In this document: positions 1 to 31,589 of the stretch, one piece after another
Numbering within the stretch: the first letter of the stretch is position 1
Layout of the letters: each line of letters begins with the position of its first letter
Made by a program: the position numbers and the translations under genes
IMG/VR virus record: IMGVR_UViG_3300045988_127337
Location: 1 to 31,589 of that record
DNA length: 31,589 nucleotides
DNA from: a virus
Lineage: Duplodnaviria > Heunggongvirae > Uroviricota > Caudoviricetes
Strand: one strand, 5' to 3'
The notes under the pieces: generated by a model
What the model was told of the DNA's origin: nothing
The model's input: the letters and a program-made list of their open reading frames with translations, nothing else
The model's database searches: none

Positions 1-180
1 GGCTGGGACGGAAGTCGCTGTCGTTCTCAAAATCGGTGGAGCTGCATGACAAAGTCATCGGGCATTATCTGAACATAAAACACTATCAATAAGTTGGAGT
101 CATTACCCTGCACCGCGCTGAATTCTGGTAAAAAGAATCCCTCACCATCCGGCGATTATTGAGTAAATTACGTTTCCATA

Positions 181-200
181 AATGCCCCCGCAGGGGCATT
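181..200 (-). terminator. Putative intrinsic terminator hairpin downstream of the 214..1038 gene
   Basis: Palindrome aatgcccc-cgca-ggggcatt lies 14 bp past the minus-strand stop codon at 214..216. The following U-run is weak. Confidence 0.35.
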
Positions 201-213
201 TGCAGTAATGAAA

Positions 214-1038
214 TCAGGCGGTGAAAGTACCAATAAAGGTTTCTACTTTGCTGTCCTTGAATTTCTCAACAAGCAGATCACGAAATTCGTTAGCCATTTC
301 TTCCTGCACCGCCTCCAGCTGAATAATGCGTAGAACCAGTACAGGACGATCGCCAGTGATAATACTGAGGCGTAATTTAAACGGACGTTCTTTCAGACCT
401 TCAAACGGAACGCATTTAAATTCAAATGCCACTGGCATAATGTCTTTGGTCTTCGCTTCGACAGACTCCATCAGGGAGCGTTTGCCGCTGAAGTCATTAT
501 CTTCAAAATCAGCGGTCTGGTTTGCTTCAATCGTGATTTTACGGACAGCCGCAGCCGCTTTTGTTGCCTGAATAGCGTCACCATTAGCATCAAAGCCCAC
601 AAGATAGTCGGCCCAGTCTTCAATCCATTCTGCCAGTGACTTCTGGGAGTTACGCTCGCCGTTAACAGACAACAGAGCAGAGAACGGTGCTGTCTTTTTC
701 AGTTTGAGTGTGGCGGTGTTATCTGCGTGACCTGGTTCATCAATAGTACCCAGGTTAAGCACACTGACGGCACGCATATTATCAGCATCGATAAAGCAGC
801 GGGTGCCTTCATCTGCAAGATCTTTAGAATAACGGGTAAAGTCATCGATGCTGGCAGTGGAAAGCGCACCACGGAAACGGAAGCGATTTAAATTAAATTT
901 TTCCAGATCATGAATGCGGAAATTCTCAGGCAATGCCACAGCATCGGCACCAATCTTACTGATAATTTCATTAACACCCTGAGCAGAAATAAGGGCATGG
1001 ATTTGATTAATTGCGGTTGCGTCTAAGTTCTGAGACAT
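214..1038 (-). CDS. YfdQ-like (DUF2303-type) prophage protein, 274 aa
   Basis: Intact ORF starting [12 protein letters not shown] with a GAGGA Shine-Dalgarno 7 nt upstream. Size and N-terminus recalled as matching the CPS-53/KpLE1 YfdQ family; not verified by search. Confidence 0.75.
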
Positions 1039-1103
1039 AATAAGTCCTCACTATATAAAGATATTCAGTGATGAGATAAATAATCAGTTAATTAAAAACG
1101 ATA

Positions 1104-1466
1104 TTAACGACCTGCTGCGCGGAGTTTTCCGTCAGGTTCACCGGCAAGAGTCAGTAACTGTCCCTGGTCTTCCTGCAGAATAGTCAGGCGACCACCGCGA
1201 TTGACATACATCGGCGTTTCGGTGGTGTCTTCTTCGGAAATTTTCCCGCGGTTAGTCGGGCGAACATATGAGAGTTTGTGTTTGATTTTCACTCGGTTCT
1301 CATCAAACGGTTCGATTTCCAGGTTGAGCGAGACCTTACCTTTGGTTTTCGTGTTCATCACACCGGAAGCGACTTCACTGAGAACTGCGCCGATTTTGGT
1401 TTCAAATACGCCGCCGTCCAGCTCCCCGATAAATGCCTGCACATCAGTACTGCGTTCGCTAGCCAT
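1104..1466 (-). CDS. Hypothetical prophage protein, 120 aa (YfdP-like)
   Basis: ATG at 1466 is preceded by GAGGAG (revcomp of 1472..1477). The long upstream in-frame extension to 1784 is GC-rich and not protein-like. Sits directly upstream of the YfdQ-like gene on the same strand. Confidence 0.65.
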   Translation of the reverse strand: MASERSTDVQAFIGELDGGVFETKIGAVLSEVASGVMNTKTKGKVSLNLEIEPFDENRVKIKHKLSYVRPTNRGKISEEDTTETPMYVNRGGRLTILQEDQGQLLTLAGEPDGKLRAAGR

Positions 1467-1934
1467 TTTGCTGCTCCTCATCATATCGACCCTGCAAGGT
1501 CGGTTAGTTTCTCCACAAAACAGAGAAGAACACCTGCGGTGACTGCCGCCCGGATGGATTGGGTTATGAGCCCGTCGTCCGGTGATGCTCTTCTCTGTTT
1601 TGTAAAAAGGACGGTACCAGCCGGAAGCAAGGGTACAAGCTGGTACCGCCAAGACTACACACAGCATAAAGTTGTGGTGCCGGGTGCCTCCCGGTGCCTG
1701 GCGAAGGTTGCACACCAGGCGGGTGGGTATCCACAGAAGGTCGACTGTCAGCCTCAACCTTAACCCGCGTGCGCTGAGCCGCATTCACCACAACGCTAAG
1801 GATTCTCTCTGGTTGAAAATACTTAGCTGTTATGTGCCTGCTTTTAGCCACATCAGGCGAGGTGGACCTAGTTATTCCCCAACAACAAGGATTCGGTTAA
1901 TCTGGTTATCCCCAACAACGCAAAAGGAAAAGAA
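1467..1934. other. GC-rich structured non-coding block (candidate ncRNA or regulatory DNA)
   Basis: No protein-like ORF. Perfect 15-bp inverted repeat arms at 1515..1529 and 1589..1603; 9-bp inverted repeat GGTACCAGC/GCTGGTACC at 1613..1621 and 1639..1647; direct repeats GTTAT(T)CCCCAACAAC at 1871..1886 and 1905..1919. Confidence 0.4.
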
Positions 1935-2369
1935 ATGTCCGGTAATATCTATACGCTGTACAAATCCCACTGTGAAAATGTTGGAAAGTATCGGGGCATT
2001 GAAATCAGTGGGGTAGTGTCATCAGTCGAAATAAGCAAAGTTGAATCAAGGGCAACATTACTTACTCTTTTGGACCTTGTCTTACATGAGCACCGGAAGA
2101 AATTCGGCACTCCCTATAATCAGTTGAATGGGAAAAAGGCTCTGGTTCACCTTATTCTGATGAAGCATCACTGGATGCCAAAACAGATTAATGAGATGAA
2201 ATTTGATGAACTTCTTCTTTCAATTCAGGATGAACTCACACTTGATAAAATAAGCGTAACCGCCCAGAAATTTTTAGATTATCGAGACTGGAGATCACAA
2301 ATTCATCACTTTGATGATTTTGACGAAAATGAATGGGATCCTAATTTGTCTGCACAATATCTAAAGTAA
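1935..2369 (+). CDS. Hypothetical protein, 144 aa; AT-rich orphan (moron-like) gene
   Basis: ATG at 1935 with AAGGA Shine-Dalgarno 6 nt upstream. AT-rich by eye compared with neighbours. Oriented opposite to the early-left operon. No recognisable motif. Confidence 0.6.
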   Translation: MSGNIYTLYKSHCENVGKYRGIEISGVVSSVEISKVESRATLLTLLDLVLHEHRKKFGTPYNQLNGKKALVHLILMKHHWMPKQINEMKFDELLLSIQDELTLDKISVTAQKFLDYRDWRSQIHHFDDFDENEWDPNLSAQYLK

Positions 2370-2547
2370 CATCCTGTGATAAAACCGTGATTTCCTGATC
2401 CAGTTTTTTTAAGGAGTCTATTGTTTCCTGTCGATAAGACAGCACTTCACGAAGCTGGTTTATAGCTGCCAGCTTCTTTGTCATCCACTCATAAATTTCC
2501 TCATCTGTGTAGCCAGGCGCGACGATTTTGGGTTCTGTTTTGTGCAT
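2341..2547 (-). CDS. Hypothetical small protein, 68 aa, first gene after the PL-like promoter
   Basis: ATG at 2547 with GAGGAG 8 nt upstream; the listed ORF start at 2562 is a TTG. Its 3' end overlaps the 1935..2369 gene convergently by 29 bp. C-terminal half looks coiled-coil. Confidence 0.55.
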   Translation of the reverse strand: MHKTEPKIVAPGYTDEEIYEWMTKKLAAINQLREVLSYRQETIDSLKKLDQEITVLSQDVTLDIVQTN

Positions 2548-2591
2548 TTCACATCTCCTCAAGTTATCAGTTACTTGTTGATGGGGACCAG

Positions 2592-2624
2592 ATTGTTAAA
2601 GAGCTAAGCGTCCTGTAGGGCGCT
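2592..2624 (-). promoter_or_regulatory. Nut-like antitermination element: hairpin followed by rrn-type boxA
   Basis: Minus-strand RNA reads hairpin (2624..2607) then GCUCUUUAACAAU (2604..2592), a 13-nt match to the E. coli rrn boxA consensus as recalled. Lies in the leader between the PL-like promoter and the 68-aa gene. Confidence 0.5.
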
Positions 2625-2630
2625 TTTTTG
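2607..2630 (+). terminator. Intrinsic terminator (plus strand)
   Basis: Stem agcgtcc / gggcgct with loop tgta, followed by a T6 run at 2624..2629. Confidence 0.6.
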
Positions 2631-2714
2631 TTGCTAACGAATCATCCTGGACTTCATATGCCCCAGGCGGCTACTTCGTGGGCGTCCTGCCTGTTTGTTG
2701 TTTCTCTTGGGTAC

Positions 2715-2742
2715 ATTATGTATCTCATAGGTACATTGTCAA
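2715..2742 (-). promoter_or_regulatory. PL-like early-left promoter with embedded operator
   Basis: Minus strand -35 TTGACA (2742..2737), 16-bp spacer, -10 CATAAT (2720..2715). Spacer contains palindrome ATGTAC-N7-aTACAT (2718..2736), matching the OR operator architecture. Confidence 0.6.
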
Positions 2743-2746
2743 GTAT

Positions 2747-2767
2747 AAAAAAACCTGCCGAAGCAGG
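2747..2767 (-). terminator. Intrinsic terminator downstream of the repressor gene
   Basis: Minus-strand hairpin cctgc-ttcg-gcagg followed by a U7 run, 15 bp past the repressor stop codon. Confidence 0.7.
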
Positions 2768-2781
2768 TTCATAAACATTGA

Positions 2782-3456
2782 TTAGGCTTTGATTTTGTAT
2801 CTTCTTGGTTTTCCTGAGAAAATCACAGTTCCAATTATAGAGCAATTACCGTTGATCTTAATGTAAGGCTCAGGCCAGTTTGGGTTTAACGCTTTGAGAT
2901 AACGCTGTGTCCCATCTTCTATCAACCTTTTGAAGGTGGTTTCACCTGTATCGTGCATCAATGCAATAACGTCGTCACCGTGGCAGGCAGGTACTTCAGG
3001 ATCGACAAAAATCATGTCTCCCGGGCGGTACTCGTCAATCATTGAATCACCTATCACCCGCAAGATATAAGTCATTTCCCCACAGGGTACAGGGCAGGGA
3101 TACGTTTCTGCTGTGCTCAAATCAACCTCAGAATATCCAACTTCTTTCCATGCTCCGGCCTGTACCCATGATATGACAGGGACTAATGTGATTTGTTTAT
3201 TAGTGATTGAAACATCAGGTTTTTTTGTGATGTTCGTTGTCTGGTGTTCTTGATCGAGCCATCCGACAGGCAGGTCGAAACATTTTTCGATGTGTCGTGC
3301 CATGCTGTCACCGATATTTTTAGTAGCACCATCTCCCATAAACCTGCTGGTCTGGGTTGGCTCGCGATCAATCATAGTGGCAAAGGAAGAATTCCCGCCA
3401 ACACCATCTCTCAGTTTTCTGGCGTTAGACCGCCGGATGTCATGGATTGTTTTCAT
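2782..3456 (-). CDS. CI-type prophage repressor, N-terminal HTH plus C-terminal S24 (LexA-like) peptidase domain
   Basis: 224 aa. C-terminal region aligns by eye with P22 C2 (LNPNWPEPYIKINGNCSIIGTVI vs LNPQYPMIEINGNCKIIGVVV). Contains GDSM catalytic serine motif and an Ala-Gly cleavage site (VQAGAW). No Shine-Dalgarno, consistent with a leaderless PRM-type transcript. Confidence 0.85.
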   Translation of the reverse strand: MKTIHDIRRSNARKLRDGVGGNSSFATMIDREPTQTSRFMGDGATKNIGDSMARHIEKCFDLPVGWLDQEHQTTNITKKPDVSITNKQITLVPVISWVQAGAWKEVGYSEVDLSTAETYPCPVPCGEMTYILRVIGDSMIDEYRPGDMIFVDPEVPACHGDDVIALMHDTGETTFKRLIEDGTQRYLKALNPNWPEPYIKINGNCSIIGTVIFSGKPRRYKIKA

Positions 3457-3546
3457 AACGAAATTAAAACCCTTGTACCGTTAAGGTACAAGTATCTTGA
3501 AGGTTCATTTCAATCATGTAATATGTACACCGGAGGTACATATTGT
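3457..3546. promoter_or_regulatory. Divergent immunity-region promoter and operator segment (OR, PR, PRM)
   Basis: Palindromes CTTGTACCGTTAAGGTACAAG (3472..3492) and ATGTACACCGGAGGTACAT (3523..3541), both with a GTAC-N7-GTAC core. Plus-strand PR: -35 TTGAAG (3497..3502), 16-bp spacer, -10 TAATAT (3519..3524). Confidence 0.65.
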
Positions 3547-3747
3547 ATGAAAGCGTATTGGGACTCTTTAACCAAAGAACAGCAGGGCGAGTTGGCCGGA
3601 AAAGTTGGCTCAACACCTGGCTACTTACGGCTGGTTTTCAATGGCTATAAAAAAGCCAGTTTTGTGCTGGCTAAAAAACTTGAGCAATGCACGTCAGGTG
3701 CAATTACGAAATCTGACTTAAGACCGGATATCTATCCGAAAGATTAG
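3547..3747 (+). CDS. Cro-like HTH regulator, 66 aa
   Basis: ATG at 3547 with GGAGG upstream; divergent from the repressor. The YdaS-family assignment is from recalled sequence character only. An alternative ATG at 3523 lies inside the operator. Confidence 0.6.
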   Translation: MKAYWDSLTKEQQGELAGKVGSTPGYLRLVFNGYKKASFVLAKKLEQCTSGAITKSDLRPDIYPKD

Positions 3748-3778
3748 CAGAACACTTTCAATTTTTAACCACAGAACG

Positions 3779-4348
3779 ATGAGGCTAATCGTGGGTAAGC
3801 ATCACTGGAAAATAGAAAAACAGCCTGAGTGGTACGTGAAAGCTGTCAGAAAAACTATCGCGGCGTTGCCGGGTGGTTACGCTGAAGCGGCTGACTGGCT
3901 CGATGTAACAGAAAACGCTTTATTCAACCGCCTTCGTGCAGATGGCGATCAGATTTTCCCGCTGGGATGGGCAATGGTTTTACAGCGTGCTGGTGGCACT
4001 CACTTCATTGCTGATGCTGTGGCGCAGTCTGCAAATGGCGTCTTTGTGTCTCTTCCTGACGTCGAGGATGTGGACAACGCCGATATTAACCAGCGTCTGC
4101 TGGAAGTCATTGAACAGATCGGCAGTTATTCAAAACAGATTCGTTCAGCAATCGAAGACGGTGTAGTGGAACCGCATGAGAAGACAGCAATTAACGACGA
4201 GCTGTATCTCTCAATTTCGAAGCTGCAGGAGCATGCAGCACTTGTCTACAAAATTTTTTGCATTTCAGAAAGTAATGACGCCCGCGAGTGTGCAGCTCCG
4301 GGCGTCGTGGCGTCGATTGCTTCTGGTTGTGGAGAAACTAACGCATGA
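3779..4348 (+). CDS. CII-like or YdaT-like early regulatory protein, 189 aa
   Basis: Position immediately after cro in the early-right operon. Family assignment from memory only. The start could instead be the GTG at 3791, which has a GAGG upstream. Confidence 0.5.
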
Positions 4349-4683
4349 ACAGTTTAACAACACACTACCGTCGCTCGCAACTGATTGCGCTTCCTGTACC
4401 GGGTGGAAAAGCGAAGGTGGAATATTGCTATGCAGTGAATGTACCAGGTGACAGGGAAATTGTAACCCACAGCTTTGCAGAGTGGGCTGTGGGTGATTTC
4501 AACCGGCAGAAGGAGACGGTCCTTTGCGACAAGTTAACCGCTGGTTCAAAGATCACTACGGAGTGCCCGTCAGAGTCATTCGTTGGGAGCCGGAAACACA
4601 ACGGGTTATCTACCTCCGCGAAGGTTATGAGCATGAATGCTTCAGTCCGCTCGAACAGTTTCGTCGTAAATTCAGGGAAATAG
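4345..4683 (+). CDS. Hypothetical protein, 112 aa, probably disrupted by a frameshift
   Basis: ATG overlaps the upstream stop (ATGA). The first ~59 aa look protein-like; the C-terminal half is Ser-rich and low-complexity, while a different frame over the same DNA gives a better translation. Confidence 0.35.
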
Positions 4684-4703
4684 AGGTCGGTCATGAGCAC
4701 TAA
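4524..4703 (+). CDS. Alternative-frame small ORF (59 aa, TTG start) or frameshifted C-terminus of the 4345 gene
   Basis: Translation [56 protein letters not shown] is protein-like. AAGGAG at 4510..4515 sits 8 nt before the TTG at 4524. Confidence 0.3.
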
Positions 4704-5634
4704 ATTAACCGGCTATGTATGGGATGGTTGCGCTGCATCAGGCATGAAGTTATCCAGCGTGGCAATTATGGCCCGCCTGGCTGATTTCAGTAATGACGAA
4801 GGTGTGTGCTGGCCATCAATTGAAACCATTGCCCGTCAGATTGGCGCGGGGATGAGTACCGTCAGAACGGCTATCGCACGGCTGGAAGCAGAAGGCTGGT
4901 TAACGCGTAAGGCGCGTCGCCAGGGTAACCGCAATGCGTCGAATGTTTATCAGCTTAACGTTGCGAAGCTTCAGGCAGCGGCATTTTCTCAACTGTCAGA
5001 TTCTGACCCGTCAAAATCTGACGCATCAAAATCTGACCCGTCAAAATTTGATGCGTCGAAATCTGGCAAAAAAGCGGGTTTTCACCCGTCAGAATCTGGC
5101 GGGGATCCGTCAGTAAAATCAAAACATGATCCGTCAGATAAAAAACCTTCTCGTCCGGACGCTTCGCAACCGGACACGCAGACGGCTGAACAGGATTTTT
5201 TAACTCGCCATCCTGATGCGGTTGTATTCAGCCCTAAAAAGCGCCAGTGGGGGACGCAGGATGATTTGACCTGCGCACAGTGGCTCTGGAAAAAAATCAT
5301 CGCCCTGTACGAGCAGGCTGCCGAATGTGACGGCGAGGTGGTTCGTCCCAAAGAACCGAACTGGACAGCCTGGGCAAACGAAATTCGCCTGATGTGTGTA
5401 CAGGATGGCCGTACTCACAAACAAATCTGCGAGATGTACAGCCGCGTCAGCCGCGATCCGTTCTGGTGCCGTAACGTGCTCAGCCCGTCGAAGCTGCGGG
5501 AAAAATGGGATGAGCTTTCCCTGCGCTTATCGCCGTCCGTCAGCACGTACACCGAAAAACGCGAAGACCCGTACTTCAAAGCCAGTTACGACAACGTGGA
5601 CTACAGCCAGATCCCGGCAGGATTCAGGGGGTGA
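4693..5634 (+). CDS. Replication initiator, phage O-like (N-terminal winged-helix domain, repeat linker, C-terminal domain)
   Basis: 313 aa in the position of the replication gene after the cII-like gene. N-terminus is wHTH-like. The gene carries the tandem 15-bp iterons of a lambda-type origin. Confidence 0.6.
   Translation: MSTKLTGYVWDGCAASGMKLSSVAIMARLADFSNDEGVCWPSIETIARQIGAGMSTVRTAIARLEAEGWLTRKARRQGNRNASNVYQLNVAKLQAAAFSQLSDSDPSKSDASKSDPSKFDASKSGKKAGFHPSESGGDPSVKSKHDPSDKKPSRPDASQPDTQTAEQDFLTRHPDAVVFSPKKRQWGTQDDLTCAQWLWKKIIALYEQAAECDGEVVRPKEPNWTAWANEIRLMCVQDGRTHKQICEMYSRVSRDPFWCRNVLSPSKLREKWDELSLRLSPSVSTYTEKREDPYFKASYDNVDYSQIPAGFRG
4996..5103 (+). repeat. Origin-like iterons inside the replication gene (about six 15-bp repeats, consensus TCAAAATCTGACCCG)
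   Basis: Repeat units begin at 4996, 5011, 5026, 5041, 5056 and 5089, followed by an A/T-rich stretch (about 5104..5150). Confidence 0.6.
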
Positions 5635-5636
5635 GC

Positions 5637-6125
5637 ATGAGTCTTTTGAATGACGTTCAGAAATTCATTGAAGCCCATCCGGGGTGTACTTCCGGAGACA
5701 TTGCGGATGCTTTTGCAGGTTACTCACGGCAGCGCGTTCTGCAGTCAGCAAGCAAGTTACGTCAGAGTGGTCGTGTGGCTCACCGTTGTGAAGGGGATAC
5801 ATGCAGACATTTCCCGCGCCTGACTGAGAGAGCGCAGGAGGCGGAACCGCAACCAGTTCGTGAAACCAGACCTGTGCGCAATTTCTATGTCGGCACTAAC
5901 GACCCGCGGGAGATTTTGTGCCTGACCCGCCAGGCTGAAGAACTGGAGTCCAGGGGCTTATACCGTCGTGCTGCAACGGTGTGGATGGCGGCATTCCGTG
6001 AAAGCCATTCCCAGCCAGAACGAAACAATTTTCTGGCGCGTCGTGAGCAGTGTTTACGGAAAAGCAGCAAGCGCGCTGTATCGGGTGATGAGTGGTATCT
6101 GTCAGGGAATTACGTGGGGGCTTAA
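5637..6125 (+). CDS. Hypothetical regulator, 162 aa, with a PerC-like C-terminal motif
   Basis: ATG at 5637 just after the upstream stop. Motif GLYRRAATVWMAAF resembles the GLWRRAA signature of PerC/Pch activators as recalled. Low certainty. Confidence 0.4.
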   Translation: MSLLNDVQKFIEAHPGCTSGDIADAFAGYSRQRVLQSASKLRQSGRVAHRCEGDTCRHFPRLTERAQEAEPQPVRETRPVRNFYVGTNDPREILCLTRQAEELESRGLYRRAATVWMAAFRESHSQPERNNFLARREQCLRKSSKRAVSGDEWYLSGNYVGA

Positions 6126-6778
6126 TGAGTAATAAATATTGCCAGGAGCTGGTGGAACTGCGGAACAAACCAGCCCATGAACTGAAGGAAGTGGGCGATC
6201 AGTGGCGCACGCCGGATAACATTTTCTGGGGAATTAACACTCTGTTTGGTCCGTTTGTTCTGGATCTGTTCACTGACGGTGATAACGCCAAATGTGCCGC
6301 GTATTACACGGCGGAAGACAACGCGCTGGCGCATGACTGGTCAGAACGTCTTGCGGAGCTTAAAGGTGCTGCCTTTGGTAATCCCCCATACAGCCGCGCC
6401 AGTCAGCATGAGGGGCAATACATCACCGGCATGCGTTACATCATGAAGCATGCCAGTGCCATGCGTGATAAAGGCGGGCGCTATGTTTTCCTGATCAAAG
6501 CTGCCACCAGCGAAGTGTGGTGGCCGGAAGATGCAGATCATATTGCTTTTATTCGCGGGCGTATTGGTTTTGAACTGCCTGTCTGGTTTATCCCGAAAGA
6601 CGAGAAGCAGGTACCGACAGGCGCTTTCTTCGCTGGTGCTATTGCTGTTTTCGACAAGACCTGGAAAGGACCGGCAATCAGCTACATCGGGCGCGATGAA
6701 CTTGAGGCATGTGGTGAGGCCTTTCTGGCGCAGGTTCGCCAGCAGGCAGAAAAACTGGTCAGGGAGATGGCGGCATGA
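6125..6778 (+). CDS. Phage DNA N6-adenine methyltransferase (Dam-like)
   Basis: 217 aa with the NPPY catalytic motif (GNPPYSRA); start overlaps the upstream stop (TAATG). Confidence 0.75.
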   Translation: MSNKYCQELVELRNKPAHELKEVGDQWRTPDNIFWGINTLFGPFVLDLFTDGDNAKCAAYYTAEDNALAHDWSERLAELKGAAFGNPPYSRASQHEGQYITGMRYIMKHASAMRDKGGRYVFLIKAATSEVWWPEDADHIAFIRGRIGFELPVWFIPKDEKQVPTGAFFAGAIAVFDKTWKGPAISYIGRDELEACGEAFLAQVRQQAEKLVREMAA

Positions 6779-7101
6779 CGACGTTAACTCAATGCCAGCA
6801 GCAGGTGCTGGATATGCTGATTTCTTACCAGAAAGAGCGTGGCTTTCCGCCAACCAATCAGGAGGTGGCAACCATGCTGGGATACCGTTCAGTGAATGCA
6901 GCGGTAGAGCATCTTCGCGCACTGGAGAAAAAAGGCGTCATCACGATAAAGCGTGGCGTGGCCCGGGGGATAACGCTTCATACCGCGGTGAAGGACGACG
7001 ACAGCGAGGCGGTCGGGATTATCCGCGCACTGCTTGCCGGTGAGGAAAACGCCAGGCTGCGTGCAGCCCACTGGTTACATGAGAGGGGCATGAAAGTATG
7101 A
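6775..7101 (+). CDS. LexA DNA-binding-domain-only protein, 108 aa
   Basis: N-terminal ~70 aa align by eye with the LexA winged-helix domain (QQQVLDMLISYQKERGFPPTNQEVATMLGYRSVNAAVEHLRALEKKGVI). No S24 peptidase domain follows. Confidence 0.65.
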   Translation: MTTLTQCQQQVLDMLISYQKERGFPPTNQEVATMLGYRSVNAAVEHLRALEKKGVITIKRGVARGITLHTAVKDDDSEAVGIIRALLAGEENARLRAAHWLHERGMKV

Positions 7102-7487
7102 AGCTGATCTTGCCTTTCCCGCCCAGCGTGAACACGTACTGGCGACACCCCAACAAAGGGGCGTTTGCTGGTAAGAGTCTGATAAGCGCAGCGGGGCGCA
7201 AATTCCAGAGCGCGGCGTGCGCAGCAATAGTTGAGCAGTTACGTCGTCTGCCGAAACCAACGTCGGCACCTGCTTCAGTGGAGATCGTGTTGTTTCCTCC
7301 GGATAACCGGATCCGCGATCTGGACAACTATAACAAGGCGCTGTTTGACGCCCTGACCCACGCGGGTGTGTGGGAAGACGACAGTCAGGTGAAAAGAATG
7401 CTGGTGGAGTGGGGACCGGTTATCCCGAAAGGGAAGGTCGAGATCACTATCAGTAAGTACGAGAAAACGGCGGGTGCAGCCGCCTGA
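7098..7487 (+). CDS. rusA: RusA-family Holliday junction resolvase
   Basis: 129 aa. Motifs LPFPPSVNTYWRH and RDLDNYNKALFDALTHAGVWEDDSQV match E. coli RusA by eye. GAGAGGGG ribosome-binding site. Confidence 0.85.
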   Translation: MKLILPFPPSVNTYWRHPNKGAFAGKSLISAAGRKFQSAACAAIVEQLRRLPKPTSAPASVEIVLFPPDNRIRDLDNYNKALFDALTHAGVWEDDSQVKRMLVEWGPVIPKGKVEITISKYEKTAGAAA

Positions 7488-7506
7488 TCAAGAGGAGAAA
7501 CGAAGT

Positions 7507-8316
7507 ATGAATAATCTGATGGTCATTGATGGTATTGAAGTTCGTCGTGATGCTTATGGGCGTTACAGCCTGAACGATCTGCATCGCGCAGCAGTAGCAT
7601 CTGGTGCAAATGCCAGAACCAAGGAGCCGGGAAAGTTTCTTTCCAGCCAACAAACTGTTGAGCTTGTTCATGAATTGACCAACACCCAGAATTTGGGTGT
7701 TGACCCGGTGAGTGTGATTCATGGGGGAAATGAACGGGGAACTTATGTCTGCAAGGAACTGGTGTATGCCTATGCAATGTGGATCAGCCCGTCATTCCAT
7801 CTGAAGGTGATCCGTACTTTCGACATGGTAACCAGCGCACCGGAAAAATTATCCGGACAGGCTGCTGACAAGATGCAGGCTGGTGTGATTCTGCTGGACT
7901 TTATGCGTCGGGAGTTAAACCTGTCTAACTCATCTGTGCTTGGTGCCTGTCAGAAACTCCAGGAGGCTGTTGGCTTACCGAATCTGGCACCGCGCTATGC
8001 CATTGATGCTCCTGCTGATGCACACGATGGCTCAAGTCGCCCGACACTGTCACTGAGTGCACTGCTGAAACAGTATGGTATCCGCCTGACGGCTAATCAG
8101 GCATATCACCAGATGGCGAAGCTGGGGATCGTTGAACAACGCGAACGATACAGTCGTACCGCGATTAACAACATCAAAAAATTCTGGTCGCTGACAGCGA
8201 AAGGCTGCATGTTCGGCAAGAACATCACCAGTCCCGCAAATCCGCGCGAGACGCAGCCGCATTTCTTCGAATCCCGATTCCCTGAGCTGTTAAAGCTGCT
8301 CGATACCGTTCATTGA
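7507..8316 (+). CDS. KilA-N domain protein (antirepressor-like)
   Basis: ATG at 7507 with AGGAG upstream. N-terminus (VIDGIEVRRDAYGRYSLNDLHRAA) is typical of a KilA-N domain. Confidence 0.7.
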   Translation: MNNLMVIDGIEVRRDAYGRYSLNDLHRAAVASGANARTKEPGKFLSSQQTVELVHELTNTQNLGVDPVSVIHGGNERGTYVCKELVYAYAMWISPSFHLKVIRTFDMVTSAPEKLSGQAADKMQAGVILLDFMRRELNLSNSSVLGACQKLQEAVGLPNLAPRYAIDAPADAHDGSSRPTLSLSALLKQYGIRLTANQAYHQMAKLGIVEQRERYSRTAINNIKKFWSLTAKGCMFGKNITSPANPRETQPHFFESRFPELLKLLDTVH

Positions 8317-8317
8317 G

Positions 8318-9313
8318 GTGACCGTGAGAGCACTACTGACCCCTGAAATTGCCCCACGTATGGGGATCGTATTGTTCAGACCAGGTTCAGAGCTGATGCC
8401 CCTGTTTATGCAGGGGCGTGTCCTGCTGGAGCCTGAGCCGGAACGTTATTCATCTTTTGCCAGTGGTGCCGTTCCGGCGGCATCACAACCGCTGGCGGAT
8501 GATCCTGCCGTTCGGGCCGTGTTCCGCAATGAGACAGTGATCCGTCGTGCTGGTGGGGTGGAATGTCTTGAAAGCTGGTTACTTCGTGAAAAAGGCTGCC
8601 AGTGGCCTCATTCCGACTGGCACAGCGAGAACATGACCACAATGCGACACGCTCCGGGCGCAATCCGTCTGTGCTGGCACTGCGATAACCAGCTGCGCGA
8701 TCAGTTCACGGAACGGCTGGAATCAATGGCAACGGATAACTGTGCCCGCTGGATGTTGTCTGTTGTGCGTCGGGATCTCGGTTTTGATGATAGTCACGTT
8801 GTGACAATGCCGGAACTGTGCTGGTGGCTGATTCGTAATGACCTGGCGGATGCCTTACCGGAAAGTGCAGCCCGTAAGGCACTGAGATTACCAAAGCCTG
8901 TTGTGCCGTCTGTCACCCGGGAAAGTGACCTTGTGCCTTCGGTTCCTGCCACCAGCATCATCCAGGATAAGGCAAAAAAGGTGCTGGCGCTGAAAGTGGA
9001 TCCGGAGTCGCCGGAGTCTTTTATGTTACGCCCAAAACGTCGCCGCTGGGTTAATGAAAAGTACACGCGCTGGGTTAAGACACAGCCGTGTGCATGTTGT
9101 GGAAAGCCTGCTGATGATCCCCACCACCTGATAGGCCATGGTCAGGGTGGAATGGGTACAAAAGCGCATGACCTCTTTGTGTTGCCTTTGTGCAGAAAGC
9201 ATCACGACGAGCTGCATGCGGATACCGTGGCATTTGAAGAGAAGTATGGTTCCCAACTGGAGCTGATATTTCGTTTTATCGATCGTGCGCTGGCAATTGG
9301 CGTGCTGGCCTGA
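8318..9313 (+). CDS. DUF968-like phage protein with a C-terminal Cys/His (HNH-like) motif
   Basis: C-terminus CACCGKPADDPHHL...CRKHHDELH. Start uncertain: GTG at 8318 or GTG at 8324, the latter with GAGGTG upstream. Confidence 0.6.
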   Translation: MTVRALLTPEIAPRMGIVLFRPGSELMPLFMQGRVLLEPEPERYSSFASGAVPAASQPLADDPAVRAVFRNETVIRRAGGVECLESWLLREKGCQWPHSDWHSENMTTMRHAPGAIRLCWHCDNQLRDQFTERLESMATDNCARWMLSVVRRDLGFDDSHVVTMPELCWWLIRNDLADALPESAARKALRLPKPVVPSVTRESDLVPSVPATSIIQDKAKKVLALKVDPESPESFMLRPKRRRWVNEKYTRWVKTQPCACCGKPADDPHHLIGHGQGGMGTKAHDLFVLPLCRKHHDELHADTVAFEEKYGSQLELIFRFIDRALAIGVLA

Positions 9314-9331
9314 TTTTTTCGGAGAAAGTTG

Positions 9332-9718
9332 ATGCGTAATATACAGATGATCCTTGAACGTTGGGGGGCATGGGCAGCGAGTGATAGCTCAGGAGTTGAC
9401 TATTCGTCTATAGCTGCTGGGTTTAAGGGGCTTCTTCCATATACCAGAAAGACACGTCTAGCTTGTTCAGATAGTGATGCATTAATTATTGAAGGTAGCC
9501 TTGCTCTTCTTAAGAAGAGAAAACCGTACGAACATTCTTTGATTGTGGCTCATTACCTGTATGGCATCTCGAAAAGAAAGATCGCAAAGGCACGTAATAA
9601 AGACGAAAAATTGATACGTATCGAGATACAGGTTGCTGAAGGTTTTATCGATGGCTGCCTAAGTATGCTGGATGTGAAACTTGAAATGGATGACTACTCT
9701 GAGTCTCCTGTAGCATGA
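9332..9718 (+). CDS. Late-gene antiterminator Q (QuuD/phage-82 type)
   Basis: 128 aa. MRNIQMILERWGAWAA...SIAAGFKGL...LKKRKPYEHSLIVAHYLYG matches the recalled DLP12 QuuD sequence closely. ATG at 9332 with GGAG upstream; the listed start at 9329 is a TTG. Confidence 0.85.
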   Translation: MRNIQMILERWGAWAASDSSGVDYSSIAAGFKGLLPYTRKTRLACSDSDALIIEGSLALLKKRKPYEHSLIVAHYLYGISKRKIAKARNKDEKLIRIEIQVAEGFIDGCLSMLDVKLEMDDYSESPVA

Positions 9719-10329
9719 AATAATGAAACGACCATATGTCTTACATAATATGGTTGATTTGTAGCTGGATGCAATGTTGTACTCATGAATCGCAAGGGAT
9801 TATCCTCGTCGGTTGTAATTTTTGCATCAGCTACTTCCTGCTGAAGATGCTTTCGCCAGTCATCAAGTCTCTCGCCAGATTTCTTAATTTTACAGTAAAT
9901 GATAATGCCACCATGGTTGTCACGCGCAGTGCCAGTGCCATATCGCTCGTTGAGCTGGTTCCATCCACCTAAGATGTACGCAGGACCTTTCCATAATTTA
10001 GCTTCGCCAATCCATGCAAATCGGCCGAGCTGATGTTTAACTAATATATCTATATGCCCTCCATGCTGAGTGTCATGTTCAGCGTCATAATTACGGCCTT
10101 TCAAAAAAGCAATAATAACTGATGTGAGCTCATCTTCACCCCACTGCTGTGTTTGATACATATGTTTTTGGGTTTCCAAAACATACATCGCGTCATCAAG
10201 GTCAACGTAAAGTTGCTTCACGAAATCGTCGTGACTTGCTGCAAATTTTCGCTTAAGAAAACCAGACAATTCAGGGTCAAATTGACTTAAGGTGTCTAAT
10301 TGGGCAAGGTTGAAATTACATTCACTCAT
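9694..10329 (-). CDS. Hypothetical protein, 211 aa, with a PD-(D/E)xK-like nuclease motif; third gene of the antisense accessory operon
   Basis: Strong GGAGG Shine-Dalgarno. Start overlaps the upstream gene's stop by 8 nt (ATGAGTGA). Motif GHIDILV...(17 aa)...WIGEAKLW fits D...ExK. AT-rich by eye. 3' end overlaps the 3' end of Q by 25 bp. Confidence 0.65.
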   Translation of the reverse strand: MSECNFNLAQLDTLSQFDPELSGFLKRKFAASHDDFVKQLYVDLDDAMYVLETQKHMYQTQQWGEDELTSVIIAFLKGRNYDAEHDTQHGGHIDILVKHQLGRFAWIGEAKLWKGPAYILGGWNQLNERYGTGTARDNHGGIIIYCKIKKSGERLDDWRKHLQQEVADAKITTDEDNPLRFMSTTLHPATNQPYYVRHMVVSLFHATGDSE

Positions 10330-10744
10330 GTAATTCCTCCAAAGCCTCAGTAGGAGTGAAGTATGGGAACAAATAATGATTATAATTATCGACTAATTGA
10401 CCACTGTAAGGATGATAAAACTTACCTGTATGAAGCGCATGAGACACGTCATCATCATCGACGGGAATAGGATCACTATCGTCAGACTCGATATACTGGA
10501 AATGCATATCTAGCAAGTGCATTCTGTTGCTCGAAAGATAGTCAGTTACTTTGATCAGTAAAACTTTGGCATCGTTATTTTGCACATCAAGCTTAGTACC
10601 ATTAACCAAACTTACATATGTTATGTGTTTCAGTGACTTAGCTTCTTTGCTGGTTAAAAAATCAACCACAACACGACATAAATCTCCAACCGGCCCATGT
10701 AGGTCGTGGTTGATTTTCGAGTATATGTCGTGTTTAGTTAACAT
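10322..10744 (-). CDS. Hypothetical acidic protein, 140 aa; middle gene of the antisense accessory operon
   Basis: ATG at 10744, 10 nt after the upstream stop, with AAGAG upstream. AT-rich. No recognisable motif; Asp-rich patch DDSDPIPVDDDD. Confidence 0.6.
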   Translation of the reverse strand: MLTKHDIYSKINHDLHGPVGDLCRVVVDFLTSKEAKSLKHITYVSLVNGTKLDVQNNDAKVLLIKVTDYLSSNRMHLLDMHFQYIESDDSDPIPVDDDDVSHALHTGKFYHPYSGQLVDNYNHYLFPYFTPTEALEELHE

Positions 10745-10754
10745 AATCAACTCT

Positions 10755-11852
10755 TTATGCAGCCTCGTCAGTGGCTCGCTTTCTCTGTATGCTTGATAGT
10801 GACTCTAACATCTTGTTGATTACAAACAAAATATGCTCAATTGAGGAGCAACGATCTATGATTGCATCATAAAGGTGACTGTTCGGTTTATCAATCATAG
10901 CCCGTTTACCTGGCAGTATTAATTCTACAGGGAAAACTTGAGAAGCTGAATCAGTCAGATCCCAAATTTTACCGAGTTTGTATTTCGTTAGTATGGGACT
11001 TGCCTCTTCGCCCCCATGATGGTAGCTGTCTGAGCGCAAGCAGCTTTCACCCGGACGGAGTTTTAATGAGCTGGTGTTTCCATCTGATGTAAGAAATGAC
11101 ATCTGCGAGATTCTACCATCTGTTTGCTCGTACATTTCTTGTACTAATCCAAAGAGGTCAATGGGCGCAGGTAAAGTCAAACCAGTAGTAGTTCTAATAA
11201 ACTGATCAAGCAAAAATTGCTGTCGTTCCGACTCTGAACGAGGCATCACAGATAAATCAACAGTGAGCGCAAGTAAATGCAACTCGGGTAGAATCATTAT
11301 TGTATTAAAGCACTGTGTAACTTCACGTGTTTTACATTTGATTTCACCACCATTGGAGCGAAGAGCTAGCCCAGCATCGCTTAAATGGGTCGCGTCGAGT
11401 TCAATAGTTTCTGTGTAGTATGCTTTCGACGTAAGAATCGTTGTTTCTAAAGAAACTTTGTTTACGACAGAAAATGTAGTTTCTAAAAAATGAAGATCTG
11501 TATCAGCTGCAAGCAACACATCTTTAGGCAAAGGATATGGATAGCTTTCGCAAAAAACGGATTCGTCTCTTTCTAGGGCATTTATATTCTCCCGTAGAGT
11601 TTGCACTTCTTCCGGTTCTAACTTATACAGCTTAACTAAACGGGTCCCACTCAATAGTAAATTTTGCCATACTTCACCTATATGAGTACTTACAGCTTCC
11701 TGATCTACATCTTCTGTTGCTTGGAGCCTCGCGATAAATGGGTCAAGGCCAACTGATGTGACACCAAGTGGTTCCCCCACAATTTTTTTTGTGAGCTTCC
11801 ATCCAACACGTTCGGTGATATCTCTTAAAAGGTTGATCGTTTGCTCATTCAT
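10755..11852 (-). CDS. Hypothetical protein, 365 aa; first gene of the antisense accessory operon
   Basis: ATG at 11852 (MNEQTINLL); the listed start at 11894 is a TTG. AT-rich. No Walker, HEXXH or other catalytic motif seen by eye. Confidence 0.6.
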   Translation of the reverse strand: MNEQTINLLRDITERVGWKLTKKIVGEPLGVTSVGLDPFIARLQATEDVDQEAVSTHIGEVWQNLLLSGTRLVKLYKLEPEEVQTLRENINALERDESVFCESYPYPLPKDVLLAADTDLHFLETTFSVVNKVSLETTILTSKAYYTETIELDATHLSDAGLALRSNGGEIKCKTREVTQCFNTIMILPELHLLALTVDLSVMPRSESERQQFLLDQFIRTTTGLTLPAPIDLFGLVQEMYEQTDGRISQMSFLTSDGNTSSLKLRPGESCLRSDSYHHGGEEASPILTKYKLGKIWDLTDSASQVFPVELILPGKRAMIDKPNSHLYDAIIDRCSSIEHILFVINKMLESLSSIQRKRATDEAA

Positions 11853-12000
11853 AAGAAACCCTTTTTTGTATTTTTTTGTACTTTTTGAAGGCAATTTAGA
11901 TAGTCCTTAACATACTAAATTAACGAACATATTTCATTAGCACGGTCCGCAAAAAGTGATGTATCGTGTTAAGAGTGGTTACTTCGCCACACAACTTAAA

Positions 12001-12029
12001 CCCGCCGTCGAGCGGGTTTTGTCATTTCT
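12001..12029 (+). terminator. tR'-like intrinsic terminator upstream of the lysis cassette
   Basis: Hairpin cccgc-cgtcga-gcggg followed by ttttgtcattt. Sits in the position of the late-leader terminator that Q-modified polymerase reads through. Confidence 0.6.
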
Positions 12030-12170
12030 AGGCCTTGGTATTCGTTGGGCTTGGTCTATCTGGTACTTATCCATTGGCTCGACTTCTTTTACGTTTCCGC
12101 TTCTGATTTGCGGTACATGATGTTCCCTCAATTTGCACCTCCTGTATTGCGAGGTGAGAGATAACTACAA

Positions 12171-12497
12171 ATGCCTCATAACCCAAATACCTGGCTGGAG
12201 TTGGTCCAGAGCTGGTGGCGTGGAGACACACCGCTGGGCGCAGTGATTATGTCGATTGTTATGGCTGGTTTACGTATCGCCTATTTTGGCGGTGGTGGCG
12301 GCTGGAAGCGAAAAACACTCGAAATTCTACTCTGTGGCGCTCTGACGCTGACTTTTGCATCCGCTCTTGAGTATGTCGGATGGCCTAAATCACTATCTGT
12401 TGCCATTGGTGGTGGGGTGGGGCTGATCGGTGTCGATGCTATTCGTGGGGCTGCAATGCGAGTAATCGGTAACAAATTTGGTGGCTCTAAGGAGTAA
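12171..12497 (+). CDS. Holin
   Basis: 108 aa, hydrophobic membrane segments, directly upstream of the endolysin. GAGGTG ribosome-binding site. Confidence 0.75.
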   Translation: MPHNPNTWLELVQSWWRGDTPLGAVIMSIVMAGLRIAYFGGGGGWKRKTLEILLCGALTLTFASALEYVGWPKSLSVAIGGGVGLIGVDAIRGAAMRVIGNKFGGSKE

Positions 12498-12500
12498 TTT

Positions 12501-12977
12501 ATGCAGGTACTAAATTCCCAGCGTAAAGCTTTCCTTGATATGGTGGCTTGGTCAGAAGGAACGGATAACGGACGACAACCGACACGTAACCACGGTTATG
12601 ACGTTATTGTCGGTGGTGAACTCTTCACTGATTACTCCGATCACCCTCGCAAACTTGTCACGCTAAACCCGAAACTCAAGTCAACAGCCGCCGGACGTTA
12701 TCAGCTTCTTTCACGCTGGTGGGATGCCTACCGTAATCAGCTTGGCCTGAAAGACTTCTCTCCCAAAAGTCAGGACGCTGTGGCATTGCAACAGATTAAA
12801 GAGCGTGGCGCTTTGCCGATGATTGATCGCGGTGATATCCGTCAGGCAATCGACCGTTGCAGCAATATCTGGGCTTCATTGCCGGGTGCTGGTTACGGTC
12901 AGTATGAACATAAAATCGGTGATCTGATTGCCCGGTTTAAAGAGGCTGGTGGGGTGGTAAATGAAGTTGAGCTATAA
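12501..12977 (+). CDS. R: Endolysin, lambda R-like lytic transglycosylase
   Basis: 158 aa, near-identical by eye to lambda R over most of its length (QRKAFLDM.AWSEGTDNGRQ.TRNHGYDVIVGGELFTDYSDHPRKLVTLNPKLKST). Confidence 0.9.
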   Translation: MQVLNSQRKAFLDMVAWSEGTDNGRQPTRNHGYDVIVGGELFTDYSDHPRKLVTLNPKLKSTAAGRYQLLSRWWDAYRNQLGLKDFSPKSQDAVALQQIKERGALPMIDRGDIRQAIDRCSNIWASLPGAGYGQYEHKIGDLIARFKEAGGVVNEVEL

Positions 12978-13353
12978 GTTGGTTATCGCTGCATTCTTCT
13001 TTACTGTCATCGGTTCTTTCATCTGGTCTGCCAACCACTACTACAGCAAATATCAGCACGAAAAGAAACGTGCTGATGAGGCTGTACAAAATGCCAAATC
13101 GGCAACTGTCATTACCAATAACGTCCTGCAATCACTGCAAATCGTCAATACAGTTCTGGAGGCTAACCAGCATGCAAAACAGCAGATCACACTGGAGTCA
13201 CAGAGAACCCAGGAAGATATCAAAGTGGCTGTTGCGGATGATGATTGTGCTTCACGTCCTGTGCCTGCTGTCGCTGCTGACCGGTTGCAGAAATTCGCGA
13301 ACGGTTTACGTGAGCGCTCCGGTGGCACCACTGCCAGCCAGCCTGACTTCTGA
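12961..13353 (+). CDS. Rz-like inner-membrane spanin
   Basis: 130 aa; N-terminal transmembrane segment (LVIAAFFFTVIGSFIW) followed by a coiled-coil-like region. Overlaps the endolysin 3' end. Confidence 0.75.
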   Translation: MKLSYKLVIAAFFFTVIGSFIWSANHYYSKYQHEKKRADEAVQNAKSATVITNNVLQSLQIVNTVLEANQHAKQQITLESQRTQEDIKVAVADDDCASRPVPAVAADRLQKFANGLRERSGGTTASQPDF

Positions 13354-13513
13354 TACTCCTGTACCGTTTATACCCAATCCGCTGACGTATGGTGCCAGTC
13401 TGGAGTTGAATGTGAGTCTGTTGTCAGCGTTGGGACAATGCAATATTGACAAAGCGGGGATTAGAAAGATAGAGGCGAGCCGGTCAGGTAGAAATGAATC
13501 AGACTCAAAGTGA
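13238..13513 (+). CDS. Rz1-like outer-membrane lipoprotein spanin, in the +1 frame overlapping Rz
   Basis: Starts MMIVLHVLCLLSLLTGC, a signal peptide with lipobox L-L-T-G-C, followed by a Pro-rich segment. Begins inside Rz and extends 160 bp beyond it. Confidence 0.6.
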   Translation: MMIVLHVLCLLSLLTGCRNSRTVYVSAPVAPLPASLTSDTPVPFIPNPLTYGASLELNVSLLSALGQCNIDKAGIRKIEASRSGRNESDSK

Positions 13514-13806
13514 AGCGGAAAAGGTATGTGGCACAAACTGATGCTACCATAATTACAGCCTGATGACTTGTGGAATGAAACATGTTGAACCTCCTTAATT
13601 GATGTTATTCGAGTGAGGAAGGCATTCTGTCCTTCTATAGTGTCAAGTAAATCACACGGGAAACTTGCCTCACGCGTGAGACAAGCCTCTCCCATCAGTG
13701 AGTTGTATTGATCTCGACTCTTCAAAGAATTCATTACTGGGTAGATGAAAATAGTTTCACGACGAATGGAGGAGACTATGTCGGTGGCTTCTTCATTGGA
13801 GTACAT

Positions 13807-14157
13807 ATGCCACCACGAACCCCAAAAGCCTGCCGAGTTCGCGGCTGCCGCCATACCACGACTGACCCGTCAGGTTATTGCGAAAGCCACAAAAGCGAGG
13901 GCTGGAAGCAATACAAGCCAGGCCAGTCCCGACACCAGCGCGGTTATGGTTCGAAATGGGATGTTATCCGGGGGCGTGTACTAAAGCGTGACAAAGGCCT
14001 GTGTCAGTTGTGTTTGCGTGCCGGTGTGGTGCGTGAAGCGAAAACCGTTGACCACATCATCCCTAAAGCGCATGGCGGCACTGATGCCGACTGTAATCTG
14101 CAGAGTCTGTGCTGGCCGTGTCATAAGGCGAAGACGGCCCGTGAACGGTTGAAGTGA
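13807..14157 (+). CDS. HNH endonuclease, packaging-associated
   Basis: ATG at 13807 with GGAG upstream. Cys/His motifs CRVRGCRH...CESH and DHIIPKAHGGTDADCNLQSLCWPCH. Sits immediately upstream of the terminase genes. Confidence 0.8.
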   Translation: MPPRTPKACRVRGCRHTTTDPSGYCESHKSEGWKQYKPGQSRHQRGYGSKWDVIRGRVLKRDKGLCQLCLRAGVVREAKTVDHIIPKAHGGTDADCNLQSLCWPCHKAKTARERLK

Positions 14158-14183
14158 TAATGATTCTCAACTTCCTGAGGGGA

Positions 14184-14243
14184 GGGGCGGGTCAAATCCC
14201 TGCGGCCTGACGTCTTCCGGACTGCCCGCCCCATCGTTTTTTT
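14184..14243 (+). terminator. Long GC-rich hairpin plus T-run between HNH and terminase genes (terminator and/or cos-region element)
   Basis: Arms ggggcggg (14184..14191) and cccgcccc (14225..14232), then atcgttttttta. Confidence 0.45.
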
Positions 14244-14282
14244 ATACCCGCGAAAAATGAAATTTAACCAGGAGTGCCGCAT

Positions 14283-14777
14283 ATGGCTGGAACGGCGGGG
14301 CGTTCCGGGCGTCGCCCCAAGCCAACGGCGCGCAAGGCGCTGGCCGGAAACCCCGGCAAGCGAGCCCTGAATAAAGATGAACCTGTTTTTACGCCCATCA
14401 AAGGTGTTGAGCCACCGGAGTGGTTCGCTGAAGAAGATCTCCCTCTCGCTACGATCATGTGGCAACTGACAACTAAAGAACTCTGCGGTCAGGGCCTGCT
14501 GTGCGTGACTGACCTCGCGGTGCTTGAGCGGTGGTGCGTGGCCTACGAGTTCTGGCGACGTGCCGTGAAAAATATTGCCAGACAGGGCAACACCATCACC
14601 GGTGCAATGGGCGGTATGGTCAAAAATCCGGAGCTGACCGCCAAAAAAGAACAGGAGTCCGAGATGAGCAGTACGGGGGCAATGCTCGGACTCGACCCCA
14701 GCAGCCGCCAGCGTCTGATTGGCCTGGCGGGGCAGAAGAAAGCCACTAACCCGTTTCTGAAAATCATCGAATCATGA
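14283..14777 (+). CDS. Terminase small subunit (P27-family type)
   Basis: ATG at 14283 with AGGAG upstream. N-terminus [14 protein letters not shown] is typical. Directly upstream of and overlapping the large subunit. Confidence 0.75.
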
Positions 14778-16507
14778 GCCGGAAATCTTACCCCAACGTA
14801 AATGCTGCCAATCAGTATGCCCGTGATGTCGTGCGCGGAAAGATTGTGGCCTGCCAGTTTGTGATTCAGGCCTGCCAGCGCCATCTTGATGACCTGATGG
14901 AGGAAAAAAGTAAGTCGTTTCGTTACCGCTTCGACAAGGACCTGGCTGAACGGGCCGCGAAATTTATTCAGCTGTTGCCGCACACCAAGGGTGAGTGGGC
15001 ATTTAAGAGGATGCCCATCACGCTGGAGCCGTGGCAGCTCTTTGTGATCTGCTGCGCGTTTGGCTGGGTCAATAAAGGCTCCCGGCTGCGCCGCTTCCGT
15101 GAGGTGTATACCGAAATCCCCCGTAAGAACGGCAAATCGGCAATCTCTGCCGGTGTCGCCCTGTATTGTTTTGCCTGTGATAACGAGTTCGGCGCGGAAG
15201 TGTATTCCGGTGCCACGACGGAGAAACAGGCATGGGAAGTCTTTCGTCCGGCAAGACTGATGTGTAAACGCACACCCATGCTGACGGAAGCGTTCGGGAT
15301 TGAGGTTAACGCCTCAAACATGAACCGTCCGGAGGATGGTGCGCGTTTTGAACCGCTGATCGGTAACCCCGGTGATGGTTCATCACCCCACTGTGCGGTG
15401 GTGGATGAATATCACGAGCACGCCACAGATGCGCTTTACACCACGATGCTTACCGGGATGGGGGCGCGACGTCAGCCACTGATGTGGGCTATCACTACCG
15501 CCGGGTATAACATTGAGGGGCCGTGCTACGACAAGCGACGGGAAGTTATCGAGATGCTCAACGGTTCGGTACCCAACGATGAACTGTTCGGGATCATCTA
15601 TACCGTTGACGAAGGTGACGACTGGACCAACCCGCAGGTGCTGGAAAAAGCCAATCCAAATATTGGCGTGTCGGTTTATCGCGAATTTTTGTTAAGTCAG
15701 CAGCAGCGTGCGAAAAATAACGCCCGTCTGGCAAACGTCTTTAAAACAAAACACCTCAATATCTGGGTGTCGGCGCGTTCGGCGTATTTCAACTTGGTGA
15801 GCTGGCAGAGCTGCGAGGATAAATCACTGACTCTTGAGCAGTTCGAGGGGCAGCCGTGCATTCTGGCCTTTGACCTGGCGCGTAAGCTGGATATGAACAG
15901 CATGGCGCGACTTTATACCCGCGAGATTGACGGTAAAACGCATTACTACAGTGTGGCCCCGCGTTTCTGGGTACCGTATGACACGGTGTACAGCGTCGAG
16001 AAAAATGAAGATCGCCGGACAGCCGAACGCTTTCAGAAATGGGTGGAAATGGGCGTTCTGACCGTTACCGATGGTGCAGAGGTGGATTATCGCTACATCC
16101 TCGAAGAGGCCAAAGCGGCGAACAAAATCAGCCCGGTCAGTGAGTCACCCATCGACCCTTTCGGAGCGACCGGGCTGTCACATGACCTTGCTGATGAAGA
16201 CCTGAATCCCGTTACTATCGTCCAGAACTTCGCCAATATGTCCGACCCGATGAAAGAGCTGGAGGCAGCGATTGAATCGGGACGCTTTCATCATGACGGC
16301 AATCCCATCATGACCTGGTGTATCGGCAATGTGGTCGGCAAAAACATGCCAGGTAACGATGATTTAGTGAAGCCCGTCAAAGAGCAGGCGGAAAACAAAA
16401 TCGATGGTGCAGTTGCGCTGATTATGGCGGTTGGCAGAGCCATGCTGTACGAGAAAGAAGACACGCTGTCTGACCACATTGAGTCCTATGGGATCCGCTC
16501 GCTTTAA
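14774..16507 (+). CDS. Terminase large subunit
   Basis: 577 aa in the canonical position between the small subunit and portal. Walker-A-like segment IPRKNGKS and acidic nuclease-domain motifs. Confidence 0.85.
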
Positions 16508-16518
16508 CTGAGGTAATT

Positions 16519-16701
16519 ATGATCATGCTGATTCTCGCGCCTCTGGTGGGCGTGCTGGGGGCGCTTTTGCTGGCGTATGGTGCCTGGCTGATTTATCCCC
16601 CGGCGGGGTTTGTTGTTGCCGGGGCGTTGTGCCTGTTCTGGTCGTGGCTGGTGGCGCGATATCTCGACCGTACACAGTCGTCTGTCGGCGGAGGTAAATA
16701 G
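16519..16701 (+). CDS. Small membrane protein, 60 aa
   Basis: Two predicted transmembrane helices. TGAGGT ribosome-binding site. Stop overlaps the portal start. Confidence 0.5.
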
Positions 16702-17942
16702 TGTTCTTTTCTGGATTATTTCAACGAAAAAGTGACGCACCGGTGACCACGCCAGCAGAGCTGGCGGATGCTATCGGGTTGTCCTACGACACCTATACCG
16801 GAAAGCAGATCAGCAGCCAGCGGGCCATGCGACTGACGGCGGTTTTTTCCTGTGTCAGGGTGCTGGCGGAGTCGGTCGGGATGTTGCCCTGCAACCTGTA
16901 TCACCTGAACGGCAGCCTGAAGCAGAGAGCCACTGGCGAACGTCTGCATAAGCTGATCTCCACGCATCCCAATGGCTATATGACGCCGCAGGAGTTCTGG
17001 GAGCTGGTGGTCACCTGTCTGTGCCTGCGGGGAAACTTTTACGCCTACAAAGTGAAAGCATTTGGCGAAGTGGCTGAACTGCTGCCCGTCGATCCCGGCT
17101 GTGTGGTACCGAAGCTTAACAGTAGCTGGGAGCCGGTCTATCAGGTCACATTCCCGGATGGCTCCACGGATGTACTGAGCCAGGAGGATATCTGGCATGT
17201 GCGCACGCTGACGCTGGACGGACTGGTGGGGCTGAATCCCGTCGCCTATGCCCGCGAGGCAATATCGCTGGCGGCAGCGACCGAAGAGCACGGGGCCAGA
17301 CTGTTCAGCAATGGCGCGGTGACGTCGGGTGTGTTGCGTACAGAGCAGACGCTGTCAGATCAGGCTTATGAGCGCCTGAAGAAAGATTTTGAGGAGCGTC
17401 ACACCGGGCTTGGCAATGCTCACCGCCCGATGATCCTTGAGATGGGGCTGGACTGGAAGTCGATGGCGCTGAACGCCGAGGACAGCCAGTTCCTGGAAAC
17501 CCGCAAGTTTCAGCTTGAAGAAATCTGTCGTCTGTTCCGGGTGCCGTTGCACATGGTGCAGAACACCGATCGCGCCACCTTCAACAATATCGAAGAGCTG
17601 GGGCTGGGATTTATCAATTATTCACTGGTGCCGTATCTGACCCGCATCGAACAGCGGATCAACACCGGACTGGTACGAAAAAGTAAGCAGGGCGTTTATT
17701 ACGCCAAATTTAACGCCGGGGCGTTACTGCGCGGGGATATGAAGTCCCGTTTTGAAGCCTACGCCACCGGGATCAACTGGGGAATTTACTCTCCCAATGA
17801 CTGCCGCGACCTGGAAGATATGAATCCGCGTCCCGGTGGTGATGTCTATCTCACACCGATGAACATGACCACGAAACCCTCCGATGGCAGTAAAGCCGGT
17901 AAGCAGAAGGATAACGCCAATGCAGACGAAACAACGTCTTGA
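16701..17942 (+). CDS. Portal protein (HK97 family)
   Basis: 413 aa between terminase and prohead protease. GTG start with GGAGG 7 nt upstream. Confidence 0.8.
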   Translation: MFFSGLFQRKSDAPVTTPAELADAIGLSYDTYTGKQISSQRAMRLTAVFSCVRVLAESVGMLPCNLYHLNGSLKQRATGERLHKLISTHPNGYMTPQEFWELVVTCLCLRGNFYAYKVKAFGEVAELLPVDPGCVVPKLNSSWEPVYQVTFPDGSTDVLSQEDIWHVRTLTLDGLVGLNPVAYAREAISLAAATEEHGARLFSNGAVTSGVLRTEQTLSDQAYERLKKDFEERHTGLGNAHRPMILEMGLDWKSMALNAEDSQFLETRKFQLEEICRLFRVPLHMVQNTDRATFNNIEELGLGFINYSLVPYLTRIEQRINTGLVRKSKQGVYYAKFNAGALLRGDMKSRFEAYATGINWGIYSPNDCRDLEDMNPRPGGDVYLTPMNMTTKPSDGSKAGKQKDNANADETTS

Positions 17943-18570
17943 TGTACCGCTGAGTCTGAAATCTGTCAGTGACTCCGGTGAGTTTGAAGGGTATGGCTCC
18001 GTCTTTGGTGTAAAGGACAGCCACGATGATGTGGTGATGTCCGGGGCATTTGCTGCGTCCCTGCGGGCGTGGAGTGACAGAAAAGCGTTACCTGCGCTGC
18101 TCTGGCAGCACCGCATGGATGAGCCCATCGGTGTTTACACCGAAATGAAGGAAGACGATGTCGGGCTTTACGTCAGGGGGCGGTTGCTCATTGATGATGA
18201 TCCTCTGGCAAAACGCGCACACGCACACATGAAGGCCGGTTCGTTAACCGGCCTTTCTATTGGGTACGTCCTGAAGGACTGGGAATACGACCGGACGAAA
18301 GAAGCCTTTCTGCTGAAAGAAATCGACCTCTGGGAAGTCAGCCTGGTGACGTTCCCGTCTAACGACGAGGCGCGGATCAGCGACGTCAAGAACGCGCTGG
18401 CCCGCGGGGAAATCCCCGAACAGAAAAAAATCGAAAGAGTCCTGCGTGATGTCGGACTCTCCCGTACCCAGGCCAAAGCATTCATGGCCGGGGGCTATAG
18501 CGCACTGTCCCTGCGCGACGCTGAGGATGTGGGCTCTGCACTGAATGCACTGAAAAATCTGAACTTCTAA
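17920..18570 (+). CDS. Prohead maturation protease (HK97 family)
   Basis: ATG at 17920 with GAAGGA upstream. N-terminal FEGYGSVFGVKDSHDDVVMSGAF is characteristic of this family. Confidence 0.8.
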   Translation: MQTKQRLDVPLSLKSVSDSGEFEGYGSVFGVKDSHDDVVMSGAFAASLRAWSDRKALPALLWQHRMDEPIGVYTEMKEDDVGLYVRGRLLIDDDPLAKRAHAHMKAGSLTGLSIGYVLKDWEYDRTKEAFLLKEIDLWEVSLVTFPSNDEARISDVKNALARGEIPEQKKIERVLRDVGLSRTQAKAFMAGGYSALSLRDAEDVGSALNALKNLNF

Positions 18571-18584
18571 TCAGGAGAAATACG

Positions 18585-19790
18585 ATGGCGGTAGATATTA
18601 AAGATGTCGAACAGGTCGCGCAGGAGCTGCAGCAGAAGTTTGACGACTTCAAAGCAAAGAACGACAAGCGCGTGGATGCGATTGAGCAGGAAAAAGGCAA
18701 GCTTGCCGGGCAGGTGGAAACCCTGAACGGGAAACTCAGCGAGCTGGAAAATCTCAAAAGCGATCTTGAAAAAGAGCTGCTTGAGCTGAAACGTCCGGCA
18801 GGTGGCGCGCAAAATAAACTGGCCACCGAGCATAAAGAAGCGTTTGTGGGCTTTTTGCGTAAAGGCCGTGAAGATGGTCTGCGCGATCTGGAGCGTAAGG
18901 CATTGCAGGTGGGCACCGATGAAGACGGTGGCTATGCCGTGCCGGAAGCACTGGATCGCAACATTCTCACCCTGCTGAAAGATGAAGTGGTGATGCGCCA
19001 GGAAGCCACGGTAATCACTGTTGGCGGTTCCGACTACAAAAAACTGGTGAATCTGGGCGGCACGGATTCCGGATGGGTTGGCGAGACTGACGCGCGCTCC
19101 CAGACCGCCACCTCAAAACTGGGACTGATTGAACCTTTCATGGGGGAAATCTACGGTAACCCGCAGGCCACCCAGAAAATGCTGGATGATGCCTTCTTCA
19201 ACGTAGAGGCCTGGATCAACAGCGAGCTGGCAACCGAATTTGCCGAACAGGAAGAAATTGCCTTTACCACTGGTGATGGCACCAAGAAGCCGAAAGGGTT
19301 CCTGGCGTATGAGTCCACGGATGAAACCGATAAGGTACGTGCGTTCGGCAAACTTCAGCATATTGTATCCGGTGAAGCGACGGCAGTGACCGCTGATGCC
19401 ATTATCAAACTGATTTACACGCTGCGTAAGGCACATCGCACCGGTGCGAAGTTCATGATGAACAACAACAGCCTGTTTGCCATTCGTCTGCTGAAAGACA
19501 CCGAGGGTAACTATCTGTGGCGTCCGGGGCTGGAACTGGGGCAGCCGTCCTCTCTGGCGGGTTACGGTATCGCTGAAAACGAGCAGATGCCGGATATCGC
19601 CGCGGATGCGAAAGCCATTGCATTTGGTAACTTCAAACGGGGTTACACCATCGTTGACCGTATCGGTACCCGCATTTTGCGCGATCCGTACACCAATAAA
19701 CCGTTTGTCGGTTTTTATACCACCAAGCGCACCGGCGGCATGCTGGTCGATTCGCAGGCCATCAAACTGCTGAAGATTGCTGCGGCGTAA
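18585..19790 (+). CDS. Major capsid protein (HK97 fold) with N-terminal coiled-coil delta/scaffold domain
   Basis: 401 aa; the first ~100 aa are Glu/Lys/Leu-rich coiled coil, followed by the capsid domain. Position after the protease. Confidence 0.85.
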   Translation: MAVDIKDVEQVAQELQQKFDDFKAKNDKRVDAIEQEKGKLAGQVETLNGKLSELENLKSDLEKELLELKRPAGGAQNKLATEHKEAFVGFLRKGREDGLRDLERKALQVGTDEDGGYAVPEALDRNILTLLKDEVVMRQEATVITVGGSDYKKLVNLGGTDSGWVGETDARSQTATSKLGLIEPFMGEIYGNPQATQKMLDDAFFNVEAWINSELATEFAEQEEIAFTTGDGTKKPKGFLAYESTDETDKVRAFGKLQHIVSGEATAVTADAIIKLIYTLRKAHRTGAKFMMNNNSLFAIRLLKDTEGNYLWRPGLELGQPSSLAGYGIAENEQMPDIAADAKAIAFGNFKRGYTIVDRIGTRILRDPYTNKPFVGFYTTKRTGGMLVDSQAIKLLKIAAA

Positions 19791-19796
19791 TCACTC

Positions 19797-19825
19797 AGGG
19801 GCGCTGAACTGCGCCCCTGTTCTGA
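19797..19825 (+). terminator. Stem-loop downstream of the capsid gene (possible attenuator)
   Basis: aggggcgc-tgaact-gcgcccct followed by gttctga. The U-tract is weak. Confidence 0.35.
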
Positions 19826-19838
19826 TGGGTGAAGAATC

Positions 19839-20039
19839 ATGATCCTGAAACAAGATCTGAAATGGTCACCGGACGGTATGCGTGTTGAGGTCATTCGGGC
19901 CGGTGAGTATGACGACGGGGCGCTTCCTGCCCGGGTGCAGGAGATTGCACTTCAGGCCGGGTTAGCAGAGCGCGGAACCAGTGCAAAAAGAAGTAAAGCG
20001 GCAAAAGAGAAAAAAGCCACGACCAGTAAAGAGGGCTGA
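19839..20039 (+). CDS. Hypothetical small protein, 66 aa
   Basis: Intact ORF filling the gap between the capsid and connector genes. Weak ribosome-binding site. Confidence 0.4.
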   Translation: MILKQDLKWSPDGMRVEVIRAGEYDDGALPARVQEIALQAGLAERGTSAKRSKAAKEKKATTSKEG

Positions 20040-20041
20040 GT

Positions 20042-20365
20042 ATGCTTCTGACAATGGAAGAGATTAAAGCCCAACTCCGGCTGGATGAGGATTTCGATGC
20101 TGATGACCGCCATCTGCAACTGCTGGCCTGTGCGGCGCAAAAGCGGACGGAAACGTATCTGAACCGGAAGCTCTATGCACCGGATGAAACCATTCCGGAC
20201 AGCGATCCGGACGGGCTGCACCTGCCGGATGATATTCGTCTGGGGATGCTGATGCTTATCAGCCATTTTTACGAAAACCGCTCGTCGGTTACGGAAGTGG
20301 AGAAACTCGACATGCCGCAGAGTTTTGGCTGGCTTGTCGGCCCGTATAGGTACTTTCCGCAATGA
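20042..20365 (+). CDS. Head-tail connector protein (gp6-like)
   Basis: 107 aa; N-terminus MEEIKAQLRLDEDFDADD is typical of this family. Confidence 0.7.
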   Translation: MLLTMEEIKAQLRLDEDFDADDRHLQLLACAAQKRTETYLNRKLYAPDETIPDSDPDGLHLPDDIRLGMLMLISHFYENRSSVTEVEKLDMPQSFGWLVGPYRYFPQ

Positions 20366-20772
20366 AAATTCGTCAGGCGCAGACCAGCGCAACCTACATT
20401 CTGCCGGACCCCGGTGAACTGAATAAACGCGTCCTGATCCGCCAGCGGGTGGATATGCCCGCGGATAACTTTGGCGTGGAGCCTCAATACCCGGTTACGT
20501 TCCGGACATGGGCGAAGGTTATCCAGACCAGTGCCACCACCTGGCAGGAAACCGCGCAGACTGGAGACGCCATCACCCATTACATCACCATTCGCTACCG
20601 CCGGGGGATCACCGCTGATTATGAGGTGGTCTGTGATGACAGTGTGTACCGGGTGAAACGTCAGCGCGATCTGAACGGGGCGCGGCGCTTTCTGCTGCTG
20701 GAGTGTACGGAACTGGGCGAATTTACGCAGAGTCACGGAGGCAGCAATGGCGACTCCCTTTTTTCACGTTGA
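20362..20772 (+). CDS. Head closure or head-tail adaptor protein
   Basis: 136 aa; position and size within the head-completion gene set. Confidence 0.6.
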   Translation: MKIRQAQTSATYILPDPGELNKRVLIRQRVDMPADNFGVEPQYPVTFRTWAKVIQTSATTWQETAQTGDAITHYITIRYRRGITADYEVVCDDSVYRVKRQRDLNGARRFLLLECTELGEFTQSHGGSNGDSLFSR

Positions 20773-21253
20773 TGTTCAGCAGCCCGCGGAGATGCGCTTT
20801 AACCGCGCCCGTGTCCGGCGGGCGTTTGTCACGATTGGGCAGCGTCATATGCGTGATGCCCGTCGGCTGGTGATGCGCCGTGCGCGGTCGGCACCGGGTG
20901 AAAACCCCGGTTATCAGACCGGACGCCTGGCTCGTTCGATTGGTTACATGGTGCCGAGAGCCAGTAAAAAGCGAGCCGGTTTTATGACACGCATTGCCCC
21001 TAACCAGCGCAACGGGAAGGGGAACCGGATGATCTCTGGTGACTTCTATCCGGCGTTTCTGTTTTTTGGTGTCCGGGGAGGAGCAAAACGTCGTCGTAGT
21101 CATCATCGTGGTGCATCCGGTGGCAGCGGCTGGCGGCTGGCTCCACGTAATAACTTTATGGTGGAAACTCTTGAAAAGAACCGCAGCTGGACACGCTATT
21201 TTCTGGCGCGGGAATTACGTAAATCACTGAAGCCGGAGCGACGACGCAGATGA
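20747..21253 (+). CDS. HK97 gp10-like neck or tail-completion protein
   Basis: 168 aa, basic. Position between the head-completion and tail genes. Confidence 0.5.
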   Translation: MATPFFHVDVQQPAEMRFNRARVRRAFVTIGQRHMRDARRLVMRRARSAPGENPGYQTGRLARSIGYMVPRASKKRAGFMTRIAPNQRNGKGNRMISGDFYPAFLFFGVRGGAKRRRSHHRGASGGSGWRLAPRNNFMVETLEKNRSWTRYFLARELRKSLKPERRRR

Positions 21254-21810
21254 AACTGACGCCTGTTATTGCTGCGCTGCGTGCCCGCTGCCCGTATTTT
21301 GAAAACCGGGTGGCAGGCGCGGCACAGTTCAAAAATCTGCCGGAGGTCGGAAAGCTGAGACTCCCGGCGGCATATGTTGTACCGGGTGATGATTCTCCGG
21401 GAGAAAACAAAAGCCAGACCGACTACTGGCAGGAGCTGAAAGAGGGCTTCTCCGTGGTTGTCATACTGAGTAACGGGCGTGATGAGCGCGGTCAGTTTGC
21501 CTCGTATGATGTGGTGGACGATGTCCGGCAAATGCTCTTTAAGGCCCTGCTGGGCTGGAACCCGGAAGCGTGCGGTAACCCGATTACCTATGACGGCGGC
21601 ACGCTGCTGGATCTGAATCGTCATGAGCTGATTTATCAGTTCGATTTTTCGGTCATCAGCGAGCTGACCGAAGACGATACCCGCCAGCAGGATGACCTGA
21701 ACAGTCTGGATGAACTGCGAACGCTGGCGATTGATGTTGATTATCTCGATCCCGGTAACGGGCCTGACGGCGATATCGAACATCACACCGAAATAACCCT
21801 TCCTACCTGA
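21250..21810 (+). CDS. Tail terminator or neck protein (Mu gpK-like position)
   Basis: 186 aa, immediately upstream of the tail sheath module. ATGA start/stop overlap with the previous gene. Confidence 0.5.
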   Translation: MKLTPVIAALRARCPYFENRVAGAAQFKNLPEVGKLRLPAAYVVPGDDSPGENKSQTDYWQELKEGFSVVVILSNGRDERGQFASYDVVDDVRQMLFKALLGWNPEACGNPITYDGGTLLDLNRHELIYQFDFSVISELTEDDTRQQDDLNSLDELRTLAIDVDYLDPGNGPDGDIEHHTEITLPT

Positions 21811-21818
21811 GAATCTTC

Positions 21819-21989
21819 ATGTTTGTGAAACCTGTTAAAGGGCGGTCAGTTCCTGACCCTGCCCGCGGCGACCTTTTGCCCGCCGAAGGGCGAAATGTTG
21901 ACGAGAACAACTACTGGCTGCGCCGTGAAGCAGCGGGTGATATCCGGCGCGTGAATAAAAAGGTGAATACCGATGACGATAAGCTTTAA
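21819..21989 (+). CDS. Small conserved phage protein, 56 aa (DUF2635-like); absent from the supplied ORF track
   Basis: ATG at 21819; MFVKPVKGRSVPDPARGDLLPAEGRNVDENNYWLRREAAGDIRRVNKKVNTDDDKL. Fills the gap before the sheath gene and overlaps its start by 17 nt. Confidence 0.45.
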   Translation: MFVKPVKGRSVPDPARGDLLPAEGRNVDENNYWLRREAAGDIRRVNKKVNTDDDKL

Positions 21990-23469
21990 CACCATTCCGT
22001 CGAATACGCTGGTTCCGTTGTTTTATGCGGAAATGGATAACCAGGCGGCGAATACTGCACAGGACAGCGGAGCATCGCTGCTGATTGGTCATGCCAATAA
22101 CGGTGCAGAGATTGTTGCCAACAGTCTGGTACTGATGCCGTCGGCAGACTATGCACGCCAGATTTGTGGTGCGGGAAGTCAGCTGGCGCGTATGGTCGAG
22201 GCTTATCGCCAGACTGACCCGTTTGGCGAGCTGTATGTGATTGCCGTTCCTGAATCCACAGGCGCGGCGGCAACAGTTACGCTGACGGTGACCGGGGCAG
22301 CAACCGAAACCGGCACGGTGAATGTTTATGTGGGACGTACCCGCGTGCAGGCACCGGTGACCAACGGCGATAACGTCGCGACGATTGCCAGCAGTATCAA
22401 AGATGCCATCAATGCCGTTCCGGCCCTGCCGTTTACGGCCTCATCTTCGGCTGGTGTGGTTACATTGACAGCTCGCCATAAGGGGCTTTGCGGGAATGAA
22501 ATTCCTGTCAGCCTCAATTACTACGGCTTCGGTGGGGGCGAAGTGCTGCCAGCGGGCGTACAGATTGCCGTGGCGACGGGGACCGCCGGAACGGGCGCTC
22601 CGGTTCTCACCGGCGCGGTGGCTGCAATGGCGGATGAGCCGTTTGATTATATCGGTCTGCCGTTCAACGACACGGCCTCTGTTAACACGCTGGTGACCGA
22701 GATGAGCGATACCAGCGGTCGCTGGAGCTATGCGCGTCAGCTGTATGGTCATGTGTATACGGCAAAGGCCGGCACACTGTCAGAACTGGTGAACGCAGGT
22801 GACCAGTTTAACCAGCAGCACATCACCCTGGCGGGGTACGAAAAAGAGACCCAGACGCCTGCCGACGAGCTGGCAGCCAGCCGTACCGCCCGCGCAGCGG
22901 TGTTTATCCGTAACGATCCGGCACGTCCCACGCAGACCGGTGAGATGGTGGGTATGCTGCCTGCGCCGAAGGGGAAACGGTTCACGATGACCGAACAACA
23001 GACCCTGCTGTCTCATGGCGTGGCAACGGCGTATGTCGAAAGCGGGGTACTGCGCATTCAGCGTGATGTCACCACGTACAGGAAAAACGCTTACGGGGTT
23101 GCGGATAACAGCTACCTCGACAGTGAGACACTGCATACCAGCGCGTATGTACTGCGCAAACTGAAATCCGTCATTACCAGTAAGTACGGGCGTCACAAGC
23201 TTGCCAGTGACGGTACCCGCTTTGGTCCCGGTCAGGCGATTGTCACCCCGGCGGTGATCAAAGGGGAACTGCTGGCAACCTACCGTCAGCTTGAGCGTGC
23301 GGGGATCGTGGAAAACTACGAACTGTTTAAGCAGTACCTGGTTGTGGAGCGTGATGCCAGCGATCCGAACCGCCTGAACACGCTGTTCCCGCCTGACTAT
23401 GTTAACCAGTTGCGTGTCTTTGCCGTGGTTAACCAGTTCCGTCTTCAGTATTCAGAGGAGTCTGCATAA
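21973..23469 (+). CDS. Tail sheath protein (Mu gpL-like)
   Basis: 498 aa, directly followed by a tube-sized gene; contractile-tail gene order. Confidence 0.85.
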   Translation: MTISFNTIPSNTLVPLFYAEMDNQAANTAQDSGASLLIGHANNGAEIVANSLVLMPSADYARQICGAGSQLARMVEAYRQTDPFGELYVIAVPESTGAAATVTLTVTGAATETGTVNVYVGRTRVQAPVTNGDNVATIASSIKDAINAVPALPFTASSSAGVVTLTARHKGLCGNEIPVSLNYYGFGGGEVLPAGVQIAVATGTAGTGAPVLTGAVAAMADEPFDYIGLPFNDTASVNTLVTEMSDTSGRWSYARQLYGHVYTAKAGTLSELVNAGDQFNQQHITLAGYEKETQTPADELAASRTARAAVFIRNDPARPTQTGEMVGMLPAPKGKRFTMTEQQTLLSHGVATAYVESGVLRIQRDVTTYRKNAYGVADNSYLDSETLHTSAYVLRKLKSVITSKYGRHKLASDGTRFGPGQAIVTPAVIKGELLATYRQLERAGIVENYELFKQYLVVERDASDPNRLNTLFPPDYVNQLRVFAVVNQFRLQYSEESA

Positions 23470-23825
23470 TGGCCCGTATCGGGGGAACCTGTTATTTCAA
23501 AATTGACGGTCAGCAGCTATCGCTGACCGGCGGCATTGAGGTGCCCATGAACAGGACGGTCAATGATGACATCATCGGCCTGGACGGTTCAGTGGACCGC
23601 AAGGAAACTCACCGTGCGCCCTATGTCAAAGGGACCTTCAAGGTGCCGAAGAATTTTCCGGTGAGCAAAATCACCTCGTCTGATGAGATGACCATCACTG
23701 CCGAGCTGGCGAACGGTCAGGTCTATGTACTGTCGTCTGCCTGGCTGCACGGCGAAGCGAACCATAATGCCGAAGAAGGCACGGTTGATCTTGAGTTCCA
23801 CGGTGAAGAAGGGGATTACCAGTGA
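23469..23825 (+). CDS. Tail tube protein (Mu gpM-like)
   Basis: 118 aa immediately after the sheath gene (TAATG overlap). Confidence 0.75.
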   Translation: MARIGGTCYFKIDGQQLSLTGGIEVPMNRTVNDDIIGLDGSVDRKETHRAPYVKGTFKVPKNFPVSKITSSDEMTITAELANGQVYVLSSAWLHGEANHNAEEGTVDLEFHGEEGDYQ

Positions 23826-24145
23826 TTGAGCTTGTACTTAAAAAACCGATCATCGCCCACAAAGAAACACTGCATGTGCTGGAAATACGTGAGCCTACGT
23901 ATGACGAGATTGAGGCGCTGGGGTTCCCTTTCTCTGTTTCACCTGATGGTGGTATGAAAATGGACAGTCAGGTAGCGCTGAAATATATCCCGCTTCTGGC
24001 CGGGATCCCGCGCTCGTCTGCAGCGCAGATGACGAAGCTGGATATTTTCAAGGCAGGCATGATTGTAATGCGTTTTTTTACCGGCTTGGAGACGGAAGAG
24101 ACCTCCGGAAGCGATTCTACAATGTCGCGTGGTTCTGGAAATTAA
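23822..24145 (+). CDS. Tail assembly chaperone (short form)
   Basis: 107 aa between the tube and tape measure genes. GTG start overlapping the tube stop. Confidence 0.65.
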   Translation: MIELVLKKPIIAHKETLHVLEIREPTYDEIEALGFPFSVSPDGGMKMDSQVALKYIPLLAGIPRSSAAQMTKLDIFKAGMIVMRFFTGLETEETSGSDSTMSRGSGN

Positions 24146-24237
24146 ACCCCCTTGAACTTCGCCGGACGGCTATTTCCCACTTTGCTGATCTGGAGGCAGA
24201 GGCCGTCCGTATAAATGAGGAGATGAAGCATGGCTGA
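24073..24237 (+). CDS. Tail chaperone -1 frameshift extension (long form, C-terminal part)
   Basis: Slippery T TTT TTT at 24073..24079 in the zero frame. The -1 frame is open for 54 codons and stops at TGA 24235..24237, overlapping the tape measure start. Confidence 0.45.
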   Translation, partial: FFYRLGDGRDLRKRFYNVAWFWKLNPLELRRTAISHFADLEAEAVRINEEMKHG

Positions 24238-26137
24238 TAATTTTCAGCTGAAAGCCATCATCACCGCCGTTGACAGGCTGTCCGGCCCGCTTAAAGGTAT
24301 GCAGCGTCAGCTTAAGGGGTTTCAGAAAGAAGTCTCCAGCCTTGCTCTGGGCGCTGCCGGGGCGGGTACTGCAATAATGGGGGCACTGGCACTCCCTGTA
24401 AAATCAGCCATCACCCTTGAATCGAAGATGGCTGATGTCCGCAAAGTGGTGGACGGTCTGGATACGCCGGATGCGTTTAAGGCCATGACGGAGCAGGTAC
24501 GCGCTTTGTCTACTGAGCTTCCCATGTCTGCAGACGGGATCGCGGAAATTGTGGCGGCTGGCGGTCAGGCCGGGATTGCACGTGATGAACTGATGCAGTT
24601 TGCCACTGATGCGGTGAAGATGGGCGTGGCCTTTGATACCACGGCTGAAGAGTCCGGGCAGATGATGGCCCAGTGGCGTACTGCGTTTAATATGACGCAG
24701 GATGAAGTGGCCGGGCTGGCTGACAAAATCAACTACCTTGGTAATACCGGCCCGGCGAATGCGAAGAAAATCTCCGATATTGTTACGCGTATTGGTCCTT
24801 TAGGTGGTGTTGCAGGTGTGGCTTCCGGCGAAATCGCGGCAATGGGGGCAACCATTGCCGGGATGGGCGTGGAGTCAGAAATTGCCGCCACAGGGATCAA
24901 GAACTTCATGCTTTCCCTGACCGCGGGAAATTCCGCGACAAAATCGCAGAAACAGGCATTACGTTTTCTGCGGATCAATCCGAAGAAATTAGCTGCTGAT
25001 ATGCAGAAAGATGCCCGGGGAACCATGCTGTCTGTACTGGATGCGATGGCTAAAGTGCCCAAAGAAAAACAGGCAGCTGTGCTGAATGCCCTGTTCGGGA
25101 AAGAGTCTCTGGGCGCGATAGCACCTCTGCTGACTAACCTTGATTTGTTGCGTACCAACTTCAGGCGGGTTGCGGATTCCCAGCAGTATGGCAGTTCGAT
25201 GCAGAAGGAATATGCTTCGAGGGCAGCGACGACGGAAAACCAGCTTTTACTTCTGCAAAATCAAATTGATGCCATTTCTTCCACGCTGGGGGAAACGTTT
25301 CTTCCTGAGGTTAATGATGGTCTTGAAGCGGTAAAACCGCTCCTTGAGGAAGTGAGAACGTTTGTCCGTGAAAACCCGGAGCTCGTTAAGACCATTGCTA
25401 AAATCGGTCTGGCCTTACTGACGGTGGGAGCCGCTGCAGGCTCTTTGTCCAGAATTATGAAAGTTCTCGGCGGTGTGATGAATATGACGCCTGCTAAGGG
25501 GCTGATTGCTCTTCTGGTTGGTGGCGCTTACCTCATTATTGATAACTGGGAAACCGTAGGTCCTGTCATAAAAAAAGTCTGGCACGTGGTGGATGAAACG
25601 GCGCAGGCGATGGGGGGATGGGAAACTGTTCTGAAAGCGATTGCCCTGTTTATGGCAACCAAATGGGTTGCTGACGTTACCAAATCCATTACCGCAGTGA
25701 CCAGAGAGATGCGTACGCTGGGGAAGGTATCGGCAGAAACGGGATTGATGGGGAAAGGCCGCGGCTTTATCGGGAAGGCCGGGGTATATGGTTTTCTGGG
25801 AACCCTGATGTATGAGCCGGTTAAAGATACTCTGGAAAGTGTTGTTCCTGAAGATACGGTTAACTGGCTGGATAATAAAGGGCTGTTTCTGGCTTCAGAC
25901 TGGACGCCTTTTTTTGATCGTAAAGAGTACGAGCAGTATCAGGCCAGCCTGAGTCAGTACAAACCCAATGTTCCGCTGTTGAATCCATCTTCTTCCATGA
26001 CACAGCACAGCGAGCTGAAAGTCACGTTCGAGAATGCTCCGCCAGGTATGAAGATAATTGATGTACCGGGCAAAGCCGATCCCCTGATGAAAATCACGCA
26101 CGATGTGGGGTATTCCCCTTTTCGTTTTCCACGATAA
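24230..26137 (+). CDS. Tail tape measure protein
   Basis: 635 aa, Ala/Gly-rich with hydrophobic segments. GAGGAG ribosome-binding site. Position after the chaperone. Confidence 0.85.
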   Translation: MADNFQLKAIITAVDRLSGPLKGMQRQLKGFQKEVSSLALGAAGAGTAIMGALALPVKSAITLESKMADVRKVVDGLDTPDAFKAMTEQVRALSTELPMSADGIAEIVAAGGQAGIARDELMQFATDAVKMGVAFDTTAEESGQMMAQWRTAFNMTQDEVAGLADKINYLGNTGPANAKKISDIVTRIGPLGGVAGVASGEIAAMGATIAGMGVESEIAATGIKNFMLSLTAGNSATKSQKQALRFLRINPKKLAADMQKDARGTMLSVLDAMAKVPKEKQAAVLNALFGKESLGAIAPLLTNLDLLRTNFRRVADSQQYGSSMQKEYASRAATTENQLLLLQNQIDAISSTLGETFLPEVNDGLEAVKPLLEEVRTFVRENPELVKTIAKIGLALLTVGAAAGSLSRIMKVLGGVMNMTPAKGLIALLVGGAYLIIDNWETVGPVIKKVWHVVDETAQAMGGWETVLKAIALFMATKWVADVTKSITAVTREMRTLGKVSAETGLMGKGRGFIGKAGVYGFLGTLMYEPVKDTLESVVPEDTVNWLDNKGLFLASDWTPFFDRKEYEQYQASLSQYKPNVPLLNPSSSMTQHSELKVTFENAPPGMKIIDVPGKADPLMKITHDVGYSPFRFPR

Positions 26138-26161
26138 CGCAGTCCTTTTTGAGGTCAGTCT

Positions 26162-27538
26162 ATGGATTTATCCTCATTTCCCACCCGACCTTCATTACTT
26201 TCGTCGTCTTCAGGCTGGCGTGACAGACTTCAGGACGCGTCATTTCGCGGCGTGCCGTTTAAGGTTGAAGAAGAAAGTGCGGGAACCGGTCGCCGTGTGG
26301 AAACACATGAATACCCGAACCGCGACAAACCCTATACCGAAGACCTGGGGAAAATCACTTTTCGCCCGTCCATCACGGCTTATGTGGTGGGAGATGACTG
26401 CTTTGACCAGCGCGATCGCCTGATTGACGCGCTGAATAAACCCGGTCCCGGCACGCTTGTCCATCCGACATACGGTGAGCTGAAAGTCTGTGTTGACGGA
26501 GAAGTTCGGGTCAGCACATCGAAGAGTGAAGGGCGTATTGTCCGCTTTGACCTGAAGTTTGTCGAAGCGGGAGAACTCTCTTACCCCACTTCAGGTGCGG
26601 CGACGGCGCAGACGCTGATGTCATCCTGTTCTGCACTGGATGACTGCATCAGTGACAGCTTCAGAGGTTTCAGTATCGATGGCGTGGCGGATTTCGTGCA
26701 GAACGACGTCGTTGGTAATGTCAGCACAATGCTTGGGTATGTTTCTGATGCGATGAAAGTGGTGGATTCTGCCGTATCGGATGCTGCCAGGCTGTTGCAG
26801 GGGGATATCTCGGTACTTCTGCCGCCACCATCGTCAGGCAAAAATCTCGTTGAGCAGGTGCAGAAAATGTGGCGTACCGGGAAACGCCTTTATGGTAACG
26901 CCAGCGACCTGGTCACCATGATCAAAACGCTTTCCGGTGTCAGCCTCGGCAGCGATCTGCAACCGCGCGGCGTCTGGAAAACGGACAGTAAAACCACCGC
27001 CACGGCTACGCAGCAGCGTAATGTGGTTGCCAGCACCCTTCGTACGACCGCAATCAGTGAAGCGGCGTATGCCGTCACCCGATTGCCTGCGCCAACAACT
27101 TCCGCGGTGATGCAGAATTCCGCAGTGGGGCAGGCAACAACACCAGCGCAGAGCACTGGCTGGCCTTCCGTCACGCATCCGGCACTGAACAATGCACCGG
27201 CGGTGAAAAACACGGTTGACCTGCCAACGTGGGAAGAGCTGACTGACATTCGCGACACACTGAATACGGCAATTGATAAGGAGTTGTCCCGTACAACCAG
27301 TGATGCGCTGTTTCTGGCACTGCGCCGGGTGAAAGCAGATCTGAATGCGGATATCAACACGCGCCTTGAACAGTCTGCACGGATCATTCAGCGCACGCCG
27401 GATGAGGTCTTACCCGCGCTGGTGCTGGCGGCGACCTGGTTTGATAACGCGGCGCGTGACGCGGACATTATCCGGCGTAATGCCATTACGCATCCCGGCT
27501 TTGTGCCGGTGATCCCTCTGAAGGTGCCAGTGCAATGA
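26162..27538 (+). CDS. DNA circularization protein (Mu gpN-like)
   Basis: N-terminal motif ASFRGVPF...HEYP..D.PY.EDLG matches the recalled Mu N family signature. Confidence 0.75.
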   Translation: MDLSSFPTRPSLLSSSSGWRDRLQDASFRGVPFKVEEESAGTGRRVETHEYPNRDKPYTEDLGKITFRPSITAYVVGDDCFDQRDRLIDALNKPGPGTLVHPTYGELKVCVDGEVRVSTSKSEGRIVRFDLKFVEAGELSYPTSGAATAQTLMSSCSALDDCISDSFRGFSIDGVADFVQNDVVGNVSTMLGYVSDAMKVVDSAVSDAARLLQGDISVLLPPPSSGKNLVEQVQKMWRTGKRLYGNASDLVTMIKTLSGVSLGSDLQPRGVWKTDSKTTATATQQRNVVASTLRTTAISEAAYAVTRLPAPTTSAVMQNSAVGQATTPAQSTGWPSVTHPALNNAPAVKNTVDLPTWEELTDIRDTLNTAIDKELSRTTSDALFLALRRVKADLNADINTRLEQSARIIQRTPDEVLPALVLAATWFDNAARDADIIRRNAITHPGFVPVIPLKVPVQ

Positions 27539-28614
27539 ACGATAACGTCACGCTACGGGTAAATGGCCGGGAGTGGAATGGCTGGACATCGGTGCGCATC
27601 GGTGCCGGTATTGAACGGCTGGCGCGGGATTTCAGCGTGGAGATCACCCGCCAGTGGCCGGGAGATGAGGGTATCACCACGCTTCAGCCGCGCATTAAAA
27701 ATGGTTCAAAAGTGGAAGTGCTGATTGGTGATGAGCTGGTGATCACCGGCTGGGTGGAGGCGACCCCCGTTCGTTACGATGCCCGTTCGGTCAGCACCGG
27801 TATTGCCGGACGTAGTCTGACTGCTGACCTGATTGACTGTGCAGCCGAACCGACACAGTTTAACGGACGATCGCTGGTACAGATTGCGCAGGCGCTTGCT
27901 GCGCCTTTCGGCATTGAGGTGGTGAACAGCGATGCGCCGTCGGGTGTTATTCCGGATGTCCAGCCTGATCACGGTGAAACGGTGATCGAGGTGATCAACA
28001 AAATACTCGGTCAGCAGCAGGCGCTGGCTTATGACGACCCGCACGGCAGGCTGGTGATTGGTGGTATTGGCTCAACGCGGGCACATACCGCGCTGGTACT
28101 TGGGGAAAACATCCTTTCCTGTGATACGGAGAAGAGTATCCGGGAGCGGTTTTCAGTTTACCAGGTGGCGGGGCAGCGTGCCGGAAACGACGATGATTTC
28201 GGTGAGGCCACCACCACCGCGCTGCGGGCCCGCACAGAGGACGCATTTATTGCCCGTTACCGTCCGATGTATATCAGGCAGACAGGGCAGGCTACGGGGG
28301 CAGGCTGTATTGCCCGTGCGGACTTTGAAGCCCGACAACGGGCGGCGCGGACGGATGAAACCACCTATGTGGTGCAGGGCTGGCGACAGGGTAACGGTAC
28401 GCTGTGGCAGCCCAACCAGCGGGTGATTGTCTTTGATCCGGTCTGTGGTTTCGACAATACCGAACTGCTTGTTTCGGAAGTCACGTTTACTCAGGACCAG
28501 AACGGCACCCTGACGGAAATCCGTGTCGGCCCGCCTGATGCTTATCTGCCTGAACCCGAAGCCCCCGGCGCGCGGAAAAAGAAAAAAGCCAGAGTACAGG
28601 AGGACCCGTTCTGA
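27535..28614 (+). CDS. Baseplate hub protein (Mu gpP-like)
   Basis: 359 aa in the baseplate gene order. Confidence 0.7.
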   Translation: MNDNVTLRVNGREWNGWTSVRIGAGIERLARDFSVEITRQWPGDEGITTLQPRIKNGSKVEVLIGDELVITGWVEATPVRYDARSVSTGIAGRSLTADLIDCAAEPTQFNGRSLVQIAQALAAPFGIEVVNSDAPSGVIPDVQPDHGETVIEVINKILGQQQALAYDDPHGRLVIGGIGSTRAHTALVLGENILSCDTEKSIRERFSVYQVAGQRAGNDDDFGEATTTALRARTEDAFIARYRPMYIRQTGQATGAGCIARADFEARQRAARTDETTYVVQGWRQGNGTLWQPNQRVIVFDPVCGFDNTELLVSEVTFTQDQNGTLTEIRVGPPDAYLPEPEAPGARKKKKARVQEDPF

Positions 28615-29162
28615 TGAGGACGATTGAAGCCATGCAGCGACAACTCCTCGGCCTGATTGGGCGGGCCGTGGTGAAAAGCATCAGTGCCGCCACGAAATGT
28701 CAGACCGTGGATGTGTCCCTGATTGCCGGTGAACCCAAAGCCGGGGTTGAACATCTTGAACCCTACGGTTTTACCGCAAGGGCAAACAGCGGTGCGGAAG
28801 CGGTGGTGTTGTTTCCGGATGGAGACCGTTCTCATGCGGTGGTTGTTACGGTGTCGGACCGTCGCTACCGCCTGAAAGGGCTGCAGACTGGGGAGGTGGC
28901 TGTCTATGACGATCAGGGGCAGTCCGTGACGCTGACCCGGGAGGGGATCGTGGTGGACGGTGCAGGTAAAACGATCACGTTTCGCAATGCGCCTAAGGCA
29001 CGTTTTGAAATGGACCTGGAAGTGACAGGACAGGTGAAAGACCTGTGCGACTCCAGCGGCACCACCATGTCAGCGATGCGGCTTGCCTATAACGGGCATC
29101 GTCACAGAGAGAACGGTCAGGGCAGTAACACCGACAAACCTGATAAAGCGATGGAGGCATGA
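28614..29162 (+). CDS. Baseplate assembly protein V / spike (Mu gp45-like)
   Basis: 182 aa; position and size. Confidence 0.7.
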   Translation: MRTIEAMQRQLLGLIGRAVVKSISAATKCQTVDVSLIAGEPKAGVEHLEPYGFTARANSGAEAVVLFPDGDRSHAVVVTVSDRRYRLKGLQTGEVAVYDDQGQSVTLTREGIVVDGAGKTITFRNAPKARFEMDLEVTGQVKDLCDSSGTTMSAMRLAYNGHRHRENGQGSNTDKPDKAMEA

Positions 29163-29587
29163 TGGAACTGTGGCTGACGGTGAACGGTAAACGCACCTGC
29201 GCCAGCGCACCGCTGGATCCGCTGACCCGCGCCGTGGTGATTTCCCTGTTTACCTGGCGGCGGGCGGAGCCTGATGACAACGCCGGCGTCCCGATGGGAT
29301 GGTGGGGGGATACCTGGCCTGCGGTACAGAATGACCGTTACGGCTCCCGACTGTGGCTGCTTCAGCGCAGCAAACTGACCAATCAGCTGGTGCAGACGGT
29401 AAGGGGGTATATCCGCGAATGCCTGCAATGGATGATTGATGATGGCGTGGTGTCCCGTATTGATCTGGATATCCGCCGCACCGGGATTAATGAACTGGGT
29501 AACAGTATCACTCTCTGGCGTCGTGACGGACCGGTAATGATTTCTTTTGATGATCTGTGGAGTGCGATAACGCATGGCGGACAGTGA
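29159..29587 (+). CDS. Baseplate protein (Mu gp46 / GPW-like)
   Basis: 142 aa; position and size. Confidence 0.65.
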   Translation: MMELWLTVNGKRTCASAPLDPLTRAVVISLFTWRRAEPDDNAGVPMGWWGDTWPAVQNDRYGSRLWLLQRSKLTNQLVQTVRGYIRECLQWMIDDGVVSRIDLDIRRTGINELGNSITLWRRDGPVMISFDDLWSAITHGGQ

Positions 29588-30632
29588 ATTTCAGCGCCCG
29601 ACGCTGGCAGAAAATATCAGTATGCTCCGTAACGATTTATTCGCCTGGCTGGACATCAGCGACACGCTCCGGCGCATGGATGAAGACGTGCGGGCAAAGG
29701 TGTATGCGGCGGCGCTGCATACGGTTTACGGGTACATCGATTATCTGGCAATGAACATGCTGCCTGACTTGTGCGATGAGTCCTGGCTGGCGCGACATGC
29801 TGCGATGAAACGATGTCCGCGCAAGGGGGCCACGGCTGCCAGCGGGTATATGCGCTGGGAAGGTGTCAGCGATGGCCTGAAGGTGACCGCCGGGAGTGTT
29901 ATTCAGCGCGATGACCTGGTGCAGTACACGGCAACTGCCGATGCAACCAGCTCCGGTGGTGTCCTGCGCGTGCCGATCGCCTGCTCAAGTGCAGGCGCGG
30001 TCGGTAACGCTGACGACGGTACGTCATTAATCCTGGTCACGCCGGTGAATGGTCTGCCGTCTTCCGGCGTGGCAGATACACTGACAGGTGGATTTGATAC
30101 TGAAGAGCTGGAAACGTGGCGCGCCCGCGTCATTGAGCGGTATTACTGGACGCCTCAGGGCGGGGCTGACGGGGACTATGTCGTCTGGGCTAAAGAAGTT
30201 CCCGGCATTACCCGCGCATGGACATACCGACACTGGATGGGAACGGGGACTGTCGGTGTGATGATTGCCAGCAGCGACCTGATTAATCCCATTCCGGAAG
30301 AATCAACGGAAACGGCGGCAAGGCTGCATATCGAGCCACTGGCCCCGGTGGCAGGCTCTGATTTGTATGTGTTCAGGCCGGTGGCGCATACGGTGGATTT
30401 TCATATCCGTGTGACGCCGGATACACCAGAAATACGGGCTGCCATCACCGCCGAGTTGCGTTCGTTCCTGCTGCGTGATGGTTATCCGCAGGGAGAACTG
30501 AAGGTGTCGCGTATCAGTGAAGCGATTTCCGGTGCGAACGGGGAATACAGCCATCAGTTGCTTGCACCGGCAGACAATATCTCCATTGCAAAAAATGAAC
30601 TGGCGGTACTGGGGACGATTTCATGGACGTGA
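29574..30632 (+). CDS. Baseplate J-like protein (Mu gp47-like)
   Basis: 352 aa; position and size. Confidence 0.7.
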
Positions 30633-31207
30633 CAAACGATGATTACATCCGTCTGTTGTCGGCACTGTTGCCCCCCGGTCCGGCGTGGTCAGCCAGCGAT
30701 CCGGCGATTGCCGGTGCGGCACCGTCATTAACCCGCGTTCATCAGCGTGCGGATGCCCTGATGCGGGAGCTGGATCCGCGCACCACCACTGAACTGATAA
30801 ACCGCTGGGAGCGTCTGTGCGGTCTGCCGGATGAATGTATTCCGGCGGGAACGCAGACTCTTCGCCAGCGTCAGCAACGGCTGGATGCGAAGGTTAACCT
30901 GGCGGGCGGCATCAACGAGGATTTTTATCTTGCACAGCTTGCTGCCCTGGGCAGGCCAGATGCCACCATCACGCGATACGACAAAAGCACCTTCACCTGC
31001 TCATCGGCCTGTACTGACGCGGTGAATGCGCCGGAATGGCGGTATTACTGGCAGATCAACATGCCAGCCGCCACCAACACCACCTGGATGACATGTGGCG
31101 ATCCCTGTGATTCCGCGCTGCGTATATGGGGCGACACCGTTGTCGAGTGTGTGCTTAACAAACTCTGCCCGTCGCATACCTACGTAATTTTTAAATATCC
31201 GGAGTAA
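30623..31207 (+). CDS. Tail protein (Mu gp48 / DUF2313-like)
   Basis: 194 aa between baseplate J and the tail fibre gene. Confidence 0.65.
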
Positions 31208-31210
31208 TCC

Positions 31211-31589
31211 ATGCATCGTATAGACACGAAAACCGCGCAGAAGGATAAGTTCGGCGCGGGTAAGAACGGTTTTACCCGTGGTAACCCCCAGACCGGCACA
31301 CCTGCCACCGATCTGGATGATGACTACTTTGATATGTTGCAGGAAGAACTCTGCAGCGTGGTGGAGGCATCCGGTGCCAGCCTGGAGAAGGAGAGGCACG
31401 ACCAGCTGCTTACTGCGCTTCGTGCGCTGCTGTTAAGCCGCAAGAATCCGTTTAGTGATATCAAATCGGATGGCACGGTGAAAACAGCTCTCGAAAACCT
31501 TGGTTTGGGAGAAGGTTCGGCATTACCCGTTGGCGTGCCTGTTCCATGGCCTTCAGCCACACCGCCAACAGGCTGGCTGAAATGCAACG
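31211..31589 (+). CDS. Tail fibre protein, N-terminal part (runs off the window end)
   Basis: ATG at 31211 with GGAG upstream. Open to the window end (126 codons). Motif [17 protein letters not shown] resembles a conserved side-tail-fibre motif. Not in the ORF track because no stop lies within the window. Confidence 0.65.

Follow-up and report, generated by a model that had tools for sequence, protein, structure and literature searches.

The unit considered here is labelled 'hypothetical protein', 'ymfH' or pseudogene by annotation pipelines, which raises the question of whether it is a gene in decay, an RNA or a DNA element. It lies between yfdP and the rightward gene that starts at 1935 (Table 1), in a lambdoid prophage of the e14/SfV/ST64B type that makes up the whole window, i.e., the entire stretch of 31,589 nucleotides that was analysed. 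In the first-pass annotation it had been described as a GC-rich block with nested inverted repeats, and taken for a structured non-coding RNA or a regulatory DNA element. The block is indeed GC-rich (G+C of 0.54-0.57 versus 0.36-0.47 in the flanks), and it is almost certainly a structured RNA of the minus strand, as indicated by an Rfam match, covariation and G.U pairs, while a regulatory DNA element is not needed to explain it. Folding of both strands gave an energy beyond that of shuffled sequences for the minus strand (z = -5.6, versus -2.8 for the plus strand), and the alignment of homologues revealed compensatory changes in the core, the pseudoknot and the long hairpin that are described below.

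The inverted repeats of the block are the traces of this RNA in the DNA. The perfect 15-bp repeat (1515-1529 / 1589-1603) is present, and over a longer span of 25 nt (1515-1539 / 1579-1603) its arms are complementary at 84%. The repeat GGTACCAGC/GCTGGTACC is also present, its perfect length being 10 bp (1612-1621 / 1639-1648) rather than the 9 bp originally given, and it reaches 12 bp on the minus strand when one G.U pair is allowed. The CCTGG/CCAGG pair corresponds to the RNA helix P4.

Table 1. Features of the block and of its surroundings, in positions of the window.
Feature	Position	Strand	Basis or remark
LexA-family repressor	3456..2782	minus	
pL-like promoter, TTGACA, 16-nt spacer, CATAAT	2715..2742	-	promoter scan, 11/12 matches
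boxA-like GCUCUUUAACAA in pL leader	2593..2604	-	single exact match in window
ECs1072-family gene, rightward	1935..2369	+	NCBIfam match, 1.7e-46
Two direct repeats, minus-strand GTTGTTGGGGA(A)TAAC	1871..1919	.	separate mosaic module 1866-1919
Upstream part of conserved module	1798..1865	-	common to e14, phiES15 and IMG/VR class C loci
STnc100/PasD-type core, 124 nt, five helices, pseudoknotted	1671..1794	-	
P1	1794-1786 / 1679-1671	-	closing helix, GUGGUG/CACCAC in family
Junction AAU	1785-1783	-	
P2	1782-1778 / 1772-1767	-	bulged A1770, loop UCAGC
P3	1766-1763 / 1724-1721	-	GGGU/ACCC
Pseudoknot AAGGUUG with CAACCUU in P4 loop	1761-1755 / 1710-1704	-	
P4	1720-1713 / 1703-1696	-	GCCUGGUG/CGCCAGGC
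P5	1694-1690 / 1684-1680	-	loop AGGCA
Single-stranded linker UUUAUGCUGUGUGUAGUCUU, 20 nt	1651..1670	-	unpaired in MFE and centroid folds
Intrinsic terminator T1	1604..1650	-	read from sequence
Element 2, three-way-junction RNA, 91 nt	1514..1604	-	
Conserved GAGAAAC tract and hairpin CGACC-UUGCAG-GGUCG	1487..1513	-	read from alignment
yfdP Shine-Dalgarno GAGGAG (1478-1473) and ATG (1466-1464)	1464..1478	-	ORF list
yfdP	1466..1104	minus	first gene downstream of leader
yfdQ (DUF2303)	after yfdP	minus	

Coding potential of the block

The homologous stretch of K-12 e14 is annotated as ymfH (YmfH, 103 aa), and the identical locus in strain 1428 is called a 'frameshifted hypothetical protein', a ymfH-like pseudogene, by PGAP. 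A clone of the ymfH ORF has also been reported to have a phenotype as trigger of a retron toxin. The notion of a decayed protein-coding gene is nonetheless effectively refuted. There is no conserved ymfH frame, given that each of the other 39 distinct homologous stretches (39/39) carries at least two frameshifting indels, and the frame in e14 depends on a 1-nt deletion inside the P5 hairpin, which is otherwise invariant. The three overlapping ORFs reported for the block do exist, and none of them matches a family in Pfam or NCBIfam (0/3). The ymfH-like translation is a string rich in Arg, Pro, Gly and Val, and the substitutions between homologues are compensatory for RNA pairing. The pseudogene call of PGAP is formally the frameshifted remnant that the first-pass annotation had set against its own proposal, and it is misleading, the ymfH ORF being found only in e14.

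Position in the early-left operon

Leftward from the pL-like site follow a 73-aa ORF, the ECs1072-family gene, the block, yfdP and yfdQ. The gene at 1935 had been called an orphan; it belongs to the phage-associated ECs1072 family of NCBIfam. The start of yfdP agrees with that annotated by PGAP in strain 1428, where the locus is identical. GTAC-type operator repeats lie on both sides of the pL-like promoter (2742-2715, minus), which is the probable source of the leftward transcripts that reach the block. The leader just downstream of it is also conserved in ST64B, and a hairpin (2625-2606) is found directly 5' of the boxA-like GCUCUUUAACAA, which we take to resemble the boxA of rrn operons. 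The order of repressor, long non-coding stretch and first early-left gene is common to ST64B, phiNP, mEp460 and phiES15, and e14 is counted among the phages in which a leader has this position; in K-12 e14 the block abuts xisE.

The promoter scan found no sigma-70-like promoter beside the core (1800-1934, minus strand) and, for this reason, the RNA of the window would depend on read-in from pL or on processing. The upstream part of the conserved module contains a hairpin, GCCUG (1858-1854)...CAGGC (1840-1836), and its end coincides with a mosaic breakpoint at 1865.

The pseudoknotted core

A permissive scan aligned the Rfam model STnc100 (RF02076; EcOnc27/sRNA103 in EHEC) with 1824..1601 of the minus strand over model positions 1-206, i.e., over its full length, with 43.4 bits and an E value of 1.2e-7. 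The gathering score of this family is 47 bits, and standard annotation therefore misses the match; at gathering thresholds, no Rfam family was found in the whole window. Every helix of the family is satisfied by the copy in the window. As in STnc100, GGUGAAU is found on the 5' side of P1 (1789-1783), the invariant P5 hairpin and CACCA are found on its 3' side, with the invariant 22-mer CACCGGGAGGCACCCGGCACCA exact at 1696-1675, and in between there are P2, P3, P4 and a pseudoknot of the P3 region with the P4 loop, all with covariation. The MFE fold reproduces P1, P2, P4 and P5.

Scanning of species-dereplicated genomes with the invariant 22-mer gave 110 stretches and 112 distinct cores of Enterobacterales (Kosakonia, Enterobacter, Klebsiella, Raoultella, Citrobacter, Trabulsiella, Buttiauxella, Pantoea, Erwinia and more), in which both GGUGAAU and CACCGGGAGGCACCCGGCACCA are present. 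All have the helices P1 to P5 in common, with the AAU junction after P1, a bulged A and a loop UNNGC in P2 and an invariant P5 (CCGGG-AGGCA-CCCGG); they also share the pseudoknot, which is formed by the strand just 3' of P3 with the P4 loop. To evaluate the structure, 32 diverse cores were aligned with plain MAFFT and compared with 500 shuffles and slid controls. The pairs named are formed in 83.1% of the cells versus 71.1% in shuffles, and the covariation score is 0.316 versus 0.122, with none of the 500 shuffles as high and slid controls at 0.08-0.12. Covariation is found in all variable helices and includes the pseudoknot, where all six pairs show changes on both sides (6/6). When each P4 loop was set against its own 5' segment and those of the other sequences, pairing averaged 6.22 bp with its own segment and 4.74 bp with foreign ones (0/2000 permutations as high). 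The junctions and loops are extremely conserved, and the G.U pairs of the core helices turn into A.C mismatches on the plus strand.

It is very probable that this core belongs to the STnc100/PasD superfamily. The pseudoknot seen here is missing from the consensus structure line of Rfam for STnc100 and is not mentioned in the recent preprint that links PasD to STnc100. The core of this family is a pseudoknotted five-helix fold that occurs far outside the late regions of prophages. The window copy shares with STnc100 the helices P1, P2, P4 and P5, the two invariant motifs, a terminator at the 3' side and carriage by a prophage, and it differs in having a different seed and a second conserved RNA after it, besides scoring below the gathering threshold. 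Compared with the canonical P2 (CCCCC/GG-A-GGG), that of the window (GCGGC/GC-A-CGC) is swapped with full compensation. Whereas STnc100 members lie in the late region, downstream of Q/stx and upstream of lysis genes, the window copy lies in the early-left leader between repressor/pL and yfdP. Canonical members have -10 boxes 5-10 nt upstream of P1 (by eye), in contrast with the window core, which has no adjacent promoter.

The architecture is shared by PasD1 and PasD2, prophage sRNAs of EPEC that are Hfq-dependent and have RIL-seq targets: P1 closes the core, and a single-stranded seed and a terminator come after it. PasD is likewise a sub-threshold relative of STnc100 (37.7 bits), and our own family model matches PasD1 at 30.2 bits. 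Unlike the RNA of the window, PasD is found near Q/lpxR/lysis genes; the core interiors differ, and the PasD seed is UGUGAG versus UGCUGUGUGUAGUCUU in the window. The EcOnc27/STnc100 copies of EHEC and PasD1/2 of EPEC have been detected experimentally and reported to be Hfq-associated, and the mapped 5' end of PasD1 is the first base of P1.

The linker and the terminator

The single-stranded linker that follows the core carries sequence of a core-genome sRNA. Positions 1666-1651 (UGCUGUGUGUAGUCUU) are identical to nt 62-77 of RprA (16/16; RprA sequence from PMC5606850 and PMC7311995), a likeness that was first recognised by a string search of the literature. The identity is longer in related phages, being 26/26 in locus L310, 19/19 in phiES15 and 17/18 in ST64B. 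In L310 it continues, in the same orientation, into the terminator of RprA itself, and the homology in sister phages reaches the RprA terminator and its U-tract, in the minus orientation. RNase E naturally releases the 3'-terminal 47 nt of RprA as a processed form with activity in vivo, which consists of the seed stretch plus its terminator. At 1666-1651 the seed of the processed form, AAUUGCUGUGUGUAGUCUU, is likewise single-stranded and 5' of a terminator in the same orientation, and with this the functional layout of processed RprA is complete.

T1 consists of a 12-bp stem with one G.U pair (1650-1639 / 1621-1610), a 17-nt loop and C followed by UUUUU (1608-1604). The loop is unusually large and the U-tract has five U only; given that the loop exceeds 8 nt, a simple terminator scan missed it. 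At the place of T1, a hairpin flanked by a U-tract is found in 107 of the 122 related loci, with 23 distinct stems, and the T1 stem covaries among phages. The stretch 5' of the terminator remains GCUGUGUGWAGUCUU while the terminator stems change (122 related loci).

The similarity to RprA is confined to this part of the molecule. The covariance model of RprA (RF00034) gave no match at E<=10 in 1000-2800, and the phiES15 locus scores 41 bits versus a gathering score of 70. The window shares only 16 nt with RprA; the two 5' stem-loops and the region of nt 30-60 that pairs with rpoS and narP are absent, most of the wider pairing region (nt 30-70) is missing, and BLAST of the locus and of the 112 cores recovered only nt 60-85. 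Promoter, locus and terminator also differ from those of RprA. The idea that RprA is a deletion derivative of the family core was rejected, as BLAST against the 112 cores was not above shuffled controls. A resemblance at the 5' side, seen by eye (GCAUGGAAAUCCCCUGAG versus GCAUGGUGAAUCCCCCUGAG), was not recovered by BLAST. Besides the locus itself, the window contains no site complementary to the seed; a short complementarity at the start of yfdP, seen by eye, is not kept in ST64B and was dropped as a target. No description of a prophage RNA similar to RprA was found in the literature searched.

A weak match to DicF (RF00039) of the Qin prophage was also obtained at 1609-1663 of the minus strand (19.4 bits, E 0.34). 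Like DicF, the RNA of the window lies within a repressor-controlled early-left operon, ends in a terminator and has the 5' arm GGCGGUAYCAG; its score, however, falls far short of the gathering score (48), the seeds differ, and DicF lacks a large 5' domain.

Taken with the core, these observations make it most likely that the block contains a so far unannotated sRNA of the prophage, of the STnc100/PasD class, which mimics processed RprA and is placed in an attenuated operon leader. For an RNA that is released with the RprA seed and acts in trans, we estimate a probability of about 0.5. What is new here, as read from the sequence, is a sub-threshold STnc100/PasD relative that is in a new genomic position and joined to a seed identical to that of RprA. 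According to this proposal, the block would be the untranslated minus-strand leader of an early-left operon made up of repressor, pL, leader and yfdP-yfdQ. The leftward transcript would first fold the compact five-helix core with its pseudoknot, and would then expose the unpaired 20-nt stretch, which includes the 16 nt of the processed RprA seed, ahead of T1. Transcripts ending at T1 would measure approximately 190 nt; a cleavage next to the seed on its 5' side, as occurs in RprA, would shorten them to approximately 60 nt. Either RNA would have the anatomy of an Hfq-dependent base-pairing sRNA, able to act on RprA targets as a phage-borne look-alike of the processed form. In transcripts that read through T1, the 5' UTR of yfdP would consist of element 2 and a small hairpin, which probably set the processing, stability or translation of the downstream message. 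The analysis shows the strand, the structures and their conservation, the kinship with STnc100, the identity of the seed and the terminator; that the sRNA is released, depends on Hfq and has targets in common with RprA is inferred, as is what element 2 does.

Expression and strand

The one datum on expression is a 35-nt RNA of the e14 copy, which ranks with the most abundant of the prophage-derived small RNAs in MG1655; its extent is exactly that of the seed plus the 5' arm of the terminator. It is printed as plus-strand sequence and its sense is ambiguous: other '(+st)' reads of the same paper are printed in the sense of the RNA, while the strand calling is undocumented, the annotation is not strand-aware and reads of ryeA and ryeB are mixed. 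The printed read is what keeps alive a different proposal, i.e., a short plus-strand RNA with AAGACUACACACAGCA, the perfect complement of the RprA seed, that would serve as a sponge of RprA in the manner of the prophage anti-sRNAs AgvB and AsxR, which are convergent to STnc100-type genes. Convergent sRNA pairs have been described at STnc100-type loci (Tree et al.), in line with such an arrangement. Nonetheless, a plus-strand RNA is improbable here, given that no plus-strand promoter or terminator is found nearby, that the G.U pairs of all helices become A.C mismatches on this strand, and that the RprA homology of sister phages extends into the RprA terminator in the minus orientation; the strand calling of the source paper weakens the read itself. 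AgvB and AsxR do resemble the RNA of the window in being prophage RNAs that engage a core-genome sRNA through its seed, next to STnc100-type genes. They are complementary target mimics, whereas the structured strand here carries the sRNA sequence itself, and would thus be a mimic and not a sponge. The supplements of EHEC Hfq-CRAC and EPEC RIL-seq hold no entries under ECs1070-1072, yfdP, yfdQ or ymfH.

Element 2 and the 3' end of the leader

Beyond T1, the 15/25-bp inverted repeat forms the long lower stem S1 of a second conserved RNA, designated element 2. Its stem S2 is CCGGA/UCCGG around the hairpin GGG-CUCAUAA-CCC, and S3 is a variable hairpin GCGG..CCGC. RNAalifold predicts 33 pairs, eight of which show compensatory changes; pairing is found in 98.0% of the cells versus 93.1% in shuffles, and covariation is 0.191 versus 0.110 (0/500 shuffles), with slid controls at 0.02-0.07. 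The G.U pairs at columns 5/130, 8/127 and 24/111 lie on the minus strand and thereby fix the strand of element 2. No Rfam family matched it at E<=10. The inner motif GACGGGCUCAUAAYCCAAUCCA is present in over 120 stretches of IMG/VR (75 distinct ones). Element 2 is an RNA motif outside Rfam that is common to lambdoid and P1-like phages.

The terminator is nearly always 5' of element 2, and its U-tract enters the first pair of the latter. Element 2 is followed by (A)UGGAGAAAC and then by a hairpin whose loop is conserved as KGCAG, after which comes the first gene with its ribosome-binding site; in the window, the GAGAAAC tract together with G1514 reads GGAGAAAC. In the alignment, read without statistics, the stems of the KGCAG hairpin vary (CGACC, GGCGG, GCGCC, GGCGGCC) and the loop stays UGCAG or GGCAG. 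In Klebsiella phages, a shorter element 2 (form B) is found directly after tRNA genes downstream of Q, and the BLAST matches named 'tRNA-Arg/Asn' in these phages are this form. A tRNA or a tRNA remnant was rejected, as ARAGORN found none in the window and no tRNA model matched at E<=10.

The conserved RNAs are also found in arrangements that do not call for the release of an sRNA. Cores and element 2 are found in the leaders of operons whose genes have little in common, such as yfdP, tciA of P1, holins and KdgM porins, and a terminator may be present or absent; the KdgM porins are downstream of 18 of the 106 non-redundant cores (18 species). In P1 and Buttiauxella prophages the cores lead straight into an ORF with no terminator in between, which means that the core is not tied to sRNA release. 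In P1-like phages, the ban operon has element 2 directly followed by an STnc100-type core, again with no terminator, and in P1 this contiguous pair adjoins the ribosome-binding site of tciA; in ST64B, two terminators and both elements precede the first gene.

Such arrangements favor the main rival of the proposed sRNA, a cis-acting operon leader. The core, element 2 or both would act on the transcribing polymerase, as in the put-like processive antitermination of phages lacking N, or would be processing or stability signals for the downstream mRNA, with T1 as the terminator that they govern. A put-like RNA has been proposed by specialists for the same phage group (LLS/ST64B/phiNP), the extreme conservation of junctions and loops is unusual in a mere sRNA scaffold, and the window core lacks a promoter of its own. 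Like the put RNAs of HK022, the RNA of the window is structured, lies just downstream of pL in a phage group without an N homologue and has terminators after it. Unlike HK022, which has both putL and putR, the window holds a single copy: custom models run on the whole window with filters off found no second, putR-like copy in the rightward operon. There is also no similarity to HK022 putL or to its pL leader in sequence, nor an evident one in structure. Element 2 is located after T1 and not before it, the boxA-like site in the pL leader suggests a mechanism based on Nus factors instead, and members of the STnc100 family accumulate as discrete Hfq-bound sRNAs. For these reasons a purely cis-acting leader is considered rather unlikely, even if it comes second to the trans-acting sRNA.

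A broader form of the same idea, that core and element 2 together are a portable cis-acting RNA device for elongation, termination or processing of the operons that they head, is less likely still. Such a device could include an RNA-based early antitermination in lambdoid phages without N (the ST64B/LLS/SfV/e14 group) and, if it exists, the KdgM-family porin genes of many Enterobacterales could be regulated in cis by the same core.

Mosaicism and distribution

The organization of the block in modules became apparent from the comparison of 71 distinct upstream regions with identical YfdP, in which homology to the window ends at 1919, 1865, 1666, 1652 or 1616, i.e., at module borders. Several core variants share only the P1 flanks with the window (mEp460 type, L090 type, L310 type), and one class of loci without a core retains the seed and T1. 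With our family model, the mEp460 type scores 24.6 bits and the L090 type (V3 variant, in L090 and L012) is missed, its membership being read from the P1 flanks alone.

The direct repeats GTTAT(T)CCCCAACAAC are present at 1871-1886 and 1905-1919, as had been reported, and they turn out not to be part of the structured RNA: the module that contains them precedes two different rightward genes, the second one in locus L026. They occur in two copies only in the window and, given that 10 of 100 shuffles yield at least two matches at <=3 mismatches, they are weak on their own. Together with the long perfect inverted repeats and the clustering of breakpoints at module edges, these repeats might suggest a DNA-level element such as a cruciform, a recombination or attachment site, an operator array or an origin. 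This is very improbable, since the G.U asymmetry, the pseudoknot and a single-strand-specific conservation are signatures of RNA, breakpoints are expected at the borders of conserved modules in mosaic phages, and the direct repeats lie outside the conserved RNA.

If the RprA-like RNA is made, the prophage would be a second source of the processed RprA seed. The Rcs envelope-stress response has RprA among its outputs, and this sRNA touches RpoS, curli and biofilm, and NarP, as well as plasmid transfer in Salmonella, and temperate phages would thus gain a direct handle on a core stress regulon. In this case, experiments with rprA deletions would be confounded in K-12 strains that bear e14. The block is also a concrete candidate region for early-operon control in lambdoid phages without N. 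At least 80% of the unit is carried by 1830 of 5426 complete E. coli genomes, approximately one third.

Core variants and the genes downstream

At least three further variants of the core, the pseudoknotted RNA domain of STnc100/PasD type, were found, and all that is common to them is the closing helix (GUUGUGGU../..CACCACAAC) with its flanks, while the interior sequences are unrelated. It looks as if the interiors have been swapped as cassettes inside a fixed frame. The L090-type variant was not detected by the family model built in this analysis.

In the Buttiauxella prophages (L140, L141, and L143), a YfdP-like ORF is found only 64-65 nt after a V1-type core, with neither the intrinsic terminator T1 nor the three-way-junction RNA (element 2) in the leader between them, which suggests that an older core-yfdP leader either gained T1 and element 2 by insertion or lost them.

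For 18 of the 106 non-redundant genomic cores, a porin gene assigned to the KdgM family (Pfam PF06178, 8.5e-74) lies 80-220 nt downstream of the STnc100-type core (L096, L107, L109-L111, L117, L119, L124, L133, L138, L145, L153, L158-L160, L163, L166, and L186). Prophage late regions are, therefore, not the sole setting of this core family, which may also act as the 5' leader of KdgM-family porin genes.

Positions of the features in the window and in the comparison loci
Feature	Sequence record	Position	Strand	Remark
Core variant	L010/L053	2172-2303
Core variant	L090/L012	~2185-2305
Core variant	L310/L315
Element 2 and core	Phage P1 (L003)	2429-2624		ban operon
Short element 2	GZ7 and Chronis (L005, L006)	1501-1575
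isrK match	ST64B (L007)	21-110	-
ymfH	K-12 e14 (L002)	4002-4313
35-nt e14 RNA	L002	4156-4190		window ~1633-1667
Second small RNA, AATGACGCCCGCGAGTGTGCAGCTCCGG	Window	4274-4301	+	within ymfL-like gene
boxA-like GCUCUUUAACAA	Window	2593-2604	-	exact match, in pL leader
Hairpin in pL leader	Window	2606-2625		boxA-like site immediately 3'
Start of pL leader, ACAGGCAGGACGCCCACGAAGUAGCCGCC...	Window	2640-2700	-	first ~60 nt
54-bp module	Window	1866-1919
54-bp module	L026	~2045-2100

Related RNAs in other phages

P1-like phages (P1 and RCS47, L004) carry element 2 and an STnc100-type core contiguously between upl and tciA, with helix P1 of the core compensated (GUUGCGGUG/CACCGCAAC) and no terminator in this stretch; the P1 record has no annotation across it. 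The Klebsiella phages GZ7 and Chronis have a short form of element 2, with the outer stem GGCCUG/CAGGCC, directly 3' of tRNA-Asn/tRNA-Arg, with Q upstream and lysis genes downstream.

ST64B gives an isrK match above the gathering threshold (64.3 bits) and a weak c4-a1b1 match approximately 2.4 kb from its early-left leader. They are an antisense-RNA immunity module, separate from the leader RNA of the same phage.

The e14 copy

The ymfH gene of K-12 appears to be a spurious ORF across a decayed copy of the window RNA. A cloned 'ymfH' ORF is reported to trigger RcaT, the retron-Sen2 toxin (bioRxiv 10.1101/2020.06.22.160242), and this phenotype could, therefore, be an RNA effect. Among the prophage small RNAs of MG1655, a 35-nt e14 RNA is one of the two most abundant, both intracellular and exported, and its printed strand is the complement of the RprA seed (Ghosal et al. 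2015). This RNA and the second one listed map as tabulated.

The pL leader and the direct repeats

The leader of the pL-like promoter contains an exact rrn-type boxA-like site, GCUCUUUAACAA. This site, immediately 3' of a hairpin, together with the conservation of the leader start in ST64B, hints at antitermination that would depend on Nus factors, in a phage group without an N homologue.

The two direct repeats (GTTGTTGGGGAWTAAC) are carried by a 54-bp module that precedes a different rightward 'moron' gene in the window than in L026. The repeats may represent the promoter or operator of this module. No sigma-70-like site was found for it.

Follow-up and report, generated by a model that had tools for sequence, protein, structure and literature searches.

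A prophage moron with an antisense partner, in the form of an excludon or noncontiguous operon, is already a known kind of arrangement. Among the closest described systems, the Tha/Ith pair of Staphylococcus aureus prophages combines a defence protein, Tha, with a small antisense gene that overlaps it and encodes an inhibitor acting on induction, and the expression of Tha and Ith is mutually exclusive between lysogeny and lysis (Rostol, Quiles-Puchalt et al. 2024, PMC11087260; BstA is cited in the same paper). For prophage e14 of E. coli K-12, ymfJ is induced late in the SOS response and the YmfJ protein has been detected, with ymfI-ymfJ listed as a convergent excludon from RNA-seq (PMC11002266, PMC12288877). 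Also relevant to the present locus is ydfC, which comes third in the early dicBF operon of Qin and is of uncharacterised function (PMC5069750).

We analysed a convergent gene pair in a window of 31,589 nucleotides (the whole stretch of DNA under study), which is an SfIV/SfV/e14-like lambdoid prophage with positions 108-4000 being 98.7% identical to Shigella phage SfIV. By comparison with other loci, the pair, consisting of an ECs1072-family gene (A) and a YdfC-like gene (B), is a conserved, mobile two-gene module with conserved geometry. To our knowledge, the pairing of ECs1072-type and YdfC-type genes, the ends of the cassette that carries them and the proteins themselves have not been previously described.

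Layout of the locus beside the repressor

The original prediction placed a 144-aa gene and a 68-aa gene tail to tail with a 29-bp overlap, and the ORF list bears this out, with 2341-2369 common to both. It also holds that the 144-aa gene opposes the early-left operon, as A lies on the plus strand and the operon runs leftward. The genes and the signals around them are as follows.

1935..2369, plus strand: gene A, 144 aa with an ATG start, ECs1072-family, predicted all-helical, opposing the PL operon (ORF list)
2341..2547, minus strand: gene B, 68 aa, YdfC-like, the first ORF after PL and boxA (ORF list)
2341..2369: coding overlap of A and B, 29 bp, tail to tail (ORF list)
1924-1928, plus strand: Shine-Dalgarno of A, AAGGA, 6 nt 5' of the ATG
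2555..2560, minus strand: Shine-Dalgarno of B, GAGGAG, 7 nt 5' of the ATG
2715..2742, minus strand: PL-like promoter, TTGACA, 16 nt, CATAAT, matching 11/12 of the consensus
2718-2736: operator-like palindrome, ATGTA-N9-TACAT, overlapping the PL-like promoter
2751..2770, minus strand: terminator-like hairpin after cI; a putative terminator is annotated at the same place in SfV
2782..3456, minus strand: CI-type repressor (S24 peptidase), Pfam PF00717 at 1.5e-26, annotated cI in SfIV

The ORF that contains B extends over 2341..2562 on the minus strand (73 aa from a TTG), and the 68-aa protein starts at the first ATG in it, at 2547. A Shine-Dalgarno of its own had been ascribed to the 144-aa gene and is present as AAGGA at 1924-1928, while the AT-richness claimed for both genes is confirmed by a GC content of 0.38 for A and 0.41 for B compared to 0.48 for the first 12 kb of the window; the sliding GC profile dips to 0.36-0.39 across 1951-2550. 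The adjacency to a repressor was also correctly recognised, with the CI-type S24 repressor occupying 2782-3456 on the minus strand.

Two palindromes of the same form as the one at PL are found between cI and cro (3472-3492 and 3520-3544), and we read the promoter at 2742..2715 as a repressor-controlled PL. A and B would thereby lie between the predicted CI-controlled PL and the early-left genes. Downstream of PL on the minus strand, the order is a hairpin (2625..2606), a boxA (2604..2593), GAGGAG and then B (2547..2341), and by this layout transcription from PL has to traverse A before it arrives at the early-left genes. A consensus scan of the leader of A found no sigma-70 consensus promoter for the gene. 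The suggestion that the two transcripts are mutually antisense fits the geometry and the signals found. We also considered the PL leader as a specially stable fold but dropped this candidate, its stability being not above that of shuffles (z = -0.15).

Two named protein families

Both proteins had been described as orphans with no recognisable motifs, which proved wrong: A matches NF033230 and PHROG 5286, and B matches PHROG 1744 and YdfC. The named families, the conserved pairing and the conserved non-coding ends of the cassette had all been overlooked in the original prediction.

Against NCBIfam NF033230 (ECs1072 family phage-associated protein), A scores 157.8 bits (E 1.7e-46), above the curated cut-off of 70 bits, with residues 4-144 aligned to positions 2-142 of the 142 in the profile; the match to PHROG 5286 (1.5e-90) covers residues 1-144 of 144. 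An exhaustive profile search yielded a family of 86 clusters at 50% identity, in which the full-length members, with few exceptions, stand alone as proteins of ~145-155 aa, and which shares the motifs H53-R54, L64-x-G66-x-x-A69-L-x-H72, W80 and E133-W134-x-P. In the literature, ECs1072 appears only as a listing in a microarray table, the name of NF033230 is the label of a hypothetical protein, and ECs1072 itself was not located in the Sakai genome. A gave no Pfam match, and PADLOC-DB v2 returned 0 families for A or B at E values up to 10. The structural model of A is confident and all-helical, with no structural relative found in a structure search. A HEPN-like Rx4-6H motif around G66-H72 was considered and rejected, as its basic residue is variable (K/R/I/S) and no match to a HEPN structure emerged.

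B is related to PHROG 1744 (6e-35) and to YdfC, which it matches in tblastn at 39-41% identity over residues 1-66 (97% of the length, E 2e-9), the targets being annotated as ydfC or 'YdfC family'; the gene is labelled 'ydfC: protein YdfC' in RefSeq E. coli genomes. An HMM generated from B homologues scores YdfC genes at 1.6e-20, and a model search established that no curated Pfam or NCBIfam model for YdfC exists. The N-terminal motif of B, EPKIVAPGYTDEEIYEWMxKKL, leads into one long helix at residues 15-67, and homologues keep it as EPxI(I/V)AxGY(S/T)D(E)E(I/L)YxWMxKK. An AlphaFold2 model, with near-identical sequences only as input, is a single long amphipathic helix (pLDDT 87). The hallmark of lambda N-type antiterminators is an arginine-rich RNA-binding motif at the N-terminus; such a motif is absent from B, whose N-terminus MHKTEPKIVAPGYTDEEIYEW is acidic with no Arg cluster. 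YdfC of the Qin dicBF operon resembles B in its similar size, the same N-terminal motif and a position near the start of a repressor-controlled early-left operon, but in Qin-type prophages ydfC is not accompanied by an A-family gene. It sits one or two genes after dicA/cI in the two loci L186 and L187, and is present in 57% (3083/5426) of complete E. coli genomes.

Across 158 ungapped copies drawn from IMG/VR and other loci, representing 64 haplotypes, synonymous changes outnumber non-synonymous ones by 25 to 3 in A, whereas B has 10 synonymous and 13 non-synonymous changes, so that B is, by these counts, under weaker constraint than A. Because of this substitution pattern and the existence of distant homologues, we conclude that A and B are both real coding genes. 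Part of the variation in B traces to a single mononucleotide run:

2404..2410: T7 run, read as A7 in the B frame (codons K47-K48), in which one additional base gives an 80-aa B variant

The 8-base run with the shifted B tail is found in E. albertii (L004) and in the protein variants P0047, P0052, P0058 and P0060. These variant B C-termini had been candidates for mosaic alleles, an explanation that we dropped once they were recognised as products of frameshifts and IS1 ends. An apparently intact A can stand beside a B copy that is frameshifted or disrupted by an IS. Based on codon reading, the C-terminal DP(I/T/L) of longer B variants is the antisense reading of the invariant EWDP of A, and thus the overlap links two conserved motifs.

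The cassette and the recurrence of the pair

Sequence conservation among related prophages breaks off at 1865 or at 1919/1928 on the left and resumes at 2588/2591 or at 2633 on the right. Between these flanks near-identical prophages carry unrelated genes, making this a hypervariable slot with contents such as the following.

e14: ymfI (plus strand) and ymfJ (minus strand), overlapping tail to tail by 63 bp
SfV: orf33 (minus strand)
PhiR29_1, SJ7, 3CM and strain 774: single, differing plus-strand genes
One strain: a 63-aa plus-strand gene and a ClpX-zinc-finger minus-strand gene

The claim of a moron site beside the repressor is therefore well supported, as unrelated genes replace the stretch between conserved flanks. 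Of the 5426 complete E. coli genomes, 1955 match some part of the 1800-2780 query and 406 contain the whole A-B cassette; A is found in 422/5426 and the B-specific segment in 424/5426, and both genes are intact in all fetched copies (160/160). The A-B module is joined to at least five different immunity-side sequences.

A B homologue that is convergent with A and shares 29-95 bp with its 3' end occurs in nine sampled lineages: the window, L004, L093, L094/L095, L097, L102, L104/L105, L190 and L191. For those other than the window, the identity of A to its counterpart in the window and the length of the overlap are:

L004 (E. albertii): A identity 72%, overlap 64 bp, B tail frameshifted
L093: A identity 58%, overlap 50 bp, adjoining a cI/Cro pair
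L094/L095: A identity 51%, overlap 47 bp
L097: A identity 37%, overlap 95 bp
L190: A identity 34%, overlap 32 bp
L191: A identity about 28%, overlap 95 bp
L102: A identity about 25%, overlap 80 bp
L104/L105: A identity about 20%, overlap 62 bp, in a P2-like early operon between Cox and gpA

The backbones that carry the pair include several lambdoid ones and the one P2-like early operon. Identities of A and B drop in parallel, from about 58/50% to about 20/20%, roughly in step, and because the two proteins diverge in this way, the comparison suggests that they also interact. At one more locus (L192), A faces an 88-aa coiled-coil ORF that likewise converges on it and overlaps it but goes unrecognised by the B profile. 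Genomic context covered 12 of the 86 A cluster representatives; single-protein scans of IMG/VR added only one locus, and a scan of genome contigs returned identical copies only.

A was also found without B in six sampled contexts (L003, L098, L100, L103, L188 and L189). In L003 it stands inside the same cassette frame with B absent, and in L098 in a non-phage chromosomal context, while a solo A opposing the operon between the Q antiterminator and the holin occurs in L100/101, Salmonella ST64B and a Klebsiella phage (contexts L100, L188 and L189). The Q-holin-type A homologue has no DNA match in E. coli. The YdfC-type B, in turn, stands alone in Qin-type prophages. Since A and YdfC-type B each occur alone in these sequences, the partnership is evidently not obligatory.

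This leads to the main rival explanation, that A and B are chance neighbours: B would be an ordinary YdfC-type backbone gene, A a solitary moron, and the overlap a result of tight packing. The occurrence of A alone in L003, L098, L100/101, L103, L188 and L189 and the abundance of ydfC (3083/5426 E. coli genomes) are what this explanation would predict, and the E. albertii locus has a mosaic joint inside B at ~2397, with residues 1-48 of B 98% identical and A only 72%. Without B, the solo A of ST64B is nevertheless convergent with the operon gene upstream, sb50, and overlaps it, although sb50 bears no resemblance to B. However, the same pairing and geometry recur in nine lineages with both proteins diverging in parallel, and the pair extends to the P2-like early operon; we know of no YdfC-type gene in the P2-like backbone. 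Within E. coli, the 68-aa B allele occurs essentially only with A (422 versus 424 genomes). Given this evidence on both sides, we consider a chance association unlikely.

The slot bears equally on the possibility that both genes regulate the phage's own development, with B acting like lambda cIII or another early regulator and A as a lysogeny-phase regulator of the lysis-lysogeny switch. B is the first gene after PL and boxA and is predicted to be a small amphipathic helix, in accord with such a role, and YdfC-type genes lead the Qin dicBF early operon (PMC5069750). Yet near-identical phages fill the slot with unrelated genes, or with single genes and no B, and given this free replacement the backbone does not require either gene. 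In addition, B does not have an arginine-rich motif, and A is also present between Q and the holin in other phages. A developmental role thus appears improbable.

Non-coding sequence at both ends of the cassette travels with the genes in this slot and is composed of these elements:

1836..1934, plus strand: conserved ~100-nt leader with two tandem units, TATTCCCCAACAACAAGGATT and TTATCCCCAACAACGCAAAAGGA, the second carrying the Shine-Dalgarno of A
1899..1919: left arm of an inverted repeat (repeat search)
2575..2594: right arm of the inverted repeat (repeat search)
2593..2604, minus strand: exact rrn-type boxA (GCTCTTTAACAA) on the PL transcript, the sole exact copy in the window
2606..2631, plus strand: G+C-rich hairpin of 8 pairs (5 G-C) followed by T6, resembling an intrinsic terminator

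The leader is almost unchanged 5' of A homologues with only 25-58% protein identity (L093, L095 and L102), and is also found 5' of unrelated plus-strand slot genes in L005, L007, L009 and L010. The element at 2593-2604, which we take to be an rrn/P22-type boxA from its consensus, is conserved with small changes in L093, L095, L102, L003, L005 and L009. On the minus strand, the 2606-2631 hairpin lies just 5' of boxA and is conserved with the cassette in other loci. The right end as a whole consists of GTTGATGGGGA-CCAGATT, the boxA complement, the hairpin and T6, and it travels both with A homologues of 25-58% identity and with unrelated plus-strand genes. In L102, two such cassettes stand in tandem. 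Taken together, these comparisons indicate that A-B is one allele of a mobile prophage cassette located between the predicted PL and the early-left genes.

The arms of the inverted repeat have a duplex energy of -25.2 kcal/mol in the window compared to -11.1 +/- 2.9 kcal/mol for shuffled arms, and matching arms are present in L093, L095, L102, L005 and L003. Native arm pairs range from -15.5 to -27.7 kcal/mol and are 2.5-6 sd beyond shuffled ones in 7/8 cassettes. In L009/L010, both arms have changed yet are still complementary (GTAACCCTC / GAGGGTTAC), which argues for selection on complementarity. In full-length folds of either strand, 1899-1919 pairs with 2577-2594 at a probability of 0.8-1.0, and in the window the predicted helix continues into the translation-initiation regions of both genes (1925-1938 with 2544-2559). 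We do not claim conserved sequestration of the ribosome-binding sites, as the extension is missing in some cassettes and shuffles also pair end to end; only the core inverted repeat is taken as established.

Proposed role and comparison with known systems

Our main reading, to which we give a probability of roughly 45%, is a tentative one by analogy with Tha/Ith: A may be a lysogen-phase accessory or exclusion effector, with B and antisense transcription from PL acting as its lytic off-switch. In the lysogen, CI would shut PL and B would be silent, while A would be made from its own leader, lysogenic expression of A being an assumption here. The nearest strong terminator-like site on the plus strand lies past the start of B, so the A transcript would cover the whole of B in antisense before reaching the hairpin-T6 at 2606-2631. 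Upon induction, PL would fire, B would be the first protein made, and the PL transcript would run antisense across all of A, which could be silenced through transcriptional interference or through the formation of duplex RNA; direct binding of B protein to A would probably contribute as well. From the repressed and fired states of PL, we infer that expression of A and B would be mutually exclusive. Such a switch would be of use if the effect of A, for example superinfection exclusion, were harmful to the lytic growth of the phage itself. An exclusion or lysogenic-conversion role of A is proposed here from its position and by analogy.

The toxin-antitoxin behaviour suggested in the original prediction is unsupported by these results. 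In this explanation, A would be a toxin and B its antitoxin, or the pair would form an addiction module of a type I-like kind through the 3' overlap. Toxin-antitoxin systems of type I with 3' overlaps do occur on prophages, and A-B is likewise a small, AT-rich, mobile two-gene unit with an antisense overlap, whose predicted long-range 5'-3' pairing over the ribosome-binding regions recalls hok fold-back inhibition. But that sequestration is not predicted in every cassette, and B is placed behind a CI-repressed PL, where it would be expected to be off in the lysogen, precisely where an antitoxin is needed. The genes are convergent rather than arranged in an autoregulated operon as in type II systems, and neither resembles a toxin or antitoxin family in Pfam, NCBIfam or PADLOC. 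Type I systems have a small hydrophobic peptide and a non-coding antisense RNA, whereas A is predicted to be a soluble helical protein of 144 aa and B a hydrophilic 68-aa helix, and both partners are conserved coding genes. Moreover, frameshifted B occurs beside intact A. We therefore regard a toxin-antitoxin module as highly improbable.

An extension of the lysogen-phase effector reading, which we consider doubtful, is that A-B is a prophage immunity system with self-immunity. A, with a new helical fold, would abort or exclude superinfecting phages, and B would bind and neutralise A on prophage induction; the solo YdfC proteins present in over half of E. coli genomes would be orphan inhibitors through which Qin-type and related phages escape exclusion by A, and the cassette ends would constitute a general system for the exchange of antisense morons among lambdoid phages.

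The exact pair is present in about 8% of complete E. coli genomes and the slot in 36%. The pairing provides a first partner and a testable role for ECs1072-type proteins and for YdfC, which is a K-12 gene. The leader, the covarying inverted repeat and the boxA-hairpin would offer a sequence-based means of searching systematically for further lysogen-phase morons. If the Tha/Ith-like logic is true, an antisense effector with an off-switch would be a general answer to prophage autoimmunity in both Gram-negative and Gram-positive hosts.

When compared with known systems, A-B is like Tha/Ith in having an accessory gene by the repressor and a small opposite-strand gene that overlaps it. The proteins are unrelated, and the hosts are Gram-negative for A-B and S. 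aureus for Tha/Ith. Tha is a HEPN protein, whereas A does not have a HEPN or other known domain. Tha is transcribed from the cI operon, whereas a terminator and PL intervene between cI and A. Of the small genes, ith is served by a dedicated constitutive promoter, whereas B is predicted to be driven by the repressor-controlled lytic promoter. The e14 pair ymfI/ymfJ is similar to A-B in sharing the same slot and flanks, the same repressor type, and a plus-strand gene set against a PL-strand gene. Homology of ymfI to A or of ymfJ to B was rejected based on hhalign probabilities of 0.2-0.3%, and in e14 the replaced stretch also takes in the leader beyond 1865 as well as the hairpin and boxA, up to 2633. 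Lambda rexAB, P22 sieB/esc and BstA/aba are similar to A in position, by the repressor or early-left operon, and in concept, as lysogen-expressed exclusion that spares the phage's own lytic growth; these systems have no sequence or domain similarity to A-B. A is antisense to PL, unlike sieB, which has the same direction as PL, and rexAB, which is co-transcribed with cI.

Leader and boxA of the leftward transcript

Just downstream of the start of PL, the putative CI-controlled leftward promoter, lies a segment of about 65 nt (2638-2702) that is 87-97% conserved in phages of other genera, including Citrobacter phiNP, Pantoea AH07, Klebsiella Kp4866-6 and Salmonella ST64B, among others. These phages have nothing else in common with the query sequence. 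We regard the segment as a candidate for a cis-acting element in the PL leader; when compared with shuffled sequences, no extra fold stability was found for 2638-2702. Further along the PL transcript, we found a hairpin with boxA directly 3' of it.

Hairpin and boxA on the PL transcript (window coordinates)
2606-2625, - strand: hairpin
2593-2604, - strand: exact rrn-type boxA, GCTCTTTAACAA, by sequence match

This order, hairpin then boxA, is the same as in rrn leaders. Both elements are kept in other cassettes (L093, L095, L102, L003, L005 and L009). No N-like protein was found after the boxA at 2593-2604 (- strand), and the phages with boxA and hairpin appear to be without an N gene; the two elements may mark where boxA-based antitermination acts on their early-left operon. 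A second boxA-like sequence, ACTCTTTAACCA, occurs with two mismatches in the PR direction within the start of cro (3563-3574, + strand), and is probably a coincidence, given that the four matches to boxA with at most two mismatches in the window are not above chance.

Unannotated genes and an sRNA candidate

Full-length open reading frames of the family of A, the 144-aa + strand gene of the cassette, were also identified by the family profile in two phages. They are unannotated in both, have the Q/antiterminator region on one side and the holin on the other, and are oriented against the late operon. In ST64B, this reading frame shares bases with the 3' end of sb50, an annotated gene on the opposite strand.

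A-family reading frames at the Q-holin position (locus coordinates)
2312-2779, + strand: full-length frame in ST64B (L188), E about 1e-42
2282-2791, + strand: full-length frame in Klebsiella phage KPP5665-2 (L189), E about 1e-42

In the window, a G+C-rich region of about 470 nt without a convincing ORF is bounded by a yfdP-like gene (1104-1466) and the cassette. It contains a near-threshold Rfam match, over the full model length, to the prophage sRNA family STnc100 (RF02076) at 1601-1824 (- strand), with a score of 43.4 bits where the gathering score is 47 (E 4e-07). The SfIV GenBank record has two long ORFs, SfIV_34 and SfIV_35, annotated over the same region, and leaves B, the 68-aa partner of A, without annotation.

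Variation and insertions in the cassette

B contains a T7 homopolymer at Lys47-Lys48 (2404-2410). Copies with eight T residues, namely the Escherichia albertii locus (L004) and protein variants P0047, P0052, P0058 and P0060, encode an 80-aa protein with an altered tail that extends further into antisense A, which could be explained by an error in sequencing, by decay or by slippage at this site. Among protein variants P0050, P0061, P0063, P0002 and P0046, translated IS1 termini (GDAANLLI or GNDSNLLIVFYVQ...) close several of the B copies in the databases, and an identical foreign tail, translated from an insert at the A/B overlap, is shared by A variant P0002 and B variant P0046. Insertions thus appear to hit the AT-rich cassette repeatedly.

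Inverted repeat and other occupants of the slot

An inverted repeat (arms 1899-1919 and 2575-2594) encloses each cassette in the slot irrespective of the genes carried, and at L009/L010 both arms are replaced in a compensatory manner. The arms are predicted to pair across about 650 nt in transcripts of both strands, and in the window this long-range helix would reach over the ribosome-binding sites of A and B. At L102 (2900-4400), two cassettes stand in tandem: after the first hairpin and boxA, the leader motif recurs ahead of another + strand gene of 137 aa, and this gene is in turn accompanied by a small - strand neighbor of 58 aa, located before the CI gene. In e14 (L006, E. coli K-12-type), ymfI and ymfJ (1609-2196) fill the same slot and are likewise convergent, overlapping by 63 bp; they have no homology to A or B. 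The slot thus seems to favor antisense pairs in general.

Follow-up and report, generated by a model that had tools for sequence, protein, structure and literature searches.

The early-left region of the phage

The DNA examined here, referred to below as the window, is a single stretch of 31,589 nucleotides of phage origin, and the features of interest lie in its early-left region, between the gene of a repressor and those genes which a leftward transcript would serve. Between positions 1800 and 3800 the window is 98.9% identical to Shigella phage SfIV, and sequence comparison places it among the lambdoid phages of the SfIV/SfV type, which do without the lambda N protein. In the order in which a polymerase moving leftwards from the repressor gene would meet them, the features are as follows.

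2782 to 3456, minus strand: gene of the cI-type repressor, 224 aa, LexA/S24 family (from the list of open reading frames)
2744 to 2770, minus strand: intrinsic terminator of cI, a stem (2770-2751) with a T-run (terminator scan)
2715 to 2742, minus strand: the PL promoter, with -35 TTGACA (2742-2737), a 16-nt spacer and -10 CATAAT (2720-2715)
2718 to 2736, no strand assigned: the OL operator ATGTAC-N7-aTACAT, inside the PL spacer (pattern search)
2634 to 2701, minus strand: a 68-nt structured leader RNA (covariance model R1, 86.9 bits)
2606 to 2631, plus strand: intrinsic terminator of the plus-strand cassette gene, a stem (2606-2625) with a T-run (terminator scan)
2592 to 2604, minus strand: boxA GCUCUUUAACAAU, of the rrn type and fitting the Nus-factor consensus GYTCTTTAANA
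2574 to 2594, minus strand: 5' arm of a long-range helix, AAUCUGGUCCCCAUCAACAAG, which begins in the last two bases of boxA (inverted repeats I1 and I2)
2341 to 2547, minus strand: gene of a 68-aa acidic protein, phrog_1744 (PHROGs, E 6e-35), PL-sense and inside the bracket formed by the arms
1935 to 2369, plus strand: 144-aa accessory gene, phrog_5286, antisense to PL, in a slot that elsewhere holds many unrelated genes
1876 to 1918, minus strand: 3' arm region of the long-range helix, with alternative partner copies at 1899-1918 and 1876-1889 (inverted and direct repeats)
1601 to 1824, minus strand: an STnc100-like structured RNA (Rfam RF02076, 43.4 bits against a gathering score of 47, E 9e-8)

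The same type of repressor is found in E. coli prophage e14 (YmfK) and in SfV and SfIV (cI), where it is annotated as cI or repressor. Directly past the terminator of cI stands the near-consensus minus-strand promoter that the original prediction had placed there, agreeing with the consensus hexamers at 11 of 12 positions and scoring as the top promoter-like site between 1500 and 4500 in a promoter scan; from its position, transcription would start at about 2708. The palindrome in its spacer had been likened to the OR operators, and a search for ATGTAC-N7-GTACAT bears this out, returning three sites in the window against 0.76 expected, of which one, with a single mismatch, is that in the PL spacer (2718-2736), while the two OR sites between cI and cro have none (3523-3541) and two (3473-3491). 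The locus thus has what is typical of lambdoid PL/OL: a sigma-70 promoter beside a repressor gene and, overlapping the promoter, an operator that recurs at OR. Its hexamers are identical in SfV, PhiR29 and e14, the last of which differs by one spacer base, and in E. coli K-12 the e14 prophage carries the same repressor type, PL hexamers and operator between ymfK and ymfJ. Late in the SOS response the e14 genes ymfJ, intE and ymfM are jointly induced (PMC11002266), which lends experimental support to a promoter nearly identical to this one; de-repression on induction is accordingly an experimental finding for the e14 promoter only (PMC11002266), and for PL of the window is predicted from its sequence. 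Promoter and operator are in substance the already known immunity region of SfV, SfIV and e14. Comparison with related phages further indicates that the immunity module, PL included, stops at about 2700, and Kati and vB_EcoS-569R4 have everything left of about 2700 in common with the window but carry another repressor.

The question then is how a transcript initiated at PL would reach the distal genes of the operon. The STnc100-like RNA, which is the sole real Rfam match near the PL leader and whose region is conserved in SfV, PhiR29 and e14, ends in an intrinsic terminator in the PL sense (about 1601-1650), and PL transcription must pass this terminator to reach the early-left genes xis and int whether or not boxA is present. 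Antitermination of the rrn type works poorly on intrinsic terminators. An N or Gp17-like protein was sought in both early regions by a scan for arginine-rich motifs, and neither contains an arginine-rich open reading frame, as had been anticipated for N. The Gp17 system of mEp021 was set aside as a different, N-like mechanism.

A structured leader RNA directly after PL

The first transcribed element is an RNA of 68 nt, which comprises in order an outer helix (P1), a hairpin GGC-AGGAC-GCC and a single strand CACGAAGUAGC, both of them invariant, and a hairpin (P2) with the loop GGCRUAYGAA, followed by GAUGA. The covariance model R1 finds a single copy in the window; it lies on the PL side, the PR side having none. 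When 40 diverse copies are aligned, 93.9% of the cells that should pair do so and double changes occur in 10 of the 11 pairs, which belong to two helices; none of 500 shuffles did as well, and registers slid out of place gave at most 42% pairing. RNAalifold arrives at the same fold together with the invariant hairpin, and long unpaired stretches of the RNA are invariant as well. This RNA lies within the interval 2592-2742 to which the original prediction referred, and had been overlooked there.

Right behind PL the leader is conserved among phages of Escherichia, Shigella, Salmonella, Klebsiella, Citrobacter, Pantoea, Yersinia and Pectobacterium. When viral contigs were scanned for its exact core, more than 120 loci were obtained among the matches listed, and together with other loci these amount to at least 120 distinct variants. 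Leader, hairpin and boxA occur together in 1015 of 5426 complete E. coli genomes. A search of Rfam with the leader (2634-2701, minus strand) gave no match at gathering or permissive thresholds, with E values up to 10, and full-text searches of an incomplete literature collection found no paper that describes it. On sequence evidence it may represent a new class of RNA. Since it is common to SfV, e14 and the phages with boxA, all of which face an STnc100-like terminator, we infer that this leader is a better candidate than boxA for a general antitermination or processivity element.

A hairpin that terminates the opposite strand

Between leader and boxA stands a hairpin of eight pairs (2606-2625) which, with the T-run that follows, is scored as a terminator of the plus strand. 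The version formed by the PL transcript is weaker, having a conserved C.A mismatch where the plus strand has a U.G pair. When 61 variants of this hairpin were compared, the plus-strand fold was the better one in 59 (mean -11.75 against -7.44 kcal/mol), and the plus-strand run of 4-8 T after the hairpin was always present. The suggestion that the hairpin doubles as a terminator for the convergent gene is in this way substantiated, and the comparison argues that it is the intrinsic terminator of the 144-aa gene, selected as such on the plus strand. At some loci the hairpin is missing, or is of another kind that lacks the T-run, and boxA is kept regardless.

These observations bear on the earlier description of the hairpin-then-boxA order as an rrn-type arrangement. 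As the variants (59 of 61) point to selection for termination on the other strand, and as some loci have another hairpin or none, we reject the hairpin as an equivalent of boxB, and since it belongs to the neighbouring gene, its position before boxA is largely a by-product. The likeness to rrn leaders is nevertheless apt, on account not of the hairpin but of what comes after boxA, namely the 5' strand of a covarying helix.

Sequence and conservation of boxA

The predicted 13-nt match to the rrn boxA, after the hairpin and about 100 nt into the leader, was recovered exactly: GCTCTTTAACAA occupies 2593-2604 of the minus strand, the 13-mer extending to 2592, and in sense orientation boxA begins at about +105 relative to the inferred start site. 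The functional boxA consensus of gamma-proteobacteria, GYTCTTTAANA, was derived experimentally (PMC5725501), and NusB:NusE binds to rrn-type boxA about ten times more tightly than to that of lambda (PMC2800207). In the window GCTCTTTAACA at 2594-2604 (minus strand) is the sole match to this consensus, against 0.06 expected. Since 5 of 100 shuffled windows contain at least one match, this single occurrence is by itself only modestly significant, and it is comparative data that make it significant.

For this comparison loci were gathered with a seed taken from the distal (3') arm only and not from boxA, which provided 62 unique contexts. In 60 of these boxA stands just before the 5' arm, as GCTCTTTAA followed by C, A or T and then AAT, two of the 60 showing one change of a core base. 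The forms recovered are GCTCTTTAACAAT in 42 contexts, GCTCTTTAAAAAT in about 13 and GCTCTTTAATAAT in 2, with single instances of ..AGC.. or ..GAC.., such that the core GCTCTTTAA is almost invariant in the 60 contexts and the variation is concentrated at position 10 (C, A or T), precisely the N of GYTCTTTAANA. Everything around boxA varies: the loop, stem and type of the hairpin, the spacer base between hairpin and boxA, the arms and the upstream leader. At every related locus examined the orientation is PL-sense, and the promoters of PL type that precede boxA go with various repressors and leaders. Circularity affects neither the arm-seeded nor the leader-seeded scan; the boxA-seeded scan of the collection, being circular with regard to conservation and estimated to include some 100-200 chance matches to the 15-mer, served solely to discover contexts. 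Several hundred related loci were compared in all, many of them closely related, so that the counts do not represent independent events. By its sequence boxA is genuine, and it is under purifying selection in the PL-sense orientation; the pattern is that expected from selection for NusB/NusE binding in PL-sense RNA, and would be hard to explain by hitch-hiking.

The distribution of boxA qualifies its role. SfV has PL and the first 70 or so leader nucleotides in common with the window, diverges at about 2637 and lacks both hairpin and boxA; e14 likewise has PL and leader and no boxA; in PhiR29_1 leader, hairpin and boxA are the same up to CAATCTGG, after which a different gene begins. From these mosaic joints, and that of Kati and 569R4, it follows that hairpin and boxA belong to the boundary of an accessory-gene slot and neither to the immunity module nor to one particular cassette. 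Moreover, because SfV and e14 possess PL, leader and an antisense gene in the absence of boxA, the latter is dispensable for the operon as such and was rejected as a general early antitermination device. It is an accessory linked to the cassette, which would probably provide Rho resistance and RNA looping. A nutR counterpart in the early-right leader, to which the original prediction had also drawn attention, was not found, the PR operon containing no second boxA, no boxA of nutR type and no second copy of the leader; a boxA-like word with two mismatches inside cro is coding sequence. Full-text searches of the same incomplete literature collection found no paper describing the boxA module.

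A long-range helix around an antisense cassette

Throughout the family the 5' arm (typically AAUCUGGAUAUCC...) follows boxA without a spacer, and the 3' arm lies 340-900 nt further downstream. In the window the helix has about 20 bp, the 3' arm is some 660 nt downstream of the 5' arm, and the arms 2574-2594 and 1899-1918 are predicted to form a duplex of -29.9 kcal/mol; as in PhiR29_1, the inverted repeats flank the cassette. Different loci have arm pairs which differ and yet are complementary, such as GTAACCCTC/GAGGGTTAC, CAGTTTGGTGA/TCACCAAATTG and GGATGACT/AGTCATCC. When 54 distinct pairs were aligned in a fixed register of 18 positions, 89.4% of the cells paired, with double changes in 11; none of 500 shuffles reached this figure and slid registers gave no more than 50%. 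In a strand-symmetric alignment G.U mismatches number 92 on the PL transcript and 27 on the other strand, and because of this bias we conclude that the helix is selected in the PL-sense RNA.

What the arms enclose is an antisense reading frame of about 130-170 aa, the families concerned being many and unrelated. At 41 of 42 unique boxA-positive loci the longest open reading frame in the next 700 nt is antisense, as against 49 sense and 43 antisense at boxA-negative loci, by a crude classification on the longest frame that is clean for the former loci and noisy for the latter. Besides SfV and e14, some other leader-bearing loci have long antisense frames without boxA, and we accordingly make no claim that boxA accompanies all antisense cassettes. 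Taken together, boxA and the helix have the look of an optional extra that goes with one type of cassette slot.

In the window the first gene downstream of boxA, with its start 45 nt away, is indeed the non-basic 68-aa protein of the original prediction, and can now be described as an acidic member of the conserved phage family phrog_1744; in the related locus L104 its homolog lies upstream of boxA. The 144-aa, 68-aa and 242-aa cassette proteins match nothing in Pfam or PADLOC, and in PHROGs they match families of unassigned function only. From 2341 to 1470, that is for about 870 nt, there is no sense reading frame, and within the antisense stretch a region in which C predominates over G (about 2048-1970) could, from its composition, act as a loading site for Rho.

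Relation to rrn leaders, nut and put sites

Of the established systems the closest in layout is the rrn leader, with which the window shares an identical 13-nt boxA, a hairpin before it and, after it, one strand (5') of a long-range helix, the other strand being located past a long untranslated segment. The phage arm even begins with UCUG, as does boxC (UCUGUGUGGG). In enterobacterial rrn operons boxC, located 18-19 nt after boxA, forms the 5' side of the 16S leader-trailer helix, and it has been proposed that the Nus complex retains it at the channel by which RNA leaves the polymerase until the trailer appears (PMC10250234). The two differ in that the phage arm follows boxA at 0 nt instead of 18-19 nt, that its segment of 340-900 nt is antisense to an accessory gene whereas rrn encloses rRNA, that the phage hairpin is the terminator of the other strand, leaving no upstream boxB, and that the phage promoter is controlled by a repressor; the helix strand after boxA is thus common to both, and a matured structural RNA is not. 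In layout, boxA and helix are a compact copy of boxA and the leader-trailer helix of rrn, and dependence on Nus factors is predicted.

With nutL of lambda, P22 and phage 21 the window has in common the position in the PL leader and a boxA that would be expected to recruit NusB and NusE. In contrast to these, it has no boxB after boxA, the hairpin lying on its 5' side, no arginine-rich N and neither a nutR nor a second boxA; its boxA is of the rrn type and not of the weaker lambda type, and is absent from close relatives with the same PL. The leader RNA, for its part, resembles the put sites of HK022 and HK639 in being of similar size, promoter-proximal and on the PL side in phages without N, and HK639 put also occurs once per genome on the PL side only. 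However, likeness in sequence is limited to short words (CGAAC.GGC, GGAUGA), and put folds into two tandem stem-loops, whereas the leader has a closing helix with two internal hairpins. Comparison with HK022 putL and putR and HK639 putL by BLAST, by eye and by covariance model brought to light no relationship, R1 finding nothing in HK022 or HK639, so that position alone fits.

Consensus boxA sequences outside rrn are familiar from the work of the Wade laboratory on CRISPR arrays, where boxA precedes a long untranslated transcript, and on suhB, where it stands just before the start codon. The setting in the window is similar, but here boxA is part of a phage operon and is coupled to a long-range helix and to antisense accessory genes.

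A proposed function for boxA and the helix, and its alternatives

The reading that we favour, and to which we would assign a somewhat better than even chance, is that boxA loads the Nus complex onto a PL transcript formed without N, conferring resistance to Rho and assisting the pairing of the arms around the cassette. On loss of the repressor, RNA polymerase would start at about 2708 and transcribe first the leader RNA (2701-2634), most likely a general processivity element akin to put, then the weak reverse side of the terminator of the neighbouring gene and thereafter boxA (2604-2593) and the 5' arm of the helix, which would enclose the 68-aa and the antisense 144-aa genes. At boxA, NusB-NusE(S10) would be loaded together with NusA, NusG and SuhB, as happens at rrn leaders and CRISPR arrays, and the complex so formed would render PL transcription resistant to Rho across the approximately 870 nt that lack a sense reading frame. 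The same complex would keep the 5' arm close to where RNA leaves the polymerase, ready to pair with the 3' arm once that has emerged; the cassette RNA would thereby be looped out and perhaps be marked for RNase III.

A different division of labour, in which the leader and not boxA makes PL transcription processive, in the manner of HK022 put, and boxA is optional for one type of cassette slot, is compatible with this model, and we regard it as a serious, if tentative, possibility. It draws on the observation that phages with unrelated repressors retain the leader 5-20 nt past the inferred start site, on its strong covariation and long invariant unpaired stretches, and on its occurrence once per genome, as with HK639 put. 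SfV and e14 carry the leader without boxA and still face the STnc100-like terminator, e14 intE being induced together with ymfJ, and of 5426 complete E. coli genomes about one third (1813) have the leader, K-12 with its e14 included. Against this must be set the lack of sequence or structural likeness to put RNAs, and the existence of Ayreon and Kp4882-1, which have similar operons without the leader. The RNA might moreover serve otherwise than as an antiterminator, for instance in processing, as the operator of a protein or as a binding site for CsrA (there are two GGA motifs about 40 nt apart).

A boxA need not act positively. Nus factors bound there are also able to block translation and bring about termination by Rho, suhB being an example, and their effect on Rho depends on context (PMC5725501). 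With boxA ending 45 nt before the start codon of the 68-aa gene, and hence inside the range of suhB-type repression, a negative effect of this sort may occur in the window phage: the Nus complex, as at suhB or in lambda N translation, would block translation of the 68-aa gene, Rho would terminate and early-left expression would be damped. As a general account of boxA this seems to us unlikely, since in most members of the family boxA is followed by no sense reading frame but by a helix arm and an antisense gene, and since the 68-aa homolog of L104 lies upstream of boxA; a conserved attenuator at the head of the xis/int operon would also seem costly.

Selection might instead act on the plus strand, the conserved block being the 3' end of the cassette mRNA, as context for the terminator or as a 3'UTR-derived RNA antisense to boxA, with the PL-sense boxA its functionless mirror image. 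The hairpin is clearly selected on the plus strand, the block AUUGUUAAAGAGC with the terminator is shaped like a 3' end of the Hfq type, and lysogens, in which PL is off, presumably express the cassette. We nonetheless think this improbable: the one variable base is exactly the N of the Nus consensus, which an RNA antisense to boxA would be expected to keep; boxA and arm persist at loci where the hairpin is of the T-run-less kind or missing; the adjoining helix has its G.U bias in the PL sense; and T7 has the same 17-mer in a sense-only context. Least probable by our reckoning, in spite of the many unrelated genes between the same flanks and the mosaic joints close by, is that the inverted repeats are DNA sites for exchange or inversion of cassettes, by a recombinase or short homology, with boxA kept as a boundary sequence, because arms that are completely different between loci yet complementary argue against a site for a sequence-specific protein, the G.U bias is strand-specific, the cassette frame is antisense at 41 of 42 boxA-positive loci, with no sign of inversion, and boxA lies outside the repeat apart from 2 nt.

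Wider occurrence and implications

To our knowledge, little has been described of how early transcription passes terminators and untranslated stretches in lambdoid phages without N or put, and we know of no regulation by Nus factors and boxA outside N-dependent phage systems other than that established for rRNA, suhB and CRISPR arrays. Phages of the N-less kind are very common as prophages of E. coli, Shigella, Salmonella, Klebsiella, Yersinia and Pectobacterium. It is conceivable, although we would put this no higher than a cautious proposal, that they possess two hitherto undescribed RNA devices in their early-left operons: a class of leader that replaces N or put as processive antiterminator, and a miniature boxA-helix of rrn type that recruits Nus factors for passage past backward accessory genes and loops out the antisense RNA, a logic repeated in the early regions of T7-like phages. 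The second device would amount to Nus/boxA antitermination and the leader-trailer helix moved into a phage early operon. If so, Nus/boxA regulation would be extended to a large set of phage operons, the 'delivery' model of leader-trailer pairing in rrn would gain a small and genetically tractable test case, and it could be explained how backward accessory genes, possibly defence genes, are tolerated in an essential early operon without polar effects.

In T7 the same 17-mer, GCTCTTTAACAATCTGG, is found 63 nt past promoter A3, with gene 0.3 about 100 nt further on, and contigs of T7-like phages contain repeated units consisting of a promoter, boxA, a 5' arm, reading frames and a 3' arm. Here too the element follows a strong promoter of host type by some 60-100 nt, with a double-stranded RNA element coming next in the relatives and, in T7 itself, the RNase III site R0.3 after boxA; the difference is that T7 is virulent and the bracketed genes are sense-oriented. 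From these sequences the association of boxA with helix pairing looks like a recurring phage design.

In e14 the repressor type, PL hexamers, operator, leader RNA (73 bits with model R1) and STnc100-like region are those of the window; its slot, by contrast, holds ymfJ in the sense and ymfI in the antisense orientation, without boxA or a bracketing helix. Through e14 the leader RNA is thus present in K-12 itself.

Distribution and boundaries of the leader RNA

The 68-nt structured RNA in the leader of the early-left promoter PL is not confined to the window, being found also in the e14 prophage of laboratory E. coli K-12 (L342 2440-2573), where PL hexamers, operator and leader RNA occur as in the window, between ymfK and ymfJ; the leader RNA is therefore directly testable in K-12. 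A boxA is absent from this e14 region. Within the PL leader of the window there are two mosaic joints. The first, at ~2700, falls between PL and the leader RNA and represents an immunity-module swap, as seen in phages Kati and 569R4, while the second, at ~2637 and directly after the leader RNA, is the boundary of the accessory-gene cassette slot and is seen in SfV.

The leader RNA has a diverged relative, containing ...GGCAGTGGTCAGGGATTAAGTAGCCAGCCCGAGGCGTAAGAA..., in L022 (~2450-2560) and L029 (~3320-3430). Since our covariance model of the leader RNA, R1, detects this relative in neither locus, the family probably extends beyond the members sampled in this analysis. In Gifsy/SPN3UB-like and Klebsiella phages (L013, L014, L007 and many other loci), the leader RNA is followed at a distance of about 20-70 nt by a second conserved block, ..TAACGCGCAGCAGGT..AAACGTTCCGCTGGCCGGCG..; Kp4882-1 carries part of this block without the 68-nt leader RNA.

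Cassette slot and downstream region

The slot is filled by small genes from many unrelated families without a known function (phrog_5286, phrog_1244 and others), all antisense to PL, and a simple promoter scan found no plus-strand sigma-70-like promoter for them. Examples are:

Window 1935-2369, plus strand, slot gene
L006 2424-3152, plus strand, slot gene

At the distal cassette end, TCCCCAACAACAAG (plus strand) occurs in two tandem copies, at window 1876-1889 and 1905-1918, a duplication shared with PhiR29_1 and Kp4882-1 and spaced by ~30 nt in the window as against 33 nt in PhiR29_1. The 5' arm of the long-range helix thereby has a choice of two pairing partners, 1876-1889 or 1905-1918.

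Beyond the slot, and before the first conserved early-left gene is reached, lies a structured RNA akin to the Salmonella sRNA STnc100, overlapped by an open reading frame:

Window 1601-1824, minus strand, STnc100-like structured RNA
Window 1104-1784, minus strand, 226-aa ORF (SfIV_34 in the SfIV annotation)

The match to Rfam RF02076 (43.4 bits, E 9e-8) falls slightly short of the gathering score of 47. A strong intrinsic terminator in the PL sense closes the 3' end of this RNA, which is kept in SfV, PhiR29_1, 569R4 and e14 among the related loci compared. The true start of the conserved protein within SfIV_34 is probably near 1469 (MMRSSKMASERS...), as annotated in SfV orf32 and 569R4 (YfdP-like).

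Other boxA and boxA-like sequences

As a candidate nutR, ACTCTTTAACCA (window 3563-3574, plus strand) was rejected: it lies within the cro coding sequence, differs from boxA by two mismatches and departs from the consensus at positions 1 and 11.

In phage T7 (L343 813-829), GCTCTTTAACAATCTGG stands between promoter A3, which it follows by 63 nt, and gene 0.3, which it precedes by about 100 nt. Repeated units are seen in T7-like contigs, in which a host-type promoter is followed by boxA, a 5' arm, small ORFs in the sense orientation and a nearly perfect 3' arm:

L100 830-2000, region with boxA units
L017 6318-7620, region with boxA units
L071 191-520, region with boxA units

The 3' arm of each such unit overlaps the next promoter.

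Follow-up and report, generated by a model that had tools for sequence, protein, structure and literature searches.

A stand-alone gene for a LexA-type winged helix, lying directly upstream of the Holliday-junction resolvase gene rusA in a lambdoid prophage and fused to it in frame in some relatives, encodes a protein that we read, tentatively and at somewhat less than an even chance, as a DNA-binding protein that is insensitive to RecA and partners the phage resolvase RusA. Comparison with LexA and structural modelling show the gene product to be a LexA-derived winged-helix DNA-binding domain, in which a conserved two-helix tail of 38 residues replaces the peptidase and dimerisation half of LexA. 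The window referred to throughout is the whole stretch of viral DNA that was analysed (31,589 nucleotides), and the features on which the argument depends are the following.

4693..9718, plus strand: delayed-early (nin-type) operon, from the open reading frames, Pfam matches and the RefSeq/GenBank annotations of near-identical prophages.
2782..3456, minus strand: phage CI repressor carrying an S24 peptidase domain (PF00717, E=1.5e-26), annotated in relatives as 'LexA family protein' or CI.
6125..6778, plus strand: Dam-type N6-adenine methyltransferase, the upstream gene of the same operon (PF05869, E=9.7e-46).
6762..6766, plus strand: GGGAG, a Shine-Dalgarno-like motif 8 nt 5' of the ATG, in the 3'-terminal part of the methyltransferase coding sequence, read from the sequence.
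6775..7101, plus strand: stand-alone LexA-type winged-helix gene (108 aa, ATG start, TGA stop included), from the ORF list, PF01726, PHROG 362 and dN/dS.
6775..6984, plus strand: LexA winged helix-turn-helix, residues 1-70, three helices and a two-strand wing, from 1lea, AF2 and Foldseek.
6892..6930, plus strand: recognition helix, residues 40-52, VNAAVEHLRALEK, from alignments with LexA.
6985..7098, plus strand: family-specific C-terminal module, residues 71-108, a short acidic linker followed by two helices with a conserved hydrophobic pattern, from AF2.
7098..7487, plus strand: rusA, a 129-aa Holliday-junction resolvase (PF05866, E=6.6e-15; PDB 1q8r, E=3.6e-18).

The locus lies in the nin region of a lambdoid prophage related to SfII, SfV and mEp460, in agreement with the earlier note on this DNA, which had described the gene as phage-encoded. 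The operon runs from an O-like replication protein through a PerC-like protein, the methyltransferase, the LexA-type protein, RusA, KilA-N and DUF968/HNH to the antiterminator Q, and its genes abut or overlap, leaving no internal intergenic space for promoters. Lying between the replication genes and Q in this compact rightward operon, the LexA-type gene is probably expressed in the delayed-early phase. The start of the gene overlaps the stop of the methyltransferase (ATGA, 6775-6778), and its stop overlaps the start of rusA by 4 bp (ATGA, 7098-7101); with the latter gene it is predicted to be translationally coupled. The methyltransferase is a variable neighbour that is absent or replaced in relatives. 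The CI gene on the opposite strand is a separate gene, and it is the phage's actual RecA-sensitive switch.

The open reading frame at 6775-7101 is a genuine gene, because its dN/dS is low: 0.044 among 50 close alleles (0.007 for the winged helix and 0.11 for the tail) and, in a sister subfamily for which 70 alleles were compared, 0.21 overall (0.20 for the tail). The winged helix and the tail are thus both under purifying selection. In-frame internal deletions (70-80 aa) do occur in some alleles from E. coli, and one allele, P0331, is a deletion fusion of the LexA-type gene with rusA. Such alleles could be taken as signs of a decaying, functionless remnant of a captured host lexA, an idea that is barely credible and that the data on selection and conservation refute: constraint extends to the tail in both subfamilies, 2222 E. 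coli genomes hold an intact copy, and the gene is conserved in seven or more genera of enterobacteria as well as in inducible phages. Moreover, the protein is only ~50% identical to E. coli LexA, and for this reason a recent capture of the host gene can be dismissed.

The earlier note had described a 108-aa product whose first ~70 residues correspond to the LexA winged helix and which has no S24 peptidase domain, and both statements hold. Pfam PF01726 (LexA_DNA_bind) matched with E=2.9e-19 and 69 bits (the cut-off being 23.7), the whole model, positions 1-65/65, aligning with residues 1-65, and PDB entry 1lea, the N-terminal domain of E. coli LexA, matched with E=6.5e-16, residues 2-70 pairing one-to-one with LexA residues 2-70. 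The model for full LexA (TIGR00498) scored 70.5 bits, under its cut-off of 110.95, and PF00717 (S24) gave no match in the protein, which ends at residue 108. PHROG 362 was matched over the full length (E=1.9e-59), with residues 1-108 spanning profile positions 1-106/106. In the AF2 model (pLDDT 84) the winged helix consists of helices 6-22, 28-35 and 40-52 and strands 56-58 and 66-68, and beyond it lie two additional helices, 74-88 and 93-103. Structure prediction, proposed earlier as a check for a different fold, returned the LexA fold, as Foldseek superposed the model on 1lea and 3jso at an rmsd of 1.0-1.3 Å over 67-68 residues with ~50% identity. A marginal CARF-related match reported by PADLOC (E=3.6e-4) was ruled out as generic winged-helix similarity. 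As the protein has neither a catalytic domain nor a conserved cleavage site, RecA* should be unable to inactivate it, and the earlier suggestion that it would escape cleavage after DNA damage stands, judged from the missing S24 domain.

The tail had been characterized as short and unrelated to LexA. It is indeed only 38 residues long, and Foldseek found no structural match to it; the description misses, however, that it is a family-specific module, kept in relatives of only 40-53% identity, in which A97 and L101 are invariant and A93 is near-invariant. The tail, which is proposed to serve in dimerisation or docking, is a pair of conserved helices kept by purifying selection and not a cleavage site. 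The HMMER alignment does reach LexA residues 71-86 and sets an 'AG' of the 108-aa protein opposite the Ala84-Gly85 cleavage site, but this pair is AN in the Citrobacter and VG in the Salmonella relatives and is missing in distant ones, so that a retained LexA cleavage site was ruled out. The same alignment is what might recommend the protein as a dominant-negative partner, or as a decoy or substrate for RecA* or the LexA of the host, acting either as a heterodimer with LexA or by placing its 'LLAGE' segment in the LexA active site. LexA dimerises via its C-terminal domain, however, and that interface is missing here; the segment is predicted to be helical (pLDDT 86-88) rather than an extended strand-loop, and the variation of 'AG' brings the idea close to refutation. 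The dominant-negative role suggested in the earlier note is thus extremely improbable.

The base contacts of LexA are made by S39, N41, A42, E44 and E45 (PMC3091678, PMC13416735). Four of these five are present in the 108-aa protein (S39, with codon 6889-6891, N41, A42 and E45), as are the wing residues R64-G65-I66, and E44 is replaced by V. Among tail-bearing relatives, position 44 is V, A, T, F, L or Y in 12/12 diverged members and V in all seven close members that cover the position; among other LexA-like matches it is Glu in 60/77 short and 15/24 long ones. E45 is likewise lost in several tail-bearing members, and positions 42-45 vary between subfamilies, while family-wide S39, K53, R64 and G65 are invariant and N41 nearly so. 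With Glu44, a residue that contacts bases in LexA, replaced throughout the family, its members are unlikely to share the canonical SOS box as their target, and the suggestion that the protein binds LexA-type sites is weakened by the recognition-helix alignment.

Searches for DNA targets agree with the earlier remark that no SOS box lies nearby. Within the 31.6-kb window there is no exact CTGT-N8-ACAG, sites with one mismatch number 15 against 11.3 expected, and CTGT/ACAG pairs in both orientations with spacers of 0-14 show no enrichment; an apparent excess of CTG/CAG in the window was rejected as an operator signal, being a product of codon usage. Upstream of the LexA-type gene itself there is no SOS box, nor, as the genes overlap, a promoter of its own. 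An inverted-repeat search of positions 1-12000 returned only four repeats.

167-214: stem-loop-like repeat.
3514-3550: CI operator.
9466-9493: imperfect palindrome within coding sequence (71-75% for this and the next).
10904-10937: imperfect palindrome within coding sequence.

Across ~180 related loci from five subfamilies, the only perfect 6+6 palindromes that stood out in non-coding DNA were terminators and immunity (CI) operators, a negative result made weak by a crude coding mask. Computational scans likewise gave no candidate palindrome in the Q-holin interval or elsewhere, an absence that counts as weak evidence.

These data bear directly on the possibility that the protein is a non-cleavable SOS super-repressor, which would sit on host CTGT-N8-ACAG sites after LexA cleavage and re-silence the SOS regulon, or those genes of rival prophages and of colicins that LexA controls. 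[quoted passage not shown] This scenario is nevertheless improbable, since no member of the family retains Glu44 and several have lost E45 as well, and since the phage itself has no SOS box. The half-site spacing of LexA is set by its C-terminal dimer and wing contacts, and the dimer module and geometry here differ from those of LexA. In addition, the recognition helices differ between subfamilies even though their hosts share one enterobacterial SOS box. Were the super-repressor scenario true, unlikely as we judge it, prophage cross-induction, toxin release and mutagenesis would all be affected.

A different direction is indicated by the neighbourhood of the gene. The rusA gene lies directly downstream in 81/81 close loci and in 80/80 loci of a subfamily of 41-47% identity (161/161 together), and at these same loci the flanking methyltransferase and KilA-N genes vary in presence, with RusA staying 72-83% identical. 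In E. coli the winged-helix gene is contiguous with rusA in 2202 of the 2222 carrier genomes (~99%). The association is also found in reverse: searches from three RusA proteins (Cronobacter, Atlantibacter and E. coli) led to a PF01726 gene of 106-110 aa upstream, with the 4-bp overlap in 10/10 places among the matches listed. An extra gene is inserted between the winged-helix gene and rusA in two distant members, and the winged-helix gene occurs without rusA in two prophages (Kosakonia and an Enterobacter MAG) and in Klebsiella phage ST846-OXA48phi9.1. Tail type and RusA C-terminal type showed no clean co-variation in a comparison whose parsing was partly unreliable.

In Kluyvera and Klebsiella prophages the two genes have become one, as PF01726 and PF05866 are joined in frame in proteins of 202-212 aa that form 24 clusters at 90% identity. 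The fusion proteins are 73-97% identical, and their reading frame has been kept through changes in the linker and divergence of the RusA part. Their winged helix is 68% identical to that of the 108-aa protein, compared with ~50% for E. coli LexA, and the fused gene occupies the same syntenic slot as the stand-alone gene. The AF2 model of the fusion has two folded domains with a disordered linker between them. Tight linkage to rusA and a natural fusion with RusA point away from SOS control, and hence from the link to the host SOS response that the earlier note had drawn. That note had mentioned neither the linkage, nor the fusion, nor the annotation of the gene in thousands of genomes.

If the LexA-type protein is a partner of RusA, its winged helix would bind duplex DNA and its tail would dock on the RusA dimer, or make a dimer of its own, and the outcome would be a Holliday-junction resolvase that is tethered or restrained on replicating or recombining phage DNA. 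In Kluyvera and Klebsiella, where the tail has been lost, the covalent joining of the winged helix to RusA via a flexible 11-residue linker would have the same effect. Such a partnership would change the view of how phage Holliday-junction resolution is targeted, and it would account for the recurrence in nin regions of small DNA-binding proteins that descend from regulators of the host. Several considerations speak against it. The whole winged helix-RusA-DUF968-Q block is syntenic, and adjacency may therefore amount to inherited order. RusA is a dimer and helix-turn-helix domains fuse promiscuously, and the fusion would be equally well explained if the tail merely dimerises a transcription factor. 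RusA homologues such as that of E. coli K-12 resolve junctions alone, so that a partner is unnecessary for catalysis. Finally, base-contact residues that are conserved yet diversify between subfamilies resemble those of a sequence-specific regulator.

An autonomous transcription factor is a close rival of the RusA-partner reading, and one that we regard as a serious if doubtful possibility. The protein would homodimerise via its tail, bind an operator in phage or host DNA that has diverged from the SOS box, and repress or activate a promoter during lytic growth, the adjacency to rusA reflecting gene order only. A precedent exists in gp6 of phage GIL01, a truncated LexA homologue that activates a late promoter (PMC6182141). 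PHROG 362 carries the label 'transcriptional repressor', S39, N41, A42 and E45 are present, positions 42-45 diversify as specificity determinants do, and the dN/dS of 0.007 for the winged helix within the subfamily denotes extreme purifying selection. The gene also persists in a few phages without rusA, and the three kinds of C-terminal module (the two-helix tail, a domain of ~85 aa, and RusA) could all simply dimerise. What such a factor lacks is a site of action: there is no operator candidate, CTGT-type palindromes are not enriched at spacings of 0-14, the ~180 loci hold no conserved non-coding palindrome beyond terminators and CI operators, and the operon offers no intergenic space to regulate. 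Moreover, a permanent fusion of a transcription factor to a nuclease, upheld across 24 clusters, would be unusual.

The RusA-partner reading can be widened. Stand-alone LexA winged helices also adjoin other nin-region nucleases, a Proteus phage having NinG as the neighbour and Edwardsiella phage EPP-1 having DUF968/HNH, which favours the partner reading. It is conceivable, though rather unlikely, that those of lambdoid phages are DNA-targeting adaptors of recombination nucleases: RusA, held non-covalently by the two-helix tail here and covalently in Kluyvera, and possibly DUF968/HNH and NinG. If this were so, structure-specific resolvases would become tethered or site-directed enzymes, an unrecognised two-component form of Holliday-junction resolvase would exist, and there would be a general rationale for finding, in nin regions, DNA-binding proteins that stem from host regulators, lambda NinH beside NinG being one of them.

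As an object the gene is not new, since public phage and prophage records already hold it. It is present in 2233 of 5426 complete E. coli genomes (~41%), and genes that are 95-100% identical occupy the same position, between a methyltransferase or PerC gene and rusA, in SfII, SfV, mEp460, phage cdtI and Stx2a/Stx2c-converting phages. The same gene is pham 237 of a survey of Stx phages (PMC8136144). A tblastn search with the LexA-type protein (E<=1e-3) matched 63 phage records, none of them a tectivirus. Public names range from 'LexA DNA binding domain protein' (SfII_44) and 'unknown' (SfV orf42) to 'LexA family transcriptional regulator' (RefSeq WP_000210154), and the existing names are homology labels only. 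The name 'SOS-response repressor and protease LexA' is wrong because there is no protease domain; like 'transcriptional repressor' it is unsupported, and a sounder label in place of either is 'LexA-type winged-helix DNA-binding protein, function unknown'. In the literature we found catalogue mentions of the family and no functional study. Its carriage by Stx2a/Stx2c, cdt and Shigella serotype-converting phages lends the gene relevance. What is new here is the tail module, the absence of Glu44, the nin-operon linkage to rusA, and the in-frame RusA fusion.

Among known systems, E. coli LexA (1LEA, 1JHH, 3JSO; TIGR00498) shares with the 108-aa protein the fold of residues 1-70, at ~50% identity and in the same register, together with most base contacts and the wing. 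Unlike LexA, the phage protein lacks the S24 domain, Ser119/Lys156 and a conserved Ala-Gly site, its Glu44 is replaced, a two-helix tail stands where LexA has its hinge and C-terminal domain, and its gene has no SOS box of its own.

Lambda NinH is a Fis-like, dimeric nin-region protein for which DNA binding and bending have been shown experimentally (PMC7166090). Both it and the 108-aa protein are small nin-region proteins that go back to the DNA-binding portion of a global DNA-binding protein of the host, and neither has an established role; their folds, however, are unrelated, a Fis-type HTH in one and a LexA winged helix in the other. On the lambda map the ninH gene adjoins a recombination nuclease gene (ninG/rap), and we know of no NinH-nuclease fusion.

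The gp6 protein of the Bacillus thuringiensis tectivirus GIL01, compared here by description, is likewise a phage-encoded LexA DNA-binding domain without an S24 domain; it binds a new palindrome, which overlaps the -35 element of the late promoter P3, and activates that promoter (PMC6182141). It belongs to another host phylum and phage type, and whereas its homology model consists of the winged helix alone, the 108-aa protein adds a helical tail of 38 residues. For gp6 an operator and an activator role have been demonstrated (PMC6182141), whereas for the 108-aa protein the genomic signal points to RusA. Other phage LexA winged helices, known from BFVD models of 65-152 aa (for example in Mycobacterium phage Wildcat, Tectiviridae and uncultured Caudovirales), have the same fold and no S24 domain, are 25-41% identical to the 108-aa protein and, among the matches listed, do not extend over its tail. 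They show that stand-alone LexA winged-helix proteins are widespread in viruses.

The LexA-type winged-helix gene lies in a lambdoid prophage whose late region is of myovirus type, in the following order, with lysis and morphogenesis genes downstream of Q.

2782-3456 (-), S24-type CI repressor
3547-3747 (+), Cro-like gene
3779-4348 (+), CII-like gene
4693-5634 (+), O-like replication protein
5631-6125 (+), PerC-like protein
6125-6778 (+), Dam-type methyltransferase
6775-7101 (+), LexA-type winged-helix gene, ATG start, TGA stop, 108 aa
7098-7487 (+), RusA
7507-8316 (+), KilA-N protein
8318-9313 (+), DUF968/HNH protein
9329-9718 (+), antiterminator Q

The winged-helix gene has GGGAG 8 nt 5' of its ATG, as read from the sequence, and shares ATGA at 6775-6778 with the stop of the preceding gene and ATGA at 7098-7101 with the start of rusA. 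Since the genes from O to Q abut or overlap one another, this layout suggests that it is a member of the delayed-early rightward operon and lacks its own promoter. The RecA-sensitive switch of this phage is its own CI, not the winged-helix protein. GTAC-centred inverted repeats (e.g. GTACCgttaaGGTAC, TCATGTAATATGTAC...GTACATATTGTATGA) border the cI/cro interval at 3475-3550 and reappear left of cI at about 2700-2750, and presumably serve as the OR and OL operators in this immunity type. The mechanical methyltransferase ORF begins at GTG 6092 (6092-6778, +) and so overlaps the PerC-like gene; relatives are annotated from the counterpart of ATG 6125, right after the PerC-like stop codon (6123-6125). 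Between Q and the holin lies a reverse-strand cassette (9694-11894, -) of three genes (211, 142 and 379 aa) that has no Pfam matches, matches PHROGs 9664, 11490 and 12777 (all of unknown function) and gives a sole, weak PADLOC match to PDC-S54 (E=6.9e-6); it resembles a moron, or a putative module for defence or lysogenic conversion, and SfII carries a different, two-gene cassette at this site.

The earlier note had described a phage LexA N-terminal domain lacking the S24 peptidase, with no SOS box nearby. Pfam aligns residues 1-65 with the whole of PF01726 (LexA_DNA_bind, model 1-65 of 65, E=2.9e-19) and detects no S24 domain in the 108-aa protein, and the full-length LexA model TIGR00498 scores 70.5 bits, below its cut-off of 110.95. 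Among solved structures, the N-terminal domain of E. coli LexA and full LexA match best (E=6.5e-16), with residues 2-70 collinear with LexA 2-70 in the same register. In an AF2 model made from 20 family members (pLDDT 84), the LexA arrangement of three helices and a two-strand wing is followed by extra helices at 74-88 and 93-103; Foldseek superposes residues 1-68 on 1lea and 3jso (rmsd 1.0-1.3 Å), establishing the LexA fold, and finds no structural match for the tail (residues 71-108). The window contains no exact CTGT-N8-ACAG, and one-mismatch matches occur at chance level. As the domain, structure and SOS-box results agree, the earlier observation was right on every factual point; its interpretation of a link to the SOS response is weakly supported.

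An exhaustive HMMER search gave 4602 matches at E<=1e-3, LexA proteins for the most part, just 16 of which reach E<=1e-30. A small set of 106-165 aa, 40-53% identical, aligns across the tail too, which is thus a conserved module with hydrophobic positions 82/83, 86/87 and 100/101, invariant A97 and L101, and near-invariant A93. The tail was also considered as a cleavage site, and this was rejected: where HMMER places an 'AG' opposite LexA Ala84-Gly85, Citrobacter has AN and Salmonella VG, and distant members lack it. The suggestion that the protein acts as a dominant-negative partner is not supported; a dominant-negative or decoy role is very improbable. With no S24 domain, no cleavage site, a score below the model cut-off and no autoregulation through an SOS box at its own promoter, the protein is not a LexA.

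The DNA-binding residues S39, N41, K53, R64, G65 and I66 are invariant or nearly so in the family. LexA contacts bases through S39, N41, A42, E44 and E45 (PMC3091678, PMC13416735). Position 44 is V in the window protein and V, A, T, F, L or Y, never Glu, among tail-bearing members; among the other LexA-like matches, 60 of the 77 short and 15 of the 24 long ones have Glu there. Subfamilies differ at 42-45 (AAVE, TIAG, GAFE, AAAE, AATD, AVLL, TVFI). That the protein is a non-cleavable repressor of host SOS boxes would fit the conserved binding residues and the missing protease domain, and is unlikely given the family-wide loss of Glu44.

In the species-level genome collection, tail-bearing members are confined to Enterobacteriaceae (Shigella, Citrobacter, Kosakonia, Enterobacter, Silvania), two short non-enteric contigs (Actinomadura, Fredinandcohnia) that also matched being taken to be contamination; Salmonella and Hafnia come in through named clusters of the first protein search. 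Stand-alone LexA winged helices are a common viral kind, since BFVD holds many further viral proteins, 65-152 aa long, that share the fold. Proteins of 140-350 aa (P0133, P0134, P0148, P0151, P0152 and others) carry tandem LexA winged-helix pairs, apparently without S24; each would be a covalent 'dimer' of the DNA-binding domain.

An unexpected feature of the gene is its linkage to rusA, which lies immediately 3' in 81 of 81 close viral loci and in all 80 loci of a subfamily 41-47% identical in the winged-helix protein (RusA 72-83%, DUF968 64-68%), the methyltransferase, PerC and KilA-N neighbours being present, absent or replaced. The two genes are contiguous in 2202 of the 2222 E. coli genomes with the winged-helix gene. 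A reciprocal check from three RusA proteins (Cronobacter, Atlantibacter, E. coli) found a PF01726 gene of 106-110 aa upstream, with a 4-bp overlap, in every place shown. A third architecture, in the same slot upstream of rusA, joins the winged helix to an unrelated C-terminal domain of about 85 aa (PHROGs 24920/29443; L084 6001-6477 and L190 5001-5474 among related loci) with no Pfam match.

Moreover, in Kluyvera prophages a tail-less winged helix continues in frame into a complete RusA, giving an ORF of 208-212 aa whose junction reads ...RGVSRGISITQLKPKNTGAEG-MTLVLPFPPSVNTYWR.... The natural fusion in Kluyvera and Klebsiella prophages is seen at these related loci:

L176, 5001-5627, winged helix-RusA fusion
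L177, 5001-5639, winged helix-RusA fusion
L192, 4-546, winged helix-RusA fusion

In the protein database the PF01726+PF05866 architecture makes up 24 clusters (proteins P0253-P0276; clustered at 90% identity) from Kluyvera and Klebsiella sp.; these are 73-97% identical, their linkers vary and in one the RusA half has diverged strongly, so the reading frame has survived both divergence and recombination. The winged helix of the fusion shares 68% identity with that of the window and occupies the same syntenic slot. For the fusion, AF2 predicts a tethered arrangement in which a disordered linker (residues 71-78 pLDDT <50) connects two folded domains (pTM 0.53).

The protein would bind DNA, be insensitive to RecA* (activated RecA) and work as a dimer, or in a complex, via its tail. 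We tentatively favour, at somewhat less than even confidence, a DNA-binding partner of the phage resolvase. The window RusA matches PDB 1q8r (E=3.6e-18). RusA enzymes act alone in vitro. RusA is also a dimer, and the fusion is therefore equally explained if the tail only dimerises a transcription factor. An autonomous gp6-like regulator with a diverged operator is a close rival, rated only slightly less likely; SOS-box/half-site, inverted-repeat and palindrome scans found no operator for it. A small share of the probability goes to none of the readings named here.

The argument from linkage has its limits. The winged helix-RusA-DUF968-Q block is syntenic throughout, even in the most distant members, where a 67-aa ORF or a reverse-strand gene can separate the winged-helix gene from rusA. 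The DUF968 protein with its HNH-like C-terminus (YdfU family, 8318-9313, +) occurs in every related locus examined, also where rusA is absent, and could be an alternative or additional functional partner: the winged-helix gene is followed by DUF968 without rusA in two prophages (Kosakonia, an Enterobacter MAG), and by a 67-aa ORF and DUF968, again without rusA, in Klebsiella phage ST846-OXA48phi9.1 (L264 694-969). In Edwardsiella phage EPP-1 (L265 2495-2710) a 71-aa tail-less version lies directly upstream of DUF968/HNH and overlaps its start, with rusA two genes off, and in Proteus phage vB_BPM-V3 (L266 2378-2857) the start of NinG is overlapped by the gene for a 159-aa protein that combines a LexA winged helix with a NinF motif. 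A LexA winged helix beside a nin-region recombination nuclease is a recurring theme, which could mean function, or mere nin-region geography.

Selection acts on both parts of the protein: dN/dS is 0.044 across 50 close alleles (winged helix 0.007, tail 0.11), and 0.21, equal in both halves, across 70 alleles of a sister subfamily. These low values argue for a real gene, so that a relic is scarcely credible. Some E. coli prophages carry in-frame internally deleted alleles of 70-80 aa, or a deletion joining the gene to a 5'-truncated rusA (199 aa; both in the P0075, P0087, P0103, P0331 set), so that in certain cryptic prophages it is evidently undergoing decay.

As an object the protein is already catalogued and is no new discovery. 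Over the 5 kb around the gene, the window shares 97-98% identity with the Shigella phages SfII and SfIV, with coliphage mEp460, and with Stx2 phages and several induced E. coli phages; of 5426 complete E. coli genomes, 2233 carry the 327-bp gene at >=95% identity. SfII_44 ('LexA DNA binding domain protein'), SfV orf42 ('unknown') and PHROG 362 (matched full length, E=1.9e-59) all denote this gene; RefSeq labels it 'LexA family transcriptional regulator' or 'LexA DNA-binding domain protein', and some records mislabel it 'SOS-response repressor and protease LexA'. A survey of Stx phages includes it as a pham without comment (PMC8136144), and the full-text literature search found no functional work on it. 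What is new is modest: a tail that is conserved, a Glu44 that is systematically lost and, most of all, the coupling and fusion to rusA; the literature searched reports neither the coupling nor a natural LexA winged helix-RusA fusion. The protein belongs to a known kind, the phage-encoded truncated LexA homologue, of which one, gp6 of the Bacillus thuringiensis tectivirus GIL01, has been characterised as a late-promoter activator (PMC6182141); the window protein is set apart from gp6 by its host, its type of phage, its extra tail and its genomic association. A conceptual parallel is offered by lambda NinH, a Fis-derived DNA-binding protein of the nin region whose role is unknown (PMC7166090).

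What the first reader, a model, noticed from the sequence alone, without database searches (positions are those of the whole stretch)
24073..24237. Probable programmed -1 ribosomal frameshift in the tail assembly chaperone
The chaperone gene contains a slippery heptamer T TTT TTT (24073..24079) in the zero frame. The -1 frame from that point is open for 54 codons and ends at a TGA overlapping the tape measure start. This mirrors the conserved frameshift that yields short and long chaperone forms upstream of tape measure genes (lambda G/GT, P2 E/E').
Basis: partly seen in the sequence, partly recalled or inferred. Interest (0 to 1): 0.45.

Follow-up and report, generated by a model that had tools for sequence, protein, structure and literature searches.

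The report
Unannotated frameshift in phage tail chaperone
The small gene between the tail tube and tape measure genes of this E. coli prophage very probably makes a short and a long protein through the well-known programmed -1 ribosomal frameshift of phage tail assembly chaperones; this is an ordinary, P2 E/E'-type case that database annotations leave out.

Summary
The T7 run at 24073..24079 lies in X_XXY_YYZ register in the 107-codon chaperone gene (23822..24145). It sits at the last two codons (Phe85-Phe86) of the gene's Pfam Phage_TAC_7 domain. From 24079 the -1 frame is open for 52 codons. Its TGA (24235..24237) overlaps the tape measure ATG (24230).

Within this window alone the pattern is not statistically unusual. 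The comparative evidence is decisive:
- All 112 related loci examined keep T_TTT_TT[T/C] at the same codons and a 50-55 codon -1 ORF ending at the tape measure start. They include chaperones only 31-41% identical.
- The 0-frame tail varies from 3 to 21 residues.
- Substitutions in the supposedly non-coding gap fall on third positions of the -1 frame.
- The -1 ORF has no usable start codon of its own.

A profile of the fused proteins aligns collinearly with P2 E+E' (hhalign 97.8%, E 7.5e-13), slip site on slip site. No stimulatory RNA structure was found.

No record examined annotates the long form (138 aa, 15.9 kDa). Verdict: a real, conserved frameshift, a new (unannotated) member of a known kind, and of low interest.

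The parts
23469..23825 (+). Tail tube gene (118 aa). Its TGA overlaps the chaperone GTG by 4 nt. Gives the upstream context.
   Evidence: Pfam Tail_tube PF10618, E 2.4e-33; ORF list.
23822..24145 (+). Tail assembly chaperone, short form from standard 0-frame translation (107 aa, 11.7 kDa, pI 5.3).
   Evidence: Pfam Phage_TAC_7 PF10109, 32.1 bits against a cut-off of 25, residues 5-86. phrog_166 'tail protein', E 1e-25. RefSeq calls it 'phage tail assembly protein'.
24073..24079 (+). Slippery heptamer T_TTT_TTT. The P-site and A-site codons are Phe85 and Phe86, the last residues of the PF10109 domain.
   Evidence: Conserved as T_TTT_TT[T/C] in all 112 related loci. The wobble bases needed for the motif are T in 16 of 16 non-redundant sequences.
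24079..24237 (+). -1 frame extension of 52 codons plus TGA (YRLGDGRDLRKRFYNVAWFWKLNPLELRRTAISHFADLEAEAVRINEEMKHG; 6.3 kDa, pI 9.4). The long form is 23822..24079 joined to 24079..24237 (138 aa, 15.9 kDa).
   Evidence: No start codon in this frame before codon +48. Invariant or near-invariant residues across 16 sequences: A103, W106, P110, A128, R130, I131. Third-position substitution bias. phrog_32181, E 4.5e-6.
24080..24145 (+). 0-frame tail after the slip site (21 residues, acidic and Ser/Gly/Thr-rich, TGLETEETSGSDSTMSRGSGN, then TAA). Poorly conserved.
   Evidence: Its length varies from 3 to 21 residues among homologues, whereas the -1 ORF keeps 50-55 codons.
24217..24222 (+). GAGGAG Shine-Dalgarno-like sequence 7 nt upstream of the tape measure ATG, embedded in the conserved NEEMKHG end of the -1 ORF.
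   Evidence: Read directly from the sequence; invariant in the alignment.
24230..26137 (+). Tape measure protein gene (635 aa). Its ATG overlaps the end of the -1 ORF by 8 nt (ATGGCTGA).
   Evidence: Pfam PhageMin_Tail PF10145, E 2.2e-42; ORF list.

Best explanation
Gene 23822..24145 encodes the tail assembly chaperone of an SfIV/phiP27/ST64B-type temperate myovirus with a Mu-like contractile tail.

Most ribosomes read straight through and make the 107-aa short form. A minority slip back one base while the P and A sites hold tRNA-Phe on UUU-UUU within U_UUU_UUU (24073..24079). Both tRNAs re-pair with UUU in the -1 frame. Translation then continues from UAC (24079) for 52 codons to the UGA at 24235..24237, which overlaps the tape measure start.

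The result is a 138-aa long form. It shares the 86-residue N-terminal chaperone domain and carries a basic 52-residue C-terminal extension.

By analogy with lambda G/GT and P2 E/E+E', the shared N domain would coat the tape measure protein. The extension of the rarer long form would recruit the tail tube protein, so that the tube polymerises around the tape measure. Neither form is expected in the finished virion.

Shown here: the sequence anatomy, its conservation, coding constraint on the -1 ORF, the lack of an independent start, and homology to P2 E+E'. Inferred: that the shift happens on the ribosome, its efficiency, and the division of labour between the two proteins.
For: 1. Anatomy: the heptamer is in register, the -1 ORF has 52 new codons, and there is an 8-nt overlap with the tape measure ATG.

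2. Position: the gene lies between the tail tube gene (PF10618) and the tape measure gene (PF10145). It matches PF10109 'tail assembly chaperone proteins E, or 41 or 14' above the gathering score, and the match ends exactly at the slip codons.

3. Conservation:
- Seven phage records keep T_TTT_TT[T/C] at the equivalent codon plus a 52-53 codon -1 ORF. They include SfV, Pantoea AH07, Edwardsiella EPP-1 and Yersinia YeP1, with chaperones about 40% identical.
- The same holds in 25 of 25 species-representative genome loci, out to a Methylococcales MAG. Those loci were found with a peptide pattern about 50 residues upstream of the slip site.
- It also holds in 80 of 80 viral contigs.
- The wobble base of the preceding codon (CGT, AAT or GGT) and of Phe85 is T in 16 of 16 non-redundant sequences. 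Elsewhere in these genes TTT makes up only 39% of Phe codons and T 28% of third positions.

4. Coding constraint. In the stretch annotated as intergenic, differences between the window and phiP27 fall 2/1/15 on codon positions 1/2/3 of the -1 frame (binomial p = 2e-5); other pairs behave alike. The extension has invariant A103, P110, A128 and R130 and near-invariant W106 and I131 across 16 sequences. The 0-frame tail varies from 3 to 21 residues.

5. No independent initiation. The -1 frame of the window has no ATG, GTG or TTG from 44 codons upstream of the slip site to codon +48. Only 6 of the 25 non-redundant sequences checked have a start codon upstream of the conserved motif.

6. Homology to the proven case. 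hhalign of 16 fused sequences against 7 P2-type E+E' fusions gives probability 97.8% and E 7.5e-13 over 123 collinear columns, with G-F-F aligned to G-F-L at the slip site. The RefSeq P2 record annotates E+E' as a -1 frameshift product and an essential tail protein. P2 has the same 8-nt overlap with gene T.

7. Motif competence. U_UUU_UUU and U_UUU_UUC are among the more shift-prone heptamers measured in E. coli: 0.33% and 0.12% alone, 10.2% and 7.6% with the IS3 pseudoknot. UUUUUUU in this register is strongly avoided in E. coli genes, z = -15.6 (PMC4066793, Table S3).

8. A homologous E gene in a Mannheimia phage carries the non-homopolymeric G_GGA_AAG at its equivalent place, which points to a ribosomal mechanism in the wider family.
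Against: - No protein-level evidence exists for this phage group. None of the records examined (RefSeq PGAP, SfIV, phiP27, ST64B, SfV, AH07, EPP-1, YeP1, vB_EcoM-720R4) annotates a slippage product.
- No stimulatory element was found. Folding energies downstream are no better than shuffles (z from -0.8 to +0.4). The alignment fold has a positive covariation term (+0.96) and only 2 compensatory pairs. By eye there is no SD-like sequence upstream.
- Without a stimulator the motif gave only about 0.1-0.3% frameshifting in reporter assays (PMC4066793). The real efficiency is therefore unknown and could be low, or could depend on something not recognised here.
- The extension alone is not recognisably a Pfam PF06528 (P2 GpE) domain: no hit at E <= 10, and extension-only hhalign gives P = 0.009, probability 4.6%.
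- Within this window alone the pattern is not statistically exceptional.
Confidence: 0.88

Rival explanations
1. The long form is made by transcriptional slippage. RNA polymerase adds one extra U while copying the T7 tract, producing a minority of mRNAs with U8 in which the N domain and the -1 ORF are in one frame. The ribosome then reads these normally.
For: The site in the window is a homopolymer of 7 T. Homopolymeric A or T runs are known to cause RNA polymerase slippage, and UUUUUUU is avoided in all three frames of E. coli genes, which Sharma et al. attribute partly to this (PMC4066793). No ribosomal stimulator was found, and the motif alone is a weak ribosomal shifter. The outcome (two proteins with a shared N terminus) would be the same, so the conservation data do not separate the two mechanisms.
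Against: Most diverged relatives have only T6 followed by C, and P2-type genes have T6 followed by G. From general knowledge, such runs are short for efficient elongation-phase slippage, which is usually seen at 8-9 or more. No lineage has lengthened the run. The run always sits in X_XXY_YYZ register, and Z is restricted to T or C, the two values that make H_HH.U_UU.Y an efficient ribosomal motif in E. coli. A homologous E gene uses the heteropolymeric G_GGA_AAG. The P2 case is recorded as a translational frameshift.
Confidence: 0.07
2. The -1 ORF is a separate small gene translated from its own start, or by re-initiation after the chaperone stop. It would then not be a fusion with the chaperone N domain.
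For: Some phage annotations call such a small ORF on its own: phrog_32181 matches the peptide at E 4.5e-6, and P2-like records list 'P2 GpE family' mini-ORFs. Six of the 25 non-redundant sequences checked have an ATG, GTG or TTG at codon -7 in the -1 frame.
Against: In the window the -1 frame has no start codon from 44 codons upstream of the slip site to codon +48, four codons before its stop. Several relatives (L015, L017, L032, L037) have none at all. The conserved motif (codons +13 to +45) therefore cannot be reached without a frame change. The heptamer-forming wobble bases are conserved in 16 of 16 sequences, which an independent gene would not require.
Confidence: 0.02
3. There is no recoding at all. 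The heptamer is just a Phe-Phe dipeptide, and the open -1 frame is a chance or non-coding feature, conserved for example because it holds the tape measure ribosome-binding site.
For: Within the window, 6% of positions have at least 52 open -1 codons, and T7 runs are not over-represented. No database record annotates a long form.
Against: A 50-55 codon open -1 frame persists in 112 of 112 loci, down to 31% protein identity. Substitutions show a third-position bias in the -1 frame (p between 2e-5 and 2e-3). The -1 peptide carries invariant residues. The fused product is collinear with P2 E+E'.
Confidence: 0.03

Closest known systems
Bacteriophage P2 E / E+E' (programmed -1 frameshift at T_TTT_TTG in the FETUD tail operon; Christie et al. 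2002, cited through PMC3091744 and PMC5009743; RefSeq NC_001895)
   Same: - Gene between the tail tube gene and the tape measure gene of a contractile tail.
- N domain in Pfam PF10109.
- Slip site at codons 84-85 (P2) against 85-86 (here), at the ...G/R-F-F/L end of the N domain.
- T-run heptamer, and a -1 extension of 52-57 residues.
- The extension's stop overlaps the tape measure ATG by 8 nt.
- No downstream hairpin in either.
- Full-length profiles align collinearly (97.8%, E 7.5e-13).
   Different: - Sequence identity is only about 13-16%, and pairwise BLASTP finds nothing.
- The extension does not match Pfam PF06528, and extension-only hhalign is weak.
- Z is T or C here instead of G, so both slipping tRNAs are tRNA-Phe.
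- The surrounding tail genes are Mu-like rather than P2-like.
- The 0-frame tail here is 21 residues against 6 in P2.
Bacteriophage lambda G / GT (G_GGA_AAG, -1; Levin et al. 1993; Xu, Hendrix and Duda 2004, 2013, 2014, as reviewed in PMC5009743)
   Same: The logic is the same. Two chaperone forms share one start. [quoted passage not shown] The arrangement is conserved by position across long-tailed phages.
   Different: Lambda has a non-contractile tail, no detectable sequence similarity, and a different heptamer. Its T domain is much larger. The lambda mechanism and its 30:1 ratio are experimentally established; here nothing has been measured.
Bacteriophage Mu gp41 (tail assembly chaperone; a -2 frameshift according to Xu et al. 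2004, as cited in PMC2628397 and PMC5009743)
   Same: The tail module type is the same: sheath, Tail_tube PF10618, chaperone, tape measure, DNA-circulation protein, gp44-like hub. Depositors label the neighbours Mup39, Mup40 and Mup42. The Pfam family name covers '41'. In Mu an ORF in another frame also fills the gap before the tape measure gene.
   Different: Mu needs a -2 (or +1) change of frame on a G-rich site, and no in-register XXXYYYZ heptamer exists in gp41. The Mu fused sequence is not significantly similar to this family (hhalign probability 1.9%). Mu gp41 is longer (145 aa).
U_UUU_UUC / U_UUU_UUU frameshift motifs of IS elements and reporter constructs in E. coli (Sharma et al. 2014, PMC4066793)
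   Same: The same heptamers, shown to support -1 tandem slippage by E. coli ribosomes.
   Different: In those systems high efficiency needs a pseudoknot or an SD-like stimulator. None was detected here. Their genome-wide screen of E. coli gene clusters did not list this prophage gene.

Membership tests
Frameshifted tail assembly chaperone pair (lambda G/GT-type arrangement, Xu et al. 2004) | Gene lies directly between the major tail or tube gene and the tape measure gene. | tested here: met
   Tube 23469..23825 (PF10618), chaperone 23822..24145, tape measure 24230..26137 (PF10145).
Frameshifted tail assembly chaperone pair (lambda G/GT-type arrangement, Xu et al. 2004) | [quoted passage not shown] | tested here: met
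   T_TTT_TTT at 24073..24079, codons 85-86 of 107.
Frameshifted tail assembly chaperone pair (lambda G/GT-type arrangement, Xu et al. 2004) | Overlapping ORF in the shifted frame, with no start of its own, that fills the space up to the tape measure gene. | tested here: met
   52 codons ending at the TGA at 24235..24237, 8 nt into the tape measure gene. No start codon before codon +48.
Frameshifted tail assembly chaperone pair (lambda G/GT-type arrangement, Xu et al. 2004) | Slip site and second ORF conserved in relatives, with coding constraint on the second ORF. | tested here: met
   112 of 112 loci. Third-position bias, p = 2e-5. Invariant residues in the extension.
Frameshifted tail assembly chaperone pair (lambda G/GT-type arrangement, Xu et al. 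2004) | Two protein products in a fixed ratio, both needed for tail assembly and absent from virions. | not testable with these tools
   Needs western blot or mass spectrometry and genetics.
P2 E / E+E' family | N-terminal domain is Pfam PF10109 (Phage_TAC_7), above the gathering score. | tested here: met
   32.1 bits against a cut-off of 25, residues 5-86.
P2 E / E+E' family | Full-length fused product homologous and collinear with P2 E+E', slip site aligned with slip site. | tested here: met
   hhalign A3 against A7: probability 97.8%, E 7.5e-13, 123 columns, GFF aligned to GFL. With a single P2 sequence: 79%, E 1.6e-5.
P2 E / E+E' family | C-terminal extension is Pfam PF06528 (Phage_P2_GpE). 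| tested here: not met
   No PF06528 hit at E <= 10 for three extensions of this group, while P2 E' scores 78.7 bits. Extension-only hhalign: P = 0.009, probability 4.6%, in the same register. At best a very remote relative.
P2 E / E+E' family | T-run heptamer (T_TTT_TTN) giving a -1 shift, and an extension stop that overlaps the tape measure start. | tested here: met
   Window T_TTT_TTT and ATGGCTGA; P2 T_TTT_TTG and ATGAGTAA.
Mu gp41 type (-2 frameshift) | Significant sequence similarity to Mu gp41 or its fused product. | tested here: not met
   hhalign probability 1.9%, E 0.026.
Mu gp41 type (-2 frameshift) | Second ORF lies in the +1/-2 frame and is reached on a G-rich site. | tested here: not met
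   Here the conserved ORF is in the -1 frame. The +1 frame is open for only 5-44 codons and is not conserved. For Mu.

The most novel reading that the evidence does not exclude
The long form may depend on something other than plain tandem tRNA slippage. The bare U_UUU_UUU or U_UUU_UUC motif gives only about 0.1-0.3% frameshifting in E. coli reporters, and no hairpin, pseudoknot or SD-like stimulator is detectable or conserved here. The needed amount of long form might therefore come from an unrecognised stimulator, such as a nascent-peptide or codon-context effect of the conserved ...G/R-F-F end of the N domain, or from a mix of ribosomal and transcriptional slippage on the T tract. That would make this very common prophage gene a convenient model for stimulator-independent frameshifting.
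Probability: 0.12. Interest if true: 0.35.

Novelty: new member of a known kind. Interest (0 to 1): 0.15.

Why it matters
The main consequence is for annotation. This prophage type matched 1096 of 5426 complete E. coli genomes (236 with a match covering most of the 1-kb query). It also includes named Shigella, Salmonella, Yersinia, Pantoea and Edwardsiella phages. Every record examined lists only the short chaperone and leaves an 85-140 nt 'intergenic gap' that in fact encodes a conserved 52-residue domain.

Adding the joined CDS (23822..24079 joined to 24079..24237) would recover a probably essential tail assembly protein. It also shows that a Mu-like tail module can carry the P2-type -1 T-run shift, although Mu itself uses -2. 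It does not change what is known about how phage tails are built.

Tried and rejected
- Downstream stimulatory RNA. Single-sequence folds of seven homologous regions have z-scores from -0.8 to +0.4. The RNAalifold consensus of five window-type sequences has a positive covariation term and almost no compensatory pairs. Rejected as unsupported.
- Direct assignment of the extension to Pfam GpE and NCBIfam: no hits.
- Pairwise BLASTP against P2 E+E': nothing. Only profile-profile comparison works.
- Similarity to the Mu gp41 -2 fusion: not significant.
- Sequence search of solved structures with the family profile: only chance-level hits.
It was not pursued.
- Xu et al. 2004, Christie et al. 2002 and the SfV genome paper are not in the held library. 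I therefore could not check whether SfV, ST64B or phiP27 were already listed there. The SfIV genome paper does not mention a frameshift. The E. coli-wide heptamer screen does not list this cluster.
- Full-length 'fused' proteins in the protein database looked at first like annotated frameshift products. They turned out to be indel alleles.
- In alignment A4, two P2-type fusions carried F instead of L at the slip codon, which was my typing error. Corrected in A7, and the result is unchanged.

Full report
**Observation**

Bases 24073..24079 are seven T. The ORF 23822..24145 (GTG start, 107 aa) reads CGT TTT TTT ACC across the run, so the heptamer is in T_TTT_TTT (X_XXY_YYZ) register with Phe85 and Phe86 as the P-site and A-site codons. 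Re-reading from 24079 in the -1 frame gives YRLGDGRDLRKRFYNVAWFWKLNPLELRRTAISHFADLEAEAVRINEEMKHG and then TGA at 24235..24237. The next gene starts at ATG 24230, so the two overlap by 8 nt (ATGGCTGA). A GAGGAG lies 7 nt upstream of that ATG.

**Is it more than chance?**

Not on the window alone. T7 runs are not over-represented (12 found against 7.2 +/- 3.4 expected). Of 40 in-register XXXYYYZ heptamers in 39 long ORFs, 3 are followed by at least 50 open -1 codons. About 6% of all in-frame positions have at least 52 open -1 codons. The case rests on context and comparison.

**Context**

Pfam identifies, in order:
- tail sheath, 21973..23469;
- tail tube, 23469..23825 (PF10618);
- the gene in question (PF10109 Phage_TAC_7, 'tail assembly chaperone proteins E, or 41 or 14'; 32.1 bits against a cut-off of 25);
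- tape measure protein, 24230..26137 (PF10145);
- a Mu N-like DNA circulation protein;
- a Mu gp44-like baseplate hub.

The PF10109 match covers residues 5-86, so it ends exactly on the two slip codons.

The region is 100% identical to Escherichia phage vB_EcoM-720R4 and 99% identical to Shigella phage SfIV. Diverged relatives include phiP27, ST64B, SfV, SfI, SfII, Pantoea AH07, Edwardsiella EPP-1 and Yersinia YeP1-3. Matches occur in 1096 of 5426 complete E. coli genomes, of which 236 hold a match covering most of the 1-kb query. No record examined annotates a joined CDS. All leave a gap of 85-140 nt before the tape measure gene.

**Conservation**

- In seven phage records the equivalent codons carry T_TTT_TTT or T_TTT_TTC. 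A -1 ORF of 52-53 codons runs to a stop 8-11 nt inside the tape measure gene, even where the chaperone is only about 40% identical.
- I then searched one genome per species, using a peptide pattern taken from residues about 27-36, which is independent of the slip site. All 25 confirmed loci have the heptamer in register and a -1 ORF of 50-55 codons ending at the tape measure start. They range from Escherichia, Shigella, Mixta, Edwardsiella, Kosakonia, Citrobacter and Yersinia to a Methylococcales MAG.
- All 80 viral contigs retrieved have T7 and the ORF.
- The 0-frame tail after the slip site varies from 3 to 21 residues and is low-complexity.
- The synonymous positions that create the motif are T in 16 of 16 non-redundant sequences: the wobble of the preceding CGT, AAT or GGT codon, and that of Phe85. 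Elsewhere in the same genes only 39% of Phe codons are TTT and 28% of third positions are T. These lineages are related, so the naive probability overstates the case, but synonymous sites are saturated at this divergence.

**Coding constraint**

In the stretch between the annotated chaperone stop and the tape measure ATG, the window and phiP27 differ at 2, 1 and 15 sites in codon positions 1, 2 and 3 of the -1 frame (p = 2e-5). Other pairs give 4/2/13, 4/1/15 and 3/3/17. The extension has invariant A103, P110, A128 and R130 and near-invariant W106 and I131 across 16 sequences. It is therefore at least as conserved as the N domain.

**No independent start**

The -1 frame of the window has no ATG, GTG or TTG from 44 codons upstream of the slip site to codon +48. 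Several relatives have none at all, and only 6 of the 25 non-redundant sequences checked have one (at codon -7). The conserved peptide can be made only by a change of frame.

**Relation to known systems**

- *P2.* The RefSeq record annotates E (91 aa) and E+E' (142 aa, '-1 frameshift; essential tail protein'), with T_TTT_TTG at codons 84-85, a 57-residue extension and an 8-nt overlap with gene T. Pairwise BLASTP between the window's fused product and P2 E+E' finds nothing, and the extension does not hit Pfam PF06528. A profile of 16 fused sequences of this group, compared with a profile of 7 P2-type fusions from Burkholderia, Pseudomonas, Klebsiella, Zymomonas, Mannheimia and Aeromonas phages, gives hhalign probability 97.8% and E 7.5e-13. 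The 123 aligned columns are collinear, and the slip codons align with each other. The extensions alone give only P = 0.009, in the same register. The extension's homology to GpE therefore remains unproven, although its size, place and A..(F/W)W..P......A.R pattern are similar.
- *Mu.* Mu needs a -2 shift according to the literature. I could see the ORF in its +1/-2 frame, but Mu's fused sequence is not significantly similar to this group. So this is a Mu-like tail module carrying a P2-type chaperone and slip site.

**Mechanism**

The simplest reading is tandem -1 slippage of two tRNA-Phe on U_UUU_UUU. Sharma et al. (PMC4066793) measured all heptamers in E. coli:

| Heptamer | No stimulator | With IS3 pseudoknot |
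|---|---|---|
| UUUUUUU | 0.33% | 10.2% |
| UUUUUUC | 0.12% | 7.6% |
| UUUUUUG | 0.12% | 0.77% |

H_HH.U_UU.Y motifs are among the most efficient, and UUUUUUU in this register is strongly avoided in E. coli genes, z = -15.6. The Z base in this family is only T or C, which fits.

I found no stimulator. Folds downstream are no better than shuffles, and the alignment fold shows no covariation. The same absence is reported for P2 and its relatives. The efficiency is therefore unknown. For orientation, lambda gives about 30:1 and P2 two to three times more long form (PMC5009743).

Transcriptional slippage on the T tract cannot be excluded for the T7 variants. It is disfavoured because most relatives have only T6, and because a homologous E gene uses the heteropolymeric G_GGA_AAG.

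**Function**

The roles are inferred by analogy only. The short form (11.7 kDa, pI 5.3) and the N domain of the long form (15.9 kDa, pI 8.9) would bind the tape measure protein. The basic extension would recruit the tube protein (PMC5009743).

**Database check for prior annotation**

A search of 5.8 billion proteins with the fused sequence returned mainly 107-109-aa short forms named 'phage tail assembly protein'. The few full-length matches are indel alleles:
- a Shigella flexneri allele with one extra G 26 nt downstream of an intact T7, in a prophage remnant cut by IS1 just after the tape measure gene;
- T5 alleles, mostly in assemblies whose neighbouring genes are fragmented.

None is an annotated slippage product. 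The SfIV genome paper calls the gene a hypothetical protein and does not mention frameshifting. The E. coli-wide heptamer screen lists lambdoid chaperones but not this cluster. I could not read Xu et al. 2004, which may already list SfV, ST64B or phiP27.

**Verdict**

It is a further, so far unannotated, member of the well-known family of frameshifted tail assembly chaperones, closest to P2 E/E+E'. Its value lies in annotation rather than in new biology. Interest: 0.15.

Noticed in passing
L126 3001..3429 (Shigella flexneri GCA_903995655.1) and L127; protein P0007: A phiP27-like chaperone allele listed on 661 contigs has one extra G (CCTCCGG to CCTCCGGG) 26 nt downstream of an intact T7 heptamer. 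This fuses the 0 frame to the -1 ORF in a single 142-aa ORF. The prophage there is cut by IS1 right after the tape measure gene, so it is probably a decaying remnant.
   Followed up: partly
L129-L133; protein P0001: Alleles 99% identical to the window carry T5 instead of T7, giving an in-frame 137-aa fusion. In four of the five loci the neighbouring sheath, tube or tape measure genes are fragmented, so these are probably homopolymer sequencing errors. Other database 'fusions' (P0008, P0009, P0015, P0021) pass through the +1 frame and look like double indels.
   Followed up: partly
window 12182..12188 (+), in ORF 12171..12497: An in-register C_CCA_AAT heptamer at codon 4 is followed by a 60-codon open -1 frame, the longest such case in the window. 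Conservation was not checked. The motif is not known as an efficient shifter, and the site is at the very start of the gene.
   Followed up: no
window 29117..29575 (-): A 152-aa minus-strand ORF carries in-register G_GGA_AAT (56-codon -1 ORF) and C_CCC_CCA. It overlaps plus-strand baseplate-region ORFs (28614..29162, 29159..29587) and is probably not a gene.
   Followed up: no
window 11783..11790 (+): A T8 run (A8 on the minus strand) lies near the 5' end of the minus-strand ORF 10755..11894 (TTG start, 379 aa), and another T7 is at 11871..11877. They may belong to a divergent promoter or regulatory region.
   Followed up: no
window 21973..28614; L011 (Mu) 2553..3140: The tail module is Mu-like: sheath, PF10618 tube, DNA_circ_N, gp44-like hub. 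Its chaperone and slip site, however, are P2-like (-1 on a T run), whereas Mu gp41 has no in-register heptamer and its conserved second ORF lies in the +1/-2 frame.
   Followed up: yes
window 24079..24237: The -1 peptide matches phrog_32181 (unknown function, 63 positions, E 4.5e-6). Some phage annotations therefore call this extension as a free-standing small ORF.
   Followed up: no
window 26103..26423 (+) and 26116..26122: At the 3' end of the tape measure gene, an in-register C_CCT_TTT is followed by a 33-codon -1 frame, and a 106-aa ORF (26103..26423) overlaps the start of the DNA-circulation gene. It is probably fortuitous.
   Followed up: no
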